In this document: positions 1 through 64,000 of the stretch, piece by piece
Numbering within the stretch: the first letter of the stretch is position 1
Layout: each line of letters opens with the position of its first letter
DNA from: an uncultured virus (IMG/VR IMGVR_UViG_3300037560_000199)
Taxonomy: Duplodnaviria; Heunggongvirae; Uroviricota; Caudoviricetes
DNA: 64,000 nt
Direction: 5' to 3' (one strand)
Virus record (IMG/VR): IMGVR_UViG_3300037560_000199
The notes under the pieces: model-generated
What the model saw: only the letters and a program-made list of their open reading frames with translations
Databases searched by the model: none
What the model was told of the DNA's origin: nothing
Translations under genes and position numbers: made by a program

Positions 1-244
1 TCTCCTCCTCGAAGTAGTCTTTGAACTTCTCCGCATAGCCTGCGAGGACATCCCATGGATCATCACCGATGTATCCCTTCACGAGCTTTGCGCGGACGTA
101 TGCGTTGAGCATCTCGTGCAGGATCTCACCCTTGAACAAACGCATGTGTTTGCGCTGACGTTTGAGCCCGATCTTGTAACGGTACTCCCAGGCTTTCTGA
201 CATCGTCGGAACGATGAGACTTCGGAGTAGCTAACCGTTGGCAT
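1..244 (-). CDS. PD-(D/E)XK (RecB/Cas4-like) exonuclease, N-terminal part; runs off window
   Basis: Manual translation MPTVSYSEVSSFRRCQKAWEYRY...FKGEILHEML fits the S-x-S...C...Y...G-x-x-x-H N-terminus of phage PD-(D/E)XK nucleases; start overlaps the polymerase end. Confidence 0.7.
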   Translation of the reverse strand, partial: MPTVSYSEVSSFRRCQKAWEYRYKIGLKRQRKHMRLFKGEILHEMLNAYVRAKLVKGYIGDDPWDVLAGYAEKFKDYFEEE

Positions 245-2765
245 ACTTTGTTCCCCTCCCCCATGGTCCCAGTTCTACTTCGCCTTCCATCGGGACGTTG
301 AGTTTGATTTTGAATGTCTTCATGAGCTTCGGCTTTCTGATGATGTCGAGCACCTTCGGCGCACACTCGTCTATGTGCTCGTCCTTCACGATGATTAGCA
401 ATGCATCGTGGTGCTCACCTACAATCCTGAGTTTGTTGCGTGGGAAGGTCCGGTGCACCTCGATCAGGATCATCACTTTGTAATCGCCAATGAATCCTTG
501 CACCGGAGAGTTCACTGCCTGTCGCTCAGCCTCCGCTCGTATCTTGTTGTCCTTGACTTGAATGCCAGGGAGACGTCGCAGACGTCCCGTAAGAGTGCGT
601 GTGTATCCACTCAGGCGAGCGAGCTTCTTCACCTTGCGGTGCCACGCTTCGAGCTGCGCATACAATGCGAAGTAAGCCTTGCGTGCTTGCGTTGCCTCAG
701 CCATCGTCGGCTCGAAGCCGTAGTCTTTCATTGCCTGTTCGATGTATCGCTTCTCGCGCATCCCGAAAAGATAACCAAAGTTCGTTGCCTTCGAGCGATA
801 GCGTCCGTCGTACCAGCGAGGCTCGACCTTGATGCATCTCTCGGGTCCAGCTGTGAGCAATGTATCAATTGCGTCGGAGTAGCTGTTCGGGTAGTGCCCT
901 AGTGCATCTGCTGTTGGTGCTACGAGATCAGAGAATTCGTTGGTGCCCACCTCCATTGTGTTCATGCAGGTGCGCCAGTGGATGTCGATGCCTTCGTTGA
1001 AGCAACGCAGCATCTCGGTGTCTCGCGAGAGATGCGCTGCCGTGCGAAGCTCAGCTTGTGAGATGTCAGCGAAGAGGAACGTCCATCCATCGGGAGCGGT
1101 AACGATGTTGCGAATGGTGCCGTCGCGTGGGATGGGGTGCAGTGGTGAGGAGTAGCGTCCTGTCTTGGTGCCGTGCAGTTTGTAATCGAAAAAGTAGGTG
1201 TTGCCGATGCGGTACTGCTGCCATCCTTTGACATAGGTGTTGAAAAGTTTCGCTGCCGTTCGGTATTCTAGTAATTTGTCCACCACCACATGTTTGCCTA
1301 CGAGGTGATAGAGCGCAGCCTCAGACGTGCTCTTTTTCTTTTTCGGCGTAAAAATTTTGCAGGGTAGTCCCAATTCGTCGTATAGGAGGGGTGCCACCTG
1401 ATCACGACTGTCCCAGTTCAGTTCATAGCCTGCCAGTTGGTTCAATTCGTATTCGAGCGTGAGCTTCTTCGACAGGAGATCGAGACCTGCTTCCTTGCGT
1501 GCGACCGGATCGATGGTCAGCCCTTCCATCTCGATATCCAACATAGCCCGCGCTCCAGGCATCGTGAGTCGCCAGAAGAGTCGGTTGAGGTCAGGCTGCT
1601 GCTCCAGTCTCTCCTCGAAGATGTGAGCCAAGCGCAACGTGTACGCAGCGTCCTTGCCGCAGTACTCATAGTTCCGCATGGGCTTCTCGCTCTTGCCTTG
1701 TTTCTCAGCCAGGGGAATGTCGTACTCAGGCTCCCCGTCGAGGTGAGCACGCACCATGCTGGTGAGGTCGTGGGCAAGGTTCTCGTCAAGCAAATGGTGT
1801 GCCAGCATGACGTCGAAGGTCAGTCGGAAGCTGTCCCCAAATTGGGTCCTCATCCACTTACAGTCGAATTTTCCACCCTGTGCATAAGTCCGCTTGCCAT
1901 CTCGACGTGCGATGTGAAACAGTAGCTGCATCAATCGCTTGAGAGCATCACCGTGGGCAAAGGGGCTGTGGGAAAACTGTTGATAGTCCGGGTGCATGTA
2001 ACCGGGGATGACCCACGTGCGCTCTTCAAGTGCTATCGCAATCGCCGTGACATACCCCTCAGGGTCGAATGGGAAAAGGCCGGAAGTTTCACAGTCGAAG
2101 GCGAATTCTGGAGCCTCACTGAATTCATGGATGAACTGGTCGAGATTGCCTCTGCGCACGACCTTCCACTCGACGGTGTCGTTGCGGAGTCCACCGGCAA
2201 TAAGACGAGCAAGCCTGCCAAGATCATCCTTGAAGCCGGGGAGCTTCGACGGATCGCGTAGACAGTAAGCCGGGTGGAAAATCGGCATGCCGATGTAGTC
2301 CACCTTCTCGTTCTGGATGACCTCACCATGGAACTTGTTGATCGATGCTCTGCCACGGAAAAGTGTCTTCGTTGCAGGCACCCCTGCGGTGACAACAAAC
2401 TGTGGATAGAGTGTGGATAACTCTTCTTCGAGGTAGGGCTTGCAGGCTTTGATCTCAGCAGCGGTGGGTGTTCGGTTCTGTGGTGGTCGGCACTTGACGA
2501 GGTTCGTGATGTACGTCTTGTCGCTGAGTCCATTGCGCTGCAGCTCGTTGCGCAATATCTGACCACTGTCGCCAATGAAGGGCACGCCTCGACGGTCCTC
2601 ATTGGCACCGGGTGCTTCACCGATGACGAGCACTTGGACGTCGTCAGGATTGGATGGACCTTCCCCTCGCATGCAGACCGTCGAAGCGGTCGCGTGGAGT
2701 CCGCAGTCAGTGCAGCTGGAGTTGATGCTCGTCACTGAGCTTTTTCTTTTCAGCGTTCCGTTCAA
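231..2765 (-). CDS. polA: Family A DNA polymerase with N-terminal family-4 uracil-DNA glycosylase domain and 3'-5' exonuclease
   Basis: UDG motifs CTDC, GEAPG, VKCRPPQNR, HPAY; exonuclease DCETSG; polymerase motifs A (ADISQAELR), B (RSKATNFG) and C (HDA). Start codon uncertain. Confidence 0.95.
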   Translation of the reverse strand: MNGTLKRKSSVTSINSSCTDCGLHATASTVCMRGEGPSNPDDVQVLVIGEAPGANEDRRGVPFIGDSGQILRNELQRNGLSDKTYITNLVKCRPPQNRTPTAAEIKACKPYLEEELSTLYPQFVVTAGVPATKTLFRGRASINKFHGEVIQNEKVDYIGMPIFHPAYCLRDPSKLPGFKDDLGRLARLIAGGLRNDTVEWKVVRRGNLDQFIHEFSEAPEFAFDCETSGLFPFDPEGYVTAIAIALEERTWVIPGYMHPDYQQFSHSPFAHGDALKRLMQLLFHIARRDGKRTYAQGGKFDCKWMRTQFGDSFRLTFDVMLAHHLLDENLAHDLTSMVRAHLDGEPEYDIPLAEKQGKSEKPMRNYEYCGKDAAYTLRLAHIFEERLEQQPDLNRLFWRLTMPGARAMLDIEMEGLTIDPVARKEAGLDLLSKKLTLEYELNQLAGYELNWDSRDQVAPLLYDELGLPCKIFTPKKKKSTSEAALYHLVGKHVVVDKLLEYRTAAKLFNTYVKGWQQYRIGNTYFFDYKLHGTKTGRYSSPLHPIPRDGTIRNIVTAPDGWTFLFADISQAELRTAAHLSRDTEMLRCFNEGIDIHWRTCMNTMEVGTNEFSDLVAPTADALGHYPNSYSDAIDTLLTAGPERCIKVEPRWYDGRYRSKATNFGYLFGMREKRYIEQAMKDYGFEPTMAEATQARKAYFALYAQLEAWHRKVKKLARLSGYTRTLTGRLRRLPGIQVKDNKIRAEAERQAVNSPVQGFIGDYKVMILIEVHRTFPRNKLRIVGEHHDALLIIVKDEHIDECAPKVLDIIRKPKLMKTFKIKLNVPMEGEVELGPWGRGTKYANG

Positions 2766-2893
2766 GCGCTAGGATGACCCTTCCCTAGCAGCCGATAGAT
2801 CACTCAGAGGGAGAGGGCAGAGCGGCAGACCCCAGTCCGAAATCAACCGCTCCACGCTCCGGGTAGACCCCTATCCCATCATCAGGACGAGAT

Positions 2894-4996
2894 GTGGCAA
2901 ATAATAAGTCCAATTTCGATGCAACACAAACAGCACATGACTGGAGAGAGCTAGACGTTTACACCGTCCCCCTTCGCTCTCGATCCAAACGACCAAAACA
3001 CACCAATTGGACCAAGCTGAGGCTCGATGGCGAGCAGCTTGATCGTGCCTTCCAGAAGGGCGACAACATCGGTGCAATTCTCGGTGAGCCCTCGAATGAC
3101 CTCACGGACCTCGATCTTGATCTGCAGGAGGCATGCGAGGTCGCGCCGCACATCATGAGCGAGGAACATGAGACATTCACCTACGGTCACCGTGAAAAAC
3201 GTGAATCACACTTTTTTTACCGCTGCCGTGGAGCTACAACCAAGAAATGGCAGACCAAATCACTGGGAACCATCGTTGAAATTCGCTCCACGGGAGCGCA
3301 GTCGGTGTTGCCCCCGTCCATCCACCCGGATGGTGATCGCTACAACATCGACAACGATATCGAATTCAAGTCCATCCCTAAACGGGAATTAGAAAGGCTT
3401 GTTGATGAAATCGCCATCGCTGCCGTGTTCTTGCACTACTACCCTGAGGAAGGCTCGCGCCACGATTACGCCCATGCCTGCACAGGAGCGTTGTGTCACG
3501 CAGGCTGGCATGCGGACAAGGTCAAGCGTGTCCTGGGTGCAGTGCTCAGCGTGATGCAGTTTGCAGATGAGGATCTGAAGGATCGCAAAGGCACCGTAGT
3601 GAACACCATCGAGCACCATGAGATGGGTGATCGCGTGCAGGGGTTCCGCTCGCTTGAGACGTGGATCGATATGCAGACCATCCAGCAATTACGCAGATGG
3701 TGCGTTCGAGGCAAAGAAGAGGCAGAGCTGCATACTCCCTCCCCAACAGTTTTACTGAAGCGCTTCGCACCTGAAAGGAGATTCAATCAAGAATGGCTCA
3801 ACGTCGATGGGCTCGTTGGTCAGATTGCGGACTGGGCAGGCAAAGCTGCGTATGTGCAGCAGCCAATGTTTAATCTCGCAACAGGGCTCATGTGCACTGC
3901 GCTGGCGAGCTGCAATAACTACCTCGTTGATGGGTGGGATACACCACTGCAACCTTATCTCATGGTCACAGCACCAACAGGTGAGGGGAAGAACGCAGTG
4001 CTCAAAGCCGTCCAGAGATTTGCGAACGAAGTAGGTCTGGAGGAATACGTTCATCAAGAGTTTCAGAGTTACTACGCGATGCTTGACAGACTAGCTGAGC
4101 CTCCCAACATGATATGCCTGCTATGGGACGAGGCAGCTCGACATCTGGCAAGCGCAAAGAACCCAATGACTCAAAGCTTTCAGATGATCAGTCACGTGAT
4201 CTCGTTGTTTGGCAGAGCAAATGAATGGGTGGCTGGATCACCCGGTCGCAAGCAAGAGATCCCTCCCCTCGAACATCCTTTTCTCATCGTCCTCGCCACC
4301 GCTCAACCTGATCAGCTCATGCTGTCGTTAGGAAATACTTCAGAAGAGACAGGTTTCTCTAACAGATTCATAATGTTTGACTCTGGCGAAGAGTTTCCAT
4401 CACGCAATCGACGTCGCACTAAAACATTCCCATCAGCGATCAAGAAACATGCTCGTCTGTTGCGTGATCATGCACCCACGGAAGATTTCACACAGGTCAC
4501 CTGGGATAGCCCGAAGACATACAACATGTTCGATGACTTCGAGGAGACGGCTCGACATCGCACGCACCTAAAAGAGTATGCCTGGGCACGAGCGAACCAG
4601 AATGCGTTGATCATGGCGGGGCTCGTCGCTGTTGGTATCGATGCAGAGAGACCTGTGATCACAGAGGACATGGCTAACTGGGCCATAGAGGTTGTGACGT
4701 GGAGCACGACTGTCTGGACCGAGAAGATACGCTTGGCAGGTGGGGAGACCGTCAACGAGCAGGAGTCGTTCAAGGTGCAAGAGCGCATCAAAAACCCCAG
4801 GAAGTATTTGAAGACAGCGAATTCAGAGACACACCGAAAGCTGATAACTCAGGGCTACATGCCTCACTCAGTACTGATCCAAGTGACTCGGGGGATGAAG
4901 CGTTATCGACGTGAGGAGATCTTAGATGACTTGCATGAAGCGGGGCTAATTGATTCGTCTGACATGGGAGACAACAGAGTCTATTTCATCAAGTAA
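2894..4996 (+). CDS. Bifunctional primase-polymerase fused to DUF3987-like P-loop helicase domain
   Basis: KRP, NIG, DLDLD, HFFY, LPPSIH prim-pol motifs; Walker A APTGEGKN and Walker B LLWDE. Confidence 0.85.
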   Translation: MANNKSNFDATQTAHDWRELDVYTVPLRSRSKRPKHTNWTKLRLDGEQLDRAFQKGDNIGAILGEPSNDLTDLDLDLQEACEVAPHIMSEEHETFTYGHREKRESHFFYRCRGATTKKWQTKSLGTIVEIRSTGAQSVLPPSIHPDGDRYNIDNDIEFKSIPKRELERLVDEIAIAAVFLHYYPEEGSRHDYAHACTGALCHAGWHADKVKRVLGAVLSVMQFADEDLKDRKGTVVNTIEHHEMGDRVQGFRSLETWIDMQTIQQLRRWCVRGKEEAELHTPSPTVLLKRFAPERRFNQEWLNVDGLVGQIADWAGKAAYVQQPMFNLATGLMCTALASCNNYLVDGWDTPLQPYLMVTAPTGEGKNAVLKAVQRFANEVGLEEYVHQEFQSYYAMLDRLAEPPNMICLLWDEAARHLASAKNPMTQSFQMISHVISLFGRANEWVAGSPGRKQEIPPLEHPFLIVLATAQPDQLMLSLGNTSEETGFSNRFIMFDSGEEFPSRNRRRTKTFPSAIKKHARLLRDHAPTEDFTQVTWDSPKTYNMFDDFEETARHRTHLKEYAWARANQNALIMAGLVAVGIDAERPVITEDMANWAIEVVTWSTTVWTEKIRLAGGETVNEQESFKVQERIKNPRKYLKTANSETHRKLITQGYMPHSVLIQVTRGMKRYRREEILDDLHEAGLIDSSDMGDNRVYFIK

Positions 4997-4997
4997 T

Positions 4998-6092
4998 TTA
5001 CTGGTCTTCCTCGTCGTCTCTTTCGGGGGGCATGAAGTCGTAGTCCTTGGTCACGACACCGAGCTTCTCATCACCTCGCCACTGGGGTGGAATGAGGGTG
5101 GACATCTTGCCTTTGTTGGGACCGGACTTCAGTGGCTTCGAGTAATGACGCATGTGACTGCGCACTGCGTGCAGTCGCTTACGAGTGCCAGGAGTGCCTT
5201 CACCAAAGTGCAAGGGGATGTTTCCTTCTGCGGGGATCTCCAGCACATGGTGCTCGTAGAACGTACTCTCCATCGGCTTGCGTCGATGCTTCTTGATGAT
5301 CTTCCGCGCTTCGCGGGGCAGTCCCGGCACTGTGCGTCTGATTGCAGGGTTGCGCGAATGACAAAGGATCAGGAACAGCATCAGGTGGTTCAACACCGTG
5401 TTGTTGTAGCTATCCATGAAGCCCTTGCCATCGACTCCCACAGGGAACGCAGCGACACTCTGGATGTCTGCCTTGTTGTCCTTGACGAGGGGTCCTATGG
5501 GGATGTGCATCTCCACAGGCATCACTGAGAGCTTGGAGGAGGGGTCCTTCACCCCATCCTTGATGATGCCCGTCGAGTTGTAGATGCAAGGCACGCAGCA
5601 GATGAACTTCTCGCCTGGGGCGATTCCCATTTGCGTGTACCTGTCCGTCCACCTGTCTGGAACATCGGTGGCATAACGCTCCTCTAGCATCATCATCGCT
5701 TTGTTGTCTGGGGATCTCTCGGTGCCACCGATGTCCACCTCGACGTAGGTGAGGGGGAACGGCAACGCCACGGGAGTGTCCATCCATACGGGCATGCGTA
5801 TCCCTTCTTCCTTCGCCTTTTTGACTGTGTATGCGGTGGGGTGCACGTAGCGAAACTTCATCGCTGAGCGCATCGCCTTCGCAGTGCTAGCCCAGTTGTC
5901 GATCAGCTGAGGGAGTGCAGGACCAAGCTCGTCGTCTTTCACGACGAACAGGTCCTCGTGGTAGATCATCTCACTGGGGAGCTTTTTGCGCCGCCCAGCA
6001 GAGAAGTCCTCGTACTGCTCGCACCACCTCAACCACGTGTCGAATGCAGGCGAGAAGGAACGAGGTCTGCTCTTCTTGGCTTTCTTTGCCAT
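4998..6092 (-). CDS. Conserved phage protein with C-terminal H-x-VR-x-H-x-R...WRGD motif
   Basis: Long ORF ending RLHAVRSHMRHY...QWRGDEKLGVVTKDY; ATG at 6092 abuts upstream stop. Confidence 0.7.
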   Translation of the reverse strand: MAKKAKKSRPRSFSPAFDTWLRWCEQYEDFSAGRRKKLPSEMIYHEDLFVVKDDELGPALPQLIDNWASTAKAMRSAMKFRYVHPTAYTVKKAKEEGIRMPVWMDTPVALPFPLTYVEVDIGGTERSPDNKAMMMLEERYATDVPDRWTDRYTQMGIAPGEKFICCVPCIYNSTGIIKDGVKDPSSKLSVMPVEMHIPIGPLVKDNKADIQSVAAFPVGVDGKGFMDSYNNTVLNHLMLFLILCHSRNPAIRRTVPGLPREARKIIKKHRRKPMESTFYEHHVLEIPAEGNIPLHFGEGTPGTRKRLHAVRSHMRHYSKPLKSGPNKGKMSTLIPPQWRGDEKLGVVTKDYDFMPPERDDEEDQ

Positions 6093-6298
6093 TACAGAGT
6101 CGCAGATCTGCACTCGCGCTTGCGAATGTCGCGCAGCTCACTGTCCTTGTTGGGGTAATACACTCGACTGAGTGTGGGGATGTCCTCCAATTCGAGGACG
6201 GTTTCGCAGGCGTGCTTGGTAGGCATCGGGACCACGATCTGTTGCTCAATCGTACCCGGACCTGCAGCTAGGATCACAACCAAAAACCAAACTGTCAT
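6092..6298 (-). CDS. Small protein with hydrophobic N-terminus
   Basis: MTVWFLVVILAAG; RBS GGAG upstream; coupled to neighbours. Confidence 0.6.
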   Translation of the reverse strand: MTVWFLVVILAAGPGTIEQQIVVPMPTKHACETVLELEDIPTLSRVYYPNKDSELRDIRKRECRSATL

Positions 6299-6299
6299 A

Positions 6300-6491
6300 C
6301 TACTTCTCCTCATTGCTATCGATGATGATGCCGTGGTCGTCCACGACGCGCCAGAACTTGGAAGCCGTCCAGCGAAAGAACAGGTCCTTCGCAGCTTGGA
6401 CTGCTTCCTCCTCAGAATCGTACTCCATGTCGTTCCCCGTATATTGACCGGGTTCGCAGCTGTAGGTATTGATCTCCACGCGATACTTCAT
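6300..6491 (-). CDS. Hypothetical protein
   Basis: AAGGAG RBS upstream of ATG 6491; first gene after leftward promoter. Confidence 0.65.
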   Translation of the reverse strand: MKYRVEINTYSCEPGQYTGNDMEYDSEEEAVQAAKDLFFRWTASKFWRVVDDHGIIIDSNEEK

Positions 6492-6524
6492 TCCACTCAC
6501 TCCTTTCAACTAGAGGCAAAAGCC

Positions 6525-6553
6525 AATATATCACATTAGCGCTACCGTTGCAA
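6525..6553 (-). promoter_or_regulatory. Leftward sigma70 promoter with operator in spacer
   Basis: Minus strand TTGCAA-17 nt-TATATT with TGn extension; operator at 6533-6548. Confidence 0.75.
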
Positions 6554-6583
6554 AACTCGAGATTTCCGCTCAAAAGAAAAAGC

Positions 6584-6611
6584 TTGACACGGCACCGGTG
6601 ATGTGGAGAAT
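6584..6611 (+). promoter_or_regulatory. Rightward sigma70 promoter with operator
   Basis: TTGACA-16 nt-GAGAAT; operator ACGGCACCGGTGATGT 6589-6604. Confidence 0.7.
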
Positions 6612-6646
6612 GGTGTTCTAGTCTACCACCAGAAGGAGCGATCCAG

Positions 6647-7345
6647 ATGCAGATGAACGAAATCGAGAAGGCACGCCACCAGCGTGAGCAGGAAGAACGG
6701 GAGCGCAGGCGCGAGGAGGAGATCCAAAAGATCCACGACCTCCGTATGGCGGAATTCAAGCTGATCGAGAACGGCATCAAGCCGCTACTCTTTGCTCCCC
6801 TCGCTGCTGACGCGAATCAGTACCGTCAACTCACTCGCCATATCGTCACCGCAGAAGGTGAGAAGGTGGGGACGCTTTCGTACAAGCAGAACTGGTCTTG
6901 GAAGAGCGGTCGCTATTCCGTCAGCAGCAGACGCATCCTGAAGCATGGACGCTACAGCTGGGGAGAAGGTCAACGCTTCTATAAGAAGCTCGACTCTGTG
7001 GTCAAAGCGATCACGAAGTTCTGCATCGCAGTGTCGAATGACGAGGAGCGTGCCAAGGTGCTGCGCAACGAACTGCAGCATTACCGCGAGGTACTCCGCA
7101 ACTCGCAGAGACGCTCGAAATCCATTACAGGGCAGTACTCCGGTACTCTCGCTGTCGATGGGATTGTTGAGCTGCTCGCCAGCGACATCAAACAGGATCA
7201 GCTCGAAGGTCAGGAGATGATGCGCGTGCTGGTTCGCAAGAAGAGAGTGTCCCGTCGTTTCTCCGCTTGGGTGTTGGAGAGGTTCCTCGCTCCCCGTCAG
7301 AAGGAACTGGACAGCCTGGACACATCCAAGGAAAAGGTCAAATAG
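6647..7345 (+). CDS. Hypothetical early protein
   Basis: 232 aa ORF with AAGGAGCG RBS. Confidence 0.75.
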   Translation: MQMNEIEKARHQREQEERERRREEEIQKIHDLRMAEFKLIENGIKPLLFAPLAADANQYRQLTRHIVTAEGEKVGTLSYKQNWSWKSGRYSVSSRRILKHGRYSWGEGQRFYKKLDSVVKAITKFCIAVSNDEERAKVLRNELQHYREVLRNSQRRSKSITGQYSGTLAVDGIVELLASDIKQDQLEGQEMMRVLVRKKRVSRRFSAWVLERFLAPRQKELDSLDTSKEKVK

Positions 7346-7387
7346 GAGAACTAGATCACAGTAACGGTAACGGTCCCGTGATTTAAT
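7345..7387 (+). promoter_or_regulatory. CRP-box/operator/extended -10 promoter cassette
   Basis: GGAGA-actaga-TCACA 7345-7360, operator 7364-7379, TGa-TTTAAT 7382-7387. Confidence 0.75.
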
Positions 7388-7393
7388 GGGTTT

Positions 7394-7605
7394 ACATTCA
7401 GCAACACAGAGGAGGAATCTTACTGCTGCCTAAAACGAGTACGTGCATGCACGGGTAGAATTGAAACGGCATAAAAACTGCGTAACCAGACGCGACTACC
7501 GGCAGGCTCACCAAGGACTCCACACTGTTTCGCTCCAACGTCACACAGTGGACGCACTTGGCACCGTCACCAAGCGGTGGGCAGCAGTAAGATTTCACCT
7601 ACGAC
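7394..7605 (+). ncRNA. Structured leader or ncRNA carrying anti-RBS sequence
   Basis: Perfect 15-bp stem 7416-7430/7580-7594; internal hairpins; CTGTTTCGCTCCAAC at 7525-7539. Confidence 0.6.
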
Positions 7606-7621
7606 AGAAGGAGCGAGACAG

Positions 7622-7942
7622 ATGAGTAAGACAGACAATGAAGACAACCTGAAGCCTCTTGCTGACGAGTACGGCAAGCTCAAGGCTCAGCTAGCTGACC
7701 TGAAGCGGCACATGGTGGACATCAAGGAGATCTTCGAGGTGGCTGGAGTTGCCTCCTTAGAAGGTGACGTCTTCCGCCTCGTGATCTCCCACGTCGATGA
7801 CTCCACGGGTCCCGACTGGAAGAAGATCGCCTTGCGCTACAAGCCTTCCAAGCGAGTCATCGAAGCACCGGGCAACCAGAAGGTGACCCAGCAGGCGCAC
7901 GTGAGAGTGAACGTCTACGCTCGCACGGGGGAGGAGTCATGA
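7622..7942 (+). CDS. Hypothetical protein (N-terminal coiled coil)
   Basis: RBS GGAGCGAGACAG-ATG; ATGA overlap with next gene. Confidence 0.75.
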   Translation: MSKTDNEDNLKPLADEYGKLKAQLADLKRHMVDIKEIFEVAGVASLEGDVFRLVISHVDDSTGPDWKKIALRYKPSKRVIEAPGNQKVTQQAHVRVNVYARTGEES

Positions 7943-8154
7943 GGAACAAGAAACTCCTCGCACGCGCCCTCATAGCGTTGATCGAAACCCTGGTCGAGGA
8001 TGACAATCTCGGTGAGATCAAGATCCACGACGACCGTGGTGGCACGGGTGGTTGGTGGGTCATCTTGACCGACACCAAGACCCTCAACGAGACCACGTAT
8101 CACGTCGCATCCCACCGTGGTCGATTCGCTGCTGACAAGAGCACGATGTCATGA
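7939..8154 (+). CDS. Hypothetical protein
   Basis: GGAGGAG RBS; ATGA coupling. Confidence 0.65.
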   Translation: MRNKKLLARALIALIETLVEDDNLGEIKIHDDRGGTGGWWVILTDTKTLNETTYHVASHRGRFAADKSTMS

Positions 8155-8351
8155 GACAGGAATCCTTCATCAGGTGCTTCAGCATTGGTCCTCGCGTGGA
8201 GTTCTCCTACGAGACTGCGGAGTCCATGGAAAAACTCTGGCCCGATGTCTTGGTAGAGATTCGGAACTTCGAGGGCATCAGTGGTTCTGCCTGCTTCCAC
8301 ACAGAGGAAGGTTCTCTAATCGTTCACGCAAGCTGGGAGGATGAATCATGA
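8151..8351 (+). CDS. Hypothetical protein
   Basis: ATGA coupling at both ends. Confidence 0.6.
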   Translation: MRQESFIRCFSIGPRVEFSYETAESMEKLWPDVLVEIRNFEGISGSACFHTEEGSLIVHASWEDES

Positions 8352-8857
8352 GATACGCAATCGTAACTGCCTCAGCTGACATCGAGGTGATCAAGGGCTA
8401 CCTGCCTACGAACTACCACATCCTGCACGTCGATCCCAATGGTCAGGGCATCCTGATCGCAGGCGAAGACGACCACGGCTGGACGTTGGATGGCTACGTC
8501 ATCCCCCGGCTTGGCTCCGGCCTGCACGCATGCCGAGAGGTGCACCCGGTGTTCATGTCTGAGAATCTCAGCATGGGTCCTGGCTACTGCATGGACGTCC
8601 CCAACGAGTGGATGAAGGTGCCGATACCTGAGTCCACTGAGGCTCGTGATCGACACGAGTCGAATCTCGTGGAGGTCATCGTCTCGCATGAGGCTTGCGA
8701 CGATCTCGAACGCAACGATGAGACCTCGTGGACCTGTCACCTCAACCCGGATTTCTTCCTGCAGGGTAGTGATGAGGAAGTTGCATTCGATGGAACGCTG
8801 GAGCACATCTTCTACATGCTCGACAGCGATCACCTCCGCAGGGAGGGCAGCGCATGA
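8348..8857 (+). CDS. Hypothetical protein
   Basis: GGAGG RBS; ATGA coupling. Confidence 0.7.
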   Translation: MRYAIVTASADIEVIKGYLPTNYHILHVDPNGQGILIAGEDDHGWTLDGYVIPRLGSGLHACREVHPVFMSENLSMGPGYCMDVPNEWMKVPIPESTEARDRHESNLVEVIVSHEACDDLERNDETSWTCHLNPDFFLQGSDEEVAFDGTLEHIFYMLDSDHLRREGSA

Positions 8858-9237
8858 AGTATGCCAAGGTCGAAATACGTGCTGGGTTTATCGATATGCG
8901 TACCTCGTTGGGACGTCGCCTGAAGGAGGCTGGCGCAAAGGTGAACCAGTACGAGGATAAGGCACTCACGTTCATTCACCTCAATGCCGATGAGCGCACC
9001 TTGATCGATGACGTTCTCAAAGAGCTGCACGTGCGCGGCATAATCATCCGCAACCTCGATGACGAGTTGAAGGAAGAGCTGAAGCATGGAGGATCTGTTC
9101 AAGCGTGGGCAGTGGTCTACCAGAGCATGGAGAACATGGACCAGCTCGATGCCGCAGTCGAGCACATGATCGAGACTGTCAAAAAACGGGACATCCGAAT
9201 GGCGAAGATGTTCCCCAAGAAGGAGAAAGCCAAATGA
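8854..9237 (+). CDS. Hypothetical protein
   Basis: GGAGG RBS; ATGA coupling. Confidence 0.7.
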   Translation: MKYAKVEIRAGFIDMRTSLGRRLKEAGAKVNQYEDKALTFIHLNADERTLIDDVLKELHVRGIIIRNLDDELKEELKHGGSVQAWAVVYQSMENMDQLDAAVEHMIETVKKRDIRMAKMFPKKEKAK

Positions 9238-9497
9238 AAACACTCCGCTACACCGTCGAAGGCCGCTGCGCCTTCCCCATCGACATGCTGCGCTACGACT
9301 GCTGCTGGCCTGCGACTGAGCAGGACGCTAACCAGATCGAGAGCATCAATGATCCCATGGTGGACTCCCGTGAGGACAAGCCTTACCAGATCACGGTCGA
9401 GACCGCACGCAATACGCGAGACCACGGCAGGTTCATCGTCACGGAAGGTCGCTGGGATTCCTTCAACTGGAAGCTGGTGGAGGGTCCTCACGCATGA
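9234..9497 (+). CDS. Hypothetical protein (FPIDMLRYD motif)
   Basis: AAGGAG RBS; ATGA coupling. Confidence 0.7.
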   Translation: MKTLRYTVEGRCAFPIDMLRYDCCWPATEQDANQIESINDPMVDSREDKPYQITVETARNTRDHGRFIVTEGRWDSFNWKLVEGPHA

Positions 9498-9754
9498 GCG
9501 AAGAGTTCACAGTCCGGATGCGCATGGTCGAGCACCATAGCCCTGGATGTCCGCACTTTGGCATCGCAGCCGTCACTGTCGTCCTTGGTGGCTCCCCAAT
9601 GGATGGCATCGCCATGGTGGTGAAGACGCAAGCGGGTGTGACAGAGAAGTGGGTCACCTCGACCTGGGAGCATGCCCAGAAGTGGTACAAGGATCGAGGT
9701 GCAACGCAGGGCGACTTAGACAATCTGTTAGAAGCACTGGAGGATGACGAGTGA
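9494..9754 (+). CDS. Hypothetical protein
   Basis: GGAGG RBS; coupling. Confidence 0.65.
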   Translation: MSEEFTVRMRMVEHHSPGCPHFGIAAVTVVLGGSPMDGIAMVVKTQAGVTEKWVTSTWEHAQKWYKDRGATQGDLDNLLEALEDDE

Positions 9755-9966
9755 TCGACTACGTGTACATCGTCATGGGGCGCTTCGCTACGGACGGTTT
9801 ACAGACTGTCGTCAAGGCATTCGCTAGCGAGGAGCACGCACAGGAGCACGTAAAGCGCATCACGAAACCCCACGACGCTAGTGATGACTACTACTCGCTC
9901 CCGTCATCGGCAGACATGGTAGGTCTCACCTCAGTCTGGATCGAGCGGGTCAGGGTGGAGAAATGA
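9751..9966 (+). CDS. Hypothetical protein
   Basis: GGAGG RBS; GTGA coupling. Confidence 0.65.
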   Translation: MIDYVYIVMGRFATDGLQTVVKAFASEEHAQEHVKRITKPHDASDDYYSLPSSADMVGLTSVWIERVRVEK

Positions 9967-10088
9967 AGAAGAAGAAACCAATCACGTTCCGCTGCGTGAA
10001 GTGCGACAAGAAATGGGTGGGGACTAACAAGCATGTGTGCCCGCATTGCCACCACTTCGTGTTCGGCTACGGACACCATCGGTGGTGA
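9963..10088 (+). CDS. Small zinc-ribbon protein (41 aa)
   Basis: MKKKKPITFRCVKC...CPHC; GGAG RBS; coupled overlaps; not in ORF track. Confidence 0.6.
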   Translation: MKKKKPITFRCVKCDKKWVGTNKHVCPHCHHFVFGYGHHRW

Positions 10089-10267
10089 AAGTCCTCATCA
10101 CGACCCACTACACGGATCAAACGACTCGTCGTCAGCTTGGCGACCTTGAAAGCGTGAGCCTGTCGCCCATGCAACTCTGGCCCAGCAACGTGCGAGAGAT
10201 AACCTTCGAGAAGATCACTGACGAGGAAGCTAAAGTACTACTAGAAAAGTCATCCGATGAACGGTAG
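10085..10267 (+). CDS. Hypothetical protein
   Basis: GTGA overlap with previous stop. Confidence 0.55.
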   Translation: MKVLITTHYTDQTTRRQLGDLESVSLSPMQLWPSNVREITFEKITDEEAKVLLEKSSDER

Positions 10268-10296
10268 TTGACTTCACGGGAGCGGTCCCGTATGAT
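10268..10296 (+). promoter_or_regulatory. Near-consensus sigma70 promoter with operator in spacer
   Basis: TTGACT-17 nt-TATGAT; operator ACGGGAGCGGTCCCGT 10276-10291. Confidence 0.85.
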
Positions 10297-10330
10297 GAAT
10301 TCTCACAGTCAGAAAACGGAGCAGAAACAT

Positions 10331-11086
10331 ATGCAAGGATTTATCACAATGTGCGGCGCGAAGCGGGTGGAACGCAACGTCCTCAACGACGTGGAACTGC
10401 CGCAGCCGACTCGCACGCACAGTCCCTTCCCTCACGGTGACTTCATCAATCTGGTGGAAGACGAGATGGGCCGAGTCAACCTTTACTTTGGTGAGCAGGC
10501 GTATGCTCTCAATCACGAAGGTGCGCAGATGTTCGGTGCTGCTGAGGTGCGGGGACTGACCCCGATTGCCGAAGGCATCCAGACCATCATCGGTTTCCGG
10601 GGCTCGCACGACAAGACGCTGACTCGCGGTCTGCTGCAAGGCAAGGACGTGATGGTCTGCGACAACCTCGACTTCAATGGCGAGTACGTCATCCAGATGA
10701 AGCACACTCCGCGCAACATGGCACAACGCCTGCGCCACGAGGTCCGCGATCTCATCTACGGGATCAAGGGTCGCAACGATGCCGAGCGCGTGCGTGTCGA
10801 GCGCTACCAAGAAGCGCAGGTGAAGGACAGCACTGCGAATCATGCCATCATCCAGATGCTGCGCGGAGGTGTCATCAACACCCAGCGTGTCGAGAAGGTG
10901 GTCAACGAGTACTACGAGCCGTCGCACGAGGAGCACCTCAACGCGAACGGCGAGCGCACCATCTGGACGCTGCACAACGCAGCGACCGAAGCGCTCAAGG
11001 GCTGCGGCTTGGCAAGCCTGCCCAACAGGACCATGAAGCTCACTGAGCTAATGGACAACGTCACCAACTACGCACTGGCTGCGTAG
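10331..11086 (+). CDS. DUF932/DUF945-like protein
   Basis: SHDKT...VCDN...H...W-x-x-x-NA-x-TE pattern; RBS GGAGCAGAAACAT-ATG. Confidence 0.65.
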   Translation: MQGFITMCGAKRVERNVLNDVELPQPTRTHSPFPHGDFINLVEDEMGRVNLYFGEQAYALNHEGAQMFGAAEVRGLTPIAEGIQTIIGFRGSHDKTLTRGLLQGKDVMVCDNLDFNGEYVIQMKHTPRNMAQRLRHEVRDLIYGIKGRNDAERVRVERYQEAQVKDSTANHAIIQMLRGGVINTQRVEKVVNEYYEPSHEEHLNANGERTIWTLHNAATEALKGCGLASLPNRTMKLTELMDNVTNYALAA

Positions 11087-11159
11087 ACAGTTCGCTCCGC
11101 TGGGATGGGACATGGAGGTCCCTACCAGTTCGAGCGACAGGAACAGGAGCGAACAACAG

Positions 11160-11459
11160 ATGAACTACGAATTGATTTATCGTTCGGGCTACGACGGGCA
11201 TCACCTCTTCCGTAACAAGTTCAACGGACGTCTGGTGATCGCTGATCACTCGAACGACAACCTCATAGGTGATCCCGGCAATCCTGAGGGCACCGATGAT
11301 GGTCTGCTCTACGTGGACTTCAATCGTCCGGTGGAGGTGTACAAGCCCGGTATCTACTCCATCCCCATGGTCAATGCAGATGGTGGGCAGAGCAACTGCC
11401 TGGGCAAATTGGTCGAGATCCACCGCATCGAAGACATCGAAGAGCGGAGGTTCTCATGA
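11160..11459 (+). CDS. Hypothetical protein
   Basis: RBS GGAGCGAACAACAG-ATG. Confidence 0.7.
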   Translation: MNYELIYRSGYDGHHLFRNKFNGRLVIADHSNDNLIGDPGNPEGTDDGLLYVDFNRPVEVYKPGIYSIPMVNADGGQSNCLGKLVEIHRIEDIEERRFS

Positions 11460-11719
11460 CGCAGTTCGACATCACCATCCCGCAGATCGAGAGCGACATC
11501 AGGCGCAACAGGTGGCTCAAGCACCACCAGAAGTCCGTGGACAGAGTCCGCGCCTTAGTCGAAGCGTTGGGCAACGTGCGTGACTGGCAGCTGGATCTGC
11601 TGGAGGAAGTGGCAGACCAGATCAACGAGCGCAGAGAGTGCCCGCTGACTGCTCTGCGACTGCACCAGAACTCCATCCTCGACAACCCTGAGGAGTACCA
11701 GTTTTTCGACAAGGTCTGA
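11456..11719 (+). CDS. Hypothetical protein
   Basis: GGAGG RBS; ATGA coupling. Confidence 0.7.
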   Translation: MTQFDITIPQIESDIRRNRWLKHHQKSVDRVRALVEALGNVRDWQLDLLEEVADQINERRECPLTALRLHQNSILDNPEEYQFFDKV

Positions 11720-11781
11720 AACGGAGCCAAAAGAGTGGATGAGTGCAGGTCGCTACTGCGCAACAAAGAGCTTCACACTGG

Positions 11782-11813
11782 GTAGCGGGGGTCCACGTCT
11801 CGCTACTTTTTTT
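11782..11813 (+). terminator. Rho-independent terminator
   Basis: GTAGCG(GG)...(CT)CGCTAC stem followed by T7. Confidence 0.8.
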
Positions 11814-11819
11814 CAGAAC

Positions 11820-11897
11820 TGTGACGTAGTCGATATTAACGGTAGCGCTAACGTGATTTAATAGTGGTTCAGTCAAAGTTAGTTGGAGCGAGACAGA
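11820..11897 (+). promoter_or_regulatory. CRP-box/operator/extended -10 promoter plus conserved leader
   Basis: TGTGA 11820, operator 11839-11854, TGa-TTTAAT 11857, leader TTCAGTCAAAGTTAGTTGGAGCG. Confidence 0.8.
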
Positions 11898-12023
11898 ATG
11901 AAGTACGGAGCAGAGCACTACAAGTGCAGCCTCTCGAAGAAACAGAATCGTCGCAACCGTCGCGTTGCTCGCAGCCAAGAGCGTCGTGTCGGTAAAGCAG
12001 CAGCACAGGAGCGAAACAGATGA
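11898..12023 (+). CDS. Arg-rich 41-aa peptide
   Basis: MKYGAEHYKCSLSKKQNRRNRRVARSQERRVGKAAAQERNR; cassette RBS; ATGA coupling; not in ORF track. Confidence 0.65.
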   Translation: MKYGAEHYKCSLSKKQNRRNRRVARSQERRVGKAAAQERNR

Positions 12024-12382
12024 GCAAGTTCAGTGATCCGATGCCCCGAAGCGAGCACGAGTGCCCCCGGTGCCATCAGGTACTTCAGCCTCTCAGCAAT
12101 GGGATTCCTCACCACTGCAAGGTGAAGGAGTTGCCCTACGAAGAGATGTGCGAAGCGCTGCAGGGTCTGCAGGAGCATTACGGCGAGACGTATGCTCAGC
12201 ACCGCAACGAGACCGCACAGTTCGGTGACTCCTGGCCCGGTGCGCAGATCGAGTTGAGCGAGATGGGCGCAAGCGTCCGCAAGCTCGAAGCTGAGATCGA
12301 AGCGCATCCCGACCACAACCCTCTGCGCAGCTGGGACGAGAAGCTCAGCGATGATTTCACTGACGACGACATCCCGTTTTAG
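12020..12382 (+). CDS. Zn-finger/coiled-coil protein ending in SSB-like tail DDDIPF
   Basis: CPRC...HHC; C-terminus DFTDDDIPF; RBS GGAGCGAAACAG. Confidence 0.75.
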   Translation: MSKFSDPMPRSEHECPRCHQVLQPLSNGIPHHCKVKELPYEEMCEALQGLQEHYGETYAQHRNETAQFGDSWPGAQIELSEMGASVRKLEAEIEAHPDHNPLRSWDEKLSDDFTDDDIPF

Positions 12383-12398
12383 GAAGGAGCGAAACAGT

Positions 12399-12614
12399 AT
12401 GGAAATTGATATCAGAGGATCGCAGGGCAACGCAAGGTTTCTCATGGGCAGCGCCGAGCGATGGGCGAAGCAACTGGAGTGGGATCAATCAGCGATTGAC
12501 GAGATGATGGAAGACATGGAGTCAGGTGACTACAACCACCTGCTCGACGTGATCGAGGAGAAGTTCAAGTACGTCGTCACGCTCATCGGTCGCGACGGGG
12601 AGGACGACGAATGA
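12399..12614 (+). CDS. Hypothetical protein
   Basis: RBS GGAGCGAAACAGT-ATG; GSQGNA...MESGDYNHLL. Confidence 0.7.
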   Translation: MEIDIRGSQGNARFLMGSAERWAKQLEWDQSAIDEMMEDMESGDYNHLLDVIEEKFKYVVTLIGRDGEDDE

Positions 12615-12853
12615 ATCTTGATCGACCGATTCTACTCAGCGTCTGAGCCGATGGTGAAATATCCTTCCGTGAGAAGGACGAGCCAAGGCACCGCACCGCG
12701 CTTCCGTTCCACAGTGTGGATACGAAGGAGGAAGCGCAGAGCATGCAGGTCAGACACTGCAGGTATCACTACGATGGACGCTACATCCTGAACCACTGGA
12801 GTGGTGACGTCGAAGACATTTTCACCCTAGCCGATACGCTGGGCCTGGACTAG
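12611..12853 (+). pseudogene. 80-codon ORF interrupted by in-frame TGA at codon 12
   Basis: GGAGG RBS and ATGA coupling; frame stays open after TGA 12644-12646 to TAG 12853 and fills the intergenic gap. Confidence 0.55.
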
Positions 12854-12867
12854 GAGGAGCGAAACAG

Positions 12868-13332
12868 ATGACCACGCACGTTGACAGAGCACGCACACTC
12901 GCACGCATTGCGCACCACGGTCAGGTGGACAAGGCAGGCGACGACTACTTCACCGGGCACCTGACGCGAGTTGCTGAGGCAGCTGACTACTACATCGACA
13001 TGAGCGTGGGCTACCTGCACGACATCGTGGAGGACACCGTGGTTACGTTGGTGGATCTCCATACTCTGGACTTTAGCTACGACATCATCGCAGCTGTCCA
13101 GGCACTGACGCACGACAAGGACAGGCATACCTACGCCGAGTACATCACGCACATCATCGGCATTGGAGGCAGCGCTCTGCGGGTGAAGTTCAGCGACACA
13201 CGAGATCATCTGCGCGAGGAGACTATGCATGCCATCACTGCTTCGCTAGTCAAGCGCTACGAGGATGCCTTCGAGCGGCTAGCGCGAGCTAAAGGGAAGG
13301 AGGCAGAGAAGCTCCGAGAAACGGGTTTCTAG
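12868..13332 (+). CDS. HD-domain phosphohydrolase, small alarmone ((p)ppGpp) hydrolase-like
   Basis: AHHGQVDKAG..Y..H...LHDIVEDT...VKFSD. Confidence 0.8.
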   Translation: MTTHVDRARTLARIAHHGQVDKAGDDYFTGHLTRVAEAADYYIDMSVGYLHDIVEDTVVTLVDLHTLDFSYDIIAAVQALTHDKDRHTYAEYITHIIGIGGSALRVKFSDTRDHLREETMHAITASLVKRYEDAFERLARAKGKEAEKLRETGF

Positions 13333-13335
13333 AAG

Positions 13336-13411
13336 TGTGACGCAGTCGCTATTAACGCTAACGCTCCCGTGGTCTAATGTACGCTCAGTCATTCGTTGGA
13401 GCGAAGCTAAG
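13336..13411 (+). promoter_or_regulatory. CRP-box/operator/extended -10 promoter cassette
   Basis: TGTGA 13336, operator 13355-13370, TGg-TCTAAT 13373, GTTGGAGCG. Confidence 0.75.
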
Positions 13412-13798
13412 ATGCAGACCACCAGACAACGTCGAAGAGCAGCCTCGAACAACCGAGAGAACCCCAACCAGAACAAGTGCGGGCTCGCGATTGCTCAAGC
13501 TCTCGGGGTAGACGACAAGGTCCGTTACCTGCACACCATCCGCGACCTCAAGCGTGCAGCCTCTCACTACTTCAGCGTGCGCAGTCGAGCGACTGCTCTG
13601 GGTCTGAAGAAAGGCAAGCGCACCACCGTGGGCTCCATGCGCAGGCACTGCGCACTCCAAGGGGCTCGTTGGTTCCTTGTGTGGACGCCCCTGCACGTGC
13701 TCCTGCTCAATGCCAAGGGCACCACCATCATCGACGCTGACCCGCGCAAGCGCGATTCGCGCCCGGTCCTGGGAGTCTGGGGCTTGTTCCCGAAATAG
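13412..13798 (+). CDS. Basic hypothetical protein with Arg-rich N-terminus
   Basis: MQTTRQRRRAA...; cassette RBS. Confidence 0.7.
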   Translation: MQTTRQRRRAASNNRENPNQNKCGLAIAQALGVDDKVRYLHTIRDLKRAASHYFSVRSRATALGLKKGKRTTVGSMRRHCALQGARWFLVWTPLHVLLLNAKGTTIIDADPRKRDSRPVLGVWGLFPK

Positions 13799-13799
13799 C

Positions 13800-13890
13800 G
13801 GATGTTCAAAAGTGTGACGCAGTCGCTATTAACGGCACCGGTAACGTGGTCTAATAGTGGTTCAGTCAAAGTTAGTTGGAGCGAAGCAAT
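13800..13890 (+). promoter_or_regulatory. CRP-box/operator/extended -10 promoter plus conserved leader
   Basis: TGTGA 13813, operator 13832-13847, TGg-TCTAAT 13850, leader identical to 11868-11890. Confidence 0.8.
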
Positions 13891-14097
13891 ATGACAACGG
13901 TTAGACAAGAGATACAACACCTCGAAGAGCAGACGCGCAAAGCGCTGCGTGACATCAACGACGCTGAGCATCGCATCTCGATCAACAGCGACTACGTTGG
14001 TGCAGTGCTGGACCTTCAACGTGCAAGCGGTCGCCTGCTCTTCGCAAGCGAGCGCATCGCCTTTCTCGCAGAGCAGATGGTGGAGGAAGGAGCATGA
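13891..14097 (+). CDS. Hypothetical coiled-coil protein
   Basis: Cassette RBS; ATGA coupling. Confidence 0.7.
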   Translation: MTTVRQEIQHLEEQTRKALRDINDAEHRISINSDYVGAVLDLQRASGRLLFASERIAFLAEQMVEEGA

Positions 14098-14324
14098 AAG
14101 CATCAACCTTGATGAAGCTCTCCATCCAGAAGCGCAACTCAGCGATGGAGGAATGCGTCGATGTCCTAGTGCTGGGTAACAACGTGTTCACCGTTGGCAG
14201 GACCGACAACGGGTTCGCCAGCTGGGCAGTCAGCGATCACGACGACAGCAGCTATTGGGGTCACTACTTCTCGACTCACGAGGCGGCAGTGGCTGACATG
14301 TACGAGAGGGCTGGAGTCAAGTGA
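14094..14324 (+). CDS. Hypothetical protein (YWGHYF motif)
   Basis: AAGGAG RBS; coupling. Confidence 0.7.
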   Translation: MKASTLMKLSIQKRNSAMEECVDVLVLGNNVFTVGRTDNGFASWAVSDHDDSSYWGHYFSTHEAAVADMYERAGVK

Positions 14325-14437
14325 AAGCGACGATGTCAATGTGTCAGACGCTGATGCTGGTCGCAGACGACGACCTGCTCAGCGATCTGGACCAAATACT
14401 CGAATCAAAAATGCCGACAAGGCAAGGAGCGAAACAG

Positions 14438-14662
14438 ATGAAAGTTGAAGTAACCGAGACGTTCGGAGTGCGCCGCAGCAAGGACGGCGAGATCGAGATC
14501 CACGAGGGTCATGCAGTCACCGGACTGTGCATCCTCAGAGCCCCCACGCTGGAGCAGGCAGTTGCTGACCTTCGCGAGATGATGGAAGGCGATTCCATTG
14601 GCGAGTTCGAGGTGCACGTGATCGATGTGCATCCGACCAACGACAAAGACTTGCTGTCATGA
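14438..14662 (+). CDS. Hypothetical protein (may also start at GTG 14321)
   Basis: RBS GGAGCGAAACAG-ATG in frame with upstream GTG. Confidence 0.6.
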   Translation: MKVEVTETFGVRRSKDGEIEIHEGHAVTGLCILRAPTLEQAVADLREMMEGDSIGEFEVHVIDVHPTNDKDLLS

Positions 14663-14919
14663 GCAAGACAACCATCGACCTCACTCCCACGTGGCGAGCA
14701 GTAATGTCTGCCTACGTGAGAGTGCTCACAGAGGGCAATGCAGAAGGTCAACACATCGCACGCGACGAGCTACTGAACGTGGGCAAATGGCTGGATGAAT
14801 TCAACACGATGGAGTGGGGAAAGATCCTGCGCGCCGCCGACGCTAGCGACGATGATGATGTGCGGACAGCTGTCGCAGCCGTGCGTGAGTGGTTCGCCAG
14901 CGATGAGGAGCAGTCGTGA
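14659..14919 (+). CDS. Hypothetical protein (TIDLTPTW motif)
   Basis: ATGA coupling. Confidence 0.7.
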   Translation: MSKTTIDLTPTWRAVMSAYVRVLTEGNAEGQHIARDELLNVGKWLDEFNTMEWGKILRAADASDDDDVRTAVAAVREWFASDEEQS

Positions 14920-15167
14920 AAATCCAGTGGGTCTATCAGGATGATGCGGGATTCTGGGATAGCTTCGAGGAGCGCTTCTCAGTCTCCCCCATCTACATCG
15001 GGCGCACTTCGCCGCAAGGCTACGAGCTTCGCGATGCGCTCAAGACTCACACTGTTACCACTCCTCACGGCGAGCATGAGTCTCGTGTCTATCACGGGAT
15101 CTGGACAGTGCGCGAAGCGAAGGCAAAAGCCGAAGAGATCCTGCAAGCCGAGAGAAGGCGCAAATAA
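14916..15167 (+). CDS. Hypothetical protein
   Basis: GAGGAG RBS; GTGA coupling. Confidence 0.65.
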   Translation: MKIQWVYQDDAGFWDSFEERFSVSPIYIGRTSPQGYELRDALKTHTVTTPHGEHESRVYHGIWTVREAKAKAEEILQAERRRK

Positions 15168-15168
15168 C

Positions 15169-15260
15169 GGATGTTCAGAAATGTGACGTAGTTCCGGACA
15201 CGGCAGCGCTAATGTGTTTTAATAGATGTTCAGTCAAAGTTAGTTGGAGCGAAAACAGAT
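15169..15260 (+). promoter_or_regulatory. CRP-box/operator/extended -10 promoter plus conserved leader
   Basis: TGTGA 15182, operator 15200-15215, TGt-TTTAAT 15218 (spacing 1 nt shorter), conserved leader. Confidence 0.75.
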
Positions 15261-15701
15261 ATGCATACTCACTACCACCCCAAGACCCAGACGTGGTTCA
15301 CGCTCGACACCTGCGAGCATTGCGGCGGCGACGTGCAAGCGGCGAACGCTGTGAAGGTCTCGAAGGATCAGCAGCTGCAACTCGTCAAGATGGGCGTGAC
15401 CATCGTGGAGACTCTCCCGGTGGAAGGCTATTGGAGCGATGCGGTCGAAGGCGAGCAGTGCGACAACTGCCTCGACAACCACGACGTCACCGTCACGATG
15501 TCTCCCCACTTGGCGCGAATGCTTGCAACCGCAACCATCACCAATCACGAGACGACCCTGCAGGTCGCGAAGGAAGCGATGGCATTCAAGCGCACTCTGC
15601 GCCGCAAGCTCCGCGCTGCTGGTGAGCATACTGGTGAGGTCCACTCCACGCAGGAACGCGAGTTTCCTTATGTGTCGGACGGCGACGTCAGTCACGACTA
15701 A
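15261..15701 (+). CDS. Zn-ribbon hypothetical protein
   Basis: CEHC and CDNC pairs; cassette RBS. Confidence 0.7.
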   Translation: MHTHYHPKTQTWFTLDTCEHCGGDVQAANAVKVSKDQQLQLVKMGVTIVETLPVEGYWSDAVEGEQCDNCLDNHDVTVTMSPHLARMLATATITNHETTLQVAKEAMAFKRTLRRKLRAAGEHTGEVHSTQEREFPYVSDGDVSHD

Positions 15702-15725
15702 ACTAGCGAACACGAGGCGGAATAG

Positions 15726-15818
15726 GGATGTTCCGTTTTGTGACGTGGATCACAGTAACGGTAGCGCTAACGTGTTTTAATAGATGTTCAGTCAAAGTTA
15801 GTTGGAGCAAAACAGAAT
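15726..15818 (+). promoter_or_regulatory. CRP-box/operator/extended -10 promoter plus conserved leader
   Basis: Perfect TGTGA-cgtgga-TCACA 15739-15754, operator 15758-15773, TGt-TTTAAT 15776. Confidence 0.85.
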
Positions 15819-17300
15819 ATGATCTTTTCACCTTTCCAAACCGCGATCTTCGACTGGTGCAAAGCGCACCTCGAAACGGCAGGCGCACTCGTCGTGCAAG
15901 CTGTCGCAGGTTCCGGCAAAACCACCGTCATCGTTGAGGCCGCGAATTTCATTCCTGCAGATCACAAGGCTGCGTTCCTCGCGTTCAACAAGAACACCGC
16001 TGACAAGCTGCGCGAGAAGCTTCCCGAGCACGTCGAAAGCAAAACGCTCAATGCTCTAGGATGGGCGGCATGCCGCTACAACCTTGGCAAAGCGATCAAG
16101 GTCAATGCGAGCAAGACCCGCGACCTGATCCGCAGGCACCTGTCCGACGATGCCGCTGAGGTGATGGGCGACCTGATGAATCTCATCGGCAAGGCGAAGT
16201 CTCACGGTCTCATACCGGTAGGCTACGCGAACCCGACTGGGACCTATGAGGCAACCGACGAGCGCTGGATTGAGCTGATGGACCGGTTCGACATCGACCC
16301 CAACAATGGCACCACCGAAGCTGAGTTTCTAGGATGGGCGAACACGCTGCTCAAGCTAGGGCTCGAAGAAACCCACGAGCTTGACTTCGATGATCAGCTG
16401 TATATGCCCGTCGCACTCGACATGCGCACGTGGGGTTACGACTGGGTCATCGTCGATGAGGCGCAAGATGTCTCCCACGTGCAGCGCACCTTGCTTCGCA
16501 AGTTTCTCAAGCGCGGCGGCAGAGTGATTGCAGTGGGCGATTCTCATCAAGCTATCTACGGGTTTCGCGGTGCAGACTCGCAGTCACTCGCGAACATCGG
16601 GCGACTGTTCAAGGCTGATGAGCTACCGCTCTCGATCAGCTATCGTTGCCCGCGCAAGGTGATCGAGATAGCTAAGCAATTTGTCCCGCACATTGAGTGC
16701 AGCGACACTGCCGAAGAAGGCGAGGTGTTGAACCCGACAGCATGGTCAATCGATTCGTTCAGCGACGATGACCTGATCGTCTGCCGCAACACTGCGCCGC
16801 TGATCGAGCTTGCATACAAGTGCATCGCGGAAGGCAAGAAGGTGCACGTGATGGGTCGCGACATCGGCACCGGTCTGATCAACGTGGTCAAGAAAGCAGG
16901 CGGCAAGCGTATCAGCACCATCGAAGAGCTTCGCCCGAAGCTTGATGCATGGCAACAACGACAGCTGCGCAAGGCGGGCGAAGATGAGGCGAAGCAAGCT
17001 GCAGTAACCGATAAGGTTGACTGCCTCAACGTGGTGATGGCGGGACTCGAAACCATCGCTGAGCTAGTCGCTGCGATTAACAGCATCTTCAGCAATGATG
17101 TGAAGGGAACCACCTTAGCAACGGTGCACAAGGCGAAGGGTATGGAAGCGCCGCGAGTGTTCATACTCGAACCGCACCTCATGCCATCACCTTGGGCGCG
17201 CCAGCCCTGGCAACAAGAGCAGGAAGCCAACCTGCAATACGTTGCCGTGACCCGTGCGCTTGAGACGCTGGTCTACCTTCCTTTGGACATAATCGAATAG
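15819..17300 (+). CDS. UvrD/Rep-family superfamily 1 helicase
   Basis: AVAGSGKT, VDEAQD, VGDSHQAIYGFRGA, SYRCP, TVHKAKGME, YVAVTRA. Confidence 0.95.
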   Translation: MIFSPFQTAIFDWCKAHLETAGALVVQAVAGSGKTTVIVEAANFIPADHKAAFLAFNKNTADKLREKLPEHVESKTLNALGWAACRYNLGKAIKVNASKTRDLIRRHLSDDAAEVMGDLMNLIGKAKSHGLIPVGYANPTGTYEATDERWIELMDRFDIDPNNGTTEAEFLGWANTLLKLGLEETHELDFDDQLYMPVALDMRTWGYDWVIVDEAQDVSHVQRTLLRKFLKRGGRVIAVGDSHQAIYGFRGADSQSLANIGRLFKADELPLSISYRCPRKVIEIAKQFVPHIECSDTAEEGEVLNPTAWSIDSFSDDDLIVCRNTAPLIELAYKCIAEGKKVHVMGRDIGTGLINVVKKAGGKRISTIEELRPKLDAWQQRQLRKAGEDEAKQAAVTDKVDCLNVVMAGLETIAELVAAINSIFSNDVKGTTLATVHKAKGMEAPRVFILEPHLMPSPWARQPWQQEQEANLQYVAVTRALETLVYLPLDIIE

Positions 17301-17317
17301 TCGCTCCAACGGCTGTT

Positions 17318-17342
17318 AGCCCCGGAAACGGGGCTTTTTTTT
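17318..17342 (+). terminator. Rho-independent terminator
   Basis: AGCCCCG-GAAA-CGGGGCT followed by T-run. Confidence 0.9.
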
Positions 17343-17354
17343 GATTGTCAGAAA

Positions 17355-17435
17355 TGTGAACTGCGTCACAGTAACGGGAGCGCTAACGTGAGAGAATAGC
17401 TATTCAATCGAGATAGTGAGTTGGAGCGAAACGGC
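17355..17435 (+). promoter_or_regulatory. CRP-box/operator/extended -10 promoter cassette
   Basis: AAA-TGTGA-actgcg-TCACA 17355-17370, operator 17374-17389, TGa-GAGAAT 17392. Confidence 0.85.
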
Positions 17436-18209
17436 ATGAACAAGAACGGCATCATTCTCTGGGAAGGCAAGTCCAAGCTTGCGGGACATCGCGAGGTTGA
17501 CATCGTTGTGATCGCAGTCGGTCTCAACGATAGCAAGAATCGCAAGACCGGCAACATGCTGCAGACCTATATCCTTCTGCGCGACGTCTCGCCAGTGGAA
17601 GCAATCAAGCTAGGCTTTGACGGTGCGATCTGCGGCAAGTGCGTGCACCGTGGCGACGACGGGTTCAGTGGTCGCACTTGCTACGTGAACGTGGGGCAAG
17701 GTGTCACATCGGTTTGGCTCTGCTTTCAGCGCGGCAATTACGCCAAGGTGCAGAGCACCGAAGAGATTCGCGAAGTCGGTGCGGGTCGCATGGTTCGACT
17801 GGGAACGTACGGCGACCCCAAAGCAGTGCCCGCTGAGATCTGGGAAGCATTGCTCTCTCGTTCAAAGGGTCACACTGGCTACACTCACCAATGGGAAAGC
17901 GCACGCGGCGCAAGATGGCAACGGCTTGTGATGGCAAGTGCGGATACCCCCAACGATGCAACGATGGCGCACGCGAAAGGGTTCCGTACGTTTCGAGTGA
18001 ATCGCGACGGGGTGAAGGCGAAAGGTGAAGTGATATGTCCTGCGAGCGAGGAAGCGGGCAAGAAGCTGCAGTGTGATACGTGCGGCGCATGCAACGGGAC
18101 AGCCACGCAGCGCAAGGGTTCGATTACAATCAAGGCGCATGGTTCGCAGGTGAGCGAGCGCAACCTTGACAAGCTTGATGCGCGGATCATCGCGAGAATG
18201 GCGGCATGA
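17436..18209 (+). CDS. Cys-rich conserved phage protein (GP88-like, possibly Fe-S binding)
   Basis: CGKC...CYV, RLGTYGDP, TGYTHQW, CPAS, CDTCGAC, AHG. Confidence 0.6.
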   Translation: MNKNGIILWEGKSKLAGHREVDIVVIAVGLNDSKNRKTGNMLQTYILLRDVSPVEAIKLGFDGAICGKCVHRGDDGFSGRTCYVNVGQGVTSVWLCFQRGNYAKVQSTEEIREVGAGRMVRLGTYGDPKAVPAEIWEALLSRSKGHTGYTHQWESARGARWQRLVMASADTPNDATMAHAKGFRTFRVNRDGVKAKGEVICPASEEAGKKLQCDTCGACNGTATQRKGSITIKAHGSQVSERNLDKLDARIIARMAA

Positions 18210-18210
18210 T

Positions 18211-18477
18211 GAGCGATTGCAGGATTGCAACCGATTGCAGAAACCTGCATCAGGCTCAAAGCCACGTGGGAGTAAGGCTGCAGCCGAGCGATTGCAGAAT
18301 TGCAAGAATCGTCGTTCTCTCTCTCTCTCTCTACTCTCTAAGAGTCTCTCTCTATACATACAACCTCTCTCTCTCTGTACAACTATACAATTATACAATT
18401 GGTATTGATAAGATACTGATAAACAAAGGGAAAACATACCCGCTGCGATTGCACCCCATTTGCATCCTGCAATCGCT
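18211..18477. repeat. Iteron-like GATTGCA repeats around (CT)n tracts and an AT-rich core; candidate replication origin
   Basis: GAGCGATTGCAG at 18211 and 18286, further GATTGCA copies, inverted copy 18464-18477; (TC)n 18316-18332 and 18365-18376; TATACAAT twice. Confidence 0.6.
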
Positions 18478-18564
18478 AGTTTCTGGGGGTCTGGTGACGT
18501 CACAATGGCGGGCGCTGCGGACAGCTGCGCGATGGTTCGCGGGTGCCCATATAGGCCCAAATAC

Positions 18565-18659
18565 GGATGTTCTAAAGTGTGAACTAGTCGATATCTACGG
18601 TAACGGTCCCGTGGCATAATGGTGTTTCAGTCAAGTTATCAAGTTGGAGCGAAAACGAA
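18565..18659 (+). promoter_or_regulatory. CRP-box/operator/extended -10 promoter cassette
   Basis: TGTGA 18578, operator 18597-18612, TGg-CATAAT 18615, GTTGGAGCG. Confidence 0.8.
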
Positions 18660-18836
18660 ATGCCACATCCTTACCAGAGCCAGTTACGCGCCCTCGAAGC
18701 CTCGCTACTTGCGAAGCTCAATGATCGCGACTGGGACAACTGCCGTCAGACCCTGCGCCGCGAGCTTGCCGATGTTCGCGCTACCATTCAGCAGGTTGCC
18801 AATTGGACCGACACGTCCGCTCAGGAGCAAAGCTAG
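18660..18836 (+). CDS. Hypothetical 58-aa helical protein
   Basis: Cassette RBS GGAGCGAAAACGAA-ATG; not in ORF track. Confidence 0.65.
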   Translation: MPHPYQSQLRALEASLLAKLNDRDWDNCRQTLRRELADVRATIQQVANWTDTSAQEQS

Positions 18837-19003
18837 TGAATGCATTCAAGAAAGCCGAAGCCCGCGCAGCCCTGCAATTGATGGCGCTGCGCAGTGAAGC
18901 CCGCGAGCTTGAGTCTCAGCTGCGAGGCAAGCGCGGAAACAGAGAGCTGATCAAGCGCGAACTCTTCGCCGTTCGGTCCATCATCATTGAGGTAACGTCA
19001 TGA
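18836..19003 (+). CDS. Hypothetical helical protein
   Basis: AGGAGC RBS; GTG overlaps previous stop. Confidence 0.6.
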   Translation: MNAFKKAEARAALQLMALRSEARELESQLRGKRGNRELIKRELFAVRSIIIEVTS

Positions 19004-19263
19004 GCGATCTAATCCAAATCGAACGCGAGCGCTTCGTTGACATCGTGCGCTACAACGTGGTGCTTTGGTCAACCTTCGCAATCGATGATAGCTCAATCTC
19101 TTGCATGCAATACATCGATGACCGTGATGGGTGCGTGCAAGCCCAAGCCATTTACCCCGCGCCCGCGCATCGTGGCGAGCCGGTGGTTCCCATCTATGAG
19201 ACGCGCCCCGAGCATTTCGAGGCTTCGGTTATGCGCGAGCTTCCCGACTACGAAAGCGAGTAG
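19000..19263 (+). CDS. Hypothetical protein
   Basis: GAGG RBS; ATGA coupling. Confidence 0.65.
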   Translation: MSDLIQIERERFVDIVRYNVVLWSTFAIDDSSISCMQYIDDRDGCVQAQAIYPAPAHRGEPVVPIYETRPEHFEASVMRELPDYESE

Positions 19264-19270
19264 CCTATGC

Positions 19271-19335
19271 GCGGCAGCGCTACCGTGATCCACGTCACAG
19301 AACGGGCAACTGCCTGAACTGTGACGGAGATCACA
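19271..19335. promoter_or_regulatory. Operator plus two CRP-type boxes at end of early region
   Basis: GCGGCAGCGCTACCGT 19271-19286; CGTGA-N6-TCACA 19284-19299; TGTGA-N6-TCACA 19320-19335. Confidence 0.7.
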
Positions 19336-19409
19336 CCAGAAAGGTGGCACCCGTCACACCCCGGCTTGACAAACAAGTCGCCGAAGGCCTCCCATTTCAA
19401 TATTTTTGA

Positions 19410-19973
19410 GTGTATACTCCTATAATCTCTTTTCTCAACGGGACCGTTGATGTGGACGAGTACGAGCCTATCGCAAAGATCTGGATCAGTGGGAAGCCCC
19501 CCCTCATCCGCATGCGTGCTCGTCTCGCGTGGGGTGAAGCCATGGAATACCCCCACGTCTTCAAGACCCGCTCCCACGCTCGTCGCATCATGGAAGCATT
19601 CGCCACCGCAGGGCAGATCGCCACCGATGATTGGAATCCGGTCTACTACCAGCCTCCGAAGTACAAGCTGCCGGAAACCGACTTCTCCTACACCCGCAAT
19701 GTCTCAGGCAAGTATGTGGTCCCCGTCGCCGCTGGTGTCGAGACTCACGGTGCCGTGGCTGAACTGCACTTAGCGCTCCCGTGTATTCCCGATGCAGATA
19801 TCTTCGATGACCCCCGAGCTGAGTTAGCCGAGCACTTTCCGCGCATCGTCAAACATGCCCCCCGCAGGCACCAGCGCATGTCCCGTTTGGAGGAGATCAA
19901 TTTGCTGCATATCGTTCGAGCTGAGAAGACGGATATCTTTATCCCCACGGGAGCGTTAGTGAATAATGATTGA
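19410..19973 (+). CDS. Hypothetical protein (start uncertain)
   Basis: 187-aa ORF coupled to next gene. Confidence 0.55.
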   Translation: MYTPIISFLNGTVDVDEYEPIAKIWISGKPPLIRMRARLAWGEAMEYPHVFKTRSHARRIMEAFATAGQIATDDWNPVYYQPPKYKLPETDFSYTRNVSGKYVVPVAAGVETHGAVAELHLALPCIPDADIFDDPRAELAEHFPRIVKHAPRRHQRMSRLEEINLLHIVRAEKTDIFIPTGALVNND

Positions 19974-20157
19974 GTACAAGTTCGTAGCTGTTCACGGGTC
20001 TATGTTGTTTGAAGACCGTATGAAAGAGTTGGTAGAGAAAGGGTGGATGCCTCTGGGTGGGCCTGCCGTAAAAGTGGTTCCCGATAAGCCTGATGGGAGC
20101 TACGATGATCGACCCACATTCTACCAGCACATGGTGAGGGGCGCAGATGATGGCTGA
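19966..20157 (+). CDS. DUF1737-like small protein
   Basis: Y..V...F...EL...GW.PLGGP...FYQHMV pattern. Confidence 0.6.
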   Translation: MIEYKFVAVHGSMLFEDRMKELVEKGWMPLGGPAVKVVPDKPDGSYDDRPTFYQHMVRGADDG

Positions 20158-20488
20158 GCTGCAAAAATATCAGTGGACGATGTCGGGGATGCGCCCTGAC
20201 GATTCTCAGTTGGGCGCGATGTGGTTTTACAGGGGCATCGACGTGGATGCCGCACTGGCTGAAGAAGCACCCGTCATGACAGCCGATGAACTTCGAGCTG
20301 AATTGGTCGAGCGCTGCCGTGCAATTGATGCCGACCTGCAGAGGAGGGAACTCATCGTGAGCGCTGTCAATATGGAACACCACGCTGTGATCGAGACCCT
20401 TCGCAGGCAGTACGATGCGTTCGCCTATCTCATTCCCCTGATCGATGATGCGATGGCGGATCGCCCAGTCGAGGAAGATGATGACTGA
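20147..20488 (+). CDS. Hypothetical protein
   Basis: GAGG RBS; overlap coupling. Confidence 0.6.
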   Translation: MMAELQKYQWTMSGMRPDDSQLGAMWFYRGIDVDAALAEEAPVMTADELRAELVERCRAIDADLQRRELIVSAVNMEHHAVIETLRRQYDAFAYLIPLIDDAMADRPVEEDDD

Positions 20489-20660
20489 CAAAACAATTGA
20501 GACCCTCTATGGTGGTGAGTTTGCCGCGCAGCTCGTAAGCGCCCGCATTCCCTTCAGGATCGAGTATGACGAGAACTCGAACATCTTCTACATCCCAGAG
20601 GAACACATCGAGTTTGCGTTCGAGATGATGTCGATGATCCGCAGGACGAAGCTGCGATGA
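20481..20660 (+). CDS. Hypothetical protein
   Basis: GAGG RBS; coupling. Confidence 0.55.
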   Translation: MTDKTIETLYGGEFAAQLVSARIPFRIEYDENSNIFYIPEEHIEFAFEMMSMIRRTKLR

Positions 20661-20752
20661 GGGTGGACCGCTTCGTGCAGGGGTTTGTGATAGGAGTGTT
20701 GTTCGTCATCGTTTTGGTTGAGCTGCGCGCACTGATCGAGTGGTTGCTATGA
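20657..20752 (+). CDS. 31-aa membrane peptide
   Basis: MRVDRFVQGFVIGVLFVIVLVELRALIEWLL; ATGA overlaps at both ends. Confidence 0.5.
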   Translation: MRVDRFVQGFVIGVLFVIVLVELRALIEWLL

Positions 20753-20934
20753 GGGATGTTGAGCGGAAGTTCTGGGAGAAGCTGCAACCCCTGATCGAGC
20801 AGGACATGCAGGTGATGGCTGAGCTGGAAAGGAAGCATGCACGCTTCGCAGCTGAGATGAATCGCAGGATGATCGAGGCTTTCATCGAGGGGAACCCCAA
20901 CCTCAATCTCATACAGAAGACGTACAAGCTGTGA
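20749..20934 (+). CDS. Hypothetical protein
   Basis: ATGA coupling. Confidence 0.55.
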   Translation: MRDVERKFWEKLQPLIEQDMQVMAELERKHARFAAEMNRRMIEAFIEGNPNLNLIQKTYKL

Positions 20935-21179
20935 CTGCTGAAGAGGAGGAGTACGTCCTCACCAATTACAACTCGACTGCGATTTCGATCTATCGTCTCA
21001 AGCGCAAGCTGGGACTAGATGTCCCTGGTGTCATCTATCGCTTTCGCAGGGGGCATGATCCCTGGCCGGATGATTGGACTCGCTGGGTCCCCCGCAGGTA
21101 GAGGGGGTTGCATCTGGTAGCGTTGCCGTGTAGGCTCCTTGGTAGATGAAGAATTCATGGTAGTAAAGGAGTGTGAAAT

Positions 21180-21383
21180 ATGCGCAAGGCAGATGTGGAA
21201 ACCCTCAATACCCTCTTCGATGAGCTGTGTGCGATCCTCGCCCTCATCGAGAAAGAAGCCCCCGAAGACGACGACGATCACTGGTGCAATCGAGTGTTCA
21301 CTGAGTTCGATAATGCCCTGTGTGGAGTCAACAATGTACTCACCGAGCTGCAGCTGATGGTGCAGAAGGGGGATATCAAATGA
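21180..21383 (+). CDS. Hypothetical protein
   Basis: AAGGAG RBS. Confidence 0.65.
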   Translation: MRKADVETLNTLFDELCAILALIEKEAPEDDDDHWCNRVFTEFDNALCGVNNVLTELQLMVQKGDIK

Positions 21384-21607
21384 GCGATACCAATCCCTTC
21401 GACACCCCGGAAGCGAAACTCAAGTACCTGAAGAAGGACTATGAGTATGCGAAGGAACGGCTGCAGTCGAACCAGAAGCGCATGAACAAACTCCTGACAA
21501 AGATGTACCCCCTTAACTCGGACAGGGATTTCTGGTTGAAGGAGATTCAGCGCTGCACCCAGGAGATGTACGAGCTGCAGTTTGGAGACGATGATGAAGT
21601 TTCCTGA
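21380..21607 (+). CDS. Hypothetical coiled-coil protein
   Basis: ATGA coupling. Confidence 0.6.
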   Translation: MSDTNPFDTPEAKLKYLKKDYEYAKERLQSNQKRMNKLLTKMYPLNSDRDFWLKEIQRCTQEMYELQFGDDDEVS

Positions 21608-22073
21608 TTTCAGCAATGTCATGGGGCAGTTCGCACCCCGCTTGCAAGAACTCGATCAGAAGATCAGTGTGCTGGACACGCAGCGCGGAGAGGTGCTCCA
21701 GAGGAGACTCAATGCAATCCTCGAAGAGTTTCATGCGCTGGTCCCCGGCATTGAGTTCGGCAAGACGGTGGTCTCCTATCCAACAGTGCGACCCGGCTAC
21801 GCAAAGACTCCTATCGTGCGCCATGGGATCTTGGGTGAGCCCTTCCGTACGAATTCATTCAGTGGCATCGTTTGGACGCTGCCTTTGTCGCATATTACGA
21901 AGCTTACCCGATGGGATCACAAGGGTGCGGAGTACTTGGCTTATCCCAAGTACAACCGCAGGACTCTGCGTGCAGATCGCAATTCGCACATCAGCACCGG
22001 TGAAGAGTTCGAGATCGTCGGTGAGATTGTGCGCGAAAGTCCGTACGGGCTCTACGAGGTGAAGTTTCTATGA
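21591..22073 (+). CDS. Hypothetical protein
   Basis: GGAG RBS; overlap. Confidence 0.65.
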   Translation: MMKFPDFSNVMGQFAPRLQELDQKISVLDTQRGEVLQRRLNAILEEFHALVPGIEFGKTVVSYPTVRPGYAKTPIVRHGILGEPFRTNSFSGIVWTLPLSHITKLTRWDHKGAEYLAYPKYNRRTLRADRNSHISTGEEFEIVGEIVRESPYGLYEVKFL

Positions 22074-22444
22074 ACCAGACTGATGGACTGCGCAACTTCA
22101 TCTACCAGCAGGTCGATGAGGGTTACGTTCTGCAGTCGGACATGGCTTACACCTTCCTGGGCGAGGAACGTCACGGTTTCTACGTGTGGGCGTTGAAAGG
22201 TCTCGATCCCATCCTGTTGGTCGATCAGTTCAAACGTGACATCCAAGCGTGGGTCAAAGCTGCTGGGCCGAAGGCTACTATCGTCATGCGCAGGTGGCCC
22301 GAGATGGACCCGGTGTTTGAAGGTGGCTTCCAACTGGCTGCGAGGATGCTGATCGTCAATCGCTTCTACAAGAGTGTCTCACCCTCGTTCATGCCGAAGC
22401 CCGAAGGTGAAGAAGCTCAGACGTTGGGAGGCACCGATGAGTAA
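22070..22444 (+). CDS. Hypothetical protein
   Basis: GAGGTG RBS; ATGA coupling. Confidence 0.65.
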   Translation: MNQTDGLRNFIYQQVDEGYVLQSDMAYTFLGEERHGFYVWALKGLDPILLVDQFKRDIQAWVKAAGPKATIVMRRWPEMDPVFEGGFQLAARMLIVNRFYKSVSPSFMPKPEGEEAQTLGGTDE

Positions 22445-22534
22445 GGATGATCGACTGCTGTATGTCTCGATTGCCTTGGTGGTCGTCGGTGCCTGCATGC
22501 TCGTCTTGTCTCGGTTTATCGAGGTGGCAGTGCG

Positions 22535-22723
22535 ATGAAACAGAAATCACCTTACGAGCTAGCTGAGGAGACCGTGGATCACGTCACTGATCAGGGTAGG
22601 CGTATTGTCAAACTCAACCATGACTCGTCACAGCAAGAGAAGGTGCAGGTTTTGAATTACCTGCGCACCGTGAGGACCACCATCGAGCTGATGGAGCACG
22701 AGATCATGAAGGTGCCCCAATGA
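22535..22723 (+). CDS. Hypothetical protein
   Basis: GAGGTG RBS. Confidence 0.55.
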   Translation: MKQKSPYELAEETVDHVTDQGRRIVKLNHDSSQQEKVQVLNYLRTVRTTIELMEHEIMKVPQ

Positions 22724-22899
22724 ACAAAGACATTGAAGACGCGCTGCTAGCGATGCACACCTTGCTGAAGGGAGTCCAAACTGAGCTGGAGGCTATCGGG
22801 ACGCAGTACACGCTGAGCGTCGAAGAAACAGATGCGCTCCATGATCTAGCGGTCGAAGTTGGGAGCGCGATACGTGAAATTGAACGGATGGTGCCATAA
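22720..22899 (+). CDS. Hypothetical protein
   Basis: ATGA coupling; fills gap; not in ORF track. Confidence 0.5.
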   Translation: MNKDIEDALLAMHTLLKGVQTELEAIGTQYTLSVEETDALHDLAVEVGSAIREIERMVP

Positions 22900-22911
22900 G
22901 GAGGTGCAAAT

Positions 22912-23127
22912 ATGACTGGAATTGAACAGGTGCTTGTGTTCGTTGTGGGTATTCTGGTAGGTGCTGTCATCATGCAGTTTCGCCAAGTGCAGAACACACG
23001 GGACTCACTGCAATTGCTCGCTGGGCAGTTCGATCAGCTGCAGGGCATCATGCACGGATACGTCAGGGATACCCGTGCCGAATTCGAGAAGCAGCTCGAC
23101 GCAATCGAGGCGAAATACGAGAAGTGA
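22912..23127 (+). CDS. Small membrane-anchored coiled-coil protein
   Basis: AAGGAGGT RBS; N-terminal hydrophobic helix. Confidence 0.65.
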   Translation: MTGIEQVLVFVVGILVGAVIMQFRQVQNTRDSLQLLAGQFDQLQGIMHGYVRDTRAEFEKQLDAIEAKYEK

Positions 23128-23306
23128 GCTGGGTGGTGATTGCATCTTCGGTGCTGGCGATTGTAGCGGTCATCTTTACAGTGGTTGCGGCAGTTATCAA
23201 TCATCGGACATGGTTCGTCCACATAGTTCGTCTCGAAGAGACCAATCGACGTCTGGAGAAGGCACTCAAGGATATCGAAGATCTTGAACGATGGGTGAAT
23301 AGGTGA
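23124..23306 (+). CDS. Small membrane-anchored coiled-coil protein
   Basis: GTGA coupling; N-terminal hydrophobic helix. Confidence 0.6.
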   Translation: MSWVVIASSVLAIVAVIFTVVAAVINHRTWFVHIVRLEETNRRLEKALKDIEDLERWVNR

Positions 23307-23353
23307 ACAGTAACTAACTCGAACACACGACGTGTCGATAAGAGAGGTACGAC

Positions 23354-23578
23354 ATGGCAACACAGACTGAGATTTGCATCATTCCCGATTGCGAGCAAGA
23401 GGTGAGGTATTACCACCTGCACGTCTGCGCGGCGTGCTATTCCGGCTTAGCGAGGTGGCGAGGCAGACCCGTTGCGGACAAACGCCACAACCTGGGGCGC
23501 TGCAATCGGCTGGTCAGCCGCATGGAGTTCATCATGGGGCATCCCAGGCACCATCCGAAGAAGAAGGGGAGCCAGTAG
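23354..23578 (+). CDS. Zn-finger-like small protein
   Basis: CIIPDC...CAACY; GAGG RBS. Confidence 0.6.
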   Translation: MATQTEICIIPDCEQEVRYYHLHVCAACYSGLARWRGRPVADKRHNLGRCNRLVSRMEFIMGHPRHHPKKKGSQ

Positions 23579-23579
23579 T

Positions 23580-23981
23580 ATGAGTTTTACGGTCACCGTC
23601 TACAAAGTAGCTGACAAAGACCTGGGCAGTATGCTCGCGGGTTTGAAGGTTCCTCGTGGGGCTCGCTATGAGCTAACGCACTTCCTCGATGTCGAGATCC
23701 CTGGTGATATCGCTCCGAAGAAACGCAAGAAGAAGGGGGTGAGACGTTCGCATCAGAGCCTCCTCGAATCAAAGCTCACCATGACTGGGAAGCTGGCGAA
23801 GCAGAAGAACAGTGCGGTCGCACGAGGACTGCTGCTGTTCGAGAACTGCGAGGTCGAGGATGGCATCGGCAATGTGAGTGTCCAGGGTTTCCGTGACTAC
23901 CTGAAGACGCATCGGATGCAGAAGCCCGAGCTGCTGCAGAAGCGCATGTTGCGCGATGGGTACGTGGCTTATTTGGAGTGA
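23580..23981 (+). CDS. Basic hypothetical protein
   Basis: GGAG RBS. Confidence 0.6.
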   Translation: MSFTVTVYKVADKDLGSMLAGLKVPRGARYELTHFLDVEIPGDIAPKKRKKKGVRRSHQSLLESKLTMTGKLAKQKNSAVARGLLLFENCEVEDGIGNVSVQGFRDYLKTHRMQKPELLQKRMLRDGYVAYLE

Positions 23982-23985
23982 AGAC

Positions 23986-24480
23986 GTGGACGAGCTGGAA
24001 GATCTGAGGGATCGGTTTTGGAAGGGGGCTTGGGGAGAGGGGGATTGGTGTCCGGTCTGTGATCGTTGGGGCAAGGTCCACAAGCGCAAGCTCAACAAGG
24101 GCATGGTTCGCTGCTTGATCTACCTGTACCAACAATGGCGCAAAGGAGTGAACGAGTACATTCATGTTCCATCGGAGGCACCTCGCCACGTTCTGAATTC
24201 GGCTGAGATAGGCAAGCTCCAGCACTGGGGTCTGGCAGAGAATATGCCCAACGAGGATGATCCAACGAAGAAGCACACAGGCTATTGGATGATCCTTTCT
24301 AAGGGCATTGCCTTCCTAGAGGGGAGAGTCAAAGTGCCGAGCCATGTGTATATCTTCGACAATACACCTTTGGAGTTCACGCAAGAGATGGTCGATCCCA
24401 GCTGGTGTCTGGGTGAGCCTTTCGACTATCGCGAGTTGATGGACGAGAGGGCAAATGATTTAGATGAGGATTTGAAATGA
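23986..24480 (+). CDS. Conserved phage protein with CxxC, possibly winged-helix
   Basis: CPVC...KL.HWGL...GYW...KG..FL.G...VP. Confidence 0.6.
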   Translation: MDELEDLRDRFWKGAWGEGDWCPVCDRWGKVHKRKLNKGMVRCLIYLYQQWRKGVNEYIHVPSEAPRHVLNSAEIGKLQHWGLAENMPNEDDPTKKHTGYWMILSKGIAFLEGRVKVPSHVYIFDNTPLEFTQEMVDPSWCLGEPFDYRELMDERANDLDEDLK

Positions 24481-24971
24481 GCGACGAAGGGGATACACCG
24501 GATCAAGCACAGTCAGCTGATCCGGGGCAATTTGCAGCAGGGGCGATTCGCCCAATGGAATCCCATCCGCGCACGGTGGTGCTGCGCCATGACGATACCG
24601 GGAGTTACCAGATCCTCATGGGTAGTCGCGTGCTTCAGGGTTTCTGTCAGGAGTTCGAGGATGTTACGGGTTGCTCGATGGGTGTGGACCTGCAGCAGCG
24701 CGTGCGAATTCACATCGAGTATATCGGTCGGCGGCAACAGGCGCGCTACCCTGATCGACAGCCTCCTCCTGATGCTCTCATACGTCATCGAGATCCTGGG
24801 GAAGCTGTGATGATTCGTACTACTGAGCAAGGAATCGAACAGGAGGAAGTCGCTCTGTTCAGCTCAGCTCACCCTCAAGGGATAGAGAGGTGGCCGGATA
24901 TAGCGCGAAGGGGATTGCAAGAAGAAATGACCCGGCTACAAGACATGCTCAACTTGCTAGAAGGCATGTGA
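24477..24971 (+). CDS. Hypothetical protein
   Basis: GAGG RBS; ATGA coupling. Confidence 0.6.
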   Translation: MSDEGDTPDQAQSADPGQFAAGAIRPMESHPRTVVLRHDDTGSYQILMGSRVLQGFCQEFEDVTGCSMGVDLQQRVRIHIEYIGRRQQARYPDRQPPPDALIRHRDPGEAVMIRTTEQGIEQEEVALFSSAHPQGIERWPDIARRGLQEEMTRLQDMLNLLEGM

Positions 24972-24975
24972 TACG

Positions 24976-25119
24976 ATTGCGCTTGCGTGGTATCTGTGAT
25001 TCTTCATCTGTTTCACGCTCCGCCACGCAGTGCAATGGCTTCATGGACTAAGTCGTTGCGGGGACCGCTCGTTGCAACAGGAATATTCCACTCCTAGTCG
25101 CGAGCGGTCCCCACTTTTT
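24976..25119 (+). ncRNA. Candidate trans-acting sRNA antisense to early-gene RBS
   Basis: Extended -10 TGa-TACGAT 24969-24977; hairpin 24976-25036 with loop CATCTGTTT(CA)CGCTCC; 12-bp perfect stem 25060-25071/25101-25112 then T5. Confidence 0.6.
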
Positions 25120-25136
25120 ACTAAGGAGGGGAACCC

Positions 25137-25589
25137 ATGAGTCTCGATGACGATATCCGTCAAGCTATCGCAAACAACCTCACTGCCGAGATCGGCACCC
25201 GTCTCAACGAGCGTCTCACTCAGGCTGATGCCGATGCAGAGCGTATAGGCAAGCTGGAGAAGCAGAACAAAGAATACGAGATGAAACACAGCCGCTGGGA
25301 GATTCATCAGTCTGTAGTGACAGCTCTCGATGAACGTGAGGACGAGGTGTTCAAACGCGAACACGAGATGGAGATCCAAGAAGCGAAAATGGAGATCCGT
25401 CAGGAGTGGGCTCGCACGGCGCACGAGGATTCAATGAAGGTTCTGGAGATCGTCTTCAAAGGACCGGCGCAACGACTCGCCTTCGACCTGCAAGGTGGCC
25501 TCAGTGGGTTGATGACTGCAAACGGCATGAGCCTGAGCCCCTACGCTAACCTCAACGGGAAGATCGAGACCGATGGCGAGTCTGGGTGA
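25137..25589 (+). CDS. Coiled-coil hypothetical protein
   Basis: AAGGAGG RBS. Confidence 0.7.
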   Translation: MSLDDDIRQAIANNLTAEIGTRLNERLTQADADAERIGKLEKQNKEYEMKHSRWEIHQSVVTALDEREDEVFKREHEMEIQEAKMEIRQEWARTAHEDSMKVLEIVFKGPAQRLAFDLQGGLSGLMTANGMSLSPYANLNGKIETDGESG

Positions 25590-25785
25590 CTGGATAGTCA
25601 CGTTCGAGTTTAATCGACTCCCCCAGCGCAGACAGACACCGCTAGAGTCACAGTGGGCATTCGAGGAGATCAAGGATGGTTTCTGGCTCAACGCTGACCA
25701 CCAGATCTGCCGTCAGGGTCAAGGTCACTACTGGGTCCCACCTTCACGTATTATGCTGATCGAGCCCCTGGAGAAACAGATGTGA
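25573..25785 (+). CDS. Hypothetical protein
   Basis: Overlap coupling. Confidence 0.55.
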   Translation: MASLGDWIVTFEFNRLPQRRQTPLESQWAFEEIKDGFWLNADHQICRQGQGHYWVPPSRIMLIEPLEKQM

Positions 25786-25997
25786 GCCCATGGACCCACT
25801 CGATCTGCGAGCGCTGCTGGCGATTTCGCGAAGATGGACTTCCCGTTCCGGCGACCATGCGCAATGAGCACAGGTCTCTGGAGAATTGTTGCTTCTGTGA
25901 TCAGAAGCACGAATCTGGTATCTATACCCGGCACGATCCCAAAGACCCAGCTCTCAAATGCGGAGGAGAGCACGATGACGAAGCAAACGCGGGGTAA
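25782..25997 (+). CDS. Cys-rich small protein
   Basis: CERCW...CCFC...SGIY; GTGA coupling. Confidence 0.6.
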   Translation: MSPWTHSICERCWRFREDGLPVPATMRNEHRSLENCCFCDQKHESGIYTRHDPKDPALKCGGEHDDEANAG

Positions 25998-26208
25998 GAA
26001 CGGAAGGTTTGGACCGGTGATAGAGTCACCAGCTGCCGAGAACGATCCGATGCCAACAGAGCGTCTAACGCGAATGGAGTGGAACCCTTGCGGTCACGAC
26101 TTCGCAGTGATGACCCTTACCTCCAGCTACCCAATGCCCAGTCGATGGCACCGATTCTGGTCGCGAGCGCTCATGGGCGTGCACTGGAAATACGTTGACG
26201 ATGCCTGA
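25975..26208 (+). CDS. Hypothetical protein
   Basis: GGAGGAG RBS. Confidence 0.55.
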   Translation: MTKQTRGKNGRFGPVIESPAAENDPMPTERLTRMEWNPCGHDFAVMTLTSSYPMPSRWHRFWSRALMGVHWKYVDDA

Positions 26209-26383
26209 AGACGACTTTCTGAAAACGGCTCCGCAGCCTCCCATAGTGGCGCAGTTCAACGCGGAGAGCGGCGACTGGGAGATTCTGGTCCAAGATCAGT
26301 GGGTCAGTATCTCCCATCTCATCGACTCCCTGATCGAGATGCGCACCATCTTGGAAGCGGAAGTGAAAGGCACATTGCCGTGA
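26201..26383 (+). CDS. Hypothetical protein
   Basis: Overlap coupling. Confidence 0.5.
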   Translation: MPEDDFLKTAPQPPIVAQFNAESGDWEILVQDQWVSISHLIDSLIEMRTILEAEVKGTLP

Positions 26384-26703
26384 GGGATCTCTACTACATG
26401 TATCCGAAGGCTCATCACTCAATGTTTTTACGAACCAAGCAGAGTATCGAAGGGGACTGCATCACCTACGAGCTGAGAGTAGCGCGTGCACTCATGGAGG
26501 ACATGCGCGACATCACGAAGTTCGAGGGATGGTTCAATGTTCGGGGGATGTACTTTCGAGAGCCTTTCGACGCTATCGTTGACTGGGTTGAGCTTCAGCC
26601 TGAGGGGCTCGCCATGCAGCTTCTGAGGCTGGCGTACATTGCAGCTCGACACGAGGAGGGACCATACGGTGAACCGGAGGAGCTTTCTAAAGACACTGAT
26701 TAG
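26380..26703 (+). CDS. Hypothetical protein
   Basis: GTGA coupling. Confidence 0.55.
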   Translation: MRDLYYMYPKAHHSMFLRTKQSIEGDCITYELRVARALMEDMRDITKFEGWFNVRGMYFREPFDAIVDWVELQPEGLAMQLLRLAYIAARHEEGPYGEPEELSKDTD

Positions 26704-26878
26704 TGCAGCGGGTGCAGTTGCTGCTGCTCCCTACGTGCCAGCGATCATTCGCGAGCCAGTGCGTCAATGGGGTGAGCGACAGCAGGCAATGATCGATGCA
26801 CTCGCTGCCAGCATGCTCCAGACCAAAGAGGTGATGACTGCCAACGTGCTGAACCGTGCCTTCGGAGATCCCGATTGA
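26669..26878 (+). CDS. 69-aa twin-arginine-signal protein with capsid-like C-terminal segment
   Basis: GAGGAGG RBS; MNRRSFLK plus hydrophobic stretch; C-terminal LAASMLQTKEVMTANVLNRAF. Confidence 0.75.
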   Translation: MNRRSFLKTLISAAGAVAAAPYVPAIIREPVRQWGERQQAMIDALAASMLQTKEVMTANVLNRAFGDPD

Positions 26879-27048
26879 CCCACTACCTCTGGATCGCAGC
26901 TCACTTTACTCGTTGGTATTTGTGGGGTGCTCTGATTTGGATTTTCGCCTATCCAGAGACTGGATTTTGGACTGCCCTCACCCTGACCCTCATCGTAGCC
27001 GGAATCGAGATTAAATACCTAAATCCCCGCCACTGGACCGTTAATTGA
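26875..27048 (+). CDS. 57-aa membrane protein
   Basis: TTGA overlap; two hydrophobic segments; not in ORF track. Confidence 0.45.
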   Translation: MTHYLWIAAHFTRWYLWGALIWIFAYPETGFWTALTLTLIVAGIEIKYLNPRHWTVN

Positions 27049-27172
27049 CCTAACAGCGGAACTAAGGGGAACTACCGTTCGTCGGATCGAGAACATGCGG
27101 GCTCCAGCCGGTTTCGCCCTTCTAAGTCATTGATGCTTTCGCCCCTCAGCCAGTTCGTTAGACTCCATAGTG

Positions 27173-27192
27173 TATAATGGTAGCGCTACCGT
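27173..27192 (+). promoter_or_regulatory. TATAAT overlapped by operator palindrome
   Basis: TATAAT 27173-27178; ATGGTAGCGCTACCGT 27177-27192. Confidence 0.65.
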
Positions 27193-27231
27193 GGAATGAC
27201 GGTGGTCGCTCTTTAACAGATGGAGAATCAT

Positions 27232-28014
27232 ATGAAAGTGGAATCGAACACGTCGGATATTCCGACAGCGTTTCTGAGGACAGTCTTCGCCAAGGTGCAC
27301 AACCACCTCAAGAAGTCGGAAGGTCACCTCCGTAGCTGGAAGTACTTGAAGGTCACCGTGAGACAGTCCCCAACTAAGAGAGGTTGTTCGGGCTATGCCT
27401 ACTACAACACTGGACCGATCACGTTGACACTTGCTCGTCGTGAGGTTGTCTTTGACGACAAGGTGTATCCGATCCTGACGACTCGAAAGATCGCGTGGAT
27501 CTTCTATCACGAGGTGATGCATGTGTACGGTTACCGGCACAAGCAGTACAGCGACATTCCTAAGGAGGAACTCGATGCTCTCTGTGCTGATTGGCCCGAG
27601 CATCCACCACGGATCGAGAAGAAGTCGAAGCCGAGAGTGGATCATGTAGCGAAGCGAGCTGCGAGTATCGATGCTCGAATCGAGCAATGGGGGACGAAGC
27701 TCAAGCGAGCTGAGAATGCCCTCAAGAAACTCAAGACGCAGAAGAGCTACTACGACAAGAAGCTCTCGGAACCTCGCCCTGAGCCGAAGCCTCGCAAGGC
27801 CGCGAAGCGACGTGGCACGATCTGGGAGGTGGCGAAGGAACACGGATGTCTTGTGGATCAGGAGTTCGGGGTTTACATGGTGTATCCACCCGATGCTCTC
27901 AATGACTCAGAGGACGATCCCTTCGGGGATGACCACTCCTGTGACAGTGCCAAGGAAGCACGCAGGCGCGTGATGGTCTATGCTAGTCTGGCAGAGCCCT
28001 CCCCCGGAGGGTGA
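27232..28014 (+). CDS. Zinc metallopeptidase-like protein (HExxHxxGxxH) with coiled coil
   Basis: HEVMHVYGYRH; GGAG RBS. Confidence 0.7.
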   Translation: MKVESNTSDIPTAFLRTVFAKVHNHLKKSEGHLRSWKYLKVTVRQSPTKRGCSGYAYYNTGPITLTLARREVVFDDKVYPILTTRKIAWIFYHEVMHVYGYRHKQYSDIPKEELDALCADWPEHPPRIEKKSKPRVDHVAKRAASIDARIEQWGTKLKRAENALKKLKTQKSYYDKKLSEPRPEPKPRKAAKRRGTIWEVAKEHGCLVDQEFGVYMVYPPDALNDSEDDPFGDDHSCDSAKEARRRVMVYASLAEPSPGG

Positions 28015-28031
28015 GACACGAAGACGGATCT

Positions 28032-28059
28032 TGGGGCTCCTTGTGAGCCCCATTTTTTT
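28032..28059 (+). terminator. Rho-independent terminator
   Basis: TGGGGCTC-cttgt-GAGCCCCA followed by T7. Confidence 0.85.
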
Positions 28060-28095
28060 GCGCCTATACTGCCGCCCCGTCGAATAGGACCTTCG

Positions 28096-29691
28096 ATGGC
28101 ACAGATCGTCAGCCTCAATTTTGGACTCGTACACCATCCCCCGGAATTCGATTACGATTTCGACTGGGGCGATCTCGATGAGGATATCAAAGCCCAGCTC
28201 CCCGCTGACACGGGTGAAGTCATCCAGATGTTCAGCGAGGAAGAGCTGCATCTCATTCGCTGGCGCATCTGCTGGAAGCGCATGGCGCGGCAGAAGCAGA
28301 TCCCCCCGGAAGTCTTCGAGTCGATGGAGAAGTCGATCTGGCTCATCCGTTCTGGTCGGGGATTCGGCAAGACGTTGACGGGAGCCAACTGGTTGGGCAT
28401 CGAGGCATCCCTTTACGCTTCGTACTACGCAGTCATCTCACCGACACACGACGACGTGCGCTACACCTGCTTTGAAGGTCCAACGGGACTGCTCGCATGT
28501 ATCCCCCCGAAGCTGATCGCAGACCGTAACCAAGCACTTCCCTCCATTACCTTGTGGAACGGCTCGATCATTCGTGGCTTCGCGGGGGATACTCCCGAGC
28601 GCTTGCGGGGACCCCAGCATGCCAAGATCTGGTGCGACGAGATCGCATCGTGGAAGTACCCGCAGGAGGCATGGGACAACCTGAGCTTTGGCCTGCGTCT
28701 GGGCAACAAGCCTCAGATCTGTGTGACAGGGACACCGAAGCCCACTCCCTTCGTGCGTCGGTTGGTGAGTGATAAACGTACAGTCGATGTGGTGGGCAGC
28801 ACCTACGAGAACCGGGCGAATTTGACGGAGTACTTCTTCGACAGCATCGCCAAGTACGAGGGCACGCGAGTCGGTCGCCAGGAGATTCGAGGCGAGCTGC
28901 TGGACCCGGAAGAGGAAGGCTTCGTCAAGCGCAGTCAGTGGAGGCTCTGGCCTCACAAGAAGTCACTCCCGAAGTTCAGCTTCATCGTGCTGTCCATCGA
29001 CCCCGCGTTCACCGAGAAGAACTTCGACAAGCGCAAGCAGGAGAATGATCCGACAGCCTGCAGTGCGTGGGGTGTGTTCATGATCCCGCGTCAGGACAAG
29101 GCACCGCTCCCGCATGTCATGCTGCTCGATGCGTGGGAAGATTGGCTTGGCTTCCCGGCTCTCGTGCGCCGGATCAAGAAGGAGAAAATGTACACCTATG
29201 GTGATGTTGACGAGCCCTACCTGAGGCCAAAGATCATCCCGAAGAGTCAGCGAGCCAAGCACCAGGGGAGAGTGCCTGACATCATTTTGATCGAGGAGAA
29301 GGCATCTGGAATCAGCCTGAGACAGCAGCTTGCGGAAGAGAATATCTTGACGCACGGCTACAATCCGGGTAATGAAGATAAGCTAACGCGACTACATTAC
29401 GTGTCGCCTATGTTTGCTGCCGGTCGAGTCTGGGCTGTTGAATCGGAAATCAACCCTGGCGCGTTCAATACGCACCACGATCCCCTCATCTCCCAAGTCT
29501 GCTCCTACGTGGGTCCCGGCTCTACTGAGCGGGACGATTTACTCGACACTGCCACTCAGGGACTGCGACTCCTTATGGATCAGTTCTTTGGCCCGTTCAC
29601 CGTCGTGGACAACGTCGAGGCACGCGAGAGAGCCAAAGCGAAGCAGATTGCGGAGCGTCGGTTGAAGAAGCGGAACAACCCTTATGACTGA
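28096..29691 (+). CDS. terL: Terminase large subunit
   Basis: GRGFGKT, RLRGPQ, WCDE, TGTPK, SIDPA nuclease motif, IEEKASG, DDLLD. Confidence 0.95.
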   Translation: MAQIVSLNFGLVHHPPEFDYDFDWGDLDEDIKAQLPADTGEVIQMFSEEELHLIRWRICWKRMARQKQIPPEVFESMEKSIWLIRSGRGFGKTLTGANWLGIEASLYASYYAVISPTHDDVRYTCFEGPTGLLACIPPKLIADRNQALPSITLWNGSIIRGFAGDTPERLRGPQHAKIWCDEIASWKYPQEAWDNLSFGLRLGNKPQICVTGTPKPTPFVRRLVSDKRTVDVVGSTYENRANLTEYFFDSIAKYEGTRVGRQEIRGELLDPEEEGFVKRSQWRLWPHKKSLPKFSFIVLSIDPAFTEKNFDKRKQENDPTACSAWGVFMIPRQDKAPLPHVMLLDAWEDWLGFPALVRRIKKEKMYTYGDVDEPYLRPKIIPKSQRAKHQGRVPDIILIEEKASGISLRQQLAEENILTHGYNPGNEDKLTRLHYVSPMFAAGRVWAVESEINPGAFNTHHDPLISQVCSYVGPGSTERDDLLDTATQGLRLLMDQFFGPFTVVDNVEARERAKAKQIAERRLKKRNNPYD

Positions 29692-30037
29692 CGTGCCCAT
29701 CAAGCTCGACGTCCCCTACTTCCTGCATGAGCCACAGCGCCACCTGCGTTCTGTCAAGTGGTGCCAGGATCACTGGGCGCACCTGATGTTCGCCCTCAAG
29801 GAGAGGGGTCTGGGGGATCAGATCTCACCCGATGCCCAGACCCTGAATGCTAAGTTCCTTCGGGGGGAGAAGGACCCCTGCTGGGAAGCCTGCAATATGA
29901 TCAACATCGGCGCACTGGAGATCTTCGGGGTCAACAAGGTGGTCGATGAGAACAATGGCTGTCCCGTCTGCGCCTTCGCCAACATCACCCAGCACGTAGC
30001 TGACCTCATGGCAATGAGATTCATGGAGCCTCACTGA
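29684..30037 (+). CDS. Hypothetical protein
   Basis: Overlap with terL; WC..HW...CPVC. Confidence 0.65.
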   Translation: MTDVPIKLDVPYFLHEPQRHLRSVKWCQDHWAHLMFALKERGLGDQISPDAQTLNAKFLRGEKDPCWEACNMINIGALEIFGVNKVVDENNGCPVCAFANITQHVADLMAMRFMEPH

Positions 30038-30249
30038 TGGTAAACAATGCAATCAACAAAATGGTCTTCCCTGACCAAGTCGAGCTTGATCTTCTCTGTG
30101 AGAAGTATGGTCAGTGGAACGTCGAGCAGACGATGATCTACATCACGCAAGCCTGCGACAATCGAGAGCGCAGCGTGGCGATCCCCGCAACGGCAGAGCG
30201 GGTCGAGAAGATCCTCGATGCTGTCCATGGAGAATTCTTGAATGGCTGA
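30037..30249 (+). CDS. Hypothetical protein
   Basis: TGATG coupling. Confidence 0.5.
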   Translation: MVNNAINKMVFPDQVELDLLCEKYGQWNVEQTMIYITQACDNRERSVAIPATAERVEKILDAVHGEFLNG

Positions 30250-32833
30250 GGCTACCGGCACAGTCGAAGAGTTCGAGGAGGTTCCTGATGAGGTGACCGA
30301 TACCGACGATGGGGGTGCCATTGTCCGGGTAGGAGATGACGTCCCCACTCGTCCGAATCGCGAGTGGTACGAGAACATCGCGGAGGATATCGACCAAGCT
30401 GAACTGAGCAGCATTTGTACACGTCTGCTGCAGGACATCGAACGTGACAGGGAGTCGAGAACACAGCGGGACAAGGACTACGAGGAAGCCATCAAGCGCA
30501 CGGGCTTGGGGAAAGAGACTCCGGGTGGAGCAGATTTTGAGGGAGCGTCGAAGGCAGTACACCCGATGCTCACGGAAGCAGTTGTTGATTTTGCGTCCCG
30601 AGCCATCAAGGAGCTGATGCCACCTAACGGTCCCGTTAAGGTGTACGTGCCTGGGGAGAATCCAGAGCACGGACGCTTCGCCAAAGGCGAGCGGGTCAAG
30701 ACGTACATGAATTGGCAGTTCCTGATCCAGATGCCTGATTTTCGATCAGAGCTGGAGCAGCTGCTGACACAGCTTCCACTGGGTGGGTCCCAGTACATGA
30801 AGCTCGTGTACGACGGTCAGAAGAAGCGCCCCGTTCCTACCTATTGGCCCAGCGACGACGTCTACCTTCCCTACGCAGCATCCAATTTCTACACCGCAGA
30901 GCGAGTGACCTTCGTTGAGCACATCACGGAGCACGAGGTTAAGCAGCGTGTGAAGGGTGAGATGTGGCTCGATCTGGGTTCAGTCGCCACGGCACAACCT
31001 ACCAACAAGTCCAAAGCGGAGAAGGCGACAGACGCAGTCGAAGGCAAAGACGAGCTGCAGCCATACAACGAGGATGGGTTGCGCAACGTCTACGAGGTGA
31101 TGTGCTACTGCGACCTGGAGAAGTATGACTACGCGCCTTACAGGATCACCATCGATGGCGCAGCTCGCAAGATAGCTGCCGTCAACCGAAACTGGGAGGA
31201 GGACGACGAGACCCAGCAGCCTCTCTACTGGGCTGTCGAGTTCCCCTTCGTTCCGTGGCGCGGAGCGTACAGCGTTGGGTTAGGCCAAATGATTGGTTCC
31301 CTAGCCGGTGCTGCAACCGGTGCGCTTCGCGCCCTTCTCGATTCCGCGCACATGAACAACCTGCCCACCCTGCTCAGGCTCAAGGGGGCAAACTTCAGTG
31401 GTCAGTCGAAGGAACTGAACATCGCTGAGGTCACCGAGATCGAGGGCGGGATTGCTGGTGATGACATTCGCAAGCTGATCATGCCTGTGCCCTTCAACCC
31501 CCCCTCAAACGTCCTGTTAGAGCTGCTGGGGGTCCTCACCGAAGCTGGTCGAGGGATGGTGCAGACCACCTTCGAGAAGTTGGGTGAGCAAAGCACGCAG
31601 ATGCCTGTAGGCACCACCCTCGCTCTGATCGAAGAAGGCATGACTGTCTTCAGCGCAATTCACCTGCGCATGTTCCAGGCAATGAACTACATGCTGCGGA
31701 TCTTGAATCGGATCAACCGCATGTACTTGGTGGAGGAGGAAGCGAAGAGCGACATTGGTGAGGTGCTCGCATATCGCAAGGATTTTGATCCACCGTTCGA
31801 CATCATGCCTGTCGCTGACCCGGAAATTTTCTCCGACGTTCAGCGCATGGCACAGCTGCAAGTCATCGCAGACCGCGCTGCACAGATGCCTGAGGTCTAC
31901 AACGTCAAGGCTGTCGAGAAGCGCATCCTCGAACGCACGAAGATCCCGAACCCTGACGAGCTGCTCCTACCCGATGACACACCGGAGGATCAAAATGCCG
32001 TTAACGAAAACGCCTCCATGTCTCTCGGAAGACCAGTTGCAGCTTTTCCTCAACAAAATCACCTTGCCCACATGCAGGTGCATCTCGATTATCTCCAGTC
32101 CCCCGTACTCGGACAAAATATGCTTATCTCCCAGACCTTCATGCCGATGGTCTTGGAGCACCTTAAAGAGCACATTGCGTTCTATTATGTCGAGTACAAC
32201 TACGATCTTCTGCAGGCATCCACTGGATTCAGTGAGCAGCAGATGAGCGAGATGATGAAGATGAACACCCCTGATGTGCGCAAAGAGCTGGACAAGAATT
32301 TGGCCGTGCAATCGCAGGTTGTTATGCCTGCGGTGAGTAAAGTGCTGTCTGGCTTGCTGCCAATCATTGAGCAGACAGCACAGCAGATTCAGGAAATGCA
32401 GCCCGAGCCCGAGCAACCTCCCATGGACCCGAATACGCAGATGGCTATCGAGCAAGAGCAGAAGTCGGATGAGATGCGTGATGCACGGGAGCGTGAGACA
32501 ACACAGTTGCAGCTTGTGGATAAGCAGGAGGCGCGGGCGGATCAGAAAGAAATCAAGTTCATGGAGCTTGATCACGAAACTCGTGAGAGCACTCTCCGTG
32601 GTGCGCGTGAAGATGCTCGAAAAGCTATGGAGTACGCCGCTCGACTCGAAGAGCTTATGGAGCGACTCGACGCTGAGCGAGAGGAGACTCTTGTCGAGAC
32701 TGAGAGCCGTGAGGACATGAACGCTGAAGATAACGAAACAGCGTTAGAAATCGCGGACAAGAATGCGGAAGCAGCAAAACAGAGAGGTAGGATCACGACC
32801 GGAGAGGGTGTAACCAACCCCCGGACTCGATAG
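30242..32833 (+). CDS. Portal protein with long C-terminal coiled coil
   Basis: Position after terL; HPMLTEA, YMNWQ, PVGTTLALIE, PVADP motifs typical of podovirus-like portals. Confidence 0.9.
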   Translation: MAEATGTVEEFEEVPDEVTDTDDGGAIVRVGDDVPTRPNREWYENIAEDIDQAELSSICTRLLQDIERDRESRTQRDKDYEEAIKRTGLGKETPGGADFEGASKAVHPMLTEAVVDFASRAIKELMPPNGPVKVYVPGENPEHGRFAKGERVKTYMNWQFLIQMPDFRSELEQLLTQLPLGGSQYMKLVYDGQKKRPVPTYWPSDDVYLPYAASNFYTAERVTFVEHITEHEVKQRVKGEMWLDLGSVATAQPTNKSKAEKATDAVEGKDELQPYNEDGLRNVYEVMCYCDLEKYDYAPYRITIDGAARKIAAVNRNWEEDDETQQPLYWAVEFPFVPWRGAYSVGLGQMIGSLAGAATGALRALLDSAHMNNLPTLLRLKGANFSGQSKELNIAEVTEIEGGIAGDDIRKLIMPVPFNPPSNVLLELLGVLTEAGRGMVQTTFEKLGEQSTQMPVGTTLALIEEGMTVFSAIHLRMFQAMNYMLRILNRINRMYLVEEEAKSDIGEVLAYRKDFDPPFDIMPVADPEIFSDVQRMAQLQVIADRAAQMPEVYNVKAVEKRILERTKIPNPDELLLPDDTPEDQNAVNENASMSLGRPVAAFPQQNHLAHMQVHLDYLQSPVLGQNMLISQTFMPMVLEHLKEHIAFYYVEYNYDLLQASTGFSEQQMSEMMKMNTPDVRKELDKNLAVQSQVVMPAVSKVLSGLLPIIEQTAQQIQEMQPEPEQPPMDPNTQMAIEQEQKSDEMRDARERETTQLQLVDKQEARADQKEIKFMELDHETRESTLRGAREDARKAMEYAARLEELMERLDAEREETLVETESREDMNAEDNETALEIADKNAEAAKQRGRITTGEGVTNPRTR

Positions 32834-32916
32834 CGCGGGGACCGGCAGGTCGGCCCGCAGAAAGCGATGCTACACTCGTGAGCTGCGACAAGCTCCATTC
32901 CTAACAGGAGACAGAC

Positions 32917-33141
32917 ATGGGCAAGAACATCGGGTACTACCCGAAAGGTGCAATCAACCAGCACAAGATGATGGCGACGGGTGCAGGCTTGCGTAAAGCC
33001 AACACGTCCGACGAGGAGACGGTGCCATCACCTTGGGGCAAAGGCACGACCCACCCTGGCAAGATTCGTCAGAGTGGCACGAGTACGGGGAGTGGTTCGG
33101 GCAAGAGTGTGCCCAAAACATCGAAGATGACACCTCCGTAG
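32917..33141 (+). CDS. Small basic hypothetical protein
   Basis: AGGAG RBS; extended -10 TGc-TACACT at 32868-32876 upstream. Confidence 0.6.
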   Translation: MGKNIGYYPKGAINQHKMMATGAGLRKANTSDEETVPSPWGKGTTHPGKIRQSGTSTGSGSGKSVPKTSKMTPP

Positions 33142-33153
33142 CGTGGGCATAGA

Positions 33154-33363
33154 ATGCCCGCCGACGTAGACATCGTGTTGAAGAAGTTCCTGACGGCAGT
33201 GAAGCAGGAACAAGCCGGATGCCTCGCGTTGCTCGCGACACCGAAAGATAAGAGTGCTTTCGGATACGGTGAAGCATGCGGCATTTTGCAAGGCTTGAAT
33301 CGCGCCGAGCGGCTGTTCGAGAGATTGATTGGGGAAGAGGAAGACGAGACCGAAGATGGCTGA
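33154..33363 (+). CDS. Hypothetical protein
   Basis: Y...CG..QGL pattern; common position before phage GroES. Confidence 0.65.
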   Translation: MPADVDIVLKKFLTAVKQEQAGCLALLATPKDKSAFGYGEACGILQGLNRAERLFERLIGEEEDETEDG

Positions 33364-33856
33364 GGAAAATCCAATTGTTCTACCTGAGAATTACTCCTTA
33401 GAGGAGAGAGGCAGGACTATCGGTGGTCGGACGAAGTTGCAATACGACAGCATCGAGCAGGCGTTTCCCGAAGTGGAACCCGGCTTGAGACCTTTTGGGT
33501 CACGTGTTCTCGTGCAAAAACGTACGCCCAGAACAGTCACTGAGGGTGGGATCATTGTTCCAATTGAATCCCAGGAGACTGAGTTCTGGAACACTCAAGT
33601 CGCTAAAGTCATTACTCTTGGACCCGGTGCTTTCAAGAACCGCGATACCCTGGCTGAGTGGCCGGAAGGAGACTGGTGCCAGGAGGGTGCGATTGTGCGC
33701 GTGCCAAAATACGGTGGCGACAGGTGGTTCGTAACTCTCCCTGGTGCTACGTCTATGCGAATGGGCGTAGACCAAGCGTGCTTCGTTATCTACAACGATC
33801 TGGACATGATAGGCCAGATTACTTGTGACCCGATGGAGGTAATCGCATACCTGTAA
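33356..33856 (+). CDS. groES: GroES/Cpn10-like co-chaperonin
   Basis: PFGSRVLV...TEGGIIVP...V..LGPG...KYGG...NDLDMIG. Confidence 0.85.
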   Translation: MAEENPIVLPENYSLEERGRTIGGRTKLQYDSIEQAFPEVEPGLRPFGSRVLVQKRTPRTVTEGGIIVPIESQETEFWNTQVAKVITLGPGAFKNRDTLAEWPEGDWCQEGAIVRVPKYGGDRWFVTLPGATSMRMGVDQACFVIYNDLDMIGQITCDPMEVIAYL

Positions 33857-33866
33857 GGAGGTGAGC

Positions 33867-34883
33867 ATGTCCGACGTCGAAAGCTTTCAGGACGTTGACG
33901 AGGACGCAATAGAAGAGGAAAAGGAAGAGCAGTTCACTGCCATCGAGGATGAACCCGAAGGCGAGGAAACTGACGACCAAGAGGAAGAAGGGAAGGAAGA
34001 GACCCGCTTGGGAGAGGGTCGTGACGACGAAGAGGAAGGCAAGAAGTCTCGTCGTGAAGATGGTCGCACCCGTCGTCAACGCCAGCGCAAAGCCAAAGAG
34101 CGCACGGATCGCGAGGTGGGCTTCCTGCGCACTCGCAATGAGCAATTGGAACGTCGCTTCAGTGAACTCGAAGCGAATGTCGATGCTCGCGTCACAGGCA
34201 CTGAGATTTCTGGCATCGATCAGAACATCAGCAAATCGAAATCCGACCTGCAGCTTGCCAATCAAGTCATTGCGCAAGCCGTCGAGAAAAACGATGGTAA
34301 GAACCTCGCTGAAGCGATGGACCATCGTGACAACATCCGAGACAACCTACGGGATCTAGAGCAAGCCAAGGAGTATCTCACCGACGAGGACAACCGTCGT
34401 ACTAGTGCTCCAGAGATGCGGCTCGATCCGCGTCACGTCGCCCACGCACAATCATTCATGGTTGATAACGACTGGTGGGACCCACTAGGACGTGACAATG
34501 ATTCACGAACAGTGCTAGACATCGACGGGGCACTGGTTCAAGAGGGGTATGACCCCACAAGCAAAGATTACTGGGACGAGCTGAGAGAGCGCGTCGAGAA
34601 AGAATTGCCTCTACATTTCGACGCTGGAAATGAGGGGGATGATGACGACGATGACGCAGACTCCGGTAACGGAAAGGGGAAGCGTCAGACTCGTCGGAAC
34701 AAGGGACCTACGTTTCGTACAGGTGGGCGTGAACGCTCCCTGAAGGATAACGAGGTGTACATCAGCCCCGAGCGCAAGGACGCAATGGTCGAGGCTGGTA
34801 TTTGGGATGATCCGGTTGCCCGGAACAAGATGCTCAAGCGTTACGCTGAGTATGACCGTGATGCAGCACAAGGGAGCAACTAA
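33867..34883 (+). CDS. Capsid scaffolding protein (putative)
   Basis: Acidic N-terminus, coiled coil, position between portal and capsid. Confidence 0.7.
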   Translation: MSDVESFQDVDEDAIEEEKEEQFTAIEDEPEGEETDDQEEEGKEETRLGEGRDDEEEGKKSRREDGRTRRQRQRKAKERTDREVGFLRTRNEQLERRFSELEANVDARVTGTEISGIDQNISKSKSDLQLANQVIAQAVEKNDGKNLAEAMDHRDNIRDNLRDLEQAKEYLTDEDNRRTSAPEMRLDPRHVAHAQSFMVDNDWWDPLGRDNDSRTVLDIDGALVQEGYDPTSKDYWDELRERVEKELPLHFDAGNEGDDDDDDADSGNGKGKRQTRRNKGPTFRTGGRERSLKDNEVYISPERKDAMVEAGIWDDPVARNKMLKRYAEYDRDAAQGSN

Positions 34884-34885
34884 TC

Positions 34886-35464
34886 ATGCCCGCTAAGCGA
34901 AAATCAGACGGCAGACTGAATTCCCATCAATCGGGAGCACGCGCAGATCGTCGCATGGAAGACAGGAATGTGACGCAAGACCGCACGCTATCAGACGATG
35001 AACGGGTGGCAGAGTTTCGCCAACAGTTTTTCCAATCAGCATTGCCTGATCTACCAAAGATTCCTGGCTACCACGTTTGTTGGCTTACCACTGAGAATCC
35101 CCGCGATCCGGTCCATTCGAGGATGCGACTGGGCTATGAACCGATCAAAGAGACGGACATACCCGGTTGGGAACATGCCTCGATCAAGACTGGAGAATGG
35201 GTTGGCTGCATCGGTGTGAATGAGATGCTCGCATTCAAGCTTCCGCTTGAGCTGTACGAACAGTACATGCGTATCAATCACCACGAGGCACCTCTCGCTG
35301 AGGAAGAGAAACTCAGCGCAAGGATTCGCCAGATGGAAGCGGAGATGAACCAAGCGTCGAAAGGCGCAGTAGAGTTGGAACTCGAAGACGGCACAGCTGC
35401 ATTGGGTGTGGCACCAGAGCCTCCACCGTTTGCAAGACAGACGGGAGAGGAGGACCTGGGTTAA
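34886..35464 (+). CDS. Conserved head-module protein
   Basis: P..PGYH..W...GYEP motif; position. Confidence 0.7.
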   Translation: MPAKRKSDGRLNSHQSGARADRRMEDRNVTQDRTLSDDERVAEFRQQFFQSALPDLPKIPGYHVCWLTTENPRDPVHSRMRLGYEPIKETDIPGWEHASIKTGEWVGCIGVNEMLAFKLPLELYEQYMRINHHEAPLAEEEKLSARIRQMEAEMNQASKGAVELELEDGTAALGVAPEPPPFARQTGEEDLG

Positions 35465-35491
35465 ACCTAACCTGATTCGGAGGAACTCAAG

Positions 35492-36043
35492 ATGAGTTCT
35501 ATTGCATCTCCGTTCGGGCTGAAGCCTGCGTTCCATCCGTCTGGCATCATTCGCCAGTCGCATACGACCATAGCGTCGGGCTTTGGCACGGACATCTTTC
35601 AGTTTTCTCCAGTTCGCGTTGCCGCTGATGGCACACTGGAGGACGCTGCTGCAGGTGAGTCACTCGTCGGCGCATTCATGGGTGTGGAATTCACCCGTAC
35701 CGATGGTCGTCGTGCAGTAGCAAACTTCTGGGAGGCAGGCACGGTCGCAACCGAGATCGTTGCCTACTACACGGAAGACCCCCTCATCATCTACGAGATC
35801 CAGGCGGATGCGCCCTTCTTGCAGACGGCTATAGGGGAGCAGTTCGACACGACTGCCCTTGCGGGCAACGCCACCACGGGTCTTTCTTCTGCTGCATTGA
35901 ACATCGCTTCGTCAGCGGCTAATGCGCAGTTGAGAGCCATTGGTGTAAACCCTGCTGCGGACAACATCATTGGTGATGCGTTCACCATCGTCCAAGTGCA
36001 GATCTCCGAACACCAGTACGTCGCTACTATCGTAGCGCTCTAA
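35492..36043 (+). CDS. Capsid decoration/auxiliary protein (putative)
   Basis: PFGLKP...GAFMG...DP...YEIQAD; immediately upstream of major capsid gene. Confidence 0.65.
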   Translation: MSSIASPFGLKPAFHPSGIIRQSHTTIASGFGTDIFQFSPVRVAADGTLEDAAAGESLVGAFMGVEFTRTDGRRAVANFWEAGTVATEIVAYYTEDPLIIYEIQADAPFLQTAIGEQFDTTALAGNATTGLSSAALNIASSAANAQLRAIGVNPAADNIIGDAFTIVQVQISEHQYVATIVAL

Positions 36044-36071
36044 CGCACGTACTCAGTAAAGGAGATCAGCA

Positions 36072-37001
36072 ATGGCTGTCCCAATGCGATCAACTGACTT
36101 CCGGTCGATTGTTGAACCGATTCTCAACGAGACGTTCGACGGAATTTATAACCAGCGTGCGGACGAGTGGAAGGGAGTTTTCACGGAGCGACAGGGTACG
36201 CCCCGGAGCTACCACGAAGAGCCCGTCCTGTTCGGTTTCAACGCTGCGCCCGAGATGCCGGATGGCACCCCGGTCACGTTCGATGCTGGCGGGGTGCTGT
36301 TCATTCAGCGCTACGTCTATCGCGTCTTCGGTCTCGCGTTTGCGATGACGAAGGTGCTGGTCGAAGACGGTGACCACATCCGCATCGGCACGATCTACTC
36401 CGAGCACCTTGCTCAGTCGATGATCGAGACGAAGGAAACGCTCTGCGCCAACATCTTCAACCGCGCCTTCAACGGTGCGTTTGTCGGTGGCGACGGTGTA
36501 GCGTTGAACGTCACGAACCATCCGATTGCGCCAGGAGGCTCAGCGGGTGGTGTGTTCTCGAACCTACTGACGACTGCTGCGGCTCTGTCGCAAACGTCGC
36601 TTGAGCAGTTGCTCATTCAGATCCGCAACGCTGTTGACAACAACGGCAAGCGCATCCGACTGTCGCCGCTCAAGATCGTCACGGGTCCGAGCCAAGTCTT
36701 CCAGGCTGAGGTGCTGTTGAAGTCGGTCCTGCGTGCAGGCACGGCGAACAACGACATCAACCCAATCCTCTCGATGGGTCTGCTCGACCAAGGTCAAGCG
36801 AACCTGTCCCGTATCACCTCCACGACTGCATGGTGGGTCCAGACGGACGCTCCTCGTGGTCTGCAGATGATGATGCGTCGGGGACTGGAGAAGAGCATGG
36901 AAGGCGACTTCGAGACGGACTCGATGCGCTACAAGTCCACCGAGCGATACATTCCAGACTGGACCGACCCTCGTACGGTCTTCGGTACGCCTGGACTGTA
37001 G
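36072..37001 (+). CDS. Major capsid protein (HK97 fold, inferred)
   Basis: 309 aa; SM..TKE...N..N.AF, GGDG..L....HP, NNDINP, DFET, D.R...G..G. Confidence 0.9.
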   Translation: MAVPMRSTDFRSIVEPILNETFDGIYNQRADEWKGVFTERQGTPRSYHEEPVLFGFNAAPEMPDGTPVTFDAGGVLFIQRYVYRVFGLAFAMTKVLVEDGDHIRIGTIYSEHLAQSMIETKETLCANIFNRAFNGAFVGGDGVALNVTNHPIAPGGSAGGVFSNLLTTAAALSQTSLEQLLIQIRNAVDNNGKRIRLSPLKIVTGPSQVFQAEVLLKSVLRAGTANNDINPILSMGLLDQGQANLSRITSTTAWWVQTDAPRGLQMMMRRGLEKSMEGDFETDSMRYKSTERYIPDWTDPRTVFGTPGL

Positions 37002-37074
37002 ACATTCACGGAAGGGTGGGGTGGGGACGTGAAACTCACCCCTAACTTCTCCAGACGCGAAATGGAGAAACCTA

Positions 37075-37800
37075 ATGGCTTTTATTGACAACATCCTCAC
37101 TCGCTTCGGCAATGGGGTTAACAACGAAGACGTCGGAAGCGTTTTCAATTCCTTGAGGTATCCGAGCCATCTCGGCTCACATGTCTTCGAGGAAGATTTC
37201 TACACCTTCGTAGCAGGGCAGTGGACCGAGACTGACATACAAGGTGTAAACACCGTCGCCATAGCAGATGGTAACGGTGGCATCATCACGCACACTCTTG
37301 CTGGTGCGGACGATGATGAAGTTCAGCTGCAGCGTGTTGCTGCCGGTATCACGGTGGAGAGTTGGCTCCTCGATCCTGACAGGCGTTTCTTCATCGAGAT
37401 CCTTGCCACGCTATCGGAAGTCATCCTCTCGGAGATGTTGATAGGTCTGGCGATTACCGACGCAACGCTGTTGCCAGCCCCTTCGGATGGTCTGTACTTC
37501 CACAAGGCGGAAGGCGCAGGTCTCGTGTCGCTGGACGCTATCAAGAACACCGTGGAGGTCTCTGGTGATGTTGGGACCATCGTGGATGCCACAGCGTTTA
37601 GGCTGCAAGCCTATTACGATGGCGAGGGCTCAGCTGGACGGCTGTATGGTGCGCTCGACGGTGTCATCGGCAGCTTCTCAGAACCTGATGCCAGTTTCCC
37701 AGACGATGAGGAACTAACGATTTCGTTCGCAGTTCGGGCTGGTGAGGCTGCTGCGAAGGTCCTGACTCTGGATCGCATCGTCGTCATTCAGGAGAGATAA
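37075..37800 (+). CDS. Virion structural protein
   Basis: Beta-rich ORF after capsid; GGAG RBS. Confidence 0.65.
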   Translation: MAFIDNILTRFGNGVNNEDVGSVFNSLRYPSHLGSHVFEEDFYTFVAGQWTETDIQGVNTVAIADGNGGIITHTLAGADDDEVQLQRVAAGITVESWLLDPDRRFFIEILATLSEVILSEMLIGLAITDATLLPAPSDGLYFHKAEGAGLVSLDAIKNTVEVSGDVGTIVDATAFRLQAYYDGEGSAGRLYGALDGVIGSFSEPDASFPDDEELTISFAVRAGEAAAKVLTLDRIVVIQER

Positions 37801-37803
37801 CCC

Positions 37804-38439
37804 ATGCGTCCTGTTATCCAAACACGACAGTTGGATGCGGCTGACCCCAATGGGATCTTCCTCGATCAGGGATCTACTACGGATGTGCCGCTCACTCTGA
37901 ACGGTGCCTTCGTAACAGCAGGTGTAGCTCAGCTCGATCAGCAACGGCAGGTGGAGTTGGAGTCGGCAGCGAACCTGTCGGCTATCAACTACACCGTTGT
38001 TGGCACGGACGAGCAAGGTCGGATCATCAGCGAGACTATCGTCGGTCCTAATGTTGGAGTGTCGGCAACGTCCCTGGACTTCCTCACCGTCACGAGCATC
38101 ACACCCGATGGAACGGATGCTGGTCTGATGGAAGGAGGCACGAACGCGCTAGGAGGTTCTATCCCAATAGTCGTTGACCAAGGTGTCACACCGACGAACA
38201 TCGGTTTGGGAGTCACCGGCTTTGCTGTTGCAGCGGACGTCACCGTGCAGCACACATTCGATGATCCCTGGCAAGACCCTTCGACCATCTTGACGTGGTT
38301 CGATCATCCCACGTTGGTAAATGTAGTCGCCAATGGAGATGGCAACCTCGCCTTCCCGCCTCGTGCGGTGCGTCTATTCACCAACTCTGGGATTGGCGAA
38401 GCTACGCTGACCCTGGTACAAGCGGGGATAGCGGCATGA
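37804..38439 (+). CDS. Virion structural protein
   Basis: GTD..G....ETI.GPN, VQHTFDDP, W..HP, P.RAVRL. Confidence 0.65.
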   Translation: MRPVIQTRQLDAADPNGIFLDQGSTTDVPLTLNGAFVTAGVAQLDQQRQVELESAANLSAINYTVVGTDEQGRIISETIVGPNVGVSATSLDFLTVTSITPDGTDAGLMEGGTNALGGSIPIVVDQGVTPTNIGLGVTGFAVAADVTVQHTFDDPWQDPSTILTWFDHPTLVNVVANGDGNLAFPPRAVRLFTNSGIGEATLTLVQAGIAA

Positions 38440-39002
38440 GCGAAAGCATTTCTGGTGGAGATATGGCTGGTGCTCGTGGATCAGGTATGGTCACGCTCCC
38501 TGCATATCTCCTTGAGGATTCGCCACGATTGGCGAAGAGACTCGAAGATCTTCGAGCAGCTGAGGAGCGAGCGAAGGAGGCAATTGCGCTCATCGGTGAT
38601 GCATCGCAGATTGAACAGCTGCGTGCGCAAGCAGCTGCGGAGAGAGATGAGCAAGATCGACTCACTGCAGAGACTCGTAAGGAGTGTGAGGAACTCCTTG
38701 CGTTTGCAAAACGTGAAGCCACTGACATAGTAGACCGCGCCCGCGAAACGGCTGAAGGTTTACTGTTGCGTGCTCAAGAGACAGAAGCACGCTCACAACA
38801 GACTACGGCTGATGCCAGCAAAGTCATTGCGCAAGCAGCAGAGACCCATGCAGACCTGCAAGGGAGAGAAGTGTCTTTGATGGCAGAGCGGGAGGCGTTG
38901 AACAAACTTCAGCTTGACCTCCATGAACGGGAACAACTACTTCTGGACGAGAAGTCTAAGCTCGCAACAGTGCGCGAGAGGATCGCTGAGATCCTGGGGT
39001 AG
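38436..39002 (+). CDS. Coiled-coil protein
   Basis: ATGA coupling; E/A/R-rich heptads. Confidence 0.65.
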   Translation: MSESISGGDMAGARGSGMVTLPAYLLEDSPRLAKRLEDLRAAEERAKEAIALIGDASQIEQLRAQAAAERDEQDRLTAETRKECEELLAFAKREATDIVDRARETAEGLLLRAQETEARSQQTTADASKVIAQAAETHADLQGREVSLMAEREALNKLQLDLHEREQLLLDEKSKLATVRERIAEILG

Positions 39003-39005
39003 CCC

Positions 39006-39830
39006 TTGACGGCACAATCGGGTTTGGGGTTTTCAGGGATCGTCGCGATACAGATCCCTGACGATGGTGCTACGGGAACGCAGCTCACCAAGCAATCCCC
39101 TGACGATTACGATTACGACTGGGAAGCCGATCCCGTCGCACCCTCGCCTCAGAGAGCTTGGTTTGAAGCGATGGGCACTCGCTCGCTCGCTTCATCTGAC
39201 TTCACCATTGGCTCCACCATTGCGGAAGGAGTTCAAGCGGTCTCGGCAGGTGCTGGTGCAACGGTCTTTAGTCCGTTAGGCATCCAAGATGATCACCCAG
39301 GCATCTGGGGTCTGCGCACCGGGGCGACTGCTGCTGGTCGAGTATTCGTTATTGGCAGAGTTGGCTCCTATAACATCGGAGTCGGTGGCCTCACACGAGT
39401 TGGAACCTGGGTGCGGACACCGGCAGCGCTTTCGGATGCTGTTCAAGAGTACGTGCTTCGCTCTGGCCTTTTCAGCATCAGCCTGCCCAACACCATCGAC
39501 TTCGGTGTGGGCTTTGAATATCAGTTCGACCAGAACGGTGGCAGATGGCAGGGCATCACGGATGCCGCAGCAGAGTCATCGCTTGACACCGGCATCACGG
39601 TGACTGTGGACACTTGGTACTACTTGGAGTTTGAGGTCAACGCTGCCGGGACCTCAGTGGAATACTTTATCGACACTGTTTCGGTCGGCACTTTAGCGGT
39701 CGCCGCTAACATTCCGTCTGGCACAGGTTTCAATAACTTCTACAACACGCACATCATGAAGTTGGCAGGAGTGGCTTTTCGTGATTTCTTCATCGATGCC
39801 TACTACGCATATCAGGAGATTTCTCGCTAG
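39006..39830 (+). CDS. Fibre/lectin-like structural protein
   Basis: GATGTQLTKQSPDDYDYDW fibre linker; beta-sandwich-like C-terminus. Confidence 0.6.
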   Translation: MTAQSGLGFSGIVAIQIPDDGATGTQLTKQSPDDYDYDWEADPVAPSPQRAWFEAMGTRSLASSDFTIGSTIAEGVQAVSAGAGATVFSPLGIQDDHPGIWGLRTGATAAGRVFVIGRVGSYNIGVGGLTRVGTWVRTPAALSDAVQEYVLRSGLFSISLPNTIDFGVGFEYQFDQNGGRWQGITDAAAESSLDTGITVTVDTWYYLEFEVNAAGTSVEYFIDTVSVGTLAVAANIPSGTGFNNFYNTHIMKLAGVAFRDFFIDAYYAYQEISR

Positions 39831-40240
39831 TGGGTATCCCAACAGATGAAAAACGGACATTGGAATGGAATCCGGCAGAGGAGTCCTCCAGTTCGGCTGA
39901 GGGTAGTGCTGACCAGCGGATAGGGATCACTGTTGAATGTCCGGTACTAGCCGACAACTTCACTCTGTTTTTTACTCCCGTAGAGATAACGATTCAGCAG
40001 ATAAATTTTGTCCTGGCAGGCACCACCGACGTAACGGTTTTTGTGAGGTTCGATGCTGATAGAAGTGTCGTTGGGACCAGCGTCATCAACGCGGGAACAG
40101 TCGTGACCAGCACAACGAGTGGTCAAGAAGTTACGTCATTCGACAATGCAGTCATTCCAGCTGGAAGCTGGGTGTGGGTAGAGTTCACCGCTGTCACTGA
40201 TAATCCCGATGAGGTCAACGTGTCTGTGGTGTACAACTAA
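39830..40240 (+). CDS. Structural protein
   Basis: Beta-rich; coupled. Confidence 0.55.
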   Translation: MGIPTDEKRTLEWNPAEESSSSAEGSADQRIGITVECPVLADNFTLFFTPVEITIQQINFVLAGTTDVTVFVRFDADRSVVGTSVINAGTVVTSTTSGQEVTSFDNAVIPAGSWVWVEFTAVTDNPDEVNVSVVYN

Positions 40241-40431
40241 TGCCCACTCGTGAGGAAGCCTTAATCTTTGTCAAGGACTCCAGGCAACCAGACCTCGTGC
40301 CTGCGGTCATCGCTGACGTCGCGGCTTTTCGGAGGTTGGGTTTGAAGTCAGACGATCAGTCGAGAGCGGAGACTTTGCGGGCTGCTGCCCAACTGCCAGC
40401 AGATAAGCCATTCCCGGTGAGGGAATCCTAA
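40240..40431 (+). CDS. Hypothetical protein
   Basis: TAATG coupling at both ends. Confidence 0.5.
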   Translation: MPTREEALIFVKDSRQPDLVPAVIADVAAFRRLGLKSDDQSRAETLRAAAQLPADKPFPVRES

Positions 40432-41621
40432 TGGCTGCAGTCACTCAATCCACTCAGGAAACGAACGACTACTGGGCGACGTGGACGCACGTCTTCCAAG
40501 GCAAAAACCTTACGTTCCTTCCACCTCCGTTCCAACTAGCTCGTCAGATTCAGGGTAACTTTTTCATTGGTCTGCAAGCGCAGACGGTGAATATGTTCGA
40601 CACGCAAATTCCTCCGGGGGCAACCGTAGACTCCGCTACGATGGATGTTATCGCGTTCGCCAATTCAGCGGTGGGCACTCACACGGCTACGATCAATGCA
40701 CCGGAACGATCTTTTGGTAGTCAGCTCTTAGACCCGTATCAGACACCGTTCATTCCGTTTACAGGTTGGCGCAGAGATTTCTGGTCGAATCAAGAGATCG
40801 CTGTCGTCTCCACCACGTTCACGTTCATTGCTCAACCAATCGGTTTCGCCGTAGGTAATGCAGATTGGGAGATGAATGCGTTCACTGTGCTGGGAGGTAC
40901 GGGTGCTAACCGAGAACGGATGGCACAGAAGATCACTGTATTGCCTTCGGGTAATAATGCGGTCGCTTTCATCTCATACCAGATGCAGCGATTCGGCAAT
41001 CCACCGGGCAACATTACTTGTAGCATTCAAGGCATCACAACTGATCGAGGAGTCACTATTCCAGACGGTATCAATGTCGATGTCAGTACACCTGTCGCAG
41101 CCAGTAGCCTGTCGAACACGGGACTCAGCGGAGTCATCTTCTTCTTCCCAAGCAACCCTGTGCTGGTAACTGGACAGGACTATTTTCTCGTCATCGACGT
41201 GGAGTATCCGACCAGCATCCCCAACCGTATCTCAATCGGGCACCTGAACCAGTTCCTTCAAGACGGTCAGCTCTACCACTTTGGCGAGGGACTGGGCAAT
41301 GACTGGCAGAACGCGCCGGGTAGCGTCGATGCGAATCAGTGGCACACTGTGGGATCGCCTCGCGTGGCGGCAGACATTGACTGGGACATGCCTCAGTTTT
41401 TTACGGGTGTCACCTTTTCCACTCCAGACATCACAGCGCTCGTGCAAGCACAGATCCAAGATCCTGGCTACACGGCTGACGCTGGCATCATCATCGGTGT
41501 CGATAGAGTTCAAACCGATCCGCTGCTTAACCGAATCTGGCGCAGCAATTTCTTTACGGGTCTTGTCGATGGTCCAGTGCTGAACGTCACTTTCCGCGAA
41601 AGAAGGGTAATGCTCACATGA
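40431..41621 (+). CDS. Structural/adhesin-like protein
   Basis: IPPGATVDSAT...TPDITALVQ...P.L.V pattern; beta-rich. Confidence 0.6.
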   Translation: MAAVTQSTQETNDYWATWTHVFQGKNLTFLPPPFQLARQIQGNFFIGLQAQTVNMFDTQIPPGATVDSATMDVIAFANSAVGTHTATINAPERSFGSQLLDPYQTPFIPFTGWRRDFWSNQEIAVVSTTFTFIAQPIGFAVGNADWEMNAFTVLGGTGANRERMAQKITVLPSGNNAVAFISYQMQRFGNPPGNITCSIQGITTDRGVTIPDGINVDVSTPVAASSLSNTGLSGVIFFFPSNPVLVTGQDYFLVIDVEYPTSIPNRISIGHLNQFLQDGQLYHFGEGLGNDWQNAPGSVDANQWHTVGSPRVAADIDWDMPQFFTGVTFSTPDITALVQAQIQDPGYTADAGIIIGVDRVQTDPLLNRIWRSNFFTGLVDGPVLNVTFRERRVMLT

Positions 41622-42160
41622 CAGCCTTTGGTGCAATCCTAAGCAGTCAAGCTCTATCAGAGCAGATCATCATCACGGCTGAGCAGTTCCGTGTTGGTGG
41701 TACTGCACCTTCGTCTGTCACGATTGGCACGACACCGACAGTTGACGCACTGCAATTCTCAACAACGGCTCAGCTCGTCTCGACGTTCTTCGTGCTGCCA
41801 TTCAACATGGACCGCACTGTAAATCCAGAATTGGTATTGGTGTGGAGTCTGGCTGCGACTGAGATCAACCTTGACGAGCTGAGCGTCACGCTCGACTACA
41901 CCGCGCCCATTGATCTTTCAACAGGCAGTGGTATTGCCAAGACATCGACACAGCTCACCAATAATCTCCCGGTGACGACAGCTAACGGCTTGGCAATAGG
42001 GGACATCTATTCGCAGACATTCGCGTTTGCTGTAGCCGATGCGACCAACCCACTGGCAAATGCGATTGGACTTGCAGTCGAGTTTCACCTGACAAACACC
42101 GTGGGTGTCGGACTCATAGATCTCATCGGTGCCTGCTTGGGCTACGAGAGACTTCATTAA
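41618..42160 (+). CDS. Structural protein
   Basis: ATGA coupling; beta-rich. Confidence 0.6.
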   Translation: MTAFGAILSSQALSEQIIITAEQFRVGGTAPSSVTIGTTPTVDALQFSTTAQLVSTFFVLPFNMDRTVNPELVLVWSLAATEINLDELSVTLDYTAPIDLSTGSGIAKTSTQLTNNLPVTTANGLAIGDIYSQTFAFAVADATNPLANAIGLAVEFHLTNTVGVGLIDLIGACLGYERLH

Positions 42161-42173
42161 CAGGAGAGGAGTG

Positions 42174-43388
42174 ATGGCAAAGATTGCAGGGTTGCAGTAC
42201 GTCAATGAATTTACGTTCCCTACGGAACAAGGATTCACTGGCTCTGCTGGTAAAGAGAACGTGCGCGGTTACTACCGTGGTGGTCGCGTCAAGAAAGATC
42301 CGGTTAAGGCAGCTGCGCAGAAACCTCGCGCAGCTGGGCCTGGAGCTTCACACGGTGGAGAGGTGAAAGCGGGTGCTCGTCGTAAGGCATCAGGTGCAGG
42401 CATGCCGAAGAACGTGAAGGCGCGTGGCGGCAAGATGGAGTACAACGAGGGCGGCACCGTGGGGGTAACGACTCCACGAAGGGGCAAGTCAATGCCTCAG
42501 CAAGGGAAGCAGGAGCACTACGCTGCGAAGAGCGCTGCGAAGAATCGTGGCGGCATGATGGATTATGCCGAAGGTGGCTCCGTGCACGACAAGCTCAAAG
42601 CCGAAGGCGCGAAGATGGGCTATGCCTACGGAGGCACAGTCAAGAACACCTCTGCGGAGTTCGTGCAGACGAGTGGCAAGCAAGCCACGATGGACAATGC
42701 CAACTATCCACCGGGGCATCCATCGAGTGCACGTGACAAGGAGTCAGGTCCACGGAAGAAACTTCGACCCAGGTTCAAGAAGGGTGGAGGTGTTCGTCAC
42801 GTGCGTGATGCTGGATATGCCGATGGTGGCGCGATCAAGGTTGACCTCAGCAAGATCAAAGGCGCGAAAACTCGTGAGAGTGGAGACGCAAAAGGAAGGC
42901 GCAAGGCATCGAAGAAAGGAATGCCCAAAGGTGTGAAGGCGCATGGTGGACTCGCAAAATACGCGGCAGGGGGGTATGCCGAAGGCGGGACAAAAAAGGG
43001 TGAAGAGGCAGGCAGTGGGATAGAGCTGACTATAAGGAACATCCAAGAACAGATATCCGATACGGAAGACCTCCTTCAAGAGGCAGCAGCAGCTTCTAAG
43101 ATAATGACGACTTCTGGAACAACTGCTGCAAGAGCCACACGGTCGAGGTCTCTAGATGACCCTGAGTTTCAGGTTACGACACCTTCAGCCGCTACTGAAG
43201 CAGCCAAGGCAGCATCGAAGCCAGAGCCCAGCATCAAACAGACTGGGGTAGGGAAATCGGGCGAGCCTGCTTTCGGTAGGGAGATGAAACCTGTGATGCA
43301 TGCGAAGCTCGCTGGTGGTGGTGTCGTTAGCGCTGCGAAAGGCGGCAAGAAAAAGGCAGCGCGACGTGCGCGAGGTGGACGGAGGTAA
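42174..43388 (+). CDS. Basic low-complexity protein with about 15 xxxGG motifs
   Basis: YNEGG, YAEGG, YAYGG, FKKGG, YADGG and others; GAGGAG RBS. Confidence 0.7.
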   Translation: MAKIAGLQYVNEFTFPTEQGFTGSAGKENVRGYYRGGRVKKDPVKAAAQKPRAAGPGASHGGEVKAGARRKASGAGMPKNVKARGGKMEYNEGGTVGVTTPRRGKSMPQQGKQEHYAAKSAAKNRGGMMDYAEGGSVHDKLKAEGAKMGYAYGGTVKNTSAEFVQTSGKQATMDNANYPPGHPSSARDKESGPRKKLRPRFKKGGGVRHVRDAGYADGGAIKVDLSKIKGAKTRESGDAKGRRKASKKGMPKGVKAHGGLAKYAAGGYAEGGTKKGEEAGSGIELTIRNIQEQISDTEDLLQEAAAASKIMTTSGTTAARATRSRSLDDPEFQVTTPSAATEAAKAASKPEPSIKQTGVGKSGEPAFGREMKPVMHAKLAGGGVVSAAKGGKKKAARRARGGRR

Positions 43389-43391
43389 ACG

Positions 43392-44453
43392 ATGGCGACA
43401 TCGGGAACAGTCGGTTCAACGATCTTCCTGAACCAGCAGATCATCGACCATGCGTTTAGACGCTGCAAGATGGTCCCGCAGGAGATCACGGTAGAGCACA
43501 TAGACACGGCACTCGATCTGCTGTGGCTGTTCTGCATGACGTTGGTCAACAAGGGCATCAAGCTTTGGAATGTCCAGCCGATCATCTTGCCCATATATGA
43601 GGCTGAGCAGACGGTGCCTCTGCCTCTGGGCACGGAGGACATCCTCGACATTAACCTGCGCACTCAGACTCGGATCACCGGGACTGCGAGTGCGTCAGAG
43701 GGTGATGCCGACAATGCGTTCGATGGTGACGTGACGACTGCGACCATACAGACGTTAACGCTGGGCACGATCACGATGGCACTCGATTCAGCGACGGCTA
43801 TCAGAACCTTTGGGATCTTGCCCAATGTGACTGAGAGCTGGGACTTCGTCATCGAGGCGACGAATGACAACTACGTGACCAGTACTGCGCTCATTACACG
43901 TACAGGTCAGGCTATGGTCGCGGGTGAATGGTTGTGGATCGATGTGCAGGGTGTCACTGCATTTGATAGCTATCGACTGCGTGCGACCGGCACCACGGTG
44001 CTCAACGTGTTGGAGCTGGTGTATCAGGACACCCCTCAGGAGATTCCGTTCTACCACACGCTCAACAGGACGGACTACTCGAACCTGCCTGACAAGACAA
44101 ACCTGGGGCGACCGACGCAGCTGTGGTACGACCGACAGCGCACGATCCCTGAGCTGGAGATCTGGCCGAGCCCTGAGTTCCAATTCACCTTCGCACAGAT
44201 CACGGGTTTCGTGCAGAGCCAGATGCAGGACGTGGGTGAGATGACTGATGAGCTGCAGGTGCCTGATCGTTGGTATCTCGCAATCGTTTGTAGCTTAGCT
44301 GCGCATCTCGCACGCGAGATCAAGGAAGTGCGTGTCGAGCTGATCCCAATCATCGATGCGGATGCAGCTCTTTACCTAGCGGATGCTTGGACAGGCGAAG
44401 GGGATGGTGCTGATACGTTCCTGCGTCCCAACATCTCACCGTACACGAGGTAG
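43392..44453 (+). CDS. Head-tail/tail structural protein
   Basis: MATSGT...A.RC...N.G..LW...Y.NLP.K...GRP.Q.W.DRQ...WP. Confidence 0.7.
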   Translation: MATSGTVGSTIFLNQQIIDHAFRRCKMVPQEITVEHIDTALDLLWLFCMTLVNKGIKLWNVQPIILPIYEAEQTVPLPLGTEDILDINLRTQTRITGTASASEGDADNAFDGDVTTATIQTLTLGTITMALDSATAIRTFGILPNVTESWDFVIEATNDNYVTSTALITRTGQAMVAGEWLWIDVQGVTAFDSYRLRATGTTVLNVLELVYQDTPQEIPFYHTLNRTDYSNLPDKTNLGRPTQLWYDRQRTIPELEIWPSPEFQFTFAQITGFVQSQMQDVGEMTDELQVPDRWYLAIVCSLAAHLAREIKEVRVELIPIIDADAALYLADAWTGEGDGADTFLRPNISPYTR

Positions 44454-44456
44454 ATC

Positions 44457-44807
44457 ATGGCACTGTTCATTGACCCTACAGGTAGATCGACATACGGCAT
44501 AGGAGTGTGTGCACGCTGCTGGCGCAAGATGAGTCTGGAAGATCTGTACTCCGATCCGAACTCGCCTGGGCTCAAAGTCTGTCTCGATGATCTCGATGAC
44601 TACGATCCGTATCGTTTGCCTGCACGGCGCACAGAGGATGTGACGCTGCCGTTCTATCGACCTGACGAGCCGCTGACTGCTGGTGGTGAAAACACAGTTG
44701 CTCTGTTTGGCATTCGCTCCACCGTTGGTGGTAACCCTCGCATAACAGCTGGTGGTGACCTGCGTCAGCTTGAGAGCAGTTCATTGGGACCAATTTCAGA
44801 GAGTTAA
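44457..44807 (+). CDS. Cys-containing conserved virion-module protein
   Basis: CARC...GLKVC...DP...RPD. Confidence 0.65.
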   Translation: MALFIDPTGRSTYGIGVCARCWRKMSLEDLYSDPNSPGLKVCLDDLDDYDPYRLPARRTEDVTLPFYRPDEPLTAGGENTVALFGIRSTVGGNPRITAGGDLRQLESSSLGPISES

Positions 44808-44809
44808 TA

Positions 44810-47800
44810 ATGGCTAACGTACAAATCTCAGATCTGCCCTTCGCCATCACACCTCTGATAGGTGCGACTACGTTCTTCGAGGTGGAAGCTACAGAGGGTG
44901 GAGTGGTTGTCAGTCGAAGAGTCGCTGCAGACGATCTCGTCGTCAGTGCGACCACTCTCTTTATCAATGGCACCAGTACGGATGACCCATCAATTGGTGG
45001 GGGAGTATTCGATGGACAGCTTCTCTGGCGCAATGTCAATTTGCAGCAAACGGGTGTCTTTGGTTTCGACCCTGCAGGCGATAACTTCATCTGGTCGAAC
45101 GATGCGGAAGGTGGCTTCCACCAGATTGCGATCCGAGATGGAACGGTGTTGGTTGAGACGATTGCTGCAGCTGCAGGTGGACTGCTTGCTAACAACCTGC
45201 TCACGGGTGCAGGGCTCGAACGTGTTCTGACGGCTTCGGACTTCTTCGCAGGTCCGGTGGGAACGAGCGTCGATGATCCAACAGCACCGGGTTCCTTCAA
45301 TGCGCAACTTCAGTGGCAGAACGCACTTGCTGATCCGCTAGCCAATCTCGGATTCAATGCGGATGCTGTCTTCGCTATCGACAGTGTCATACATGGTGGA
45401 GTTGTCAGGATACGCGGCGAAGATCTTTTAGGTGTTCTGAACACCCTGTTTGAAGGCGATCCCGGTAATGGTGTGCTGCTCTTCTGGGATGGTGCTCTCA
45501 GATTCTTCACGTCGTTCACAGGCATCAATGTTCAAGGAGATGGTGTAGGTAACCCCGCAACGGGTGCTGCTCAGGATGTCGATCTTACCTTGAGCAACTC
45601 ATTAGGTGCGTTTGCAGCTCAGTTGGGCTTCCCTACCAGCACCACTGATCTCCGACTTAAAAATTTCGTTCACGGAGGTACAGTTGAACTCATTGGTGAA
45701 GATGCAGGTGGTGTCGAGCGCAATATTTTCGTAGCTGATCCCGATGGTATTGCGCAGATTTTCAACGTGGGTGTTGCAACGCTACGCACGACCACTGCTG
45801 CAGCAGGTGGTGCAGAAGCCAATAACACGTTAACCGGGGCGGGCTTCGAGCGTGTGCTCACAGCGTCGGATGCTTTCACTGGAATCATTACAGGCTCCAG
45901 CACTGATAGCCCTGAAACCCCCGGTGGAACGTGGGACGGTCTTCTACGATTCGAGAACGCTAACAATTTACAAACGGCGCGAGTTGGTTTCGAGCCAGCA
46001 GGCGATACGTTTTTTGTTCAGCCTACGGTAGAAGGTGGACGTCTGATCTTAGGGGGTAGAAGCCCTGGAGCACCGGGTGTTCTTCGTGAAGCTATCGTCA
46101 TTGACTTCGACACTGGTGCACTGCCTGCCGGTTCAACGCGCTTCTTCGAGGCGAATGGTACTGCTGAGAAGATGCGGTTGGACACCGGGGTTGACGCTGT
46201 AACGGAGGTTGCCAATGTTGGGAACAATCCGGCAAGTGGACTCGCACAACATGGTCAGTTCCGGGTAACGAACAACTCTGCTCAAGTTGCAGGTGAATTC
46301 GGATTCCCTGCGACGGGGGGTCTTTCGACTACCATGCGGGTGAAGAACTTCGTGCATGGTGGTCCTGTCGAACTCGTTGGTGAGAATGCTGCAGGCACCG
46401 AGCGTATTCTCTTCTTCTACGATCCTGACAATTCGGGTCCGATCATCTTTGGACCGCTCGACAACAACCCTGCGACAGATGCCTCGATCCAAGATACACG
46501 GCTGACATTCAGGAACCCGTCTGCGCAAACCATCTGGCAGATAGGATTCCTCGAAGGCACCAATGATTTCTCTCTTAAGCTCTTCCAAGACACTGGAACT
46601 CTGCGGCTTCGAGGAAGTAGTGCAGCTAGTGGCGATATTCTCCTGGCTATCTTTGATCCTGTTGCTGATGCAAAACTCTTCCAGGCTGGAGCGGAGGTCT
46701 TTCGTACGCTAGCTGCAGCATCAGGTGGAGCACAGGCAAACAACACGTTAACGGGTGCAGGATTCGAGCGAGTACTCACGACTGGCGACCTGACATCGGT
46801 AGCAACTAGTGGTGTATCTCCGTTCGACATCGCTTCAGGTGCTGCTGCTGATCCGACGCTTACGCTCACCGAGAACGTCACGCTCTCGACTACGTTCTTG
46901 CATGACGTCAGCACCGACATCACGCTCATCCGAAACGAAGTTAACTCCGGGCATCTTGAACTTCGTGCCAGAAGTAGTGCTGGCGTTGATCGACGGTTGC
47001 TTACGGGGGACCCGGATAACCAAACGATTCTGTATTGGCAGGATAACCTTCGCGTTCGGACTGCGCAGTTCGGCACTGAGTTCATCGGGAGTTCAGCGAC
47101 TGGAAGCACACTGCGTTTCTTTGGAAGCAATGGAACTACGTTGGTTGGGTTGATGACCATCGGTGGAGGTGGTGTCAATGAGATTCAACTAATCCCCAAT
47201 GCTACTAATGACGGTCAAGCCTTCCGTTTTCTTCTTTCTGATGCTGGTGGCGTTGCACGCGAGATGCTTCGGATGGACCCCGATAATAGCGTTGATCTTA
47301 GTTTCGCTGGGGTTGTGACCGCAGAAACAGTGGCGGAAGGCTTTGGTGCTCGATCAGCAGCGGCTGATCCAGTTTTTCAGTTGATTGAAAACATTAGTCT
47401 TCGTGGAACGTGGCGGCATGTTATAGCGACCGGAGTCTCCGAACTGAGAAACCGAGAGATTTCAGGACATGTACAGATTCGTGCCACTGATCTTTTGTCT
47501 GCTGATGTCCCGCTGATTACTGGGGACCCTGATGGTCCTGTTGAGCTGTATCACGATGCTTTGCTTCGTGCGTATACCAATTCAGTCGGTCTGACCTTAC
47601 GCGGAGACGGTGCGGACTCTGGCAACTTCACGATGGAAGATACGGGTGTCGCTACGATCTTCCACATTGATGTGACCGCTGGGATCACTCAGATTCGTAG
47701 CTTCATCAACGCTAATGTGATCAATATCGTAGGCGACGATACCGGAGCCGTCACTCGAAACCTGATCACGATGGACCCCGATGGTGCCAACAGCATCGAG

Positions 47801-48055
47801 TTATATGAAGTAGGTGTCTCAGTTGCGCGTACAGCTACGGCAGCACTCGGTGGTCTCTTTGCCAACAACACTTTAACGGGTGCTGGGTTCGAGCGAGTGC
47901 TGACCACAGCAGATCGTCGGAGCGCAGAGATCTATACACCGACTAACGTCTCAACGGATCGTGCCTACGATGCTAATGCAACGACGTTGGATGAACTTGC
48001 CGATGTACTCGGCACGTTGATTGCCGATCTACAAGCAATTGATGTGATTCAATAA
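44810..48055 (+). CDS. Long tail fibre with internal repeats
   Basis: MANVQISDLP N-terminus; 4 x ANN.LTGAG.ERVLT; repeated DPD units; C-terminal helix. Confidence 0.8.
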   Translation: MANVQISDLPFAITPLIGATTFFEVEATEGGVVVSRRVAADDLVVSATTLFINGTSTDDPSIGGGVFDGQLLWRNVNLQQTGVFGFDPAGDNFIWSNDAEGGFHQIAIRDGTVLVETIAAAAGGLLANNLLTGAGLERVLTASDFFAGPVGTSVDDPTAPGSFNAQLQWQNALADPLANLGFNADAVFAIDSVIHGGVVRIRGEDLLGVLNTLFEGDPGNGVLLFWDGALRFFTSFTGINVQGDGVGNPATGAAQDVDLTLSNSLGAFAAQLGFPTSTTDLRLKNFVHGGTVELIGEDAGGVERNIFVADPDGIAQIFNVGVATLRTTTAAAGGAEANNTLTGAGFERVLTASDAFTGIITGSSTDSPETPGGTWDGLLRFENANNLQTARVGFEPAGDTFFVQPTVEGGRLILGGRSPGAPGVLREAIVIDFDTGALPAGSTRFFEANGTAEKMRLDTGVDAVTEVANVGNNPASGLAQHGQFRVTNNSAQVAGEFGFPATGGLSTTMRVKNFVHGGPVELVGENAAGTERILFFYDPDNSGPIIFGPLDNNPATDASIQDTRLTFRNPSAQTIWQIGFLEGTNDFSLKLFQDTGTLRLRGSSAASGDILLAIFDPVADAKLFQAGAEVFRTLAAASGGAQANNTLTGAGFERVLTTGDLTSVATSGVSPFDIASGAAADPTLTLTENVTLSTTFLHDVSTDITLIRNEVNSGHLELRARSSAGVDRRLLTGDPDNQTILYWQDNLRVRTAQFGTEFIGSSATGSTLRFFGSNGTTLVGLMTIGGGGVNEIQLIPNATNDGQAFRFLLSDAGGVAREMLRMDPDNSVDLSFAGVVTAETVAEGFGARSAAADPVFQLIENISLRGTWRHVIATGVSELRNREISGHVQIRATDLLSADVPLITGDPDGPVELYHDALLRAYTNSVGLTLRGDGADSGNFTMEDTGVATIFHIDVTAGITQIRSFINANVINIVGDDTGAVTRNLITMDPDGANSIELYEVGVSVARTATAALGGLFANNTLTGAGFERVLTTADRRSAEIYTPTNVSTDRAYDANATTLDELADVLGTLIADLQAIDVIQ

Positions 48056-48072
48056 CCAAAGGAGAACTAGAA

Positions 48073-48360
48073 ATGGCAAACATGAACGTGACACCACAAC
48101 AAGTCCAGATGGCAGCGTCTGCTGGAGTACAGCTGTTACAGGTAGATAATCTTGCTGTACCACTGGTCATCTCGAAGAGTGGCGCACTGGCGATGCTCGA
48201 AAACTTGCTGGGTGCGATTGCACGCGGCGAGTTGATTGTCTCACCGAATCCAGAACTGGCAGCGAAGCAAGAAACTGATCCACCACCGGATGGTGAGAAG
48301 GAACCTCAAGGGAAGGGACGAGGCAATCTCAAGCCGGTGAAGGACGACAAGGTTAACTGA
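48073..48360 (+). CDS. Hypothetical protein (possible fibre chaperone)
   Basis: AAGGAG RBS; position after fibre gene. Confidence 0.55.
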   Translation: MANMNVTPQQVQMAASAGVQLLQVDNLAVPLVISKSGALAMLENLLGAIARGELIVSPNPELAAKQETDPPPDGEKEPQGKGRGNLKPVKDDKVN

Positions 48361-48770
48361 TGCCTGCGTTCTCTACCAACTCCTTGAGGCAGTTAGACAC
48401 CTGCGATACGAGATTGCAGGCACTTTTCCACAAGGTCCTTGTGCATCGTGATTGCACCATCATCGAAGGCTTCCGTGATGAAGAACGACAGAATGAAATG
48501 CACCGACAGGGACGTTCACAACTCAAGTGGGGGGCTTCTCTTCACAATCACTCACCGTCCCGCGCTGTGGACGTGGGTCCGTACTACCCCGGTGAGGGAA
48601 TCCCTTGGGACAGTAGAGAGAGGTTCATCTTCTTTGCCGGATTCGTCTTTGCGGTGGCGGACGATTTGCAAATCCCAGTCCGGTGGGGTGGGGATTGGGA
48701 TAGCGATCTGACATTCACCGACCAAAGCTTTCACGATCTCCCTCACTGGGAGCTGGTGGAGGAGGACTAA
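48360..48770 (+). CDS. Endolysin, M15 L-Ala-D-Glu peptidase
   Basis: EGFR...Q...SLHN...AVD...RWGGDW...DLPHWEL. Confidence 0.9.
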   Translation: MPAFSTNSLRQLDTCDTRLQALFHKVLVHRDCTIIEGFRDEERQNEMHRQGRSQLKWGASLHNHSPSRAVDVGPYYPGEGIPWDSRERFIFFAGFVFAVADDLQIPVRWGGDWDSDLTFTDQSFHDLPHWELVEED

Positions 48771-48973
48771 TGAACGATCAAACGAATATACAAACGGTTG
48801 GGTTAGCTGCAGGAGCAACGGTCATCGTGATGTGGCTGCTGGGCTTCTTTGCGCCTGCCCTGATGTCAACGGCACCAGTTGGTCTCGAAGCTGCGATCAC
48901 AGGTGTCGTTGCAGTCATGGCAGGCTACGTCCTGCCGAAAGACAAATTCACGAAGGGGACTGGCAATGGCTAG
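48770..48973 (+). CDS. Holin (putative, 2 TM)
   Basis: Two hydrophobic helices, basic C-terminus, adjacent to endolysin. Confidence 0.65.
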   Translation: MNDQTNIQTVGLAAGATVIVMWLLGFFAPALMSTAPVGLEAAITGVVAVMAGYVLPKDKFTKGTGNG

Positions 48974-49343
48974 AGTACTTCACTACGCATTCCCACTCTG
49001 GCTCGTCATGGGATTTGCCCTCGTAGCGTGCGAGTCAATCAATCCCGCTGGCAAGGCAGAGACACTGGAGCAACGTGCGTATGCCGTCTACGGCATGTAC
49101 ACCCTCTTCGCGGAGAAGGCTGCGGATCTCGCAGAGAACGACGCACTGCCCCGTTCGGTTCGACTCGGTCTCGTGGAAGCTGAAGAGCGAGCGAGTCCTG
49201 TCGTCACTTCACTGCTCAATGCAGCGGAGGACATGCAAGCACTGAACAATTCAACCACTCGCACGAGTCTTGAAGCATGGATCGACCGGGCTCTCCCGCT
49301 CATCAATGATCTGGTTCGTAGCGTCAAAGGAGCACAGGAATGA
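48966..49343 (+). CDS. Lipoprotein (lysis accessory/spanin-like candidate)
   Basis: Signal peptide with lipobox LVAC. Confidence 0.6.
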   Translation: MARVLHYAFPLWLVMGFALVACESINPAGKAETLEQRAYAVYGMYTLFAEKAADLAENDALPRSVRLGLVEAEERASPVVTSLLNAAEDMQALNNSTTRTSLEAWIDRALPLINDLVRSVKGAQE

Positions 49344-49744
49344 GTCCAGTCGAATTAGTAATTGTTGCACTGCGCGGTATCTCCATGTTGCTTGGGGGAA
49401 TCAAAATTCGAGGAAGGGATGGGTCTGAACTCCTGGGTCTCCTCGCTTCCCTGATCGAAGAAGGTGCGGAGACCTTTGAAGACCTGAAAGCCTTCACTGC
49501 AACCATCGAGGCTATGGTGGCTGACAATCGAGATCCAACATCCGCTGAGTGGGATGACATGCGTTCGCGTGGTCAGGCTGCACATGATCGACTGCAAGCT
49601 GTGAAGGACGAACTCACAGCGGAGGAGGAGCCAGTTGAAGAAGAAGAAACCCCGGAAGCAGAGCCGGTTCCTGAGGCTGAACCAGAAGCGGAAGAAGAAG
49701 CCGACCCTGCACCTCCCGGCGAAGGCACGCCAGGACAACCCTGA
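49340..49744 (+). CDS. Protein with hydrophobic N-terminus and acidic PE-rich tail
   Basis: AAGGAG RBS; ATGA coupling. Confidence 0.55.
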   Translation: MSPVELVIVALRGISMLLGGIKIRGRDGSELLGLLASLIEEGAETFEDLKAFTATIEAMVADNRDPTSAEWDDMRSRGQAAHDRLQAVKDELTAEEEPVEEEETPEAEPVPEAEPEAEEEADPAPPGEGTPGQP

Positions 49745-49755
49745 GGACGTAACCG

Positions 49756-50400
49756 ATGGCAGAGACACTGACCTTTGACTCGTTGCAGGATGACCTGCGC
49801 AAGTACTTGGAGCGGGGCACGTCCGTCGATCCCACGGTGTTCTCTGAGCTTCCTCGTCTGATCAACCTCGCAGAGAGAAATCTTGCGAACTCGTTGAAGA
49901 TCCTGGGCTTCATAAACGTCGTGACGGATGTGATGACGATAGGTCAGTCGGTGATTCCCAAGCCTGATCGATGGAGGGACACGATCTCGATCAACTTCGG
50001 GGTAGGTGCAACGCAGATACGCACACCATTGTTTCCTCGTGTGTATGAGTACCTGCGTCGGTATTGGCCCGATGAGGATCTCACGGACCAGCCGAAGTTC
50101 TATGCTGACTACGACTACTTCAACTGGTTGATTGCACCCTCAGCGGATTTCGCTTATCCGTTCGAGGTCAATTATTGGGAGCTGCCTGCATTGTTGGATG
50201 GCGCAAACCAGACAAACTGGACAACAGACTTTGCCCCCAATGCTCTGTTGCATGCGTCACTTCTCCAGGCAACTCCTTTTTTGAACAACGATGAGCGCAT
50301 CCCTGTGTGGCAAGGTATCTATGACAGGGACGTGATGATCCTCGAACAGCAGGATGTGCGGCGCATCATCGACAGACAAGTCACGAGGGAGAGTGTCTGA
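49756..50400 (+). CDS. Head-to-tail adaptor (tail tubular protein A-like)
   Basis: L...L..YL.R...I.LAE...P.FYA...AP..D...NW....AP.ALL...L. Confidence 0.75.
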   Translation: MAETLTFDSLQDDLRKYLERGTSVDPTVFSELPRLINLAERNLANSLKILGFINVVTDVMTIGQSVIPKPDRWRDTISINFGVGATQIRTPLFPRVYEYLRRYWPDEDLTDQPKFYADYDYFNWLIAPSADFAYPFEVNYWELPALLDGANQTNWTTDFAPNALLHASLLQATPFLNNDERIPVWQGIYDRDVMILEQQDVRRIIDRQVTRESV

Positions 50401-52433
50401 TGGCATACGCAGAAGTTTTTGGTGGGCAGCTGATCTTCCCGTCGCAGACAAGTTACCTCGCGATCACGACTGCTGTAGACGTCACGTTGCAATGGCCCAT
50501 TGAGCAGCAGATTGCGGGTATCGATGTAGTCGCTGACTTCATGGATATCGACGCGACGGTGCCTGCGATCAACATCGACATGCCGGATGCACGGCAGTCA
50601 GGCACAGGTCAGAAAGTATTGTTCAACAACATTGGTGCCAACCTGTACACGGTGCGTGACGATGCAGGAGGCACGATCTCGACGGTCGCACCGGGTGAGC
50701 AGTTTGTGTTCACCCTCACGGACAATACGACAGCTGCAGGAACGTGGACTTTCTTTCAGATGGGCTCAGCGGTCTCTACTGCTACAGCGGGTGCGTTGAC
50801 TGGTGCAGGCATCAAAGCGATCTCCACCACGCTGAACCAGATGATCGAGTCCGATGTCGAGGCAGCGACTCCGTTCACAGTGGTCGATGCGGATCGAGCG
50901 AAGTGTTTGATCTACACCATCGGCACAGGTACGTGCAACCTGCCCTCTCCAGCTGCAGTCGGTGACGACTGGTTCTTCATGCTGAGAAACTCTGGAACGG
51001 GCACACTCAACATCGTGCCTCCTTCTGGAGTGATCGATGATTCTGCGAGTATCAACCTCGATCCCAACGACTCGTGTTTCATCTTCACGGACGGCACCGA
51101 CTTCTTCACTGTTGGATTGAGCACAGGCTCTGTCATCGCGTTCGACTTCGTCTCGATTGCGATCCCAGGCTCAGGAGACTTCACACTCTCTGGTGCAAAC
51201 CTCAACCGGATCTCGTATCGATTCACTGGGCTGCTTACTGGCGACCGCAAGATCGTCGTCCCTGGCACTACGCAGCAATACTGGGTGGACAACCAAACGA
51301 CAGGTGCTTTCGCACTGACGGTTGGTACATCTGCACAAGTGGGTGAACCAGAGATTACTCAAGGACTCGCTGAGATCTTCTACTGCGATGGTGTCGATGT
51401 AGTCAATGCGGTGTCGGCAGTCGCGGTCTCGGTGCCTGTCACCATCGCTCAAGGTGGTACGAGTGCGACGACTGTAGGTGGGGCTCAGACATCCCTGCAA
51501 GTGCCACCGACATCACGGGATATGATCGCAGGTGTGGCGATGAGCGGGGGAGGCGATCTGTCAGCGGATCGTACCTTTGATTACGCTGGTGGGCTCGATG
51601 ATCAGTCTGATGTCACACTCACTGCGCCAGTAACAGGTGGTGTCCTTTTCAAGAGCGCAGCGGATTGGCTCGACACCGATGCGATCTTTATTGATCCAGC
51701 AGCTGAGGTTTCACTCAAATTTGCTGGGGCGCAGGTTGTTGAAACCATTGCGTTGGGCTTGTCCGTCGATATTCAGGCTGACCAAGTCAACCTCATACGA
51801 GTTCTCAACTCCATCGGTGGTGTTCGGTTGTTGATTACGAACAGCACGGGTCTAGCGCAGATCACTCAGACGGATAACTTGGGCGCAGCTCAGGACGCTT
51901 GGATTCAGATGGCACGAGGTGGCTCAGTCACCTTGATTGATGCTGGGCTGAACGCACTGCGTACAACGACACCGGGTGCTGGTGGAGTCACTGCAAACAA
52001 TACGCTCACTGGTGGTGGCTTCGAGCGTGTTCTGACCACGAGCGATCTCGTCACAGGAATCACAGGTACATTCACGTCGCCTCTTACTGCTCTTAGTGGC
52101 AATACCAATTCGGTGATCACCCAAGCTCACCTTCTCGGTGGTTTGCCTGACATCGTGCAACTCATCATGGAATGCACTACAGGCGAACACGGCTATTCCG
52201 TTGGTGATCAGGTGGTGCTGAACCCAACAGAAAATGCGTTAGACGAAGGAGCAGGAGTATCTCAGTGCTACAACATGGTCGCTTACGACGGGACTAACAT
52301 CTATTCGACAGTGGGTTTCGAGGCTGGAGGTGGGGCACTAGGAACCCAAGTACCTGACCGATCAAGCCCAGGAGTACCCGCGTTAGCCACACCTACGAGT
52401 TGGAGCTTCTTGGTTAAGGCGATTAGATTCTGA
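50400..52433 (+). CDS. Tail fibre/tail protein
   Basis: P.TIAQGGT.AT, SGGGDLSADRT fibre motifs; shares ANNTLTG.GFERVLTT repeat. Confidence 0.7.
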   Translation: MAYAEVFGGQLIFPSQTSYLAITTAVDVTLQWPIEQQIAGIDVVADFMDIDATVPAINIDMPDARQSGTGQKVLFNNIGANLYTVRDDAGGTISTVAPGEQFVFTLTDNTTAAGTWTFFQMGSAVSTATAGALTGAGIKAISTTLNQMIESDVEAATPFTVVDADRAKCLIYTIGTGTCNLPSPAAVGDDWFFMLRNSGTGTLNIVPPSGVIDDSASINLDPNDSCFIFTDGTDFFTVGLSTGSVIAFDFVSIAIPGSGDFTLSGANLNRISYRFTGLLTGDRKIVVPGTTQQYWVDNQTTGAFALTVGTSAQVGEPEITQGLAEIFYCDGVDVVNAVSAVAVSVPVTIAQGGTSATTVGGAQTSLQVPPTSRDMIAGVAMSGGGDLSADRTFDYAGGLDDQSDVTLTAPVTGGVLFKSAADWLDTDAIFIDPAAEVSLKFAGAQVVETIALGLSVDIQADQVNLIRVLNSIGGVRLLITNSTGLAQITQTDNLGAAQDAWIQMARGGSVTLIDAGLNALRTTTPGAGGVTANNTLTGGGFERVLTTSDLVTGITGTFTSPLTALSGNTNSVITQAHLLGGLPDIVQLIMECTTGEHGYSVGDQVVLNPTENALDEGAGVSQCYNMVAYDGTNIYSTVGFEAGGGALGTQVPDRSSPGVPALATPTSWSFLVKAIRF

Positions 52434-54007
52434 TGGCTGAAGCACCTGTCCTACTCACATCGCAACCGGGCATTAAGCGCGATGGCACGAAGTTCGAGGG
52501 CGACTTCTACGTCGATGGACGTTGGTGTCGCTTTCAGCGTGGCAAGCCGAGAAAGATGGGTGGCTACATGGAAGTCACCGACACGGTGCCGGAAGTTGCA
52601 CGAGGCATGGACTCCTTCTCGTCCAATGGTGTGCAGTACATCCACATCGGACATCCTCTCAGCGTAGGTCAGTACCAAGTTGCTGACGGCACGCTCAATC
52701 TATTCACTGCTCGCACGCCTGCTGCGCTCGTGACGGATGTTAACAACCTGTGGCAGTTCGCTGTGTTTGCGGACACTGCTGCCAGTGCAACGGGCAATCA
52801 CTTGCTCATTGCACATGCTGCACCCAATTTAGCGAACATCGACAACTCCGTGGGGGGCAACATCTACATCGGCACCGTCACTGATACAGCCTTACTGAAT
52901 GAGGTGGGGTTGAATACCGATCCTCTTGTTGGATGGAACACCGGGACGTTTGGACCCGTCAGCGGTGGTATCGTTGTCACGGGTCAGTGGCTGTTCACTT
53001 TCGGTAGTAGTGGGCTTATTAAGCAATCCCAGATCAATAATCTGTCCGACGTGCCGGTCGAGTTCAACCTGGGCACGCAGAAGATCGTCAGAGGTATTGC
53101 ACTGCGTGGGCAAGGTCTTGGTGCAGCCGTGATCATGTGGTCGCTCGACTCGATCATTCGAGGTACAGCGACGGGCACGGCTGCTGAACCCTTCTTCCAG
53201 TTCGACATCCTCTCGACGGACACTTCAATCCTGTCCTCACAGGGAGTGGTCGAGTACGACGGCATTTACTATTGGCCTGGAGTTGACCGCTTCCTGCTGT
53301 TCAATGGTGTCGTGCGTGAGATGCAGAACAACATGAACCTCAACTTCTTCTTCGACAACATGAACTTCGCTGCGAGGCAGAAGGTGTTCGGATTCAAGGT
53401 GCCACGCTTCGGTGAGATCTGGTGGTGCTTCCCGAAAGGTTCAGCGACTGAGTGCAACCACGCTGTGATCTTCAACGTGCGAGAGGGAACGTGGTATGAC
53501 ACACCCCTGCCCGACTCTGACGACGTTGATCAGGGACGCACGGCAGGTATCTTTGCGAAGACATACCAGAAGCCCTTCATGGTGGACAACGAAGTCACGG
53601 CGAGAGGTCGCACGCTGTGGCAACACGAGGTCGCTGTGGACAAGGTCCGTGGCGTTGACATCGCTGCCATACCCTCCTTCTTCGAGACGCATGAGCTGAA
53701 CCTATTGGAAGCAGGGCAAGCGATGAAGGAGATTCGAGTCGCACGCATTGAGCCTGACTTCGTACAGTCAGGTCCCATGACGTTGACCGTGCGTGGACGG
53801 CAGAATGCGAAGGCACCGCAGACTGAGGTTACTCCTGCGTCCACCTTCGTTGAGACACCTACGGAAGGCACGGACGAGACCATCAAGCTGAAGGACGTCA
53901 AACGCTTGATGAGTTTCAAGTTCGAGTCGAACGTGGGTGGAGGTGACTACGAGTACGGCGACACCTACGCGCACATCGAACCAGCAGATGGGAGGGTCGA
54001 GTCGTGA
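52433..54007 (+). CDS. Tail nozzle/stabilisation protein (tubular protein B-like)
   Basis: PGI.RDGT...W.RF..G.P.K.GG, FGEIWW.FP, W.HE, R.EPDF. Confidence 0.75.
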   Translation: MAEAPVLLTSQPGIKRDGTKFEGDFYVDGRWCRFQRGKPRKMGGYMEVTDTVPEVARGMDSFSSNGVQYIHIGHPLSVGQYQVADGTLNLFTARTPAALVTDVNNLWQFAVFADTAASATGNHLLIAHAAPNLANIDNSVGGNIYIGTVTDTALLNEVGLNTDPLVGWNTGTFGPVSGGIVVTGQWLFTFGSSGLIKQSQINNLSDVPVEFNLGTQKIVRGIALRGQGLGAAVIMWSLDSIIRGTATGTAAEPFFQFDILSTDTSILSSQGVVEYDGIYYWPGVDRFLLFNGVVREMQNNMNLNFFFDNMNFAARQKVFGFKVPRFGEIWWCFPKGSATECNHAVIFNVREGTWYDTPLPDSDDVDQGRTAGIFAKTYQKPFMVDNEVTARGRTLWQHEVAVDKVRGVDIAAIPSFFETHELNLLEAGQAMKEIRVARIEPDFVQSGPMTLTVRGRQNAKAPQTEVTPASTFVETPTEGTDETIKLKDVKRLMSFKFESNVGGGDYEYGDTYAHIEPADGRVES

Positions 54008-54246
54008 GTCACATCGATCCTCGTGGCTTTGGTGATGACGTGGTTGCGTGGGCAGATCGCATGGTGCTGTTGATCGAGCGTGAGGTCGATAACATGCCGC
54101 GCCTTGAAGACCCAGAGAAGTGGCGCGAATGGGCGGAAGCGTTGTGGGGAACACCCGATACAGCGGGACAAGATGCACCTCGACCAGATGCATTCGACAC
54201 ATGGCAAGAATGGGCTGAACGTCTGTTCCTAACACAGGAATTCTAA
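54004..54246 (+). CDS. Trp-rich small tail-module protein
   Basis: DPR...WA...W.EWA...F.TWQEWA. Confidence 0.65.
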   Translation: MSHIDPRGFGDDVVAWADRMVLLIEREVDNMPRLEDPEKWREWAEALWGTPDTAGQDAPRPDAFDTWQEWAERLFLTQEF

Positions 54247-54248
54247 CG

Positions 54249-55997
54249 ATGCCGCAGGGTGGATTAGCACAGATGCTTGAGCAGGCTGGTGGCGAACCTG
54301 ATGTCGTCAAGGCTGCTCAAAAGATCGAGGGGGTGAAGGGAGGAACGGAGACACTCTTCACCGTGGCTGCTCAAGCAGCCTTGGATCTTGCGGGGGATAA
54401 GGAGACTACGAACAAGGGGCTTCGCCTCTACTGCCTTGGTGGAGAGGTCAAAGCCGCGAAAGGTGGATCGACACGAGCTGCGGCAGAGCGCACTCGTCAG
54501 GCAGGTCGTGGTGACGATGACATCCTCATGCATGTGACTCCAGATGAAGCGAAGATTCTCGAAGGGATGTGGGGCAAGCCTCAGACCAATCCCAACACGG
54601 GCATGCCTGAGTATGGGTTCTTCAAAAAAGCGTGGAAGAAAATCAAGTCAGGTGTGAAGAAGGTGGTCGCATCCAAAGCCTTCGGGACCATCGCGCCTAT
54701 CGCATTAGCCATGATCCCTGGTATCGGTCCAGCTCTCGGTATCGCACTGCAGGCTGGACTGGGTGCTATGACTGCTCAGGCTCGTGGAGAGAAACCCCTG
54801 ATGGGAGCCATCTCGGGAGCTGCCGCTGGAGCAGGGAGTGCGATTGGAAAAGCTGCAAGCACTGCAGCCAAAGCAGGGACTCTGACCCTGAAGCAGAAGA
54901 TTGGAGCGGGTGTAGGGAAGGCTCTCGCAAAAGGTGTCTCGTCTGCAGCTCAAGCTGGAGATGTGCGAGCCTTCGCCCCTGGCGTAGTTGGGTCAGGTAT
55001 CTCGCAAGGTTTGTCAGGAGGTTTGGGAGCAGTCACACAAGCGTTCGCACCTGCGGCTGCTACGGCAGGTCAGCCAGGAGTGCCTGCCCCCGCTGGGACT
55101 AGTAATCTTGCACAATTGTCTCAGGTGGGTCAGGCGGCATACACGGGTGCCCCCGCTGCTGCTACGGGTCCCATGCAATTCCTGCCTGGGGGTCCGCTCG
55201 CTTCCCCTGGACCGATGACACCAAAGTGGAAGGAGCTGCTTAAGAAGTACGGTCCAGCGGCTGGACTGGGTGCCATGGCACTGATGGGAGGGATGGGTGG
55301 TGAGGAGGATGAAGAGAGACCTCCCACAGGTGCAAGACCGGGGTTCGATGAGTCGCTGCCGCTCTACTCCATGAACCGAAAGTTCCGTGGACTGCCATCA
55401 GCCGAAGACTACTTCACCTACGGGCAGGCAGGGTCCCCCTACTCAGGGCAGCAGCTCTTCTTGGAGCCTGATCCCTTCCCCCTCACAGACGAAGCAGGAG
55501 AGCCTGTGGGAGGTCCTGGGGGACTTGGTGCGATGGGACAGCAGACAGAGGAACAGATGCGTGCGCAGCTGTACGGTCCCCAGCAGCAGAGCTTCCAACG
55601 TGGAGGCGAGTTCGACTACTGGGAGCAGAACGAGGACGTCACCAACACGGTCCCCACAGCAAGCGCTGAGGGACGCTACGTGAAGGGTCCTGGCACCGGA
55701 CGGTCGGATGACATCGAGGCGAGACTCTCGGATGGCGAGTACGTGATGGACGCTGAGACGGTCGCTCTCCTGGGTGATGGCTCCAGCGATGAGGGTGCCA
55801 GACGTCTCGATGCGATGCGCTCGAACCTGCGCAAGCACAAGGCGAAGAAACTCAGCAAAGGTGAGTTCAGCCATAAGGCTAGGGAGCCTGCCAAGTACAT
55901 GAACAAGGTCCACGGTGGGAGCGTCAAGATGAAGCGCAAGCGCTATGAACATGGTGGCGTGCACAATGTGCCACGAGCCACGGGAGGGAGAGCGTAA
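54249..55997 (+). CDS. Internal virion/ejection protein with membrane-active segment
   Basis: GRGDDDILMHV, NPNTGMPEY, amphipathic helix plus TM segment, GPGTGRSDDI.ARLSDGEYV. Confidence 0.7.
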   Translation: MPQGGLAQMLEQAGGEPDVVKAAQKIEGVKGGTETLFTVAAQAALDLAGDKETTNKGLRLYCLGGEVKAAKGGSTRAAAERTRQAGRGDDDILMHVTPDEAKILEGMWGKPQTNPNTGMPEYGFFKKAWKKIKSGVKKVVASKAFGTIAPIALAMIPGIGPALGIALQAGLGAMTAQARGEKPLMGAISGAAAGAGSAIGKAASTAAKAGTLTLKQKIGAGVGKALAKGVSSAAQAGDVRAFAPGVVGSGISQGLSGGLGAVTQAFAPAAATAGQPGVPAPAGTSNLAQLSQVGQAAYTGAPAAATGPMQFLPGGPLASPGPMTPKWKELLKKYGPAAGLGAMALMGGMGGEEDEERPPTGARPGFDESLPLYSMNRKFRGLPSAEDYFTYGQAGSPYSGQQLFLEPDPFPLTDEAGEPVGGPGGLGAMGQQTEEQMRAQLYGPQQQSFQRGGEFDYWEQNEDVTNTVPTASAEGRYVKGPGTGRSDDIEARLSDGEYVMDAETVALLGDGSSDEGARRLDAMRSNLRKHKAKKLSKGEFSHKAREPAKYMNKVHGGSVKMKRKRYEHGGVHNVPRATGGRA

Positions 55998-57037
55998 TGG
56001 CTAATGGCGACGACTCACCGTTTGGTTTCCTAGACTTCCTGTTCCAAGGTAAGCCTCCGAAGTCAGTCACCACCTACGGCGAGACGATCAAGGATATCCC
56101 CAAGTGGATGTCCGACTACACGCAGGGTGTGATCGCGAAAGCCAACGCTGCGGCAGCTGAGCCCTACATCCCCTACGGTGGTCCGCGCATTGCAGGTTTC
56201 CAACCAGAGCAGGAGGCTGGCTTCGCAGCTGCAGAGCAGGCAGCGGGTGCCTACCAACCCTACTTGGAGGGTGCAGCTGGAGCCACCGTTGGTGCGCTAG
56301 GGGAGGCTGGTCGGAGCTTCATCGATGAGGGCAACGTCGAGCAGTACATGAACCCGTACATCCAGAACGTGCTCGACCGGCAGGAGTCGCTCGCTGGTCG
56401 CACGTTGACGGAGAATTTTCTCCCGGCTCTCCAACAAACCTTCGGAGGGGCGGGACAGTATGGCTCCCGTGGTGGTGTCGGCTCAATGGAGACGGCAGGC
56501 ATTCGAGGTGTGCGCGACATCCAAGAGAACTTGGAAGAGCAACGGCTCGCGACACTTGGTGGAGCCTACGGTCAGGCAGCTGACATCTTCGGCCAGGACG
56601 TTGGACGAGCTGCTGAGTACGGACTTCGAGGAGGTCAGCAACTGGGTGCATTAGGTGAAGCAGCTCAAGGGTTGGGCTTGCGTGGAGCAGGTGCACTCGA
56701 AGGGATTGGTGCGACACGACAGCAGCAGGAACAGCGTGGTCTTGATCTCGCGTATCAGGATTTCCAAGAGCAACGCGATCTGCCCTTCGACCGACTCAGT
56801 TTCATGTCCGACATCGTTCGTGGTCTGCCGATGGGTGGACGGGAGACGACTACAGAACGTGGTCCCGCATCCATCTACCAACCCTCACCCCTCTCGCAGG
56901 TCATTGGTGGTGCTGGTGTCTACAAAGCACTAACGGAAGCACGAGGGGGACGTGTTCGACGTGTTCGACGTTACGCGAAGGGAGGACTCGCTCGCGTTCG
57001 GGACATGATGAGCCCCACTGAGATGAGTTATGCCTAA
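55997..57037 (+). CDS. DNA pilot/ejection protein
   Basis: GFLDFLF N-terminus; YMNPY; Q/G/A-rich helices. Confidence 0.7.
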   Translation: MANGDDSPFGFLDFLFQGKPPKSVTTYGETIKDIPKWMSDYTQGVIAKANAAAAEPYIPYGGPRIAGFQPEQEAGFAAAEQAAGAYQPYLEGAAGATVGALGEAGRSFIDEGNVEQYMNPYIQNVLDRQESLAGRTLTENFLPALQQTFGGAGQYGSRGGVGSMETAGIRGVRDIQENLEEQRLATLGGAYGQAADIFGQDVGRAAEYGLRGGQQLGALGEAAQGLGLRGAGALEGIGATRQQQEQRGLDLAYQDFQEQRDLPFDRLSFMSDIVRGLPMGGRETTTERGPASIYQPSPLSQVIGGAGVYKALTEARGGRVRRVRRYAKGGLARVRDMMSPTEMSYA

Positions 57038-59054
57038 GCTAAAACCACGACCAGAGACGATACGTGGACCTGATGGAAGTCCAATAGGATTCGTGCCCAC
57101 GGATGGTTCGTTCGTGCCCGTCGAAGGGTTTTTCGACCGTACGGGGAGTCAGATCAGCCAGATAGACGCAGAGAGAATACGTCAGCTGACAGCGGGTGCG
57201 GAATGGGGTGAGGGAAGAAGCGACCGCATGCTGGCGATGATAAGGGAGATGAGGAAAGGCGAGGGTACTTCAGGTGCCCAGCAGCGTCGGCAGGAGATGC
57301 AGGAGATGCTGGGCGATCCTCTATCAGGTCGTGATGCGATTCGCCTATCGGAAGATCCTAATGAGATCGAACTGCTCATGGAGGGGAGCAACGTCTCCGA
57401 AGAGGATGCTGCGTTAGGCAAGGCGAAGCTCGCAGCGATAGAAGAATACGGAACCGGGAAGGGCAGGGTCGAAGAGTACGCTGACGGTTCTCAGGAGTGG
57501 GTGCCTGAAGGTATGGCGATAACGGGTAGGGCTCCGTTCATGATCCGCGAAGGTCCAACGACGAGAGAAGAAGAAGCACCACGTGGACGACCGGGCATGT
57601 CATCAGCAAGTGTAATGAAGTTTCTGCGTGATGAGTCAGGGCAACTCCAATCCTCTGCCCGTATTGATAAGAATAGACAGCGACTAATTCGAGAGGCGCA
57701 GGGGTATCAGGAAGGTGGACTCGCCGCAGTGACGGGAGTAGGTGAGCCCAAGATGGCAGAGGATGATGATCAGCCACTGGTGCCGAAGCCAGGGAATCTC
57801 ATCTCAAGAACGCTTTCAAGGATACGCAAAGCATTTGGTTTTGCAGAGGGTGGACTCGTGCGTTATGCAAATGGTGGACGTGTAGGTTTTCCAAACGGTG
57901 GTCTCGCTACCGCAGTGGGTTTTGGTGACGACGAGGTTGAGGAAGATCCACCCTCTCTTGTCCAAGAGGCACTGGCAGGACGTGCGGAACGCATCCAACT
58001 GAACAAGGAGAAAACACTACGTCGTTTGTCGTCTGCACGTGATGCCATCCTCTCACAGGAACGTGACAAGAGTTCAAAGTGGCTTGCTCTTGCACAAGGC
58101 ATGTTGGCACCGACGAGGACGGGAGGCTTTGGTGAGTCTCTGGGCACCACAGCAGGGTTGTTAGGTCAGGAAAGGAAAGAATCACAAGAGTTCGAGTTGG
58201 ATCGATCAGAGCGATTGCGTGAGATTGAAGCGGACATGGCTGACGCGGAGTCCGTAGCTATTAAACAAGAACAGGCAGAAGCAAAGGCAGCAGGTCCGCT
58301 TGGAGGTCGTGCTCTTCACGGAGCAATTCAAACCGTCGTGCACCCAGAGGATACGGAGAAGGATGTTGAAGACCAGCGTCTGATCCTGGCAGCTGCGCGG
58401 AAAGATGGCAGCATCATACATCTGAAAGATCCAGACACCGGTGACTACCTCTTCGATGCCGACCGACAAGACCCTGCTCGCCAAGCTGCAATTAGACGAG
58501 CGATTTTGGAAGCAGAAGGGGAAGAGGGTCGTGCGCAAGAGGACATCTCCAATGCCATCGTAGCTATGCAAGGCCGACGAGATGTTGCGCGGGGGATGGA
58601 GATCCTAGCCACGGGAGATCCCACGACCACCAGTGGATGGCAAGCAATGAAGACATCCTTCGCTGAATGGGTGGGCTTCGAGCTAGAGGACACAGTCTCG
58701 CTCGCAGAGCTGCAGACTATTGTGGGTCAGGACTACATCAGAACGATGGAGGCATTCACTGGACCGAAGTCTGACCGTGATGTGTCAGAGGCGAAAGCTC
58801 TGTCGTCAGGTATCCAACGTAACACCACATTGAACTGGAGACGTCTGCAACGTCTTTCAGGAATTCTTGATCGAGTGTATTCGGCAGGTGTGAGAGCAGC
58901 GCACGGTCGTGATGATCGAGACGCAATGTTTCGCTTGGAGTTCGATCCCGACCTTCCCCTCGTCACGACGAAAGAGGAGCGCGATGAGCTGCCACCGGGG
59001 CAGGCATACTATCGAACCGTAGGTGGGCAGAAGTACATGAAAGGCGAGGACTAG
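57030..59054 (+). CDS. Internal virion/ejection protein
   Basis: Position; GG motifs; LA..L.PT.TGGFGESLG. Confidence 0.65.
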   Translation: MPKLKPRPETIRGPDGSPIGFVPTDGSFVPVEGFFDRTGSQISQIDAERIRQLTAGAEWGEGRSDRMLAMIREMRKGEGTSGAQQRRQEMQEMLGDPLSGRDAIRLSEDPNEIELLMEGSNVSEEDAALGKAKLAAIEEYGTGKGRVEEYADGSQEWVPEGMAITGRAPFMIREGPTTREEEAPRGRPGMSSASVMKFLRDESGQLQSSARIDKNRQRLIREAQGYQEGGLAAVTGVGEPKMAEDDDQPLVPKPGNLISRTLSRIRKAFGFAEGGLVRYANGGRVGFPNGGLATAVGFGDDEVEEDPPSLVQEALAGRAERIQLNKEKTLRRLSSARDAILSQERDKSSKWLALAQGMLAPTRTGGFGESLGTTAGLLGQERKESQEFELDRSERLREIEADMADAESVAIKQEQAEAKAAGPLGGRALHGAIQTVVHPEDTEKDVEDQRLILAAARKDGSIIHLKDPDTGDYLFDADRQDPARQAAIRRAILEAEGEEGRAQEDISNAIVAMQGRRDVARGMEILATGDPTTTSGWQAMKTSFAEWVGFELEDTVSLAELQTIVGQDYIRTMEAFTGPKSDRDVSEAKALSSGIQRNTTLNWRRLQRLSGILDRVYSAGVRAAHGRDDRDAMFRLEFDPDLPLVTTKEERDELPPGQAYYRTVGGQKYMKGED

Positions 59055-59058
59055 TCCC

Positions 59059-61479
59059 ATGGCAGAAGACACCGAATTTGTCGAAGAAGAAATTGAGGAC
59101 TGGGGTGACCTCCCTGTTTCAGCTGAGAGGATAGTTCCTGGCACGTTGGAAGGGCGAAACCTACAGGTAAACCCTTCGTGGGGGGATCGACCCATCAGGA
59201 ATGTCAGTGATGTTGCTGCTGTTTCACGGGACATTTACTCACAAGAGATCCCAAGGGAAGAGCCGCTTCAATCAGAGTTTCCCATGGAGCCGGGAACGTC
59301 ACGAGCTGCACAAGAACTGCCTGAGCTTGCGAGCCTGAGAGCAGGGATAGTGGATTTTGTTCCTGACCCAGAGGGAATCGATTTCAAGGGTTTCCCACAA
59401 GCGATGGCTATGGTCACCATGACCGACCCAAACGAAATTGCCAAGATGATGCAGGACTCATTCCCTGAGACGGTGGGCATCCAGTGGGCACCTGACGGTA
59501 CGATAATCATTCGTAACGTGAAGACGGGTGCAGCGGCGATTCTCAATCGTCCTGGCATCAGTGCGATGGATGTTTCACAACTGCTGGGTCTCAGCGCTGC
59601 GTATTTTCCCACGGGGAAAATTGCCACCATGGGTGCATCGTTGACAGCTCGACTTGCAGCAGGAATAGGTGCCGGAACGGGAACTGAATATGGTATCCAA
59701 AAGTTTCAGGAGATGGTTGGAGGTCAATTCGATCCTCTTGACGTAGCGCTCTCTGGTGCACTGGGTCCTATAGCTGAGCTTGGTCGCCCGCTCATTACGG
59801 CAGGGCAAACCACAGGCAGATTCATTGGGAGTTACCTGCCGAAGAATTGGTTCGGGGGTAAAGGTCTTGAAGGTGTGCTCCCCGAAGCGAAGAAGTTAGC
59901 ACTCAATTTCTCAAAGGGAGCGAAGGACTATCTGGAGTCAGGACGTAAAGCCGTCATCATGACTCAGGATATGCTGGCGGAAACGATGAAACCGTACAAG
60001 CAGATCTTCTACAAGATGGTCGAGCGTTTGCCGTTCACAGGTACAGGTGGTCTGCGTGCCACTCAAAGAAACCAACGCATGGAAGTGCTGAGGAGACTGG
60101 CTTACAAGTATGACATCAACCCCAATACGAATTACGGCAAGCGCGTTATGGAGGAGATGAATGCAGTTGCTGGTGAGGCTATGGACGCAGCAGCAAAGGC
60201 ACGCATTGCTGTACTGGATTCGATGAAGGACGAAGAGGTTGTACTGCGAGCATTCCCCAAGATGATTGGCAAGATCAAGAACGCTGAGCTGGAGTTCGGG
60301 GGGATGGGCAACGAGAGTCTCATCAAGATGCTCGACAACTTCAGGACCACAGTGTGGCAGGGGGGCGGGCGTGAGAATTACAGCCGACAGTTCGGAGTAG
60401 TCAACGATTTCTTGGAGCGTCTATATCAAGAGGCAACCAGCGCACCTCCAGCAGCAAAAGAATCCATCATGCAAGTAGCAGATGCGCTGAATGAAGATCT
60501 GCTGCGCACTGCCAGATCCAAAGGAGGAGATCTCGCAAAAGAATGGGCAAGAGCCTCCAGGGTTGTGAAGGACATGATCACCAAAACAGAAAAGAAAACG
60601 CTCAGCGAGGTCATCGAAGCAGGTGAGATTGATCAACAAATCATACGCAAAGTTCTCAGAGACGCAGACCCTGACCAGCTGACTCTCATGTACAACAAGA
60701 TGAGTCCAGAAGGAGTCAACGCGGCGCAGCAGATGATCATGCGCGATGTGCTCAAGGCAGGGGGTTGGAGACCCGTTGCACGCCCAGGAGCAGAAACTAC
60801 CACGAAAGGCCTGTTAGGCCGCGAAGCAGGTGAAGTAGCAGCTGAAGAAGCCCCTGGTGTCATGAAGCAGCTGAAACAGCGTGTCTTCGGTGATCCCGCC
60901 CCCGTGCCCGAAGAATTATTTATCGATGCCGATAAAGCTCTGAAGTACATAGAGACAGAAGCAGTAGGGAAACAGTTCCGAAAGTTCTTCCCTGGCAAGA
61001 GGGCTCAGGACGAACTTGAAGGGATGCGTCAGTACCTCAGCTTGACTGCAGAAGCACAGAAGACAGGTAAGGGAACGGGCATGGCTGCAGCAATGGGAAG
61101 TGTGGGTTTTGCTGCACTCGACGTTATGACAATTGGTATCTTGGGTGCACTGGGACGCACCATTCAAAGTGCACCGATGCGCAACCTGATGCTGCGACTG
61201 CACCATGTGAAAGGTGACCAGCGAGCGACGGATGCAATCATGGAGCTGATCCAACCTCTGGCAATGGGATTGGGGCGAGACGTGTTGCAGCAATGGACTG
61301 AGTCTGATCCATACGACCAAGTCTATATGGCAGAAGATCCTGATGAGGTTGATCAGGACGTAGATCGTACGCTCTCGGGGAAACCGACAATCGATGATCT
61401 GCGAGTCGCAGCTGAGCAATACGCTGGACCAGCTATGGAAGATGTGAGTGCCCGACTGCAGGGGATGTTGGAGGAATAA
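59059..61479 (+). CDS. Large ejection (DNA transfer) protein
   Basis: N.PG.S..D motif and hydrophobic segments; last of ejection cluster. Confidence 0.65.
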   Translation: MAEDTEFVEEEIEDWGDLPVSAERIVPGTLEGRNLQVNPSWGDRPIRNVSDVAAVSRDIYSQEIPREEPLQSEFPMEPGTSRAAQELPELASLRAGIVDFVPDPEGIDFKGFPQAMAMVTMTDPNEIAKMMQDSFPETVGIQWAPDGTIIIRNVKTGAAAILNRPGISAMDVSQLLGLSAAYFPTGKIATMGASLTARLAAGIGAGTGTEYGIQKFQEMVGGQFDPLDVALSGALGPIAELGRPLITAGQTTGRFIGSYLPKNWFGGKGLEGVLPEAKKLALNFSKGAKDYLESGRKAVIMTQDMLAETMKPYKQIFYKMVERLPFTGTGGLRATQRNQRMEVLRRLAYKYDINPNTNYGKRVMEEMNAVAGEAMDAAAKARIAVLDSMKDEEVVLRAFPKMIGKIKNAELEFGGMGNESLIKMLDNFRTTVWQGGGRENYSRQFGVVNDFLERLYQEATSAPPAAKESIMQVADALNEDLLRTARSKGGDLAKEWARASRVVKDMITKTEKKTLSEVIEAGEIDQQIIRKVLRDADPDQLTLMYNKMSPEGVNAAQQMIMRDVLKAGGWRPVARPGAETTTKGLLGREAGEVAAEEAPGVMKQLKQRVFGDPAPVPEELFIDADKALKYIETEAVGKQFRKFFPGKRAQDELEGMRQYLSLTAEAQKTGKGTGMAAAMGSVGFAALDVMTIGILGALGRTIQSAPMRNLMLRLHHVKGDQRATDAIMELIQPLAMGLGRDVLQQWTESDPYDQVYMAEDPDEVDQDVDRTLSGKPTIDDLRVAAEQYAGPAMEDVSARLQGMLEE

Positions 61480-62057
61480 TGCCAGCGGTACGTGTACAGA
61501 AAAGGTTGGTGCGCAATCGTTCGGGGCGTTTGCTCGCAGAGGGTGAACGCTTGTTCCTGCCTGACCATCTCAATCAGGTGCGTGCGATTGCCATGCGCGG
61601 GATTGGTGAAGAGCAGATGTCAGAGCTGTTCGACATCAAGCGCAGTCAGATCAACAAGTGGAAGAAGCAGTACCCCCTGTTCAAGGAAGCACTCGAAGAG
61701 GGATTCACCGATGCTGACGCTGCCGTACTCAGTGCCGTGTACCAATCCGCTGTGGGATACACCCATGACGAGGAGAAGCTGTTCTTCTGGGATGGTGATG
61801 TTACCCGTGCTGATACCGTCAAGCACTACAAGCCCGACATGGTTGCAGCCAAGCTGTGGCTCACCAACAGACAGAGAGAGCACTGGAAGGATCGCCAACA
61901 CACTGCGGTATCTGGAGGTGACGGAGACAGCTCACCCCTTGGCTTGCGTGATGAGACGAAGCTCGAAGTGATGAGCAGCATCCTTGCGCTTATAAATCCG
62001 AAGCCCGACAACGCTGTGACCATCGACGGTGAGACCGGCGAGATGATCGAGGAATAG
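61479..62057 (+). CDS. terS: Terminase small subunit
   Basis: HTH ending WKKQYP.F.EAL..G, then ADA.V...AVGY...KHY.PD..A...WL.NR....W.D. Confidence 0.85.
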   Translation: MPAVRVQKRLVRNRSGRLLAEGERLFLPDHLNQVRAIAMRGIGEEQMSELFDIKRSQINKWKKQYPLFKEALEEGFTDADAAVLSAVYQSAVGYTHDEEKLFFWDGDVTRADTVKHYKPDMVAAKLWLTNRQREHWKDRQHTAVSGGDGDSSPLGLRDETKLEVMSSILALINPKPDNAVTIDGETGEMIEE

Positions 62058-62059
62058 TC

Positions 62060-63307
62060 ATGCCATCGAAGACCCCTGCACAAGCAAAGCTCATGCGAGC
62101 AGTCGCACACGGTTGGAAGCCTGATCGAATGAAGGGACCCTCGCGTAAGGTGGCGAAGGAGTTCGTTGCTGCTGACAAGAAAGCTAAGGGGTACGCAGTG
62201 GGTGGGAAGTACACTGGTTTCAAGGGAAAATTTCATAAACTGCAGAAGAATCTGCTACTGGCTGCTCGACGTGGGAATAAAAAGGCCCAAGCGGCTATTC
62301 GCAAACACGCTAGTAAGCAGGAGCGAGGGGAGACTGTAGGTGACTTTGGAAGGTGGGCACTTGAGCAACGAGGACAGTTCGATCCTAGACCCGGTGGCTT
62401 AGCTGAAGCTGCAGCACCACCAGCTCGAACGATTGATCCTGTCCCAGGACGTGAGTTCATCTCCGGTGATGCACCTCCTCGACGTTTTGCCGCCGCACCT
62501 CCTCGACGCACTGCTGCGGACGTAGCTCCAGGCTTCGACCCCGGTCGAGTTCCGCCAGCCCTTGTTGCCTATCTGCAATCGCTGCAGGGGAGTGAACCAG
62601 AACCTGTGAAGATGCAGTTCGGTGGGGCAATGAACTTTCTCCGCAAAGGTAGCGTACCACCAATGCAACAGGCTGCAGGTCGAGGACAGCCTCCGGGTGG
62701 GGGTGGTGGCTTGCAACAATTCCTACGTCGAGGTCAAGTGCCGGGTGGTGGAGGTGGAGGTGGTCAATTCAAAGGCATGGGTCGTGGCATGAATTCGCTG
62801 CTGCAGCAGATCCAACAGCGGAGAGGTGGCGCGGGTCAAGGACAGCCAAGACCTGTGGCGCAGACTCAAGGACCTGAATCCTTTCGGAGGAAAATGCCAG
62901 GAGCACCGGGAGGAGGAGTGCCGTTGCGCGGTGTCGGTCGTCCACCTGGGATGGGCAGACCGGGTGCCGGTGGTGGCGCAAGTGACTACCAACGCATGCT
63001 GCAACAGCGTAAGCAGCAAGCGACTGCTGGTGGACCACAGCGAAGCATTCAACCTGTCGGTGGTGGTTACAACACAGGGGTCGCAGGTGGTAGCCGGTTA
63101 CTCCAACCGCAACAGCCTACCGGCGGCGCAGGAATGCCGGGAGGAGCGAACCGAATCGGGATGGGTGATCAGCAAGGTGCGCAGGCGAGAGCGATGCAGG
63201 TGCAGACCGGTCGTCCACCGATGTCTCGGAGGCAACCATTCCCCGGTGGAGGTGGACGAGGTCGCTTTGGTGGAAGGGGGAGGGGTCGAAGTCGATTCCG
63301 CAGGTAA
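62060..63307 (+). CDS. Gly/Gln/Arg-rich low-complexity protein
   Basis: MPSKTPAQAKLMRAVAH N-terminus; RGG-rich C-terminus. Confidence 0.65.
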   Translation: MPSKTPAQAKLMRAVAHGWKPDRMKGPSRKVAKEFVAADKKAKGYAVGGKYTGFKGKFHKLQKNLLLAARRGNKKAQAAIRKHASKQERGETVGDFGRWALEQRGQFDPRPGGLAEAAAPPARTIDPVPGREFISGDAPPRRFAAAPPRRTAADVAPGFDPGRVPPALVAYLQSLQGSEPEPVKMQFGGAMNFLRKGSVPPMQQAAGRGQPPGGGGGLQQFLRRGQVPGGGGGGGQFKGMGRGMNSLLQQIQQRRGGAGQGQPRPVAQTQGPESFRRKMPGAPGGGVPLRGVGRPPGMGRPGAGGGASDYQRMLQQRKQQATAGGPQRSIQPVGGGYNTGVAGGSRLLQPQQPTGGAGMPGGANRIGMGDQQGAQARAMQVQTGRPPMSRRQPFPGGGGRGRFGGRGRGRSRFRR

Positions 63308-63392
63308 CACCACAGCGTAAGCAGTTGCCCGTCGAGCCCCACAAGTGGAAGAGGAATCCGTCCTCACACTGTAGGTTCATGCTGTTGTCCCT

Positions 63393-63848
63393 CTAGGAAG
63401 GGAAGTCCCCTGGTCCCAGCACCTGGGTGTCAGGACACCAGTGCTTTACCTTATCACGAACCTCTTCGCGATCATCGATCAGGATTGTAGGCTTGTCGTG
63501 CACTGCCCACTCTGCAACTAGATCAGGACCTTCGATGCCGGTCTCCCACTGATCACGTTGACGAAGGATCACCTTGTCGAACAGTTCGTGACCAACGAGC
63601 CACTCCTTCTCGTGCTCGTACTTGTTCTTGAAGCGGGTGGAGTAGATCAGAATGTACTCACCCTGCTTAATCCATTCCTTCACCATGAGCAGAACTTGTG
63701 GTCGAGGAAGATCGTCAGGCAGTCCTTTGTAGTAGGTCTTCCATGCTTCACGATTACGCGGGTCCGCTGCCGTGGTGGCTAGAAGGATAGCCAAGCGATC
63801 AGTGTGATCACTCAGCGTACCTTCGAGGTCCACCATGATCAGGCTCAT
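63393..63848 (-). CDS. HAD-family phosphatase (PNKP 3'-phosphatase-like)
   Basis: VDLEGTL, STR, WL, IDDR motifs. Confidence 0.75.
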   Translation of the reverse strand: MSLIMVDLEGTLSDHTDRLAILLATTAADPRNREAWKTYYKGLPDDLPRPQVLLMVKEWIKQGEYILIYSTRFKNKYEHEKEWLVGHELFDKVILRQRDQWETGIEGPDLVAEWAVHDKPTILIDDREEVRDKVKHWCPDTQVLGPGDFPS

Positions 63849-64000
63849 GCTTTGTGCTTCGCCTTCACCTTGCGTTTGGCTTTGGCTTTCTTCTTGGCGG
63901 GAGCTTTGCGCTTCGGAGGATTGGGATCGAAGTCGCGGAGCTGCTTGCGCACTTCGTTCATGAACTCAGTGAGAGCTTCTCGATCACGTTCGTTGGTGAG
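63845..64000 (-). CDS. C-terminus of basic protein; runs in from window edge
   Basis: Open frame with K/A-rich tail ending in ATGA overlap with HAD gene. Confidence 0.5.
   Translation of the reverse strand, partial: LTNERDREALTEFMNEVRKQLRDFDPNPPKRKAPAKKKAKAKRKVKAKHKA

What the first reader, a model, noticed from the sequence alone, without database searches (positions are those of the whole stretch)
26669..26878. Tat-signal mini-protein carrying a copy of the major capsid spine helix
Seen: a 69-aa ORF with strong RBS starts MNRRSFLK plus a hydrophobic stretch (Tat consensus SRRxFLK). It ends LAASMLQTKEVMTANVLNRAF (26801-26863), which aligns ungapped to the capsid segment LAQSMIETKETLCANIFNRAF (36408-36470) with 13 of 21 identities. 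DNA is diverged, so conservation looks protein-level. Inference: the segment is the HK97-fold spine helix. The peptide may be a membrane-tethered or exported capsid mimic: a decoy for capsid-sensing defences, an assembly modulator or an exclusion factor.
Basis: partly seen in the sequence, partly recalled or inferred. Interest (0 to 1): 0.8.

Follow-up and report, generated by a model that had tools for sequence, protein, structure and literature searches.

The report
Export-tagged mini-protein copying capsid spine helix
An uncultured marine-sediment phage carries a small, selected, optional gene that joins a bacterial twin-arginine (Tat) export leader to an old copy of the most conserved helix of the phage head-shell protein; it belongs to a large gene family that I found in no paper, and its job is untested.

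Summary
ORF 26669-26878 (+, GTG start, GAGGAGG 9 nt upstream) encodes 69 aa starting MNRRSFLK. Residues 45-65 match capsid residues 113-133 at 13 of 21 positions; 0 of 2000 shuffles reach that score. An AlphaFold2 capsid model (pLDDT 85.9, HK97 fold by Foldseek) puts this segment in the long helix 102-130, the spine helix.

The gene is real. 30 close homologues exist, dN/dS is 0.31, and the NCBIfam Tat model scores above its cut-off.

It belongs to a large family: 142 clusters at 50% identity. In my 127-row alignment the two arginines are the only invariant columns. The family profile aligns to capsid residues 81-140 (hhalign 99.3%, E 1.7e-20). At least 31 members carry further capsid pieces, 23 of them out of native order. 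A few carry tail-fibre-like pieces or a piece of another capsid family.

The gene is optional. It sits 1-2.5 kb upstream of the terminase gene in most related uncultured phages examined, and I found it in no cultured phage.

Function is untested. My best guess is a capsid-surface mimic taken to the Tat machinery or envelope as a decoy or trap. I found no paper describing it. Earlier unchecked notes of this scan report the same design in other phages.

The parts
26653..26659 (+). Shine-Dalgarno-like GAGGAGG, 9 nt before the GTG start
   Evidence: Read directly from the sequence. The same upstream stretch is kept in close homologues (translated upstream context).
26669..26878 (+). Mini-protein gene, 69 codons plus stop
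   Evidence: 30 homologues at 44-100% identity. dN/dS 0.31 over 7 genes; 18 synonymous against 3 non-synonymous differences to L092.
26672..26692 (+). Twin-arginine motif NRRSFLK (residues 2-8)
   Evidence: TIGR01409 scores 21.1 bits against cut-off 16.7, and 28 of 30 members match. RR is present in 127 of 127 rows of A3, and F at +3 in 120 of 127.
26693..26743 (+). Uncharged h-region TLISAAGAVAAAPYVPA (residues 9-25). A possible signal-peptidase site after VPA is read by eye only.
   Evidence: the family's uncharged stretch has median length 14 and mean Kyte-Doolittle value 1.66. No SignalP or TatP was available.
26744..26797 (+). Variable linker (residues 26-43)
   Evidence: Alignment A1 shows insertions and deletions here. 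dN/dS 0.26.
26798..26866 (+). Capsid spine-helix copy (residues 44-66), ALAASMLQTKEVMTANVLNRAFG
   Evidence: The invariant A1 columns A44 L45 S48 M49 T52 E54 L61 F65 all lie here.
36072..37001 (+). Major capsid protein gene (309 aa, HK97 fold, Mu gpT-like / Pfam Phage_capsid_4 family)
   Evidence: AlphaFold2 model with pLDDT 85.9. Foldseek matches HK97, T5 and encapsulin shells at probability 1.00.
36375..36461 (+). Predicted spine helix of the capsid protein (residues 102-130). The segment matched by the mini-protein is 36408-36470.
   Evidence: DSSP on the model gives H102-130. Invariant or near-invariant capsid columns are L113 A114 S116 M117 T120 K121 E122 A126 N127 N130 R131 A132 F133.
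26875..27048 (+). Downstream 57-aa ORF with two hydrophobic stretches. Its TTG start overlaps the mini-protein's stop, so it may be translationally coupled.
   Evidence: 84% identical copy in the same place in L094 and L095; a 40% identical relative about 2 kb downstream in L101 and L102; absent after the mini-gene in L002 and L093.
28096..29691 (+). Large terminase gene, the conserved landmark 1-2.5 kb downstream of the mini-gene slot
   Evidence: Pfam Terminase_6N and Terminase_6C. Synteny.

Best explanation
SHOWN. This is a real accessory gene under purifying selection, in an uncultured lytic-type phage whose DNA is held by marine-sediment metagenome runs. The product has a canonical Tat-type leader: an RR motif, then about 17 uncharged residues. 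After a short linker comes a diverged homologue of the capsid spine helix. It is the shortest form of a large family whose common unit is a copy of capsid residues 81-140 (beta-strand, loop, spine helix). Relatives add further pieces in shuffled order: N-arm, E-loop, post-helix strand and C-terminal strands. In the helix, the family keeps the same residues that capsid proteins keep.

INFERRED. The leader takes the peptide to the TatBC receptor in the inner membrane. The capsid-like part then either crosses to the periplasm or stays at the membrane on an uncleaved leader. There it imitates the conserved capsid surface and captures a factor that normally recognises that surface. The factor would be a host defence sensor of capsid protein, or a virion or assembly protein of a competing phage. 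Capture would hold that factor at the Tat machinery or the envelope, or carry it out by Tat 'hitchhiking'.

My confidence that the gene, the leader and the capsid homology are real is about 0.9. My confidence in the decoy or trap mechanism is about 0.35.
For: Gene reality:
- Ribosome-binding site and start codon.
- 30 homologues.
- dN/dS is 0.31 overall, 0.145 in the leader and 0.28 in the helix.

Tat leader:
- TIGR01409 scores above its cut-off, and 28 of 30 members match.
- R3 and R4 are the only invariant columns among 127 diverse members.
- The consensus is x-R-R-x-F-[LIF]-[KRQ].
- The h-region has median length 14 uncharged residues and mean hydropathy 1.66.

Capsid homology:
- hhalign gives probability 99.3%, E 1.7e-20, family columns 43-99 to capsid residues 81-140.
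- A capsid HMM hits 164 of 167 family proteins at 5 bits or more, against 0 of 835 shuffled ones.
- tblastn of three members against 50,697 phage records hits only capsid genes.
- The consensus is the same position by position in the helix.

Spine helix.

Accessory, fast-changing character, which is typical of conflict genes:
- Different architectures fill the same slot upstream of the terminase gene.
- The family profile finds nothing but the capsid gene in 5 of 5 cultured relatives searched.
- The cognate capsid helix is identical in four genomes while the mini-protein copies differ.
- 23 of 31 multi-piece members are out of native order.

Mimicry beyond one protein:
- P0089 matches the N-terminus of another capsid family (phrog_9953, E 2e-6).
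- P0054 and P0121 match tail or tail-fibre PHROGs.

Precedents:
- Capsid protein directly activates the bacterial immune protein CapRel (PMC9712102, title and start of abstract in the search listing).
- Fusions carrying fragments of essential viral genes were proposed as decoys in Bodo saltans virus (PMC5871332, passage read).
- Tat co-export of signal-less partners, the hitchhiker mechanism (PMC4273604 and PMC6719666, search listing with start of abstract).
Against: - No binding partner is known, and nothing here shows export.
- The Pfam TAT_signal score is below its gathering score.
- A decoy that binds a sensor could trigger it rather than silence it.
- A single helix cut out of its fold may be unstructured.
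- The helix is nearer to foreign capsid clades than to the phage's own. This fits an old mobile gene, or a weapon against other phages, as well as it fits a decoy for a host sensor.
- The family was retrieved with a profile that contains the leader, so leaderless or Sec-type versions could have been missed. 'Always Tat' is therefore partly by construction.
- 8 of 167 family proteins lack an RR motif in the first 40 residues. Two are truncated, and P0089 has KR.
Confidence: 0.35

Rival explanations
1. Envelope-acting exclusion or lysis-timing factor. The peptide is truly exported and works in the periplasm. It might bind proteins that a superinfecting related phage ejects into the envelope, which in the virion contact the inner capsid surface. 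Or it might work with the neighbouring small membrane protein to control lysis.
For: - Tat leader.
- A coupled downstream 57-aa ORF with two hydrophobic stretches, conserved in some relatives.
- The position beside the terminase genes, where T7-type phages keep holin and spanin genes (recalled, not from a call).
- Accessory and fast-evolving.
Against: - The 57-aa ORF is not a constant partner: it is absent after the gene in L002 and L093, and the neighbours in L003 are different.
- Only 2 of 127 members have a lipobox-like motif.
- Capsid shells do not enter the periplasm.
- No ejection protein is known to bind this helix.
Confidence: 0.2
2. Dominant-negative or modulating capsid fragment. The capsid pieces bind folding or assembling capsid protein, or the scaffold protein that docks on the inner capsid surface. 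That protein could be the phage's own or, more likely, a co-infecting relative's. The leader then pins the complex to the membrane. This resembles the way satellite proteins CpmB and Rcm interfere with helper capsid assembly.
For: - The same residues are conserved in the helix as in capsid proteins, on all faces.
- The extra pieces are all capsid elements.
- The helix resembles foreign capsid clades more than the phage's own.
- Precedent: Rcm and CpmB bind the capsid protein and compete with the scaffold (PMC12409344, abstract read).
Against: - Nothing explains why the twin arginines are the most conserved feature if the action is cytoplasmic.
- The phage would risk poisoning its own assembly.
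- CpmB and Rcm mimic the scaffold, not the capsid protein.
Confidence: 0.15
3. Membrane tether for the phage's own head assembly or packaging. The uncleaved leader anchors a capsid-like handle that recruits capsid or terminase proteins to the inner membrane. In some relatives the handle also carries the C-terminal tail of the small protein encoded just before the terminase gene.
For: - Eight family members end in the motif that in L104 ends the 74-aa ORF directly upstream of the terminase gene.
- The gene lies in the head and packaging region.
Against: - The gene is missing from cultured relatives with 76% identical capsid proteins, so it is not needed for assembly.
- Its content varies widely.
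- With positive charges at the N-terminus, the C-terminal part should face the periplasm. This rests on the positive-inside rule, which is established knowledge and not a call.
Confidence: 0.07
4. Tat jamming. A Tat leader on a fragment that cannot fold blocks the TatBC receptor and shuts down host Tat export. In this case the passenger's identity would be secondary.
For: - The leader is invariant and the passengers are varied and shuffled.
- Tat quality control senses unfolded substrates (PMC9436932, search listing with start of abstract).
Against: The passenger is not arbitrary. The capsid-helix residues are kept across 127 members whose mean column identity is 12%, and dN/dS in the helix is 0.28.
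Confidence: 0.05
5. Chance similarity, or a dead remnant of a capsid gene fragment.
For: The matched stretch in this window is only 21-23 residues, and the pairwise DNA is diverged.
Against: - Shuffle controls.
- Profile-profile E 1.7e-20.
- Purifying selection.
- 142 clusters.
Confidence: 0.02

Closest known systems
Twin-arginine (Tat) signal peptides on small proteins, including small 'carrier' subunits that co-export signal-less partners (hitchhiker pairs such as PaoABC or the FAD-glucose dehydrogenase small subunit)
   Same: - N-terminal x-R-R-x-F-L-K motif.
- Moderately hydrophobic h-region.
- Small size.
- TIGR01409 scores above its cut-off.
- The hitchhiker idea comes from PMC4273604 and PMC6719666 (search listing with start of abstract).
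   Different: - Encoded by a phage.
- The passenger is a copy of a capsid protein segment, not a redox subunit.
- No partner gene has been identified.
- Export has not been shown.
HK97-fold major capsid proteins of the Mu gpT-like / Pfam Phage_capsid_4 (PF25209) family
   Same: The post-leader part is homologous to capsid residues 81-140. In this window only to about 109-134. The same conserved residues are kept.
   Different: It has 44 post-leader residues against 309. It cannot form the fold or a shell, and it carries an export leader that no capsid protein in my searches has.
Ankyrin-repeat fusion proteins of Bodo saltans virus that carry fragments of essential viral genes (proposed decoys; PMC5871332, passage read)
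   Same: A virus encodes many fast-evolving small fusions of a targeting module to fragments of its own essential proteins. Decoy mimicry is the proposed role.
   Different: - The host is a eukaryote and the virus is a giant virus.
- The targeting module is ankyrin repeats, not a Tat leader.
- The fragments are catalytic domains.
- That role is also untested.
Satellite-encoded capsid assembly remodellers CpmB and Rcm (PMC12409344, abstract read)
   Same: Small helical proteins that imitate one partner of the capsid-scaffold interface and so interfere with phage head assembly.
   Different: - They mimic the scaffold protein, not the capsid protein.
- They are cytoplasmic and have no export leader.
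- They are encoded by satellites, not by the phage itself.
Capsid-derived triggers of bacterial immunity: CapRel sensing a major capsid protein (PMC9712102, search listing with start of abstract), and the Gol peptide of T4 gp23 sensed by Lit (recalled)
   Same: A short conserved region of an HK97-fold capsid protein can be the molecular pattern recognised by a host factor.
   Different: Those are parts of the full capsid protein and activate defence. Here a free copy is made by the phage and tagged for Tat.

Membership tests
Tat signal peptide (NCBIfam TIGR01409 / Pfam PF10518) | Twin-arginine consensus S/T-R-R-x-F-L-K near the N-terminus | tested here: met
   NRRSFLK at residues 2-8. RR in 127 of 127 aligned family members, F at +3 in 120 of 127, L/I/F at +4 in 125 of 127.
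Tat signal peptide (NCBIfam TIGR01409 / Pfam PF10518) | Score above the curated cut-off of the family model | tested here: inconclusive
   TIGR01409 scores 21.1 bits, above its cut-off of 16.7, and 28 of 30 members match. Pfam PF10518 scores 17.6 bits, below its gathering score of 22.7.
Tat signal peptide (NCBIfam TIGR01409 / Pfam PF10518) | Moderately hydrophobic h-region of about 12-20 residues followed by a c-region with a peptidase site | tested here: inconclusive
   The h-region criterion is met: 17 uncharged residues here, family median 14, mean hydropathy 1.66. The cleavage site (VPA then I) is read by eye only. No SignalP or TatP was available.
Tat signal peptide (NCBIfam TIGR01409 / Pfam PF10518) | Tat-dependent transport | not testable with these tools
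   Needs reporter fusions in tat+ and tat-deleted cells, and an RR-to-KK mutant.
HK97-fold major capsid protein (Phage_capsid_4 / Mu gpT-like) | Full fold: N-arm, E-loop, P domain with spine helix, A domain | tested here: not met
   Only the helix segment is present. The capsid HMM hit covers about positions 100-131. The whole protein is 69 aa.
HK97-fold major capsid protein (Phage_capsid_4 / Mu gpT-like) | Sequence homology to the family | tested here: met
   Local homology only: hhalign 99.3%, E 1.7e-20, to capsid residues 81-140; BLASTP 33.1 bits.
Tat hitchhiker carrier subunit | A signal-less partner that binds the carrier before export, usually encoded next to it | not tested
   No candidate partner was identified, so no carrier-partner pair was tested. 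Neighbouring genes are not constant.
Phage lysis proteins (i-spanin, o-spanin, antiholin) | i-spanin: N-terminal membrane helix, long periplasmic coiled coil, and a paired lipoprotein o-spanin. Antiholin: a releasable signal-anchor and a holin-binding domain. | tested here: not met
   - The post-leader part is 44 aa and homologous to capsid protein.
- Only 2 of 127 members have a lipobox-like motif.
- There is no PHROG match.
- Holin binding could not be tested.

The most novel reading that the evidence does not exclude
Many unrelated tailed phages use one general trick. Short copies of the conserved parts of their virion proteins are fused to a Tat leader. Earlier unchecked notes of this scan add portal and terminase pieces. 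The copies would bind host pattern-recognition defence proteins, or a rival phage's assembly partners, in the cytoplasm. The Tat machinery would then pull the captured protein to the membrane or out of the cell by hitchhiking. That would be a counter-defence by expulsion.
Probability: 0.15. Interest if true: 0.95.

Novelty: categorically new. Interest (0 to 1): 0.78.

Why it matters
If the function is confirmed, this would be a new class of phage accessory gene: a bacterial export leader joined to mimics of the phage's own conserved structural proteins.

It would give a direct handle on which parts of capsid proteins are 'seen' by host or rival factors. It would also show phages using the Tat pathway, which I found described in no paper for this purpose.

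The family is large: 142 clusters at 50% identity for this capsid type alone. It is testable with simple genetics, for example RR-to-KK mutants, reporter fusions, and expression in trans against cultured relatives such as Caulobacter phage RW.

Even without a known function, the family offers a natural collection of minimal capsid fragments kept by selection.

Tried and rejected
- **Complex prediction, capsid protein with mini-protein residues 26-69:** the verdict was 'no answer' (score 0.00, controls not run, partner fold uncertain). This is not evidence either way.
- **First capsid model from a shallow alignment (A2, 22 rows):** pLDDT was 52.4, too poor to use. I replaced it with the A4 model.
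- **Sequence search of solved structures with the capsid profile:** only weak matches (E about 0.7) to Mu gpT-type capsid chains.
- **Expression:** no RNA holder was listed. 24 runs were listed, all DNA by record.
- **Window's own assembly:** not held.
- **The genome search on L095, L105, L114, L101 and L103:** records not held. Cognate capsid helices were read from the loci instead.
- **Genome-contig scan:** only 2 hits, both covering residues 44-65 only, in two metagenome-assembled genomes. No mini-protein was found in species genomes.
- **P0089 (leader plus a piece of another capsid family):** no relative in viral contigs, in the protein collection or in cultured phages. It stands as a single observation.
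- **ESM Atlas:** best scores were 0.87-0.88, below the level that counts. They are leads only.
- **PHROGs and Pfam:** no family for the mini-protein apart from the Tat signal.
- **Tail-fibre-like and C-terminal motifs:** a regex search of the window and all loci for the tail-fibre-like motif found nothing. The C-terminal GEGARR motif was found only in L104.
- **Papers:** searches gave no paper on Tat-leader capsid-fragment genes. One search failed on term length and was not repeated.
- **Frameshift fusion with the upstream ORF (26299-26703, 35-nt overlap):** considered and set aside, because the gene has its own ribosome-binding site and a conserved start.
Full report
**1. The observation**

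The ORF at 26669-26878 on the + strand begins with GTG. GAGGAGG lies 9 nt upstream. The ORF encodes 69 residues starting MNRRSFLK.

Residues 45-65 align without gaps to residues 113-133 of the 309-aa protein encoded at 36072-37001, with 13 of 21 identities. BLASTP gives 13 of 23 identities, 33.1 bits and pairwise E 1e-7.

The match is not chance:
- The Smith-Waterman score is 70. Shuffles give mean 26.7 and sd 4.4, and 0 of 2000 shuffles of either protein reach 70 (Gumbel p about 1e-6).
- A six-frame scan of the whole window with the 21-mer gives the capsid segment 70 and the next best non-self hit 27.
- In an all-against-all BLASTP of 577 ORFs of the window, the pair has E 3e-5.

The DNA of the two segments shares 39 of 63 bases and only 10 of 21 third positions. 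The conservation is therefore at protein level.

**2. The partner is the major capsid protein, and the segment is its spine helix**

The 309-aa protein is 76% identical to a protein of Caulobacter phage RW. It is 35-41% identical to annotated major capsid proteins of Roseobacter, Pelagibacter, Synechococcus and Planktothrix phages. Its relatives carry Pfam PF25209 and PF10124.

An AlphaFold2 model built on 43 sequences has pLDDT 85.9 and pTM 0.81. Its elements are:
- N-arm helix 7-28.
- E-loop strands 47-54 and 74-82.
- Strand 84-92.
- One long helix 102-130.
- Late strands 264-278 and 285-297.

Foldseek matches encapsulin shells, HK97 Head II, T5 pb8 and other capsids at probability 1.00. In this fold the single long helix before the A domain is the spine helix, which is established knowledge of the HK97 fold. 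An earlier model from a shallow alignment was too poor to use.

**3. The gene is real**

A word-indexed search found 30 proteins of 47-95 aa at 44-100% identity. In their alignment, the invariant columns are A44 L45 S48 M49 T52 E54 L61 F65. All of them lie in the capsid-like helix. The NRR.FLK motif is nearly invariant.

I computed pooled Nei-Gojobori values over seven genes for which I had DNA (window, L092, L093, L094, L096, L097, L002):

| Region | dN/dS |
|---|---|
| Whole gene | 0.31 |
| Leader | 0.145 |
| Linker | 0.26 |
| Helix | 0.28 |

The window's gene and L092 differ by 18 synonymous and 3 non-synonymous changes. There is no direct expression evidence, because no RNA run was listed.

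**4. The leader is Tat-type**

- NCBIfam TIGR01409 scores 21.1 bits against a cut-off of 16.7, and 28 of 30 family members match; the two misses are N-terminally truncated.
- Pfam PF10518 scores 17.6 bits, below its gathering score of 22.7.
- It is the only ORF of the window with such an N-terminus.

**5. A large family**

A profile of the 30 sequences was run against 1.84 billion cluster representatives. It found 142 proteins at E up to 0.001. Reading them gave this breakdown:
- Five are capsid proteins or leaderless capsid fragments (P0125, P0156, P0164, P0165, P0171).
- One is an unrelated 985-aa repeat protein (P0146).
- Five short ones lack a leader (P0073, P0088, P0134, P0147, P0170).
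- The rest are proteins of 65-221 aa that start with a twin-arginine motif.

I aligned 127 sequences: the window's protein, P0015 and 125 others. I left out 16 of the 142: the eleven above, plus P0089, P0112, P0116, P0121 and P0139. In this alignment:
- R3 and R4 are the only invariant columns.
- F6, L45, A46, T52 and E54 are at least 90% conserved.
- Mean column identity is 12%.

Over the larger set of 167 proteins, 159 have an RR motif in the first 40 residues. That set is all hits minus six, plus the window's and L003's proteins. The uncharged stretch after the motif has median length 14.

One caveat applies. The search profile contains the leader. Leaderless or Sec-type relatives would score near the threshold and may have been missed.

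**6. Homology to the capsid protein at family level**

- hhalign of the 127-row family alignment against the 43-row capsid alignment gives probability 99.3% and E 1.7e-20. Family columns 43-99 align to capsid residues 81-140: strand, loop and spine helix.
- A capsid HMM built from 17 capsid proteins hits 164 of 167 family proteins at 5 bits or more. It hits 0 of 835 shuffled versions.
- In the helix, the two families share the same consensus position by position: L, A, S, M, T, K, E, A, N, N, R, A, F.
- tblastn of the window's protein, P0035 and P0082 against 50,697 phage records hits only capsid genes. No record covers 80% of the query.

**7. Mosaics**

I classified the capsid HMM hits into pieces:

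| Code | Capsid piece |
|---|---|
| A | N-arm |
| B | E-loop |
| C | strands 76-99 |
| D | spine helix |
| E | post-helix segment |
| F | A domain |
| H | C-terminal strands |

The counts are:

| Architecture | Members |
|---|---|
| D only | 99 |
| C-D | 27 |
| E-D | 11 |
| D-A | 4 |
| B-D | 4 |
| D-E | 4 |
| C-D-E | 3 |
| H-D | 3 |
| D-H | 2 |
| Rarer combinations | 7 |

By separate HMM hits, 31 proteins have two or more pieces, and 23 of those are out of native order. Two examples were checked pairwise:
- L003:10001-10399 (132 aa) has the helix (25 bits) followed by the N-arm (32 bits, E 2e-6).
- P0030 has the post-helix segment (24 bits, E 2e-4) before the helix (31 bits).

Pieces that do not come from this capsid family also occur:
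- P0089 has a KR leader much like the window's. It matches the N-terminus of another capsid family (phrog_9953, E 2e-6). It is a singleton.
- P0121 matches a tail-fibre PHROG (E 7.5e-4).
- The middle of P0054 matches tail and virion-protein PHROGs (E 1e-4 to 8e-3).

Eight members end in a motif (SGEGARRSVG..SP..) that in locus L104 ends a separate 74-aa ORF. That ORF overlaps the mini-gene's stop and lies directly before the terminase gene.

**8. Context and distribution**

The gene lies 1-2.5 kb upstream of the large terminase gene, among small genes, in:
- the window;
- L001 (the same phage, 99-100% identical);
- L002, L093, L094/L095, L103 and L114.

In L104 the gene ends only about 0.2 kb before the terminase gene. 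The short helix-only form, the E-C-D form and a 147-aa multi-piece form all occupy this slot in phages whose terminases are 79-92% identical. In the complete 67-kb genome behind L003, the gene sits among replication genes instead.

The downstream 57-aa ORF with two hydrophobic stretches overlaps the stop codon here. It is kept in L094/L095 but not in L002 or L093.

The family profile finds only the capsid gene in 5 of 5 cultured relatives searched: RW, CRP-902, HTVC023P, DSL-LC04 and MinM2. Species genomes gave no mini-protein. IMG/VR gave 3 mini-protein loci among 78 loci; the other 75 were capsid genes.

In the four genomes where both genes are visible, the capsid helix is identical while the mini-protein's helix differs between them. 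The window's helix copy is 13 of 22 identical to its own capsid helix, but up to 18 of 22 identical to helices of distant capsid clades. So it is an old, independently evolving and probably mobile copy. It is not a recent duplicate of the resident capsid gene.

**9. What it most likely does**

Three things are shown:
- The gene is selected, optional and fast-diversifying.
- It has a Tat-type leader whose twin arginines are its most conserved feature.
- Its passenger keeps the residues that capsid proteins keep.

Two inferences follow. Targeting to the Tat machinery is essential to the function. The passenger works by resembling the capsid element, because it preserves capsid-specific residues on all helix faces even where the rest of the fold is absent.

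The reading I favour (about 0.35) is a mimic that captures a factor recognising this conserved capsid surface. The mimic would hold that factor at the membrane, or carry it out by Tat hitchhiking. The factor could be a host sensor. Capsid proteins are known immune triggers (PMC9712102, search listing with start of abstract). It could also be a protein of a rival phage.

Bodo saltans virus offers an analogy. Its fusions carrying fragments of essential viral genes were proposed as decoys (PMC5871332, passage read).

The rivals are:
- a truly periplasmic exclusion or lysis-timing role (0.2);
- dominant-negative interference with capsid assembly, compare CpmB and Rcm (PMC12409344, abstract) (0.15);
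- a tether for the phage's own assembly (0.07);
- Tat jamming (0.05);
- chance or a relic (0.02).

The one complex prediction I could run gave no verdict and carries no weight.

**10. Novelty**

Full-text searches found no paper on phage genes that join a Tat leader to capsid fragments. Pfam, PHROGs and NCBIfam have no family for the passenger.

This scan's own earlier notes report the same design on other DNA. They describe it in soil, T4-like and crAss-like phages, with capsid, portal and terminase pieces. Those are unchecked AI notes. I did not test them, and they are not independent support. They do indicate that the design recurs widely.

Noticed in passing
window 33329-33856 (+): A 175-aa ORF in the head module has a Cpn10/GroES domain (Pfam E 1.4e-8). 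Caulobacter phage RW has an annotated co-chaperonin GroES in the same relative position. This may be a phage co-chaperonin for capsid folding.
   Followed up: partly
window 26875-27048 (+): A 57-aa ORF with two hydrophobic stretches. Its TTG start overlaps the mini-protein's stop. It has no PHROG or Pfam match. It is kept in L094/L095 (84%), and a 40% identical relative lies in L101/L102. It could be a holin-like or partner membrane protein.
   Followed up: partly
window 27220-28014 (+): A 264-aa ORF directly upstream of the large terminase gene, with no family match. It contains HEVMH (an HExxH-like motif, read by eye). It ends in a stretch that, by eye, resembles the GEGARR...SP tail motif seen in L104. 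It may be a small-terminase-like protein.
   Followed up: no
L104:1626-1850 (+): A 74-aa ORF overlaps the stop of the mini-gene and ends 3 nt before the terminase start. Its C-terminal motif (SGEGARRSVGVEGSPDRI) is found fused to the C-terminus of eight family members: P0031, P0037, P0068, P0073, P0075, P0094, P0099 and P0148.
   Followed up: partly
proteins P0089, P0121, P0054 (metagenomic, no locus): Tat-type or KR leaders joined to pieces matching other virion proteins. P0089 matches the N-terminus of capsid family phrog_9953 (E 2e-6). P0121 matches tail-fibre phrog_11355 (E 7.5e-4). P0054 matches tail and virion-protein PHROGs.
   Followed up: partly
window 44810-48055 and 50400-52433 (+): Two large ORFs share several repeated segments of about 56-102 residues at 40-60% identity (E down to 1e-9). 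These are probably repeat domains of tail or fibre proteins.
   Followed up: no
window 28032-28070 (+): A terminator-like hairpin (8 pairs plus a T run) overlaps a promoter-like site, just upstream of the large terminase gene. These are consensus matches only, at about the rate seen in shuffles.
   Followed up: no
L135 (Caulobacter phage RW 57116-59918): The record annotates 'large terminase subunit' twice (GP095c and GP097c), with a SAM-dependent methyltransferase gene between them. The terminase gene looks split by an insertion.
   Followed up: no
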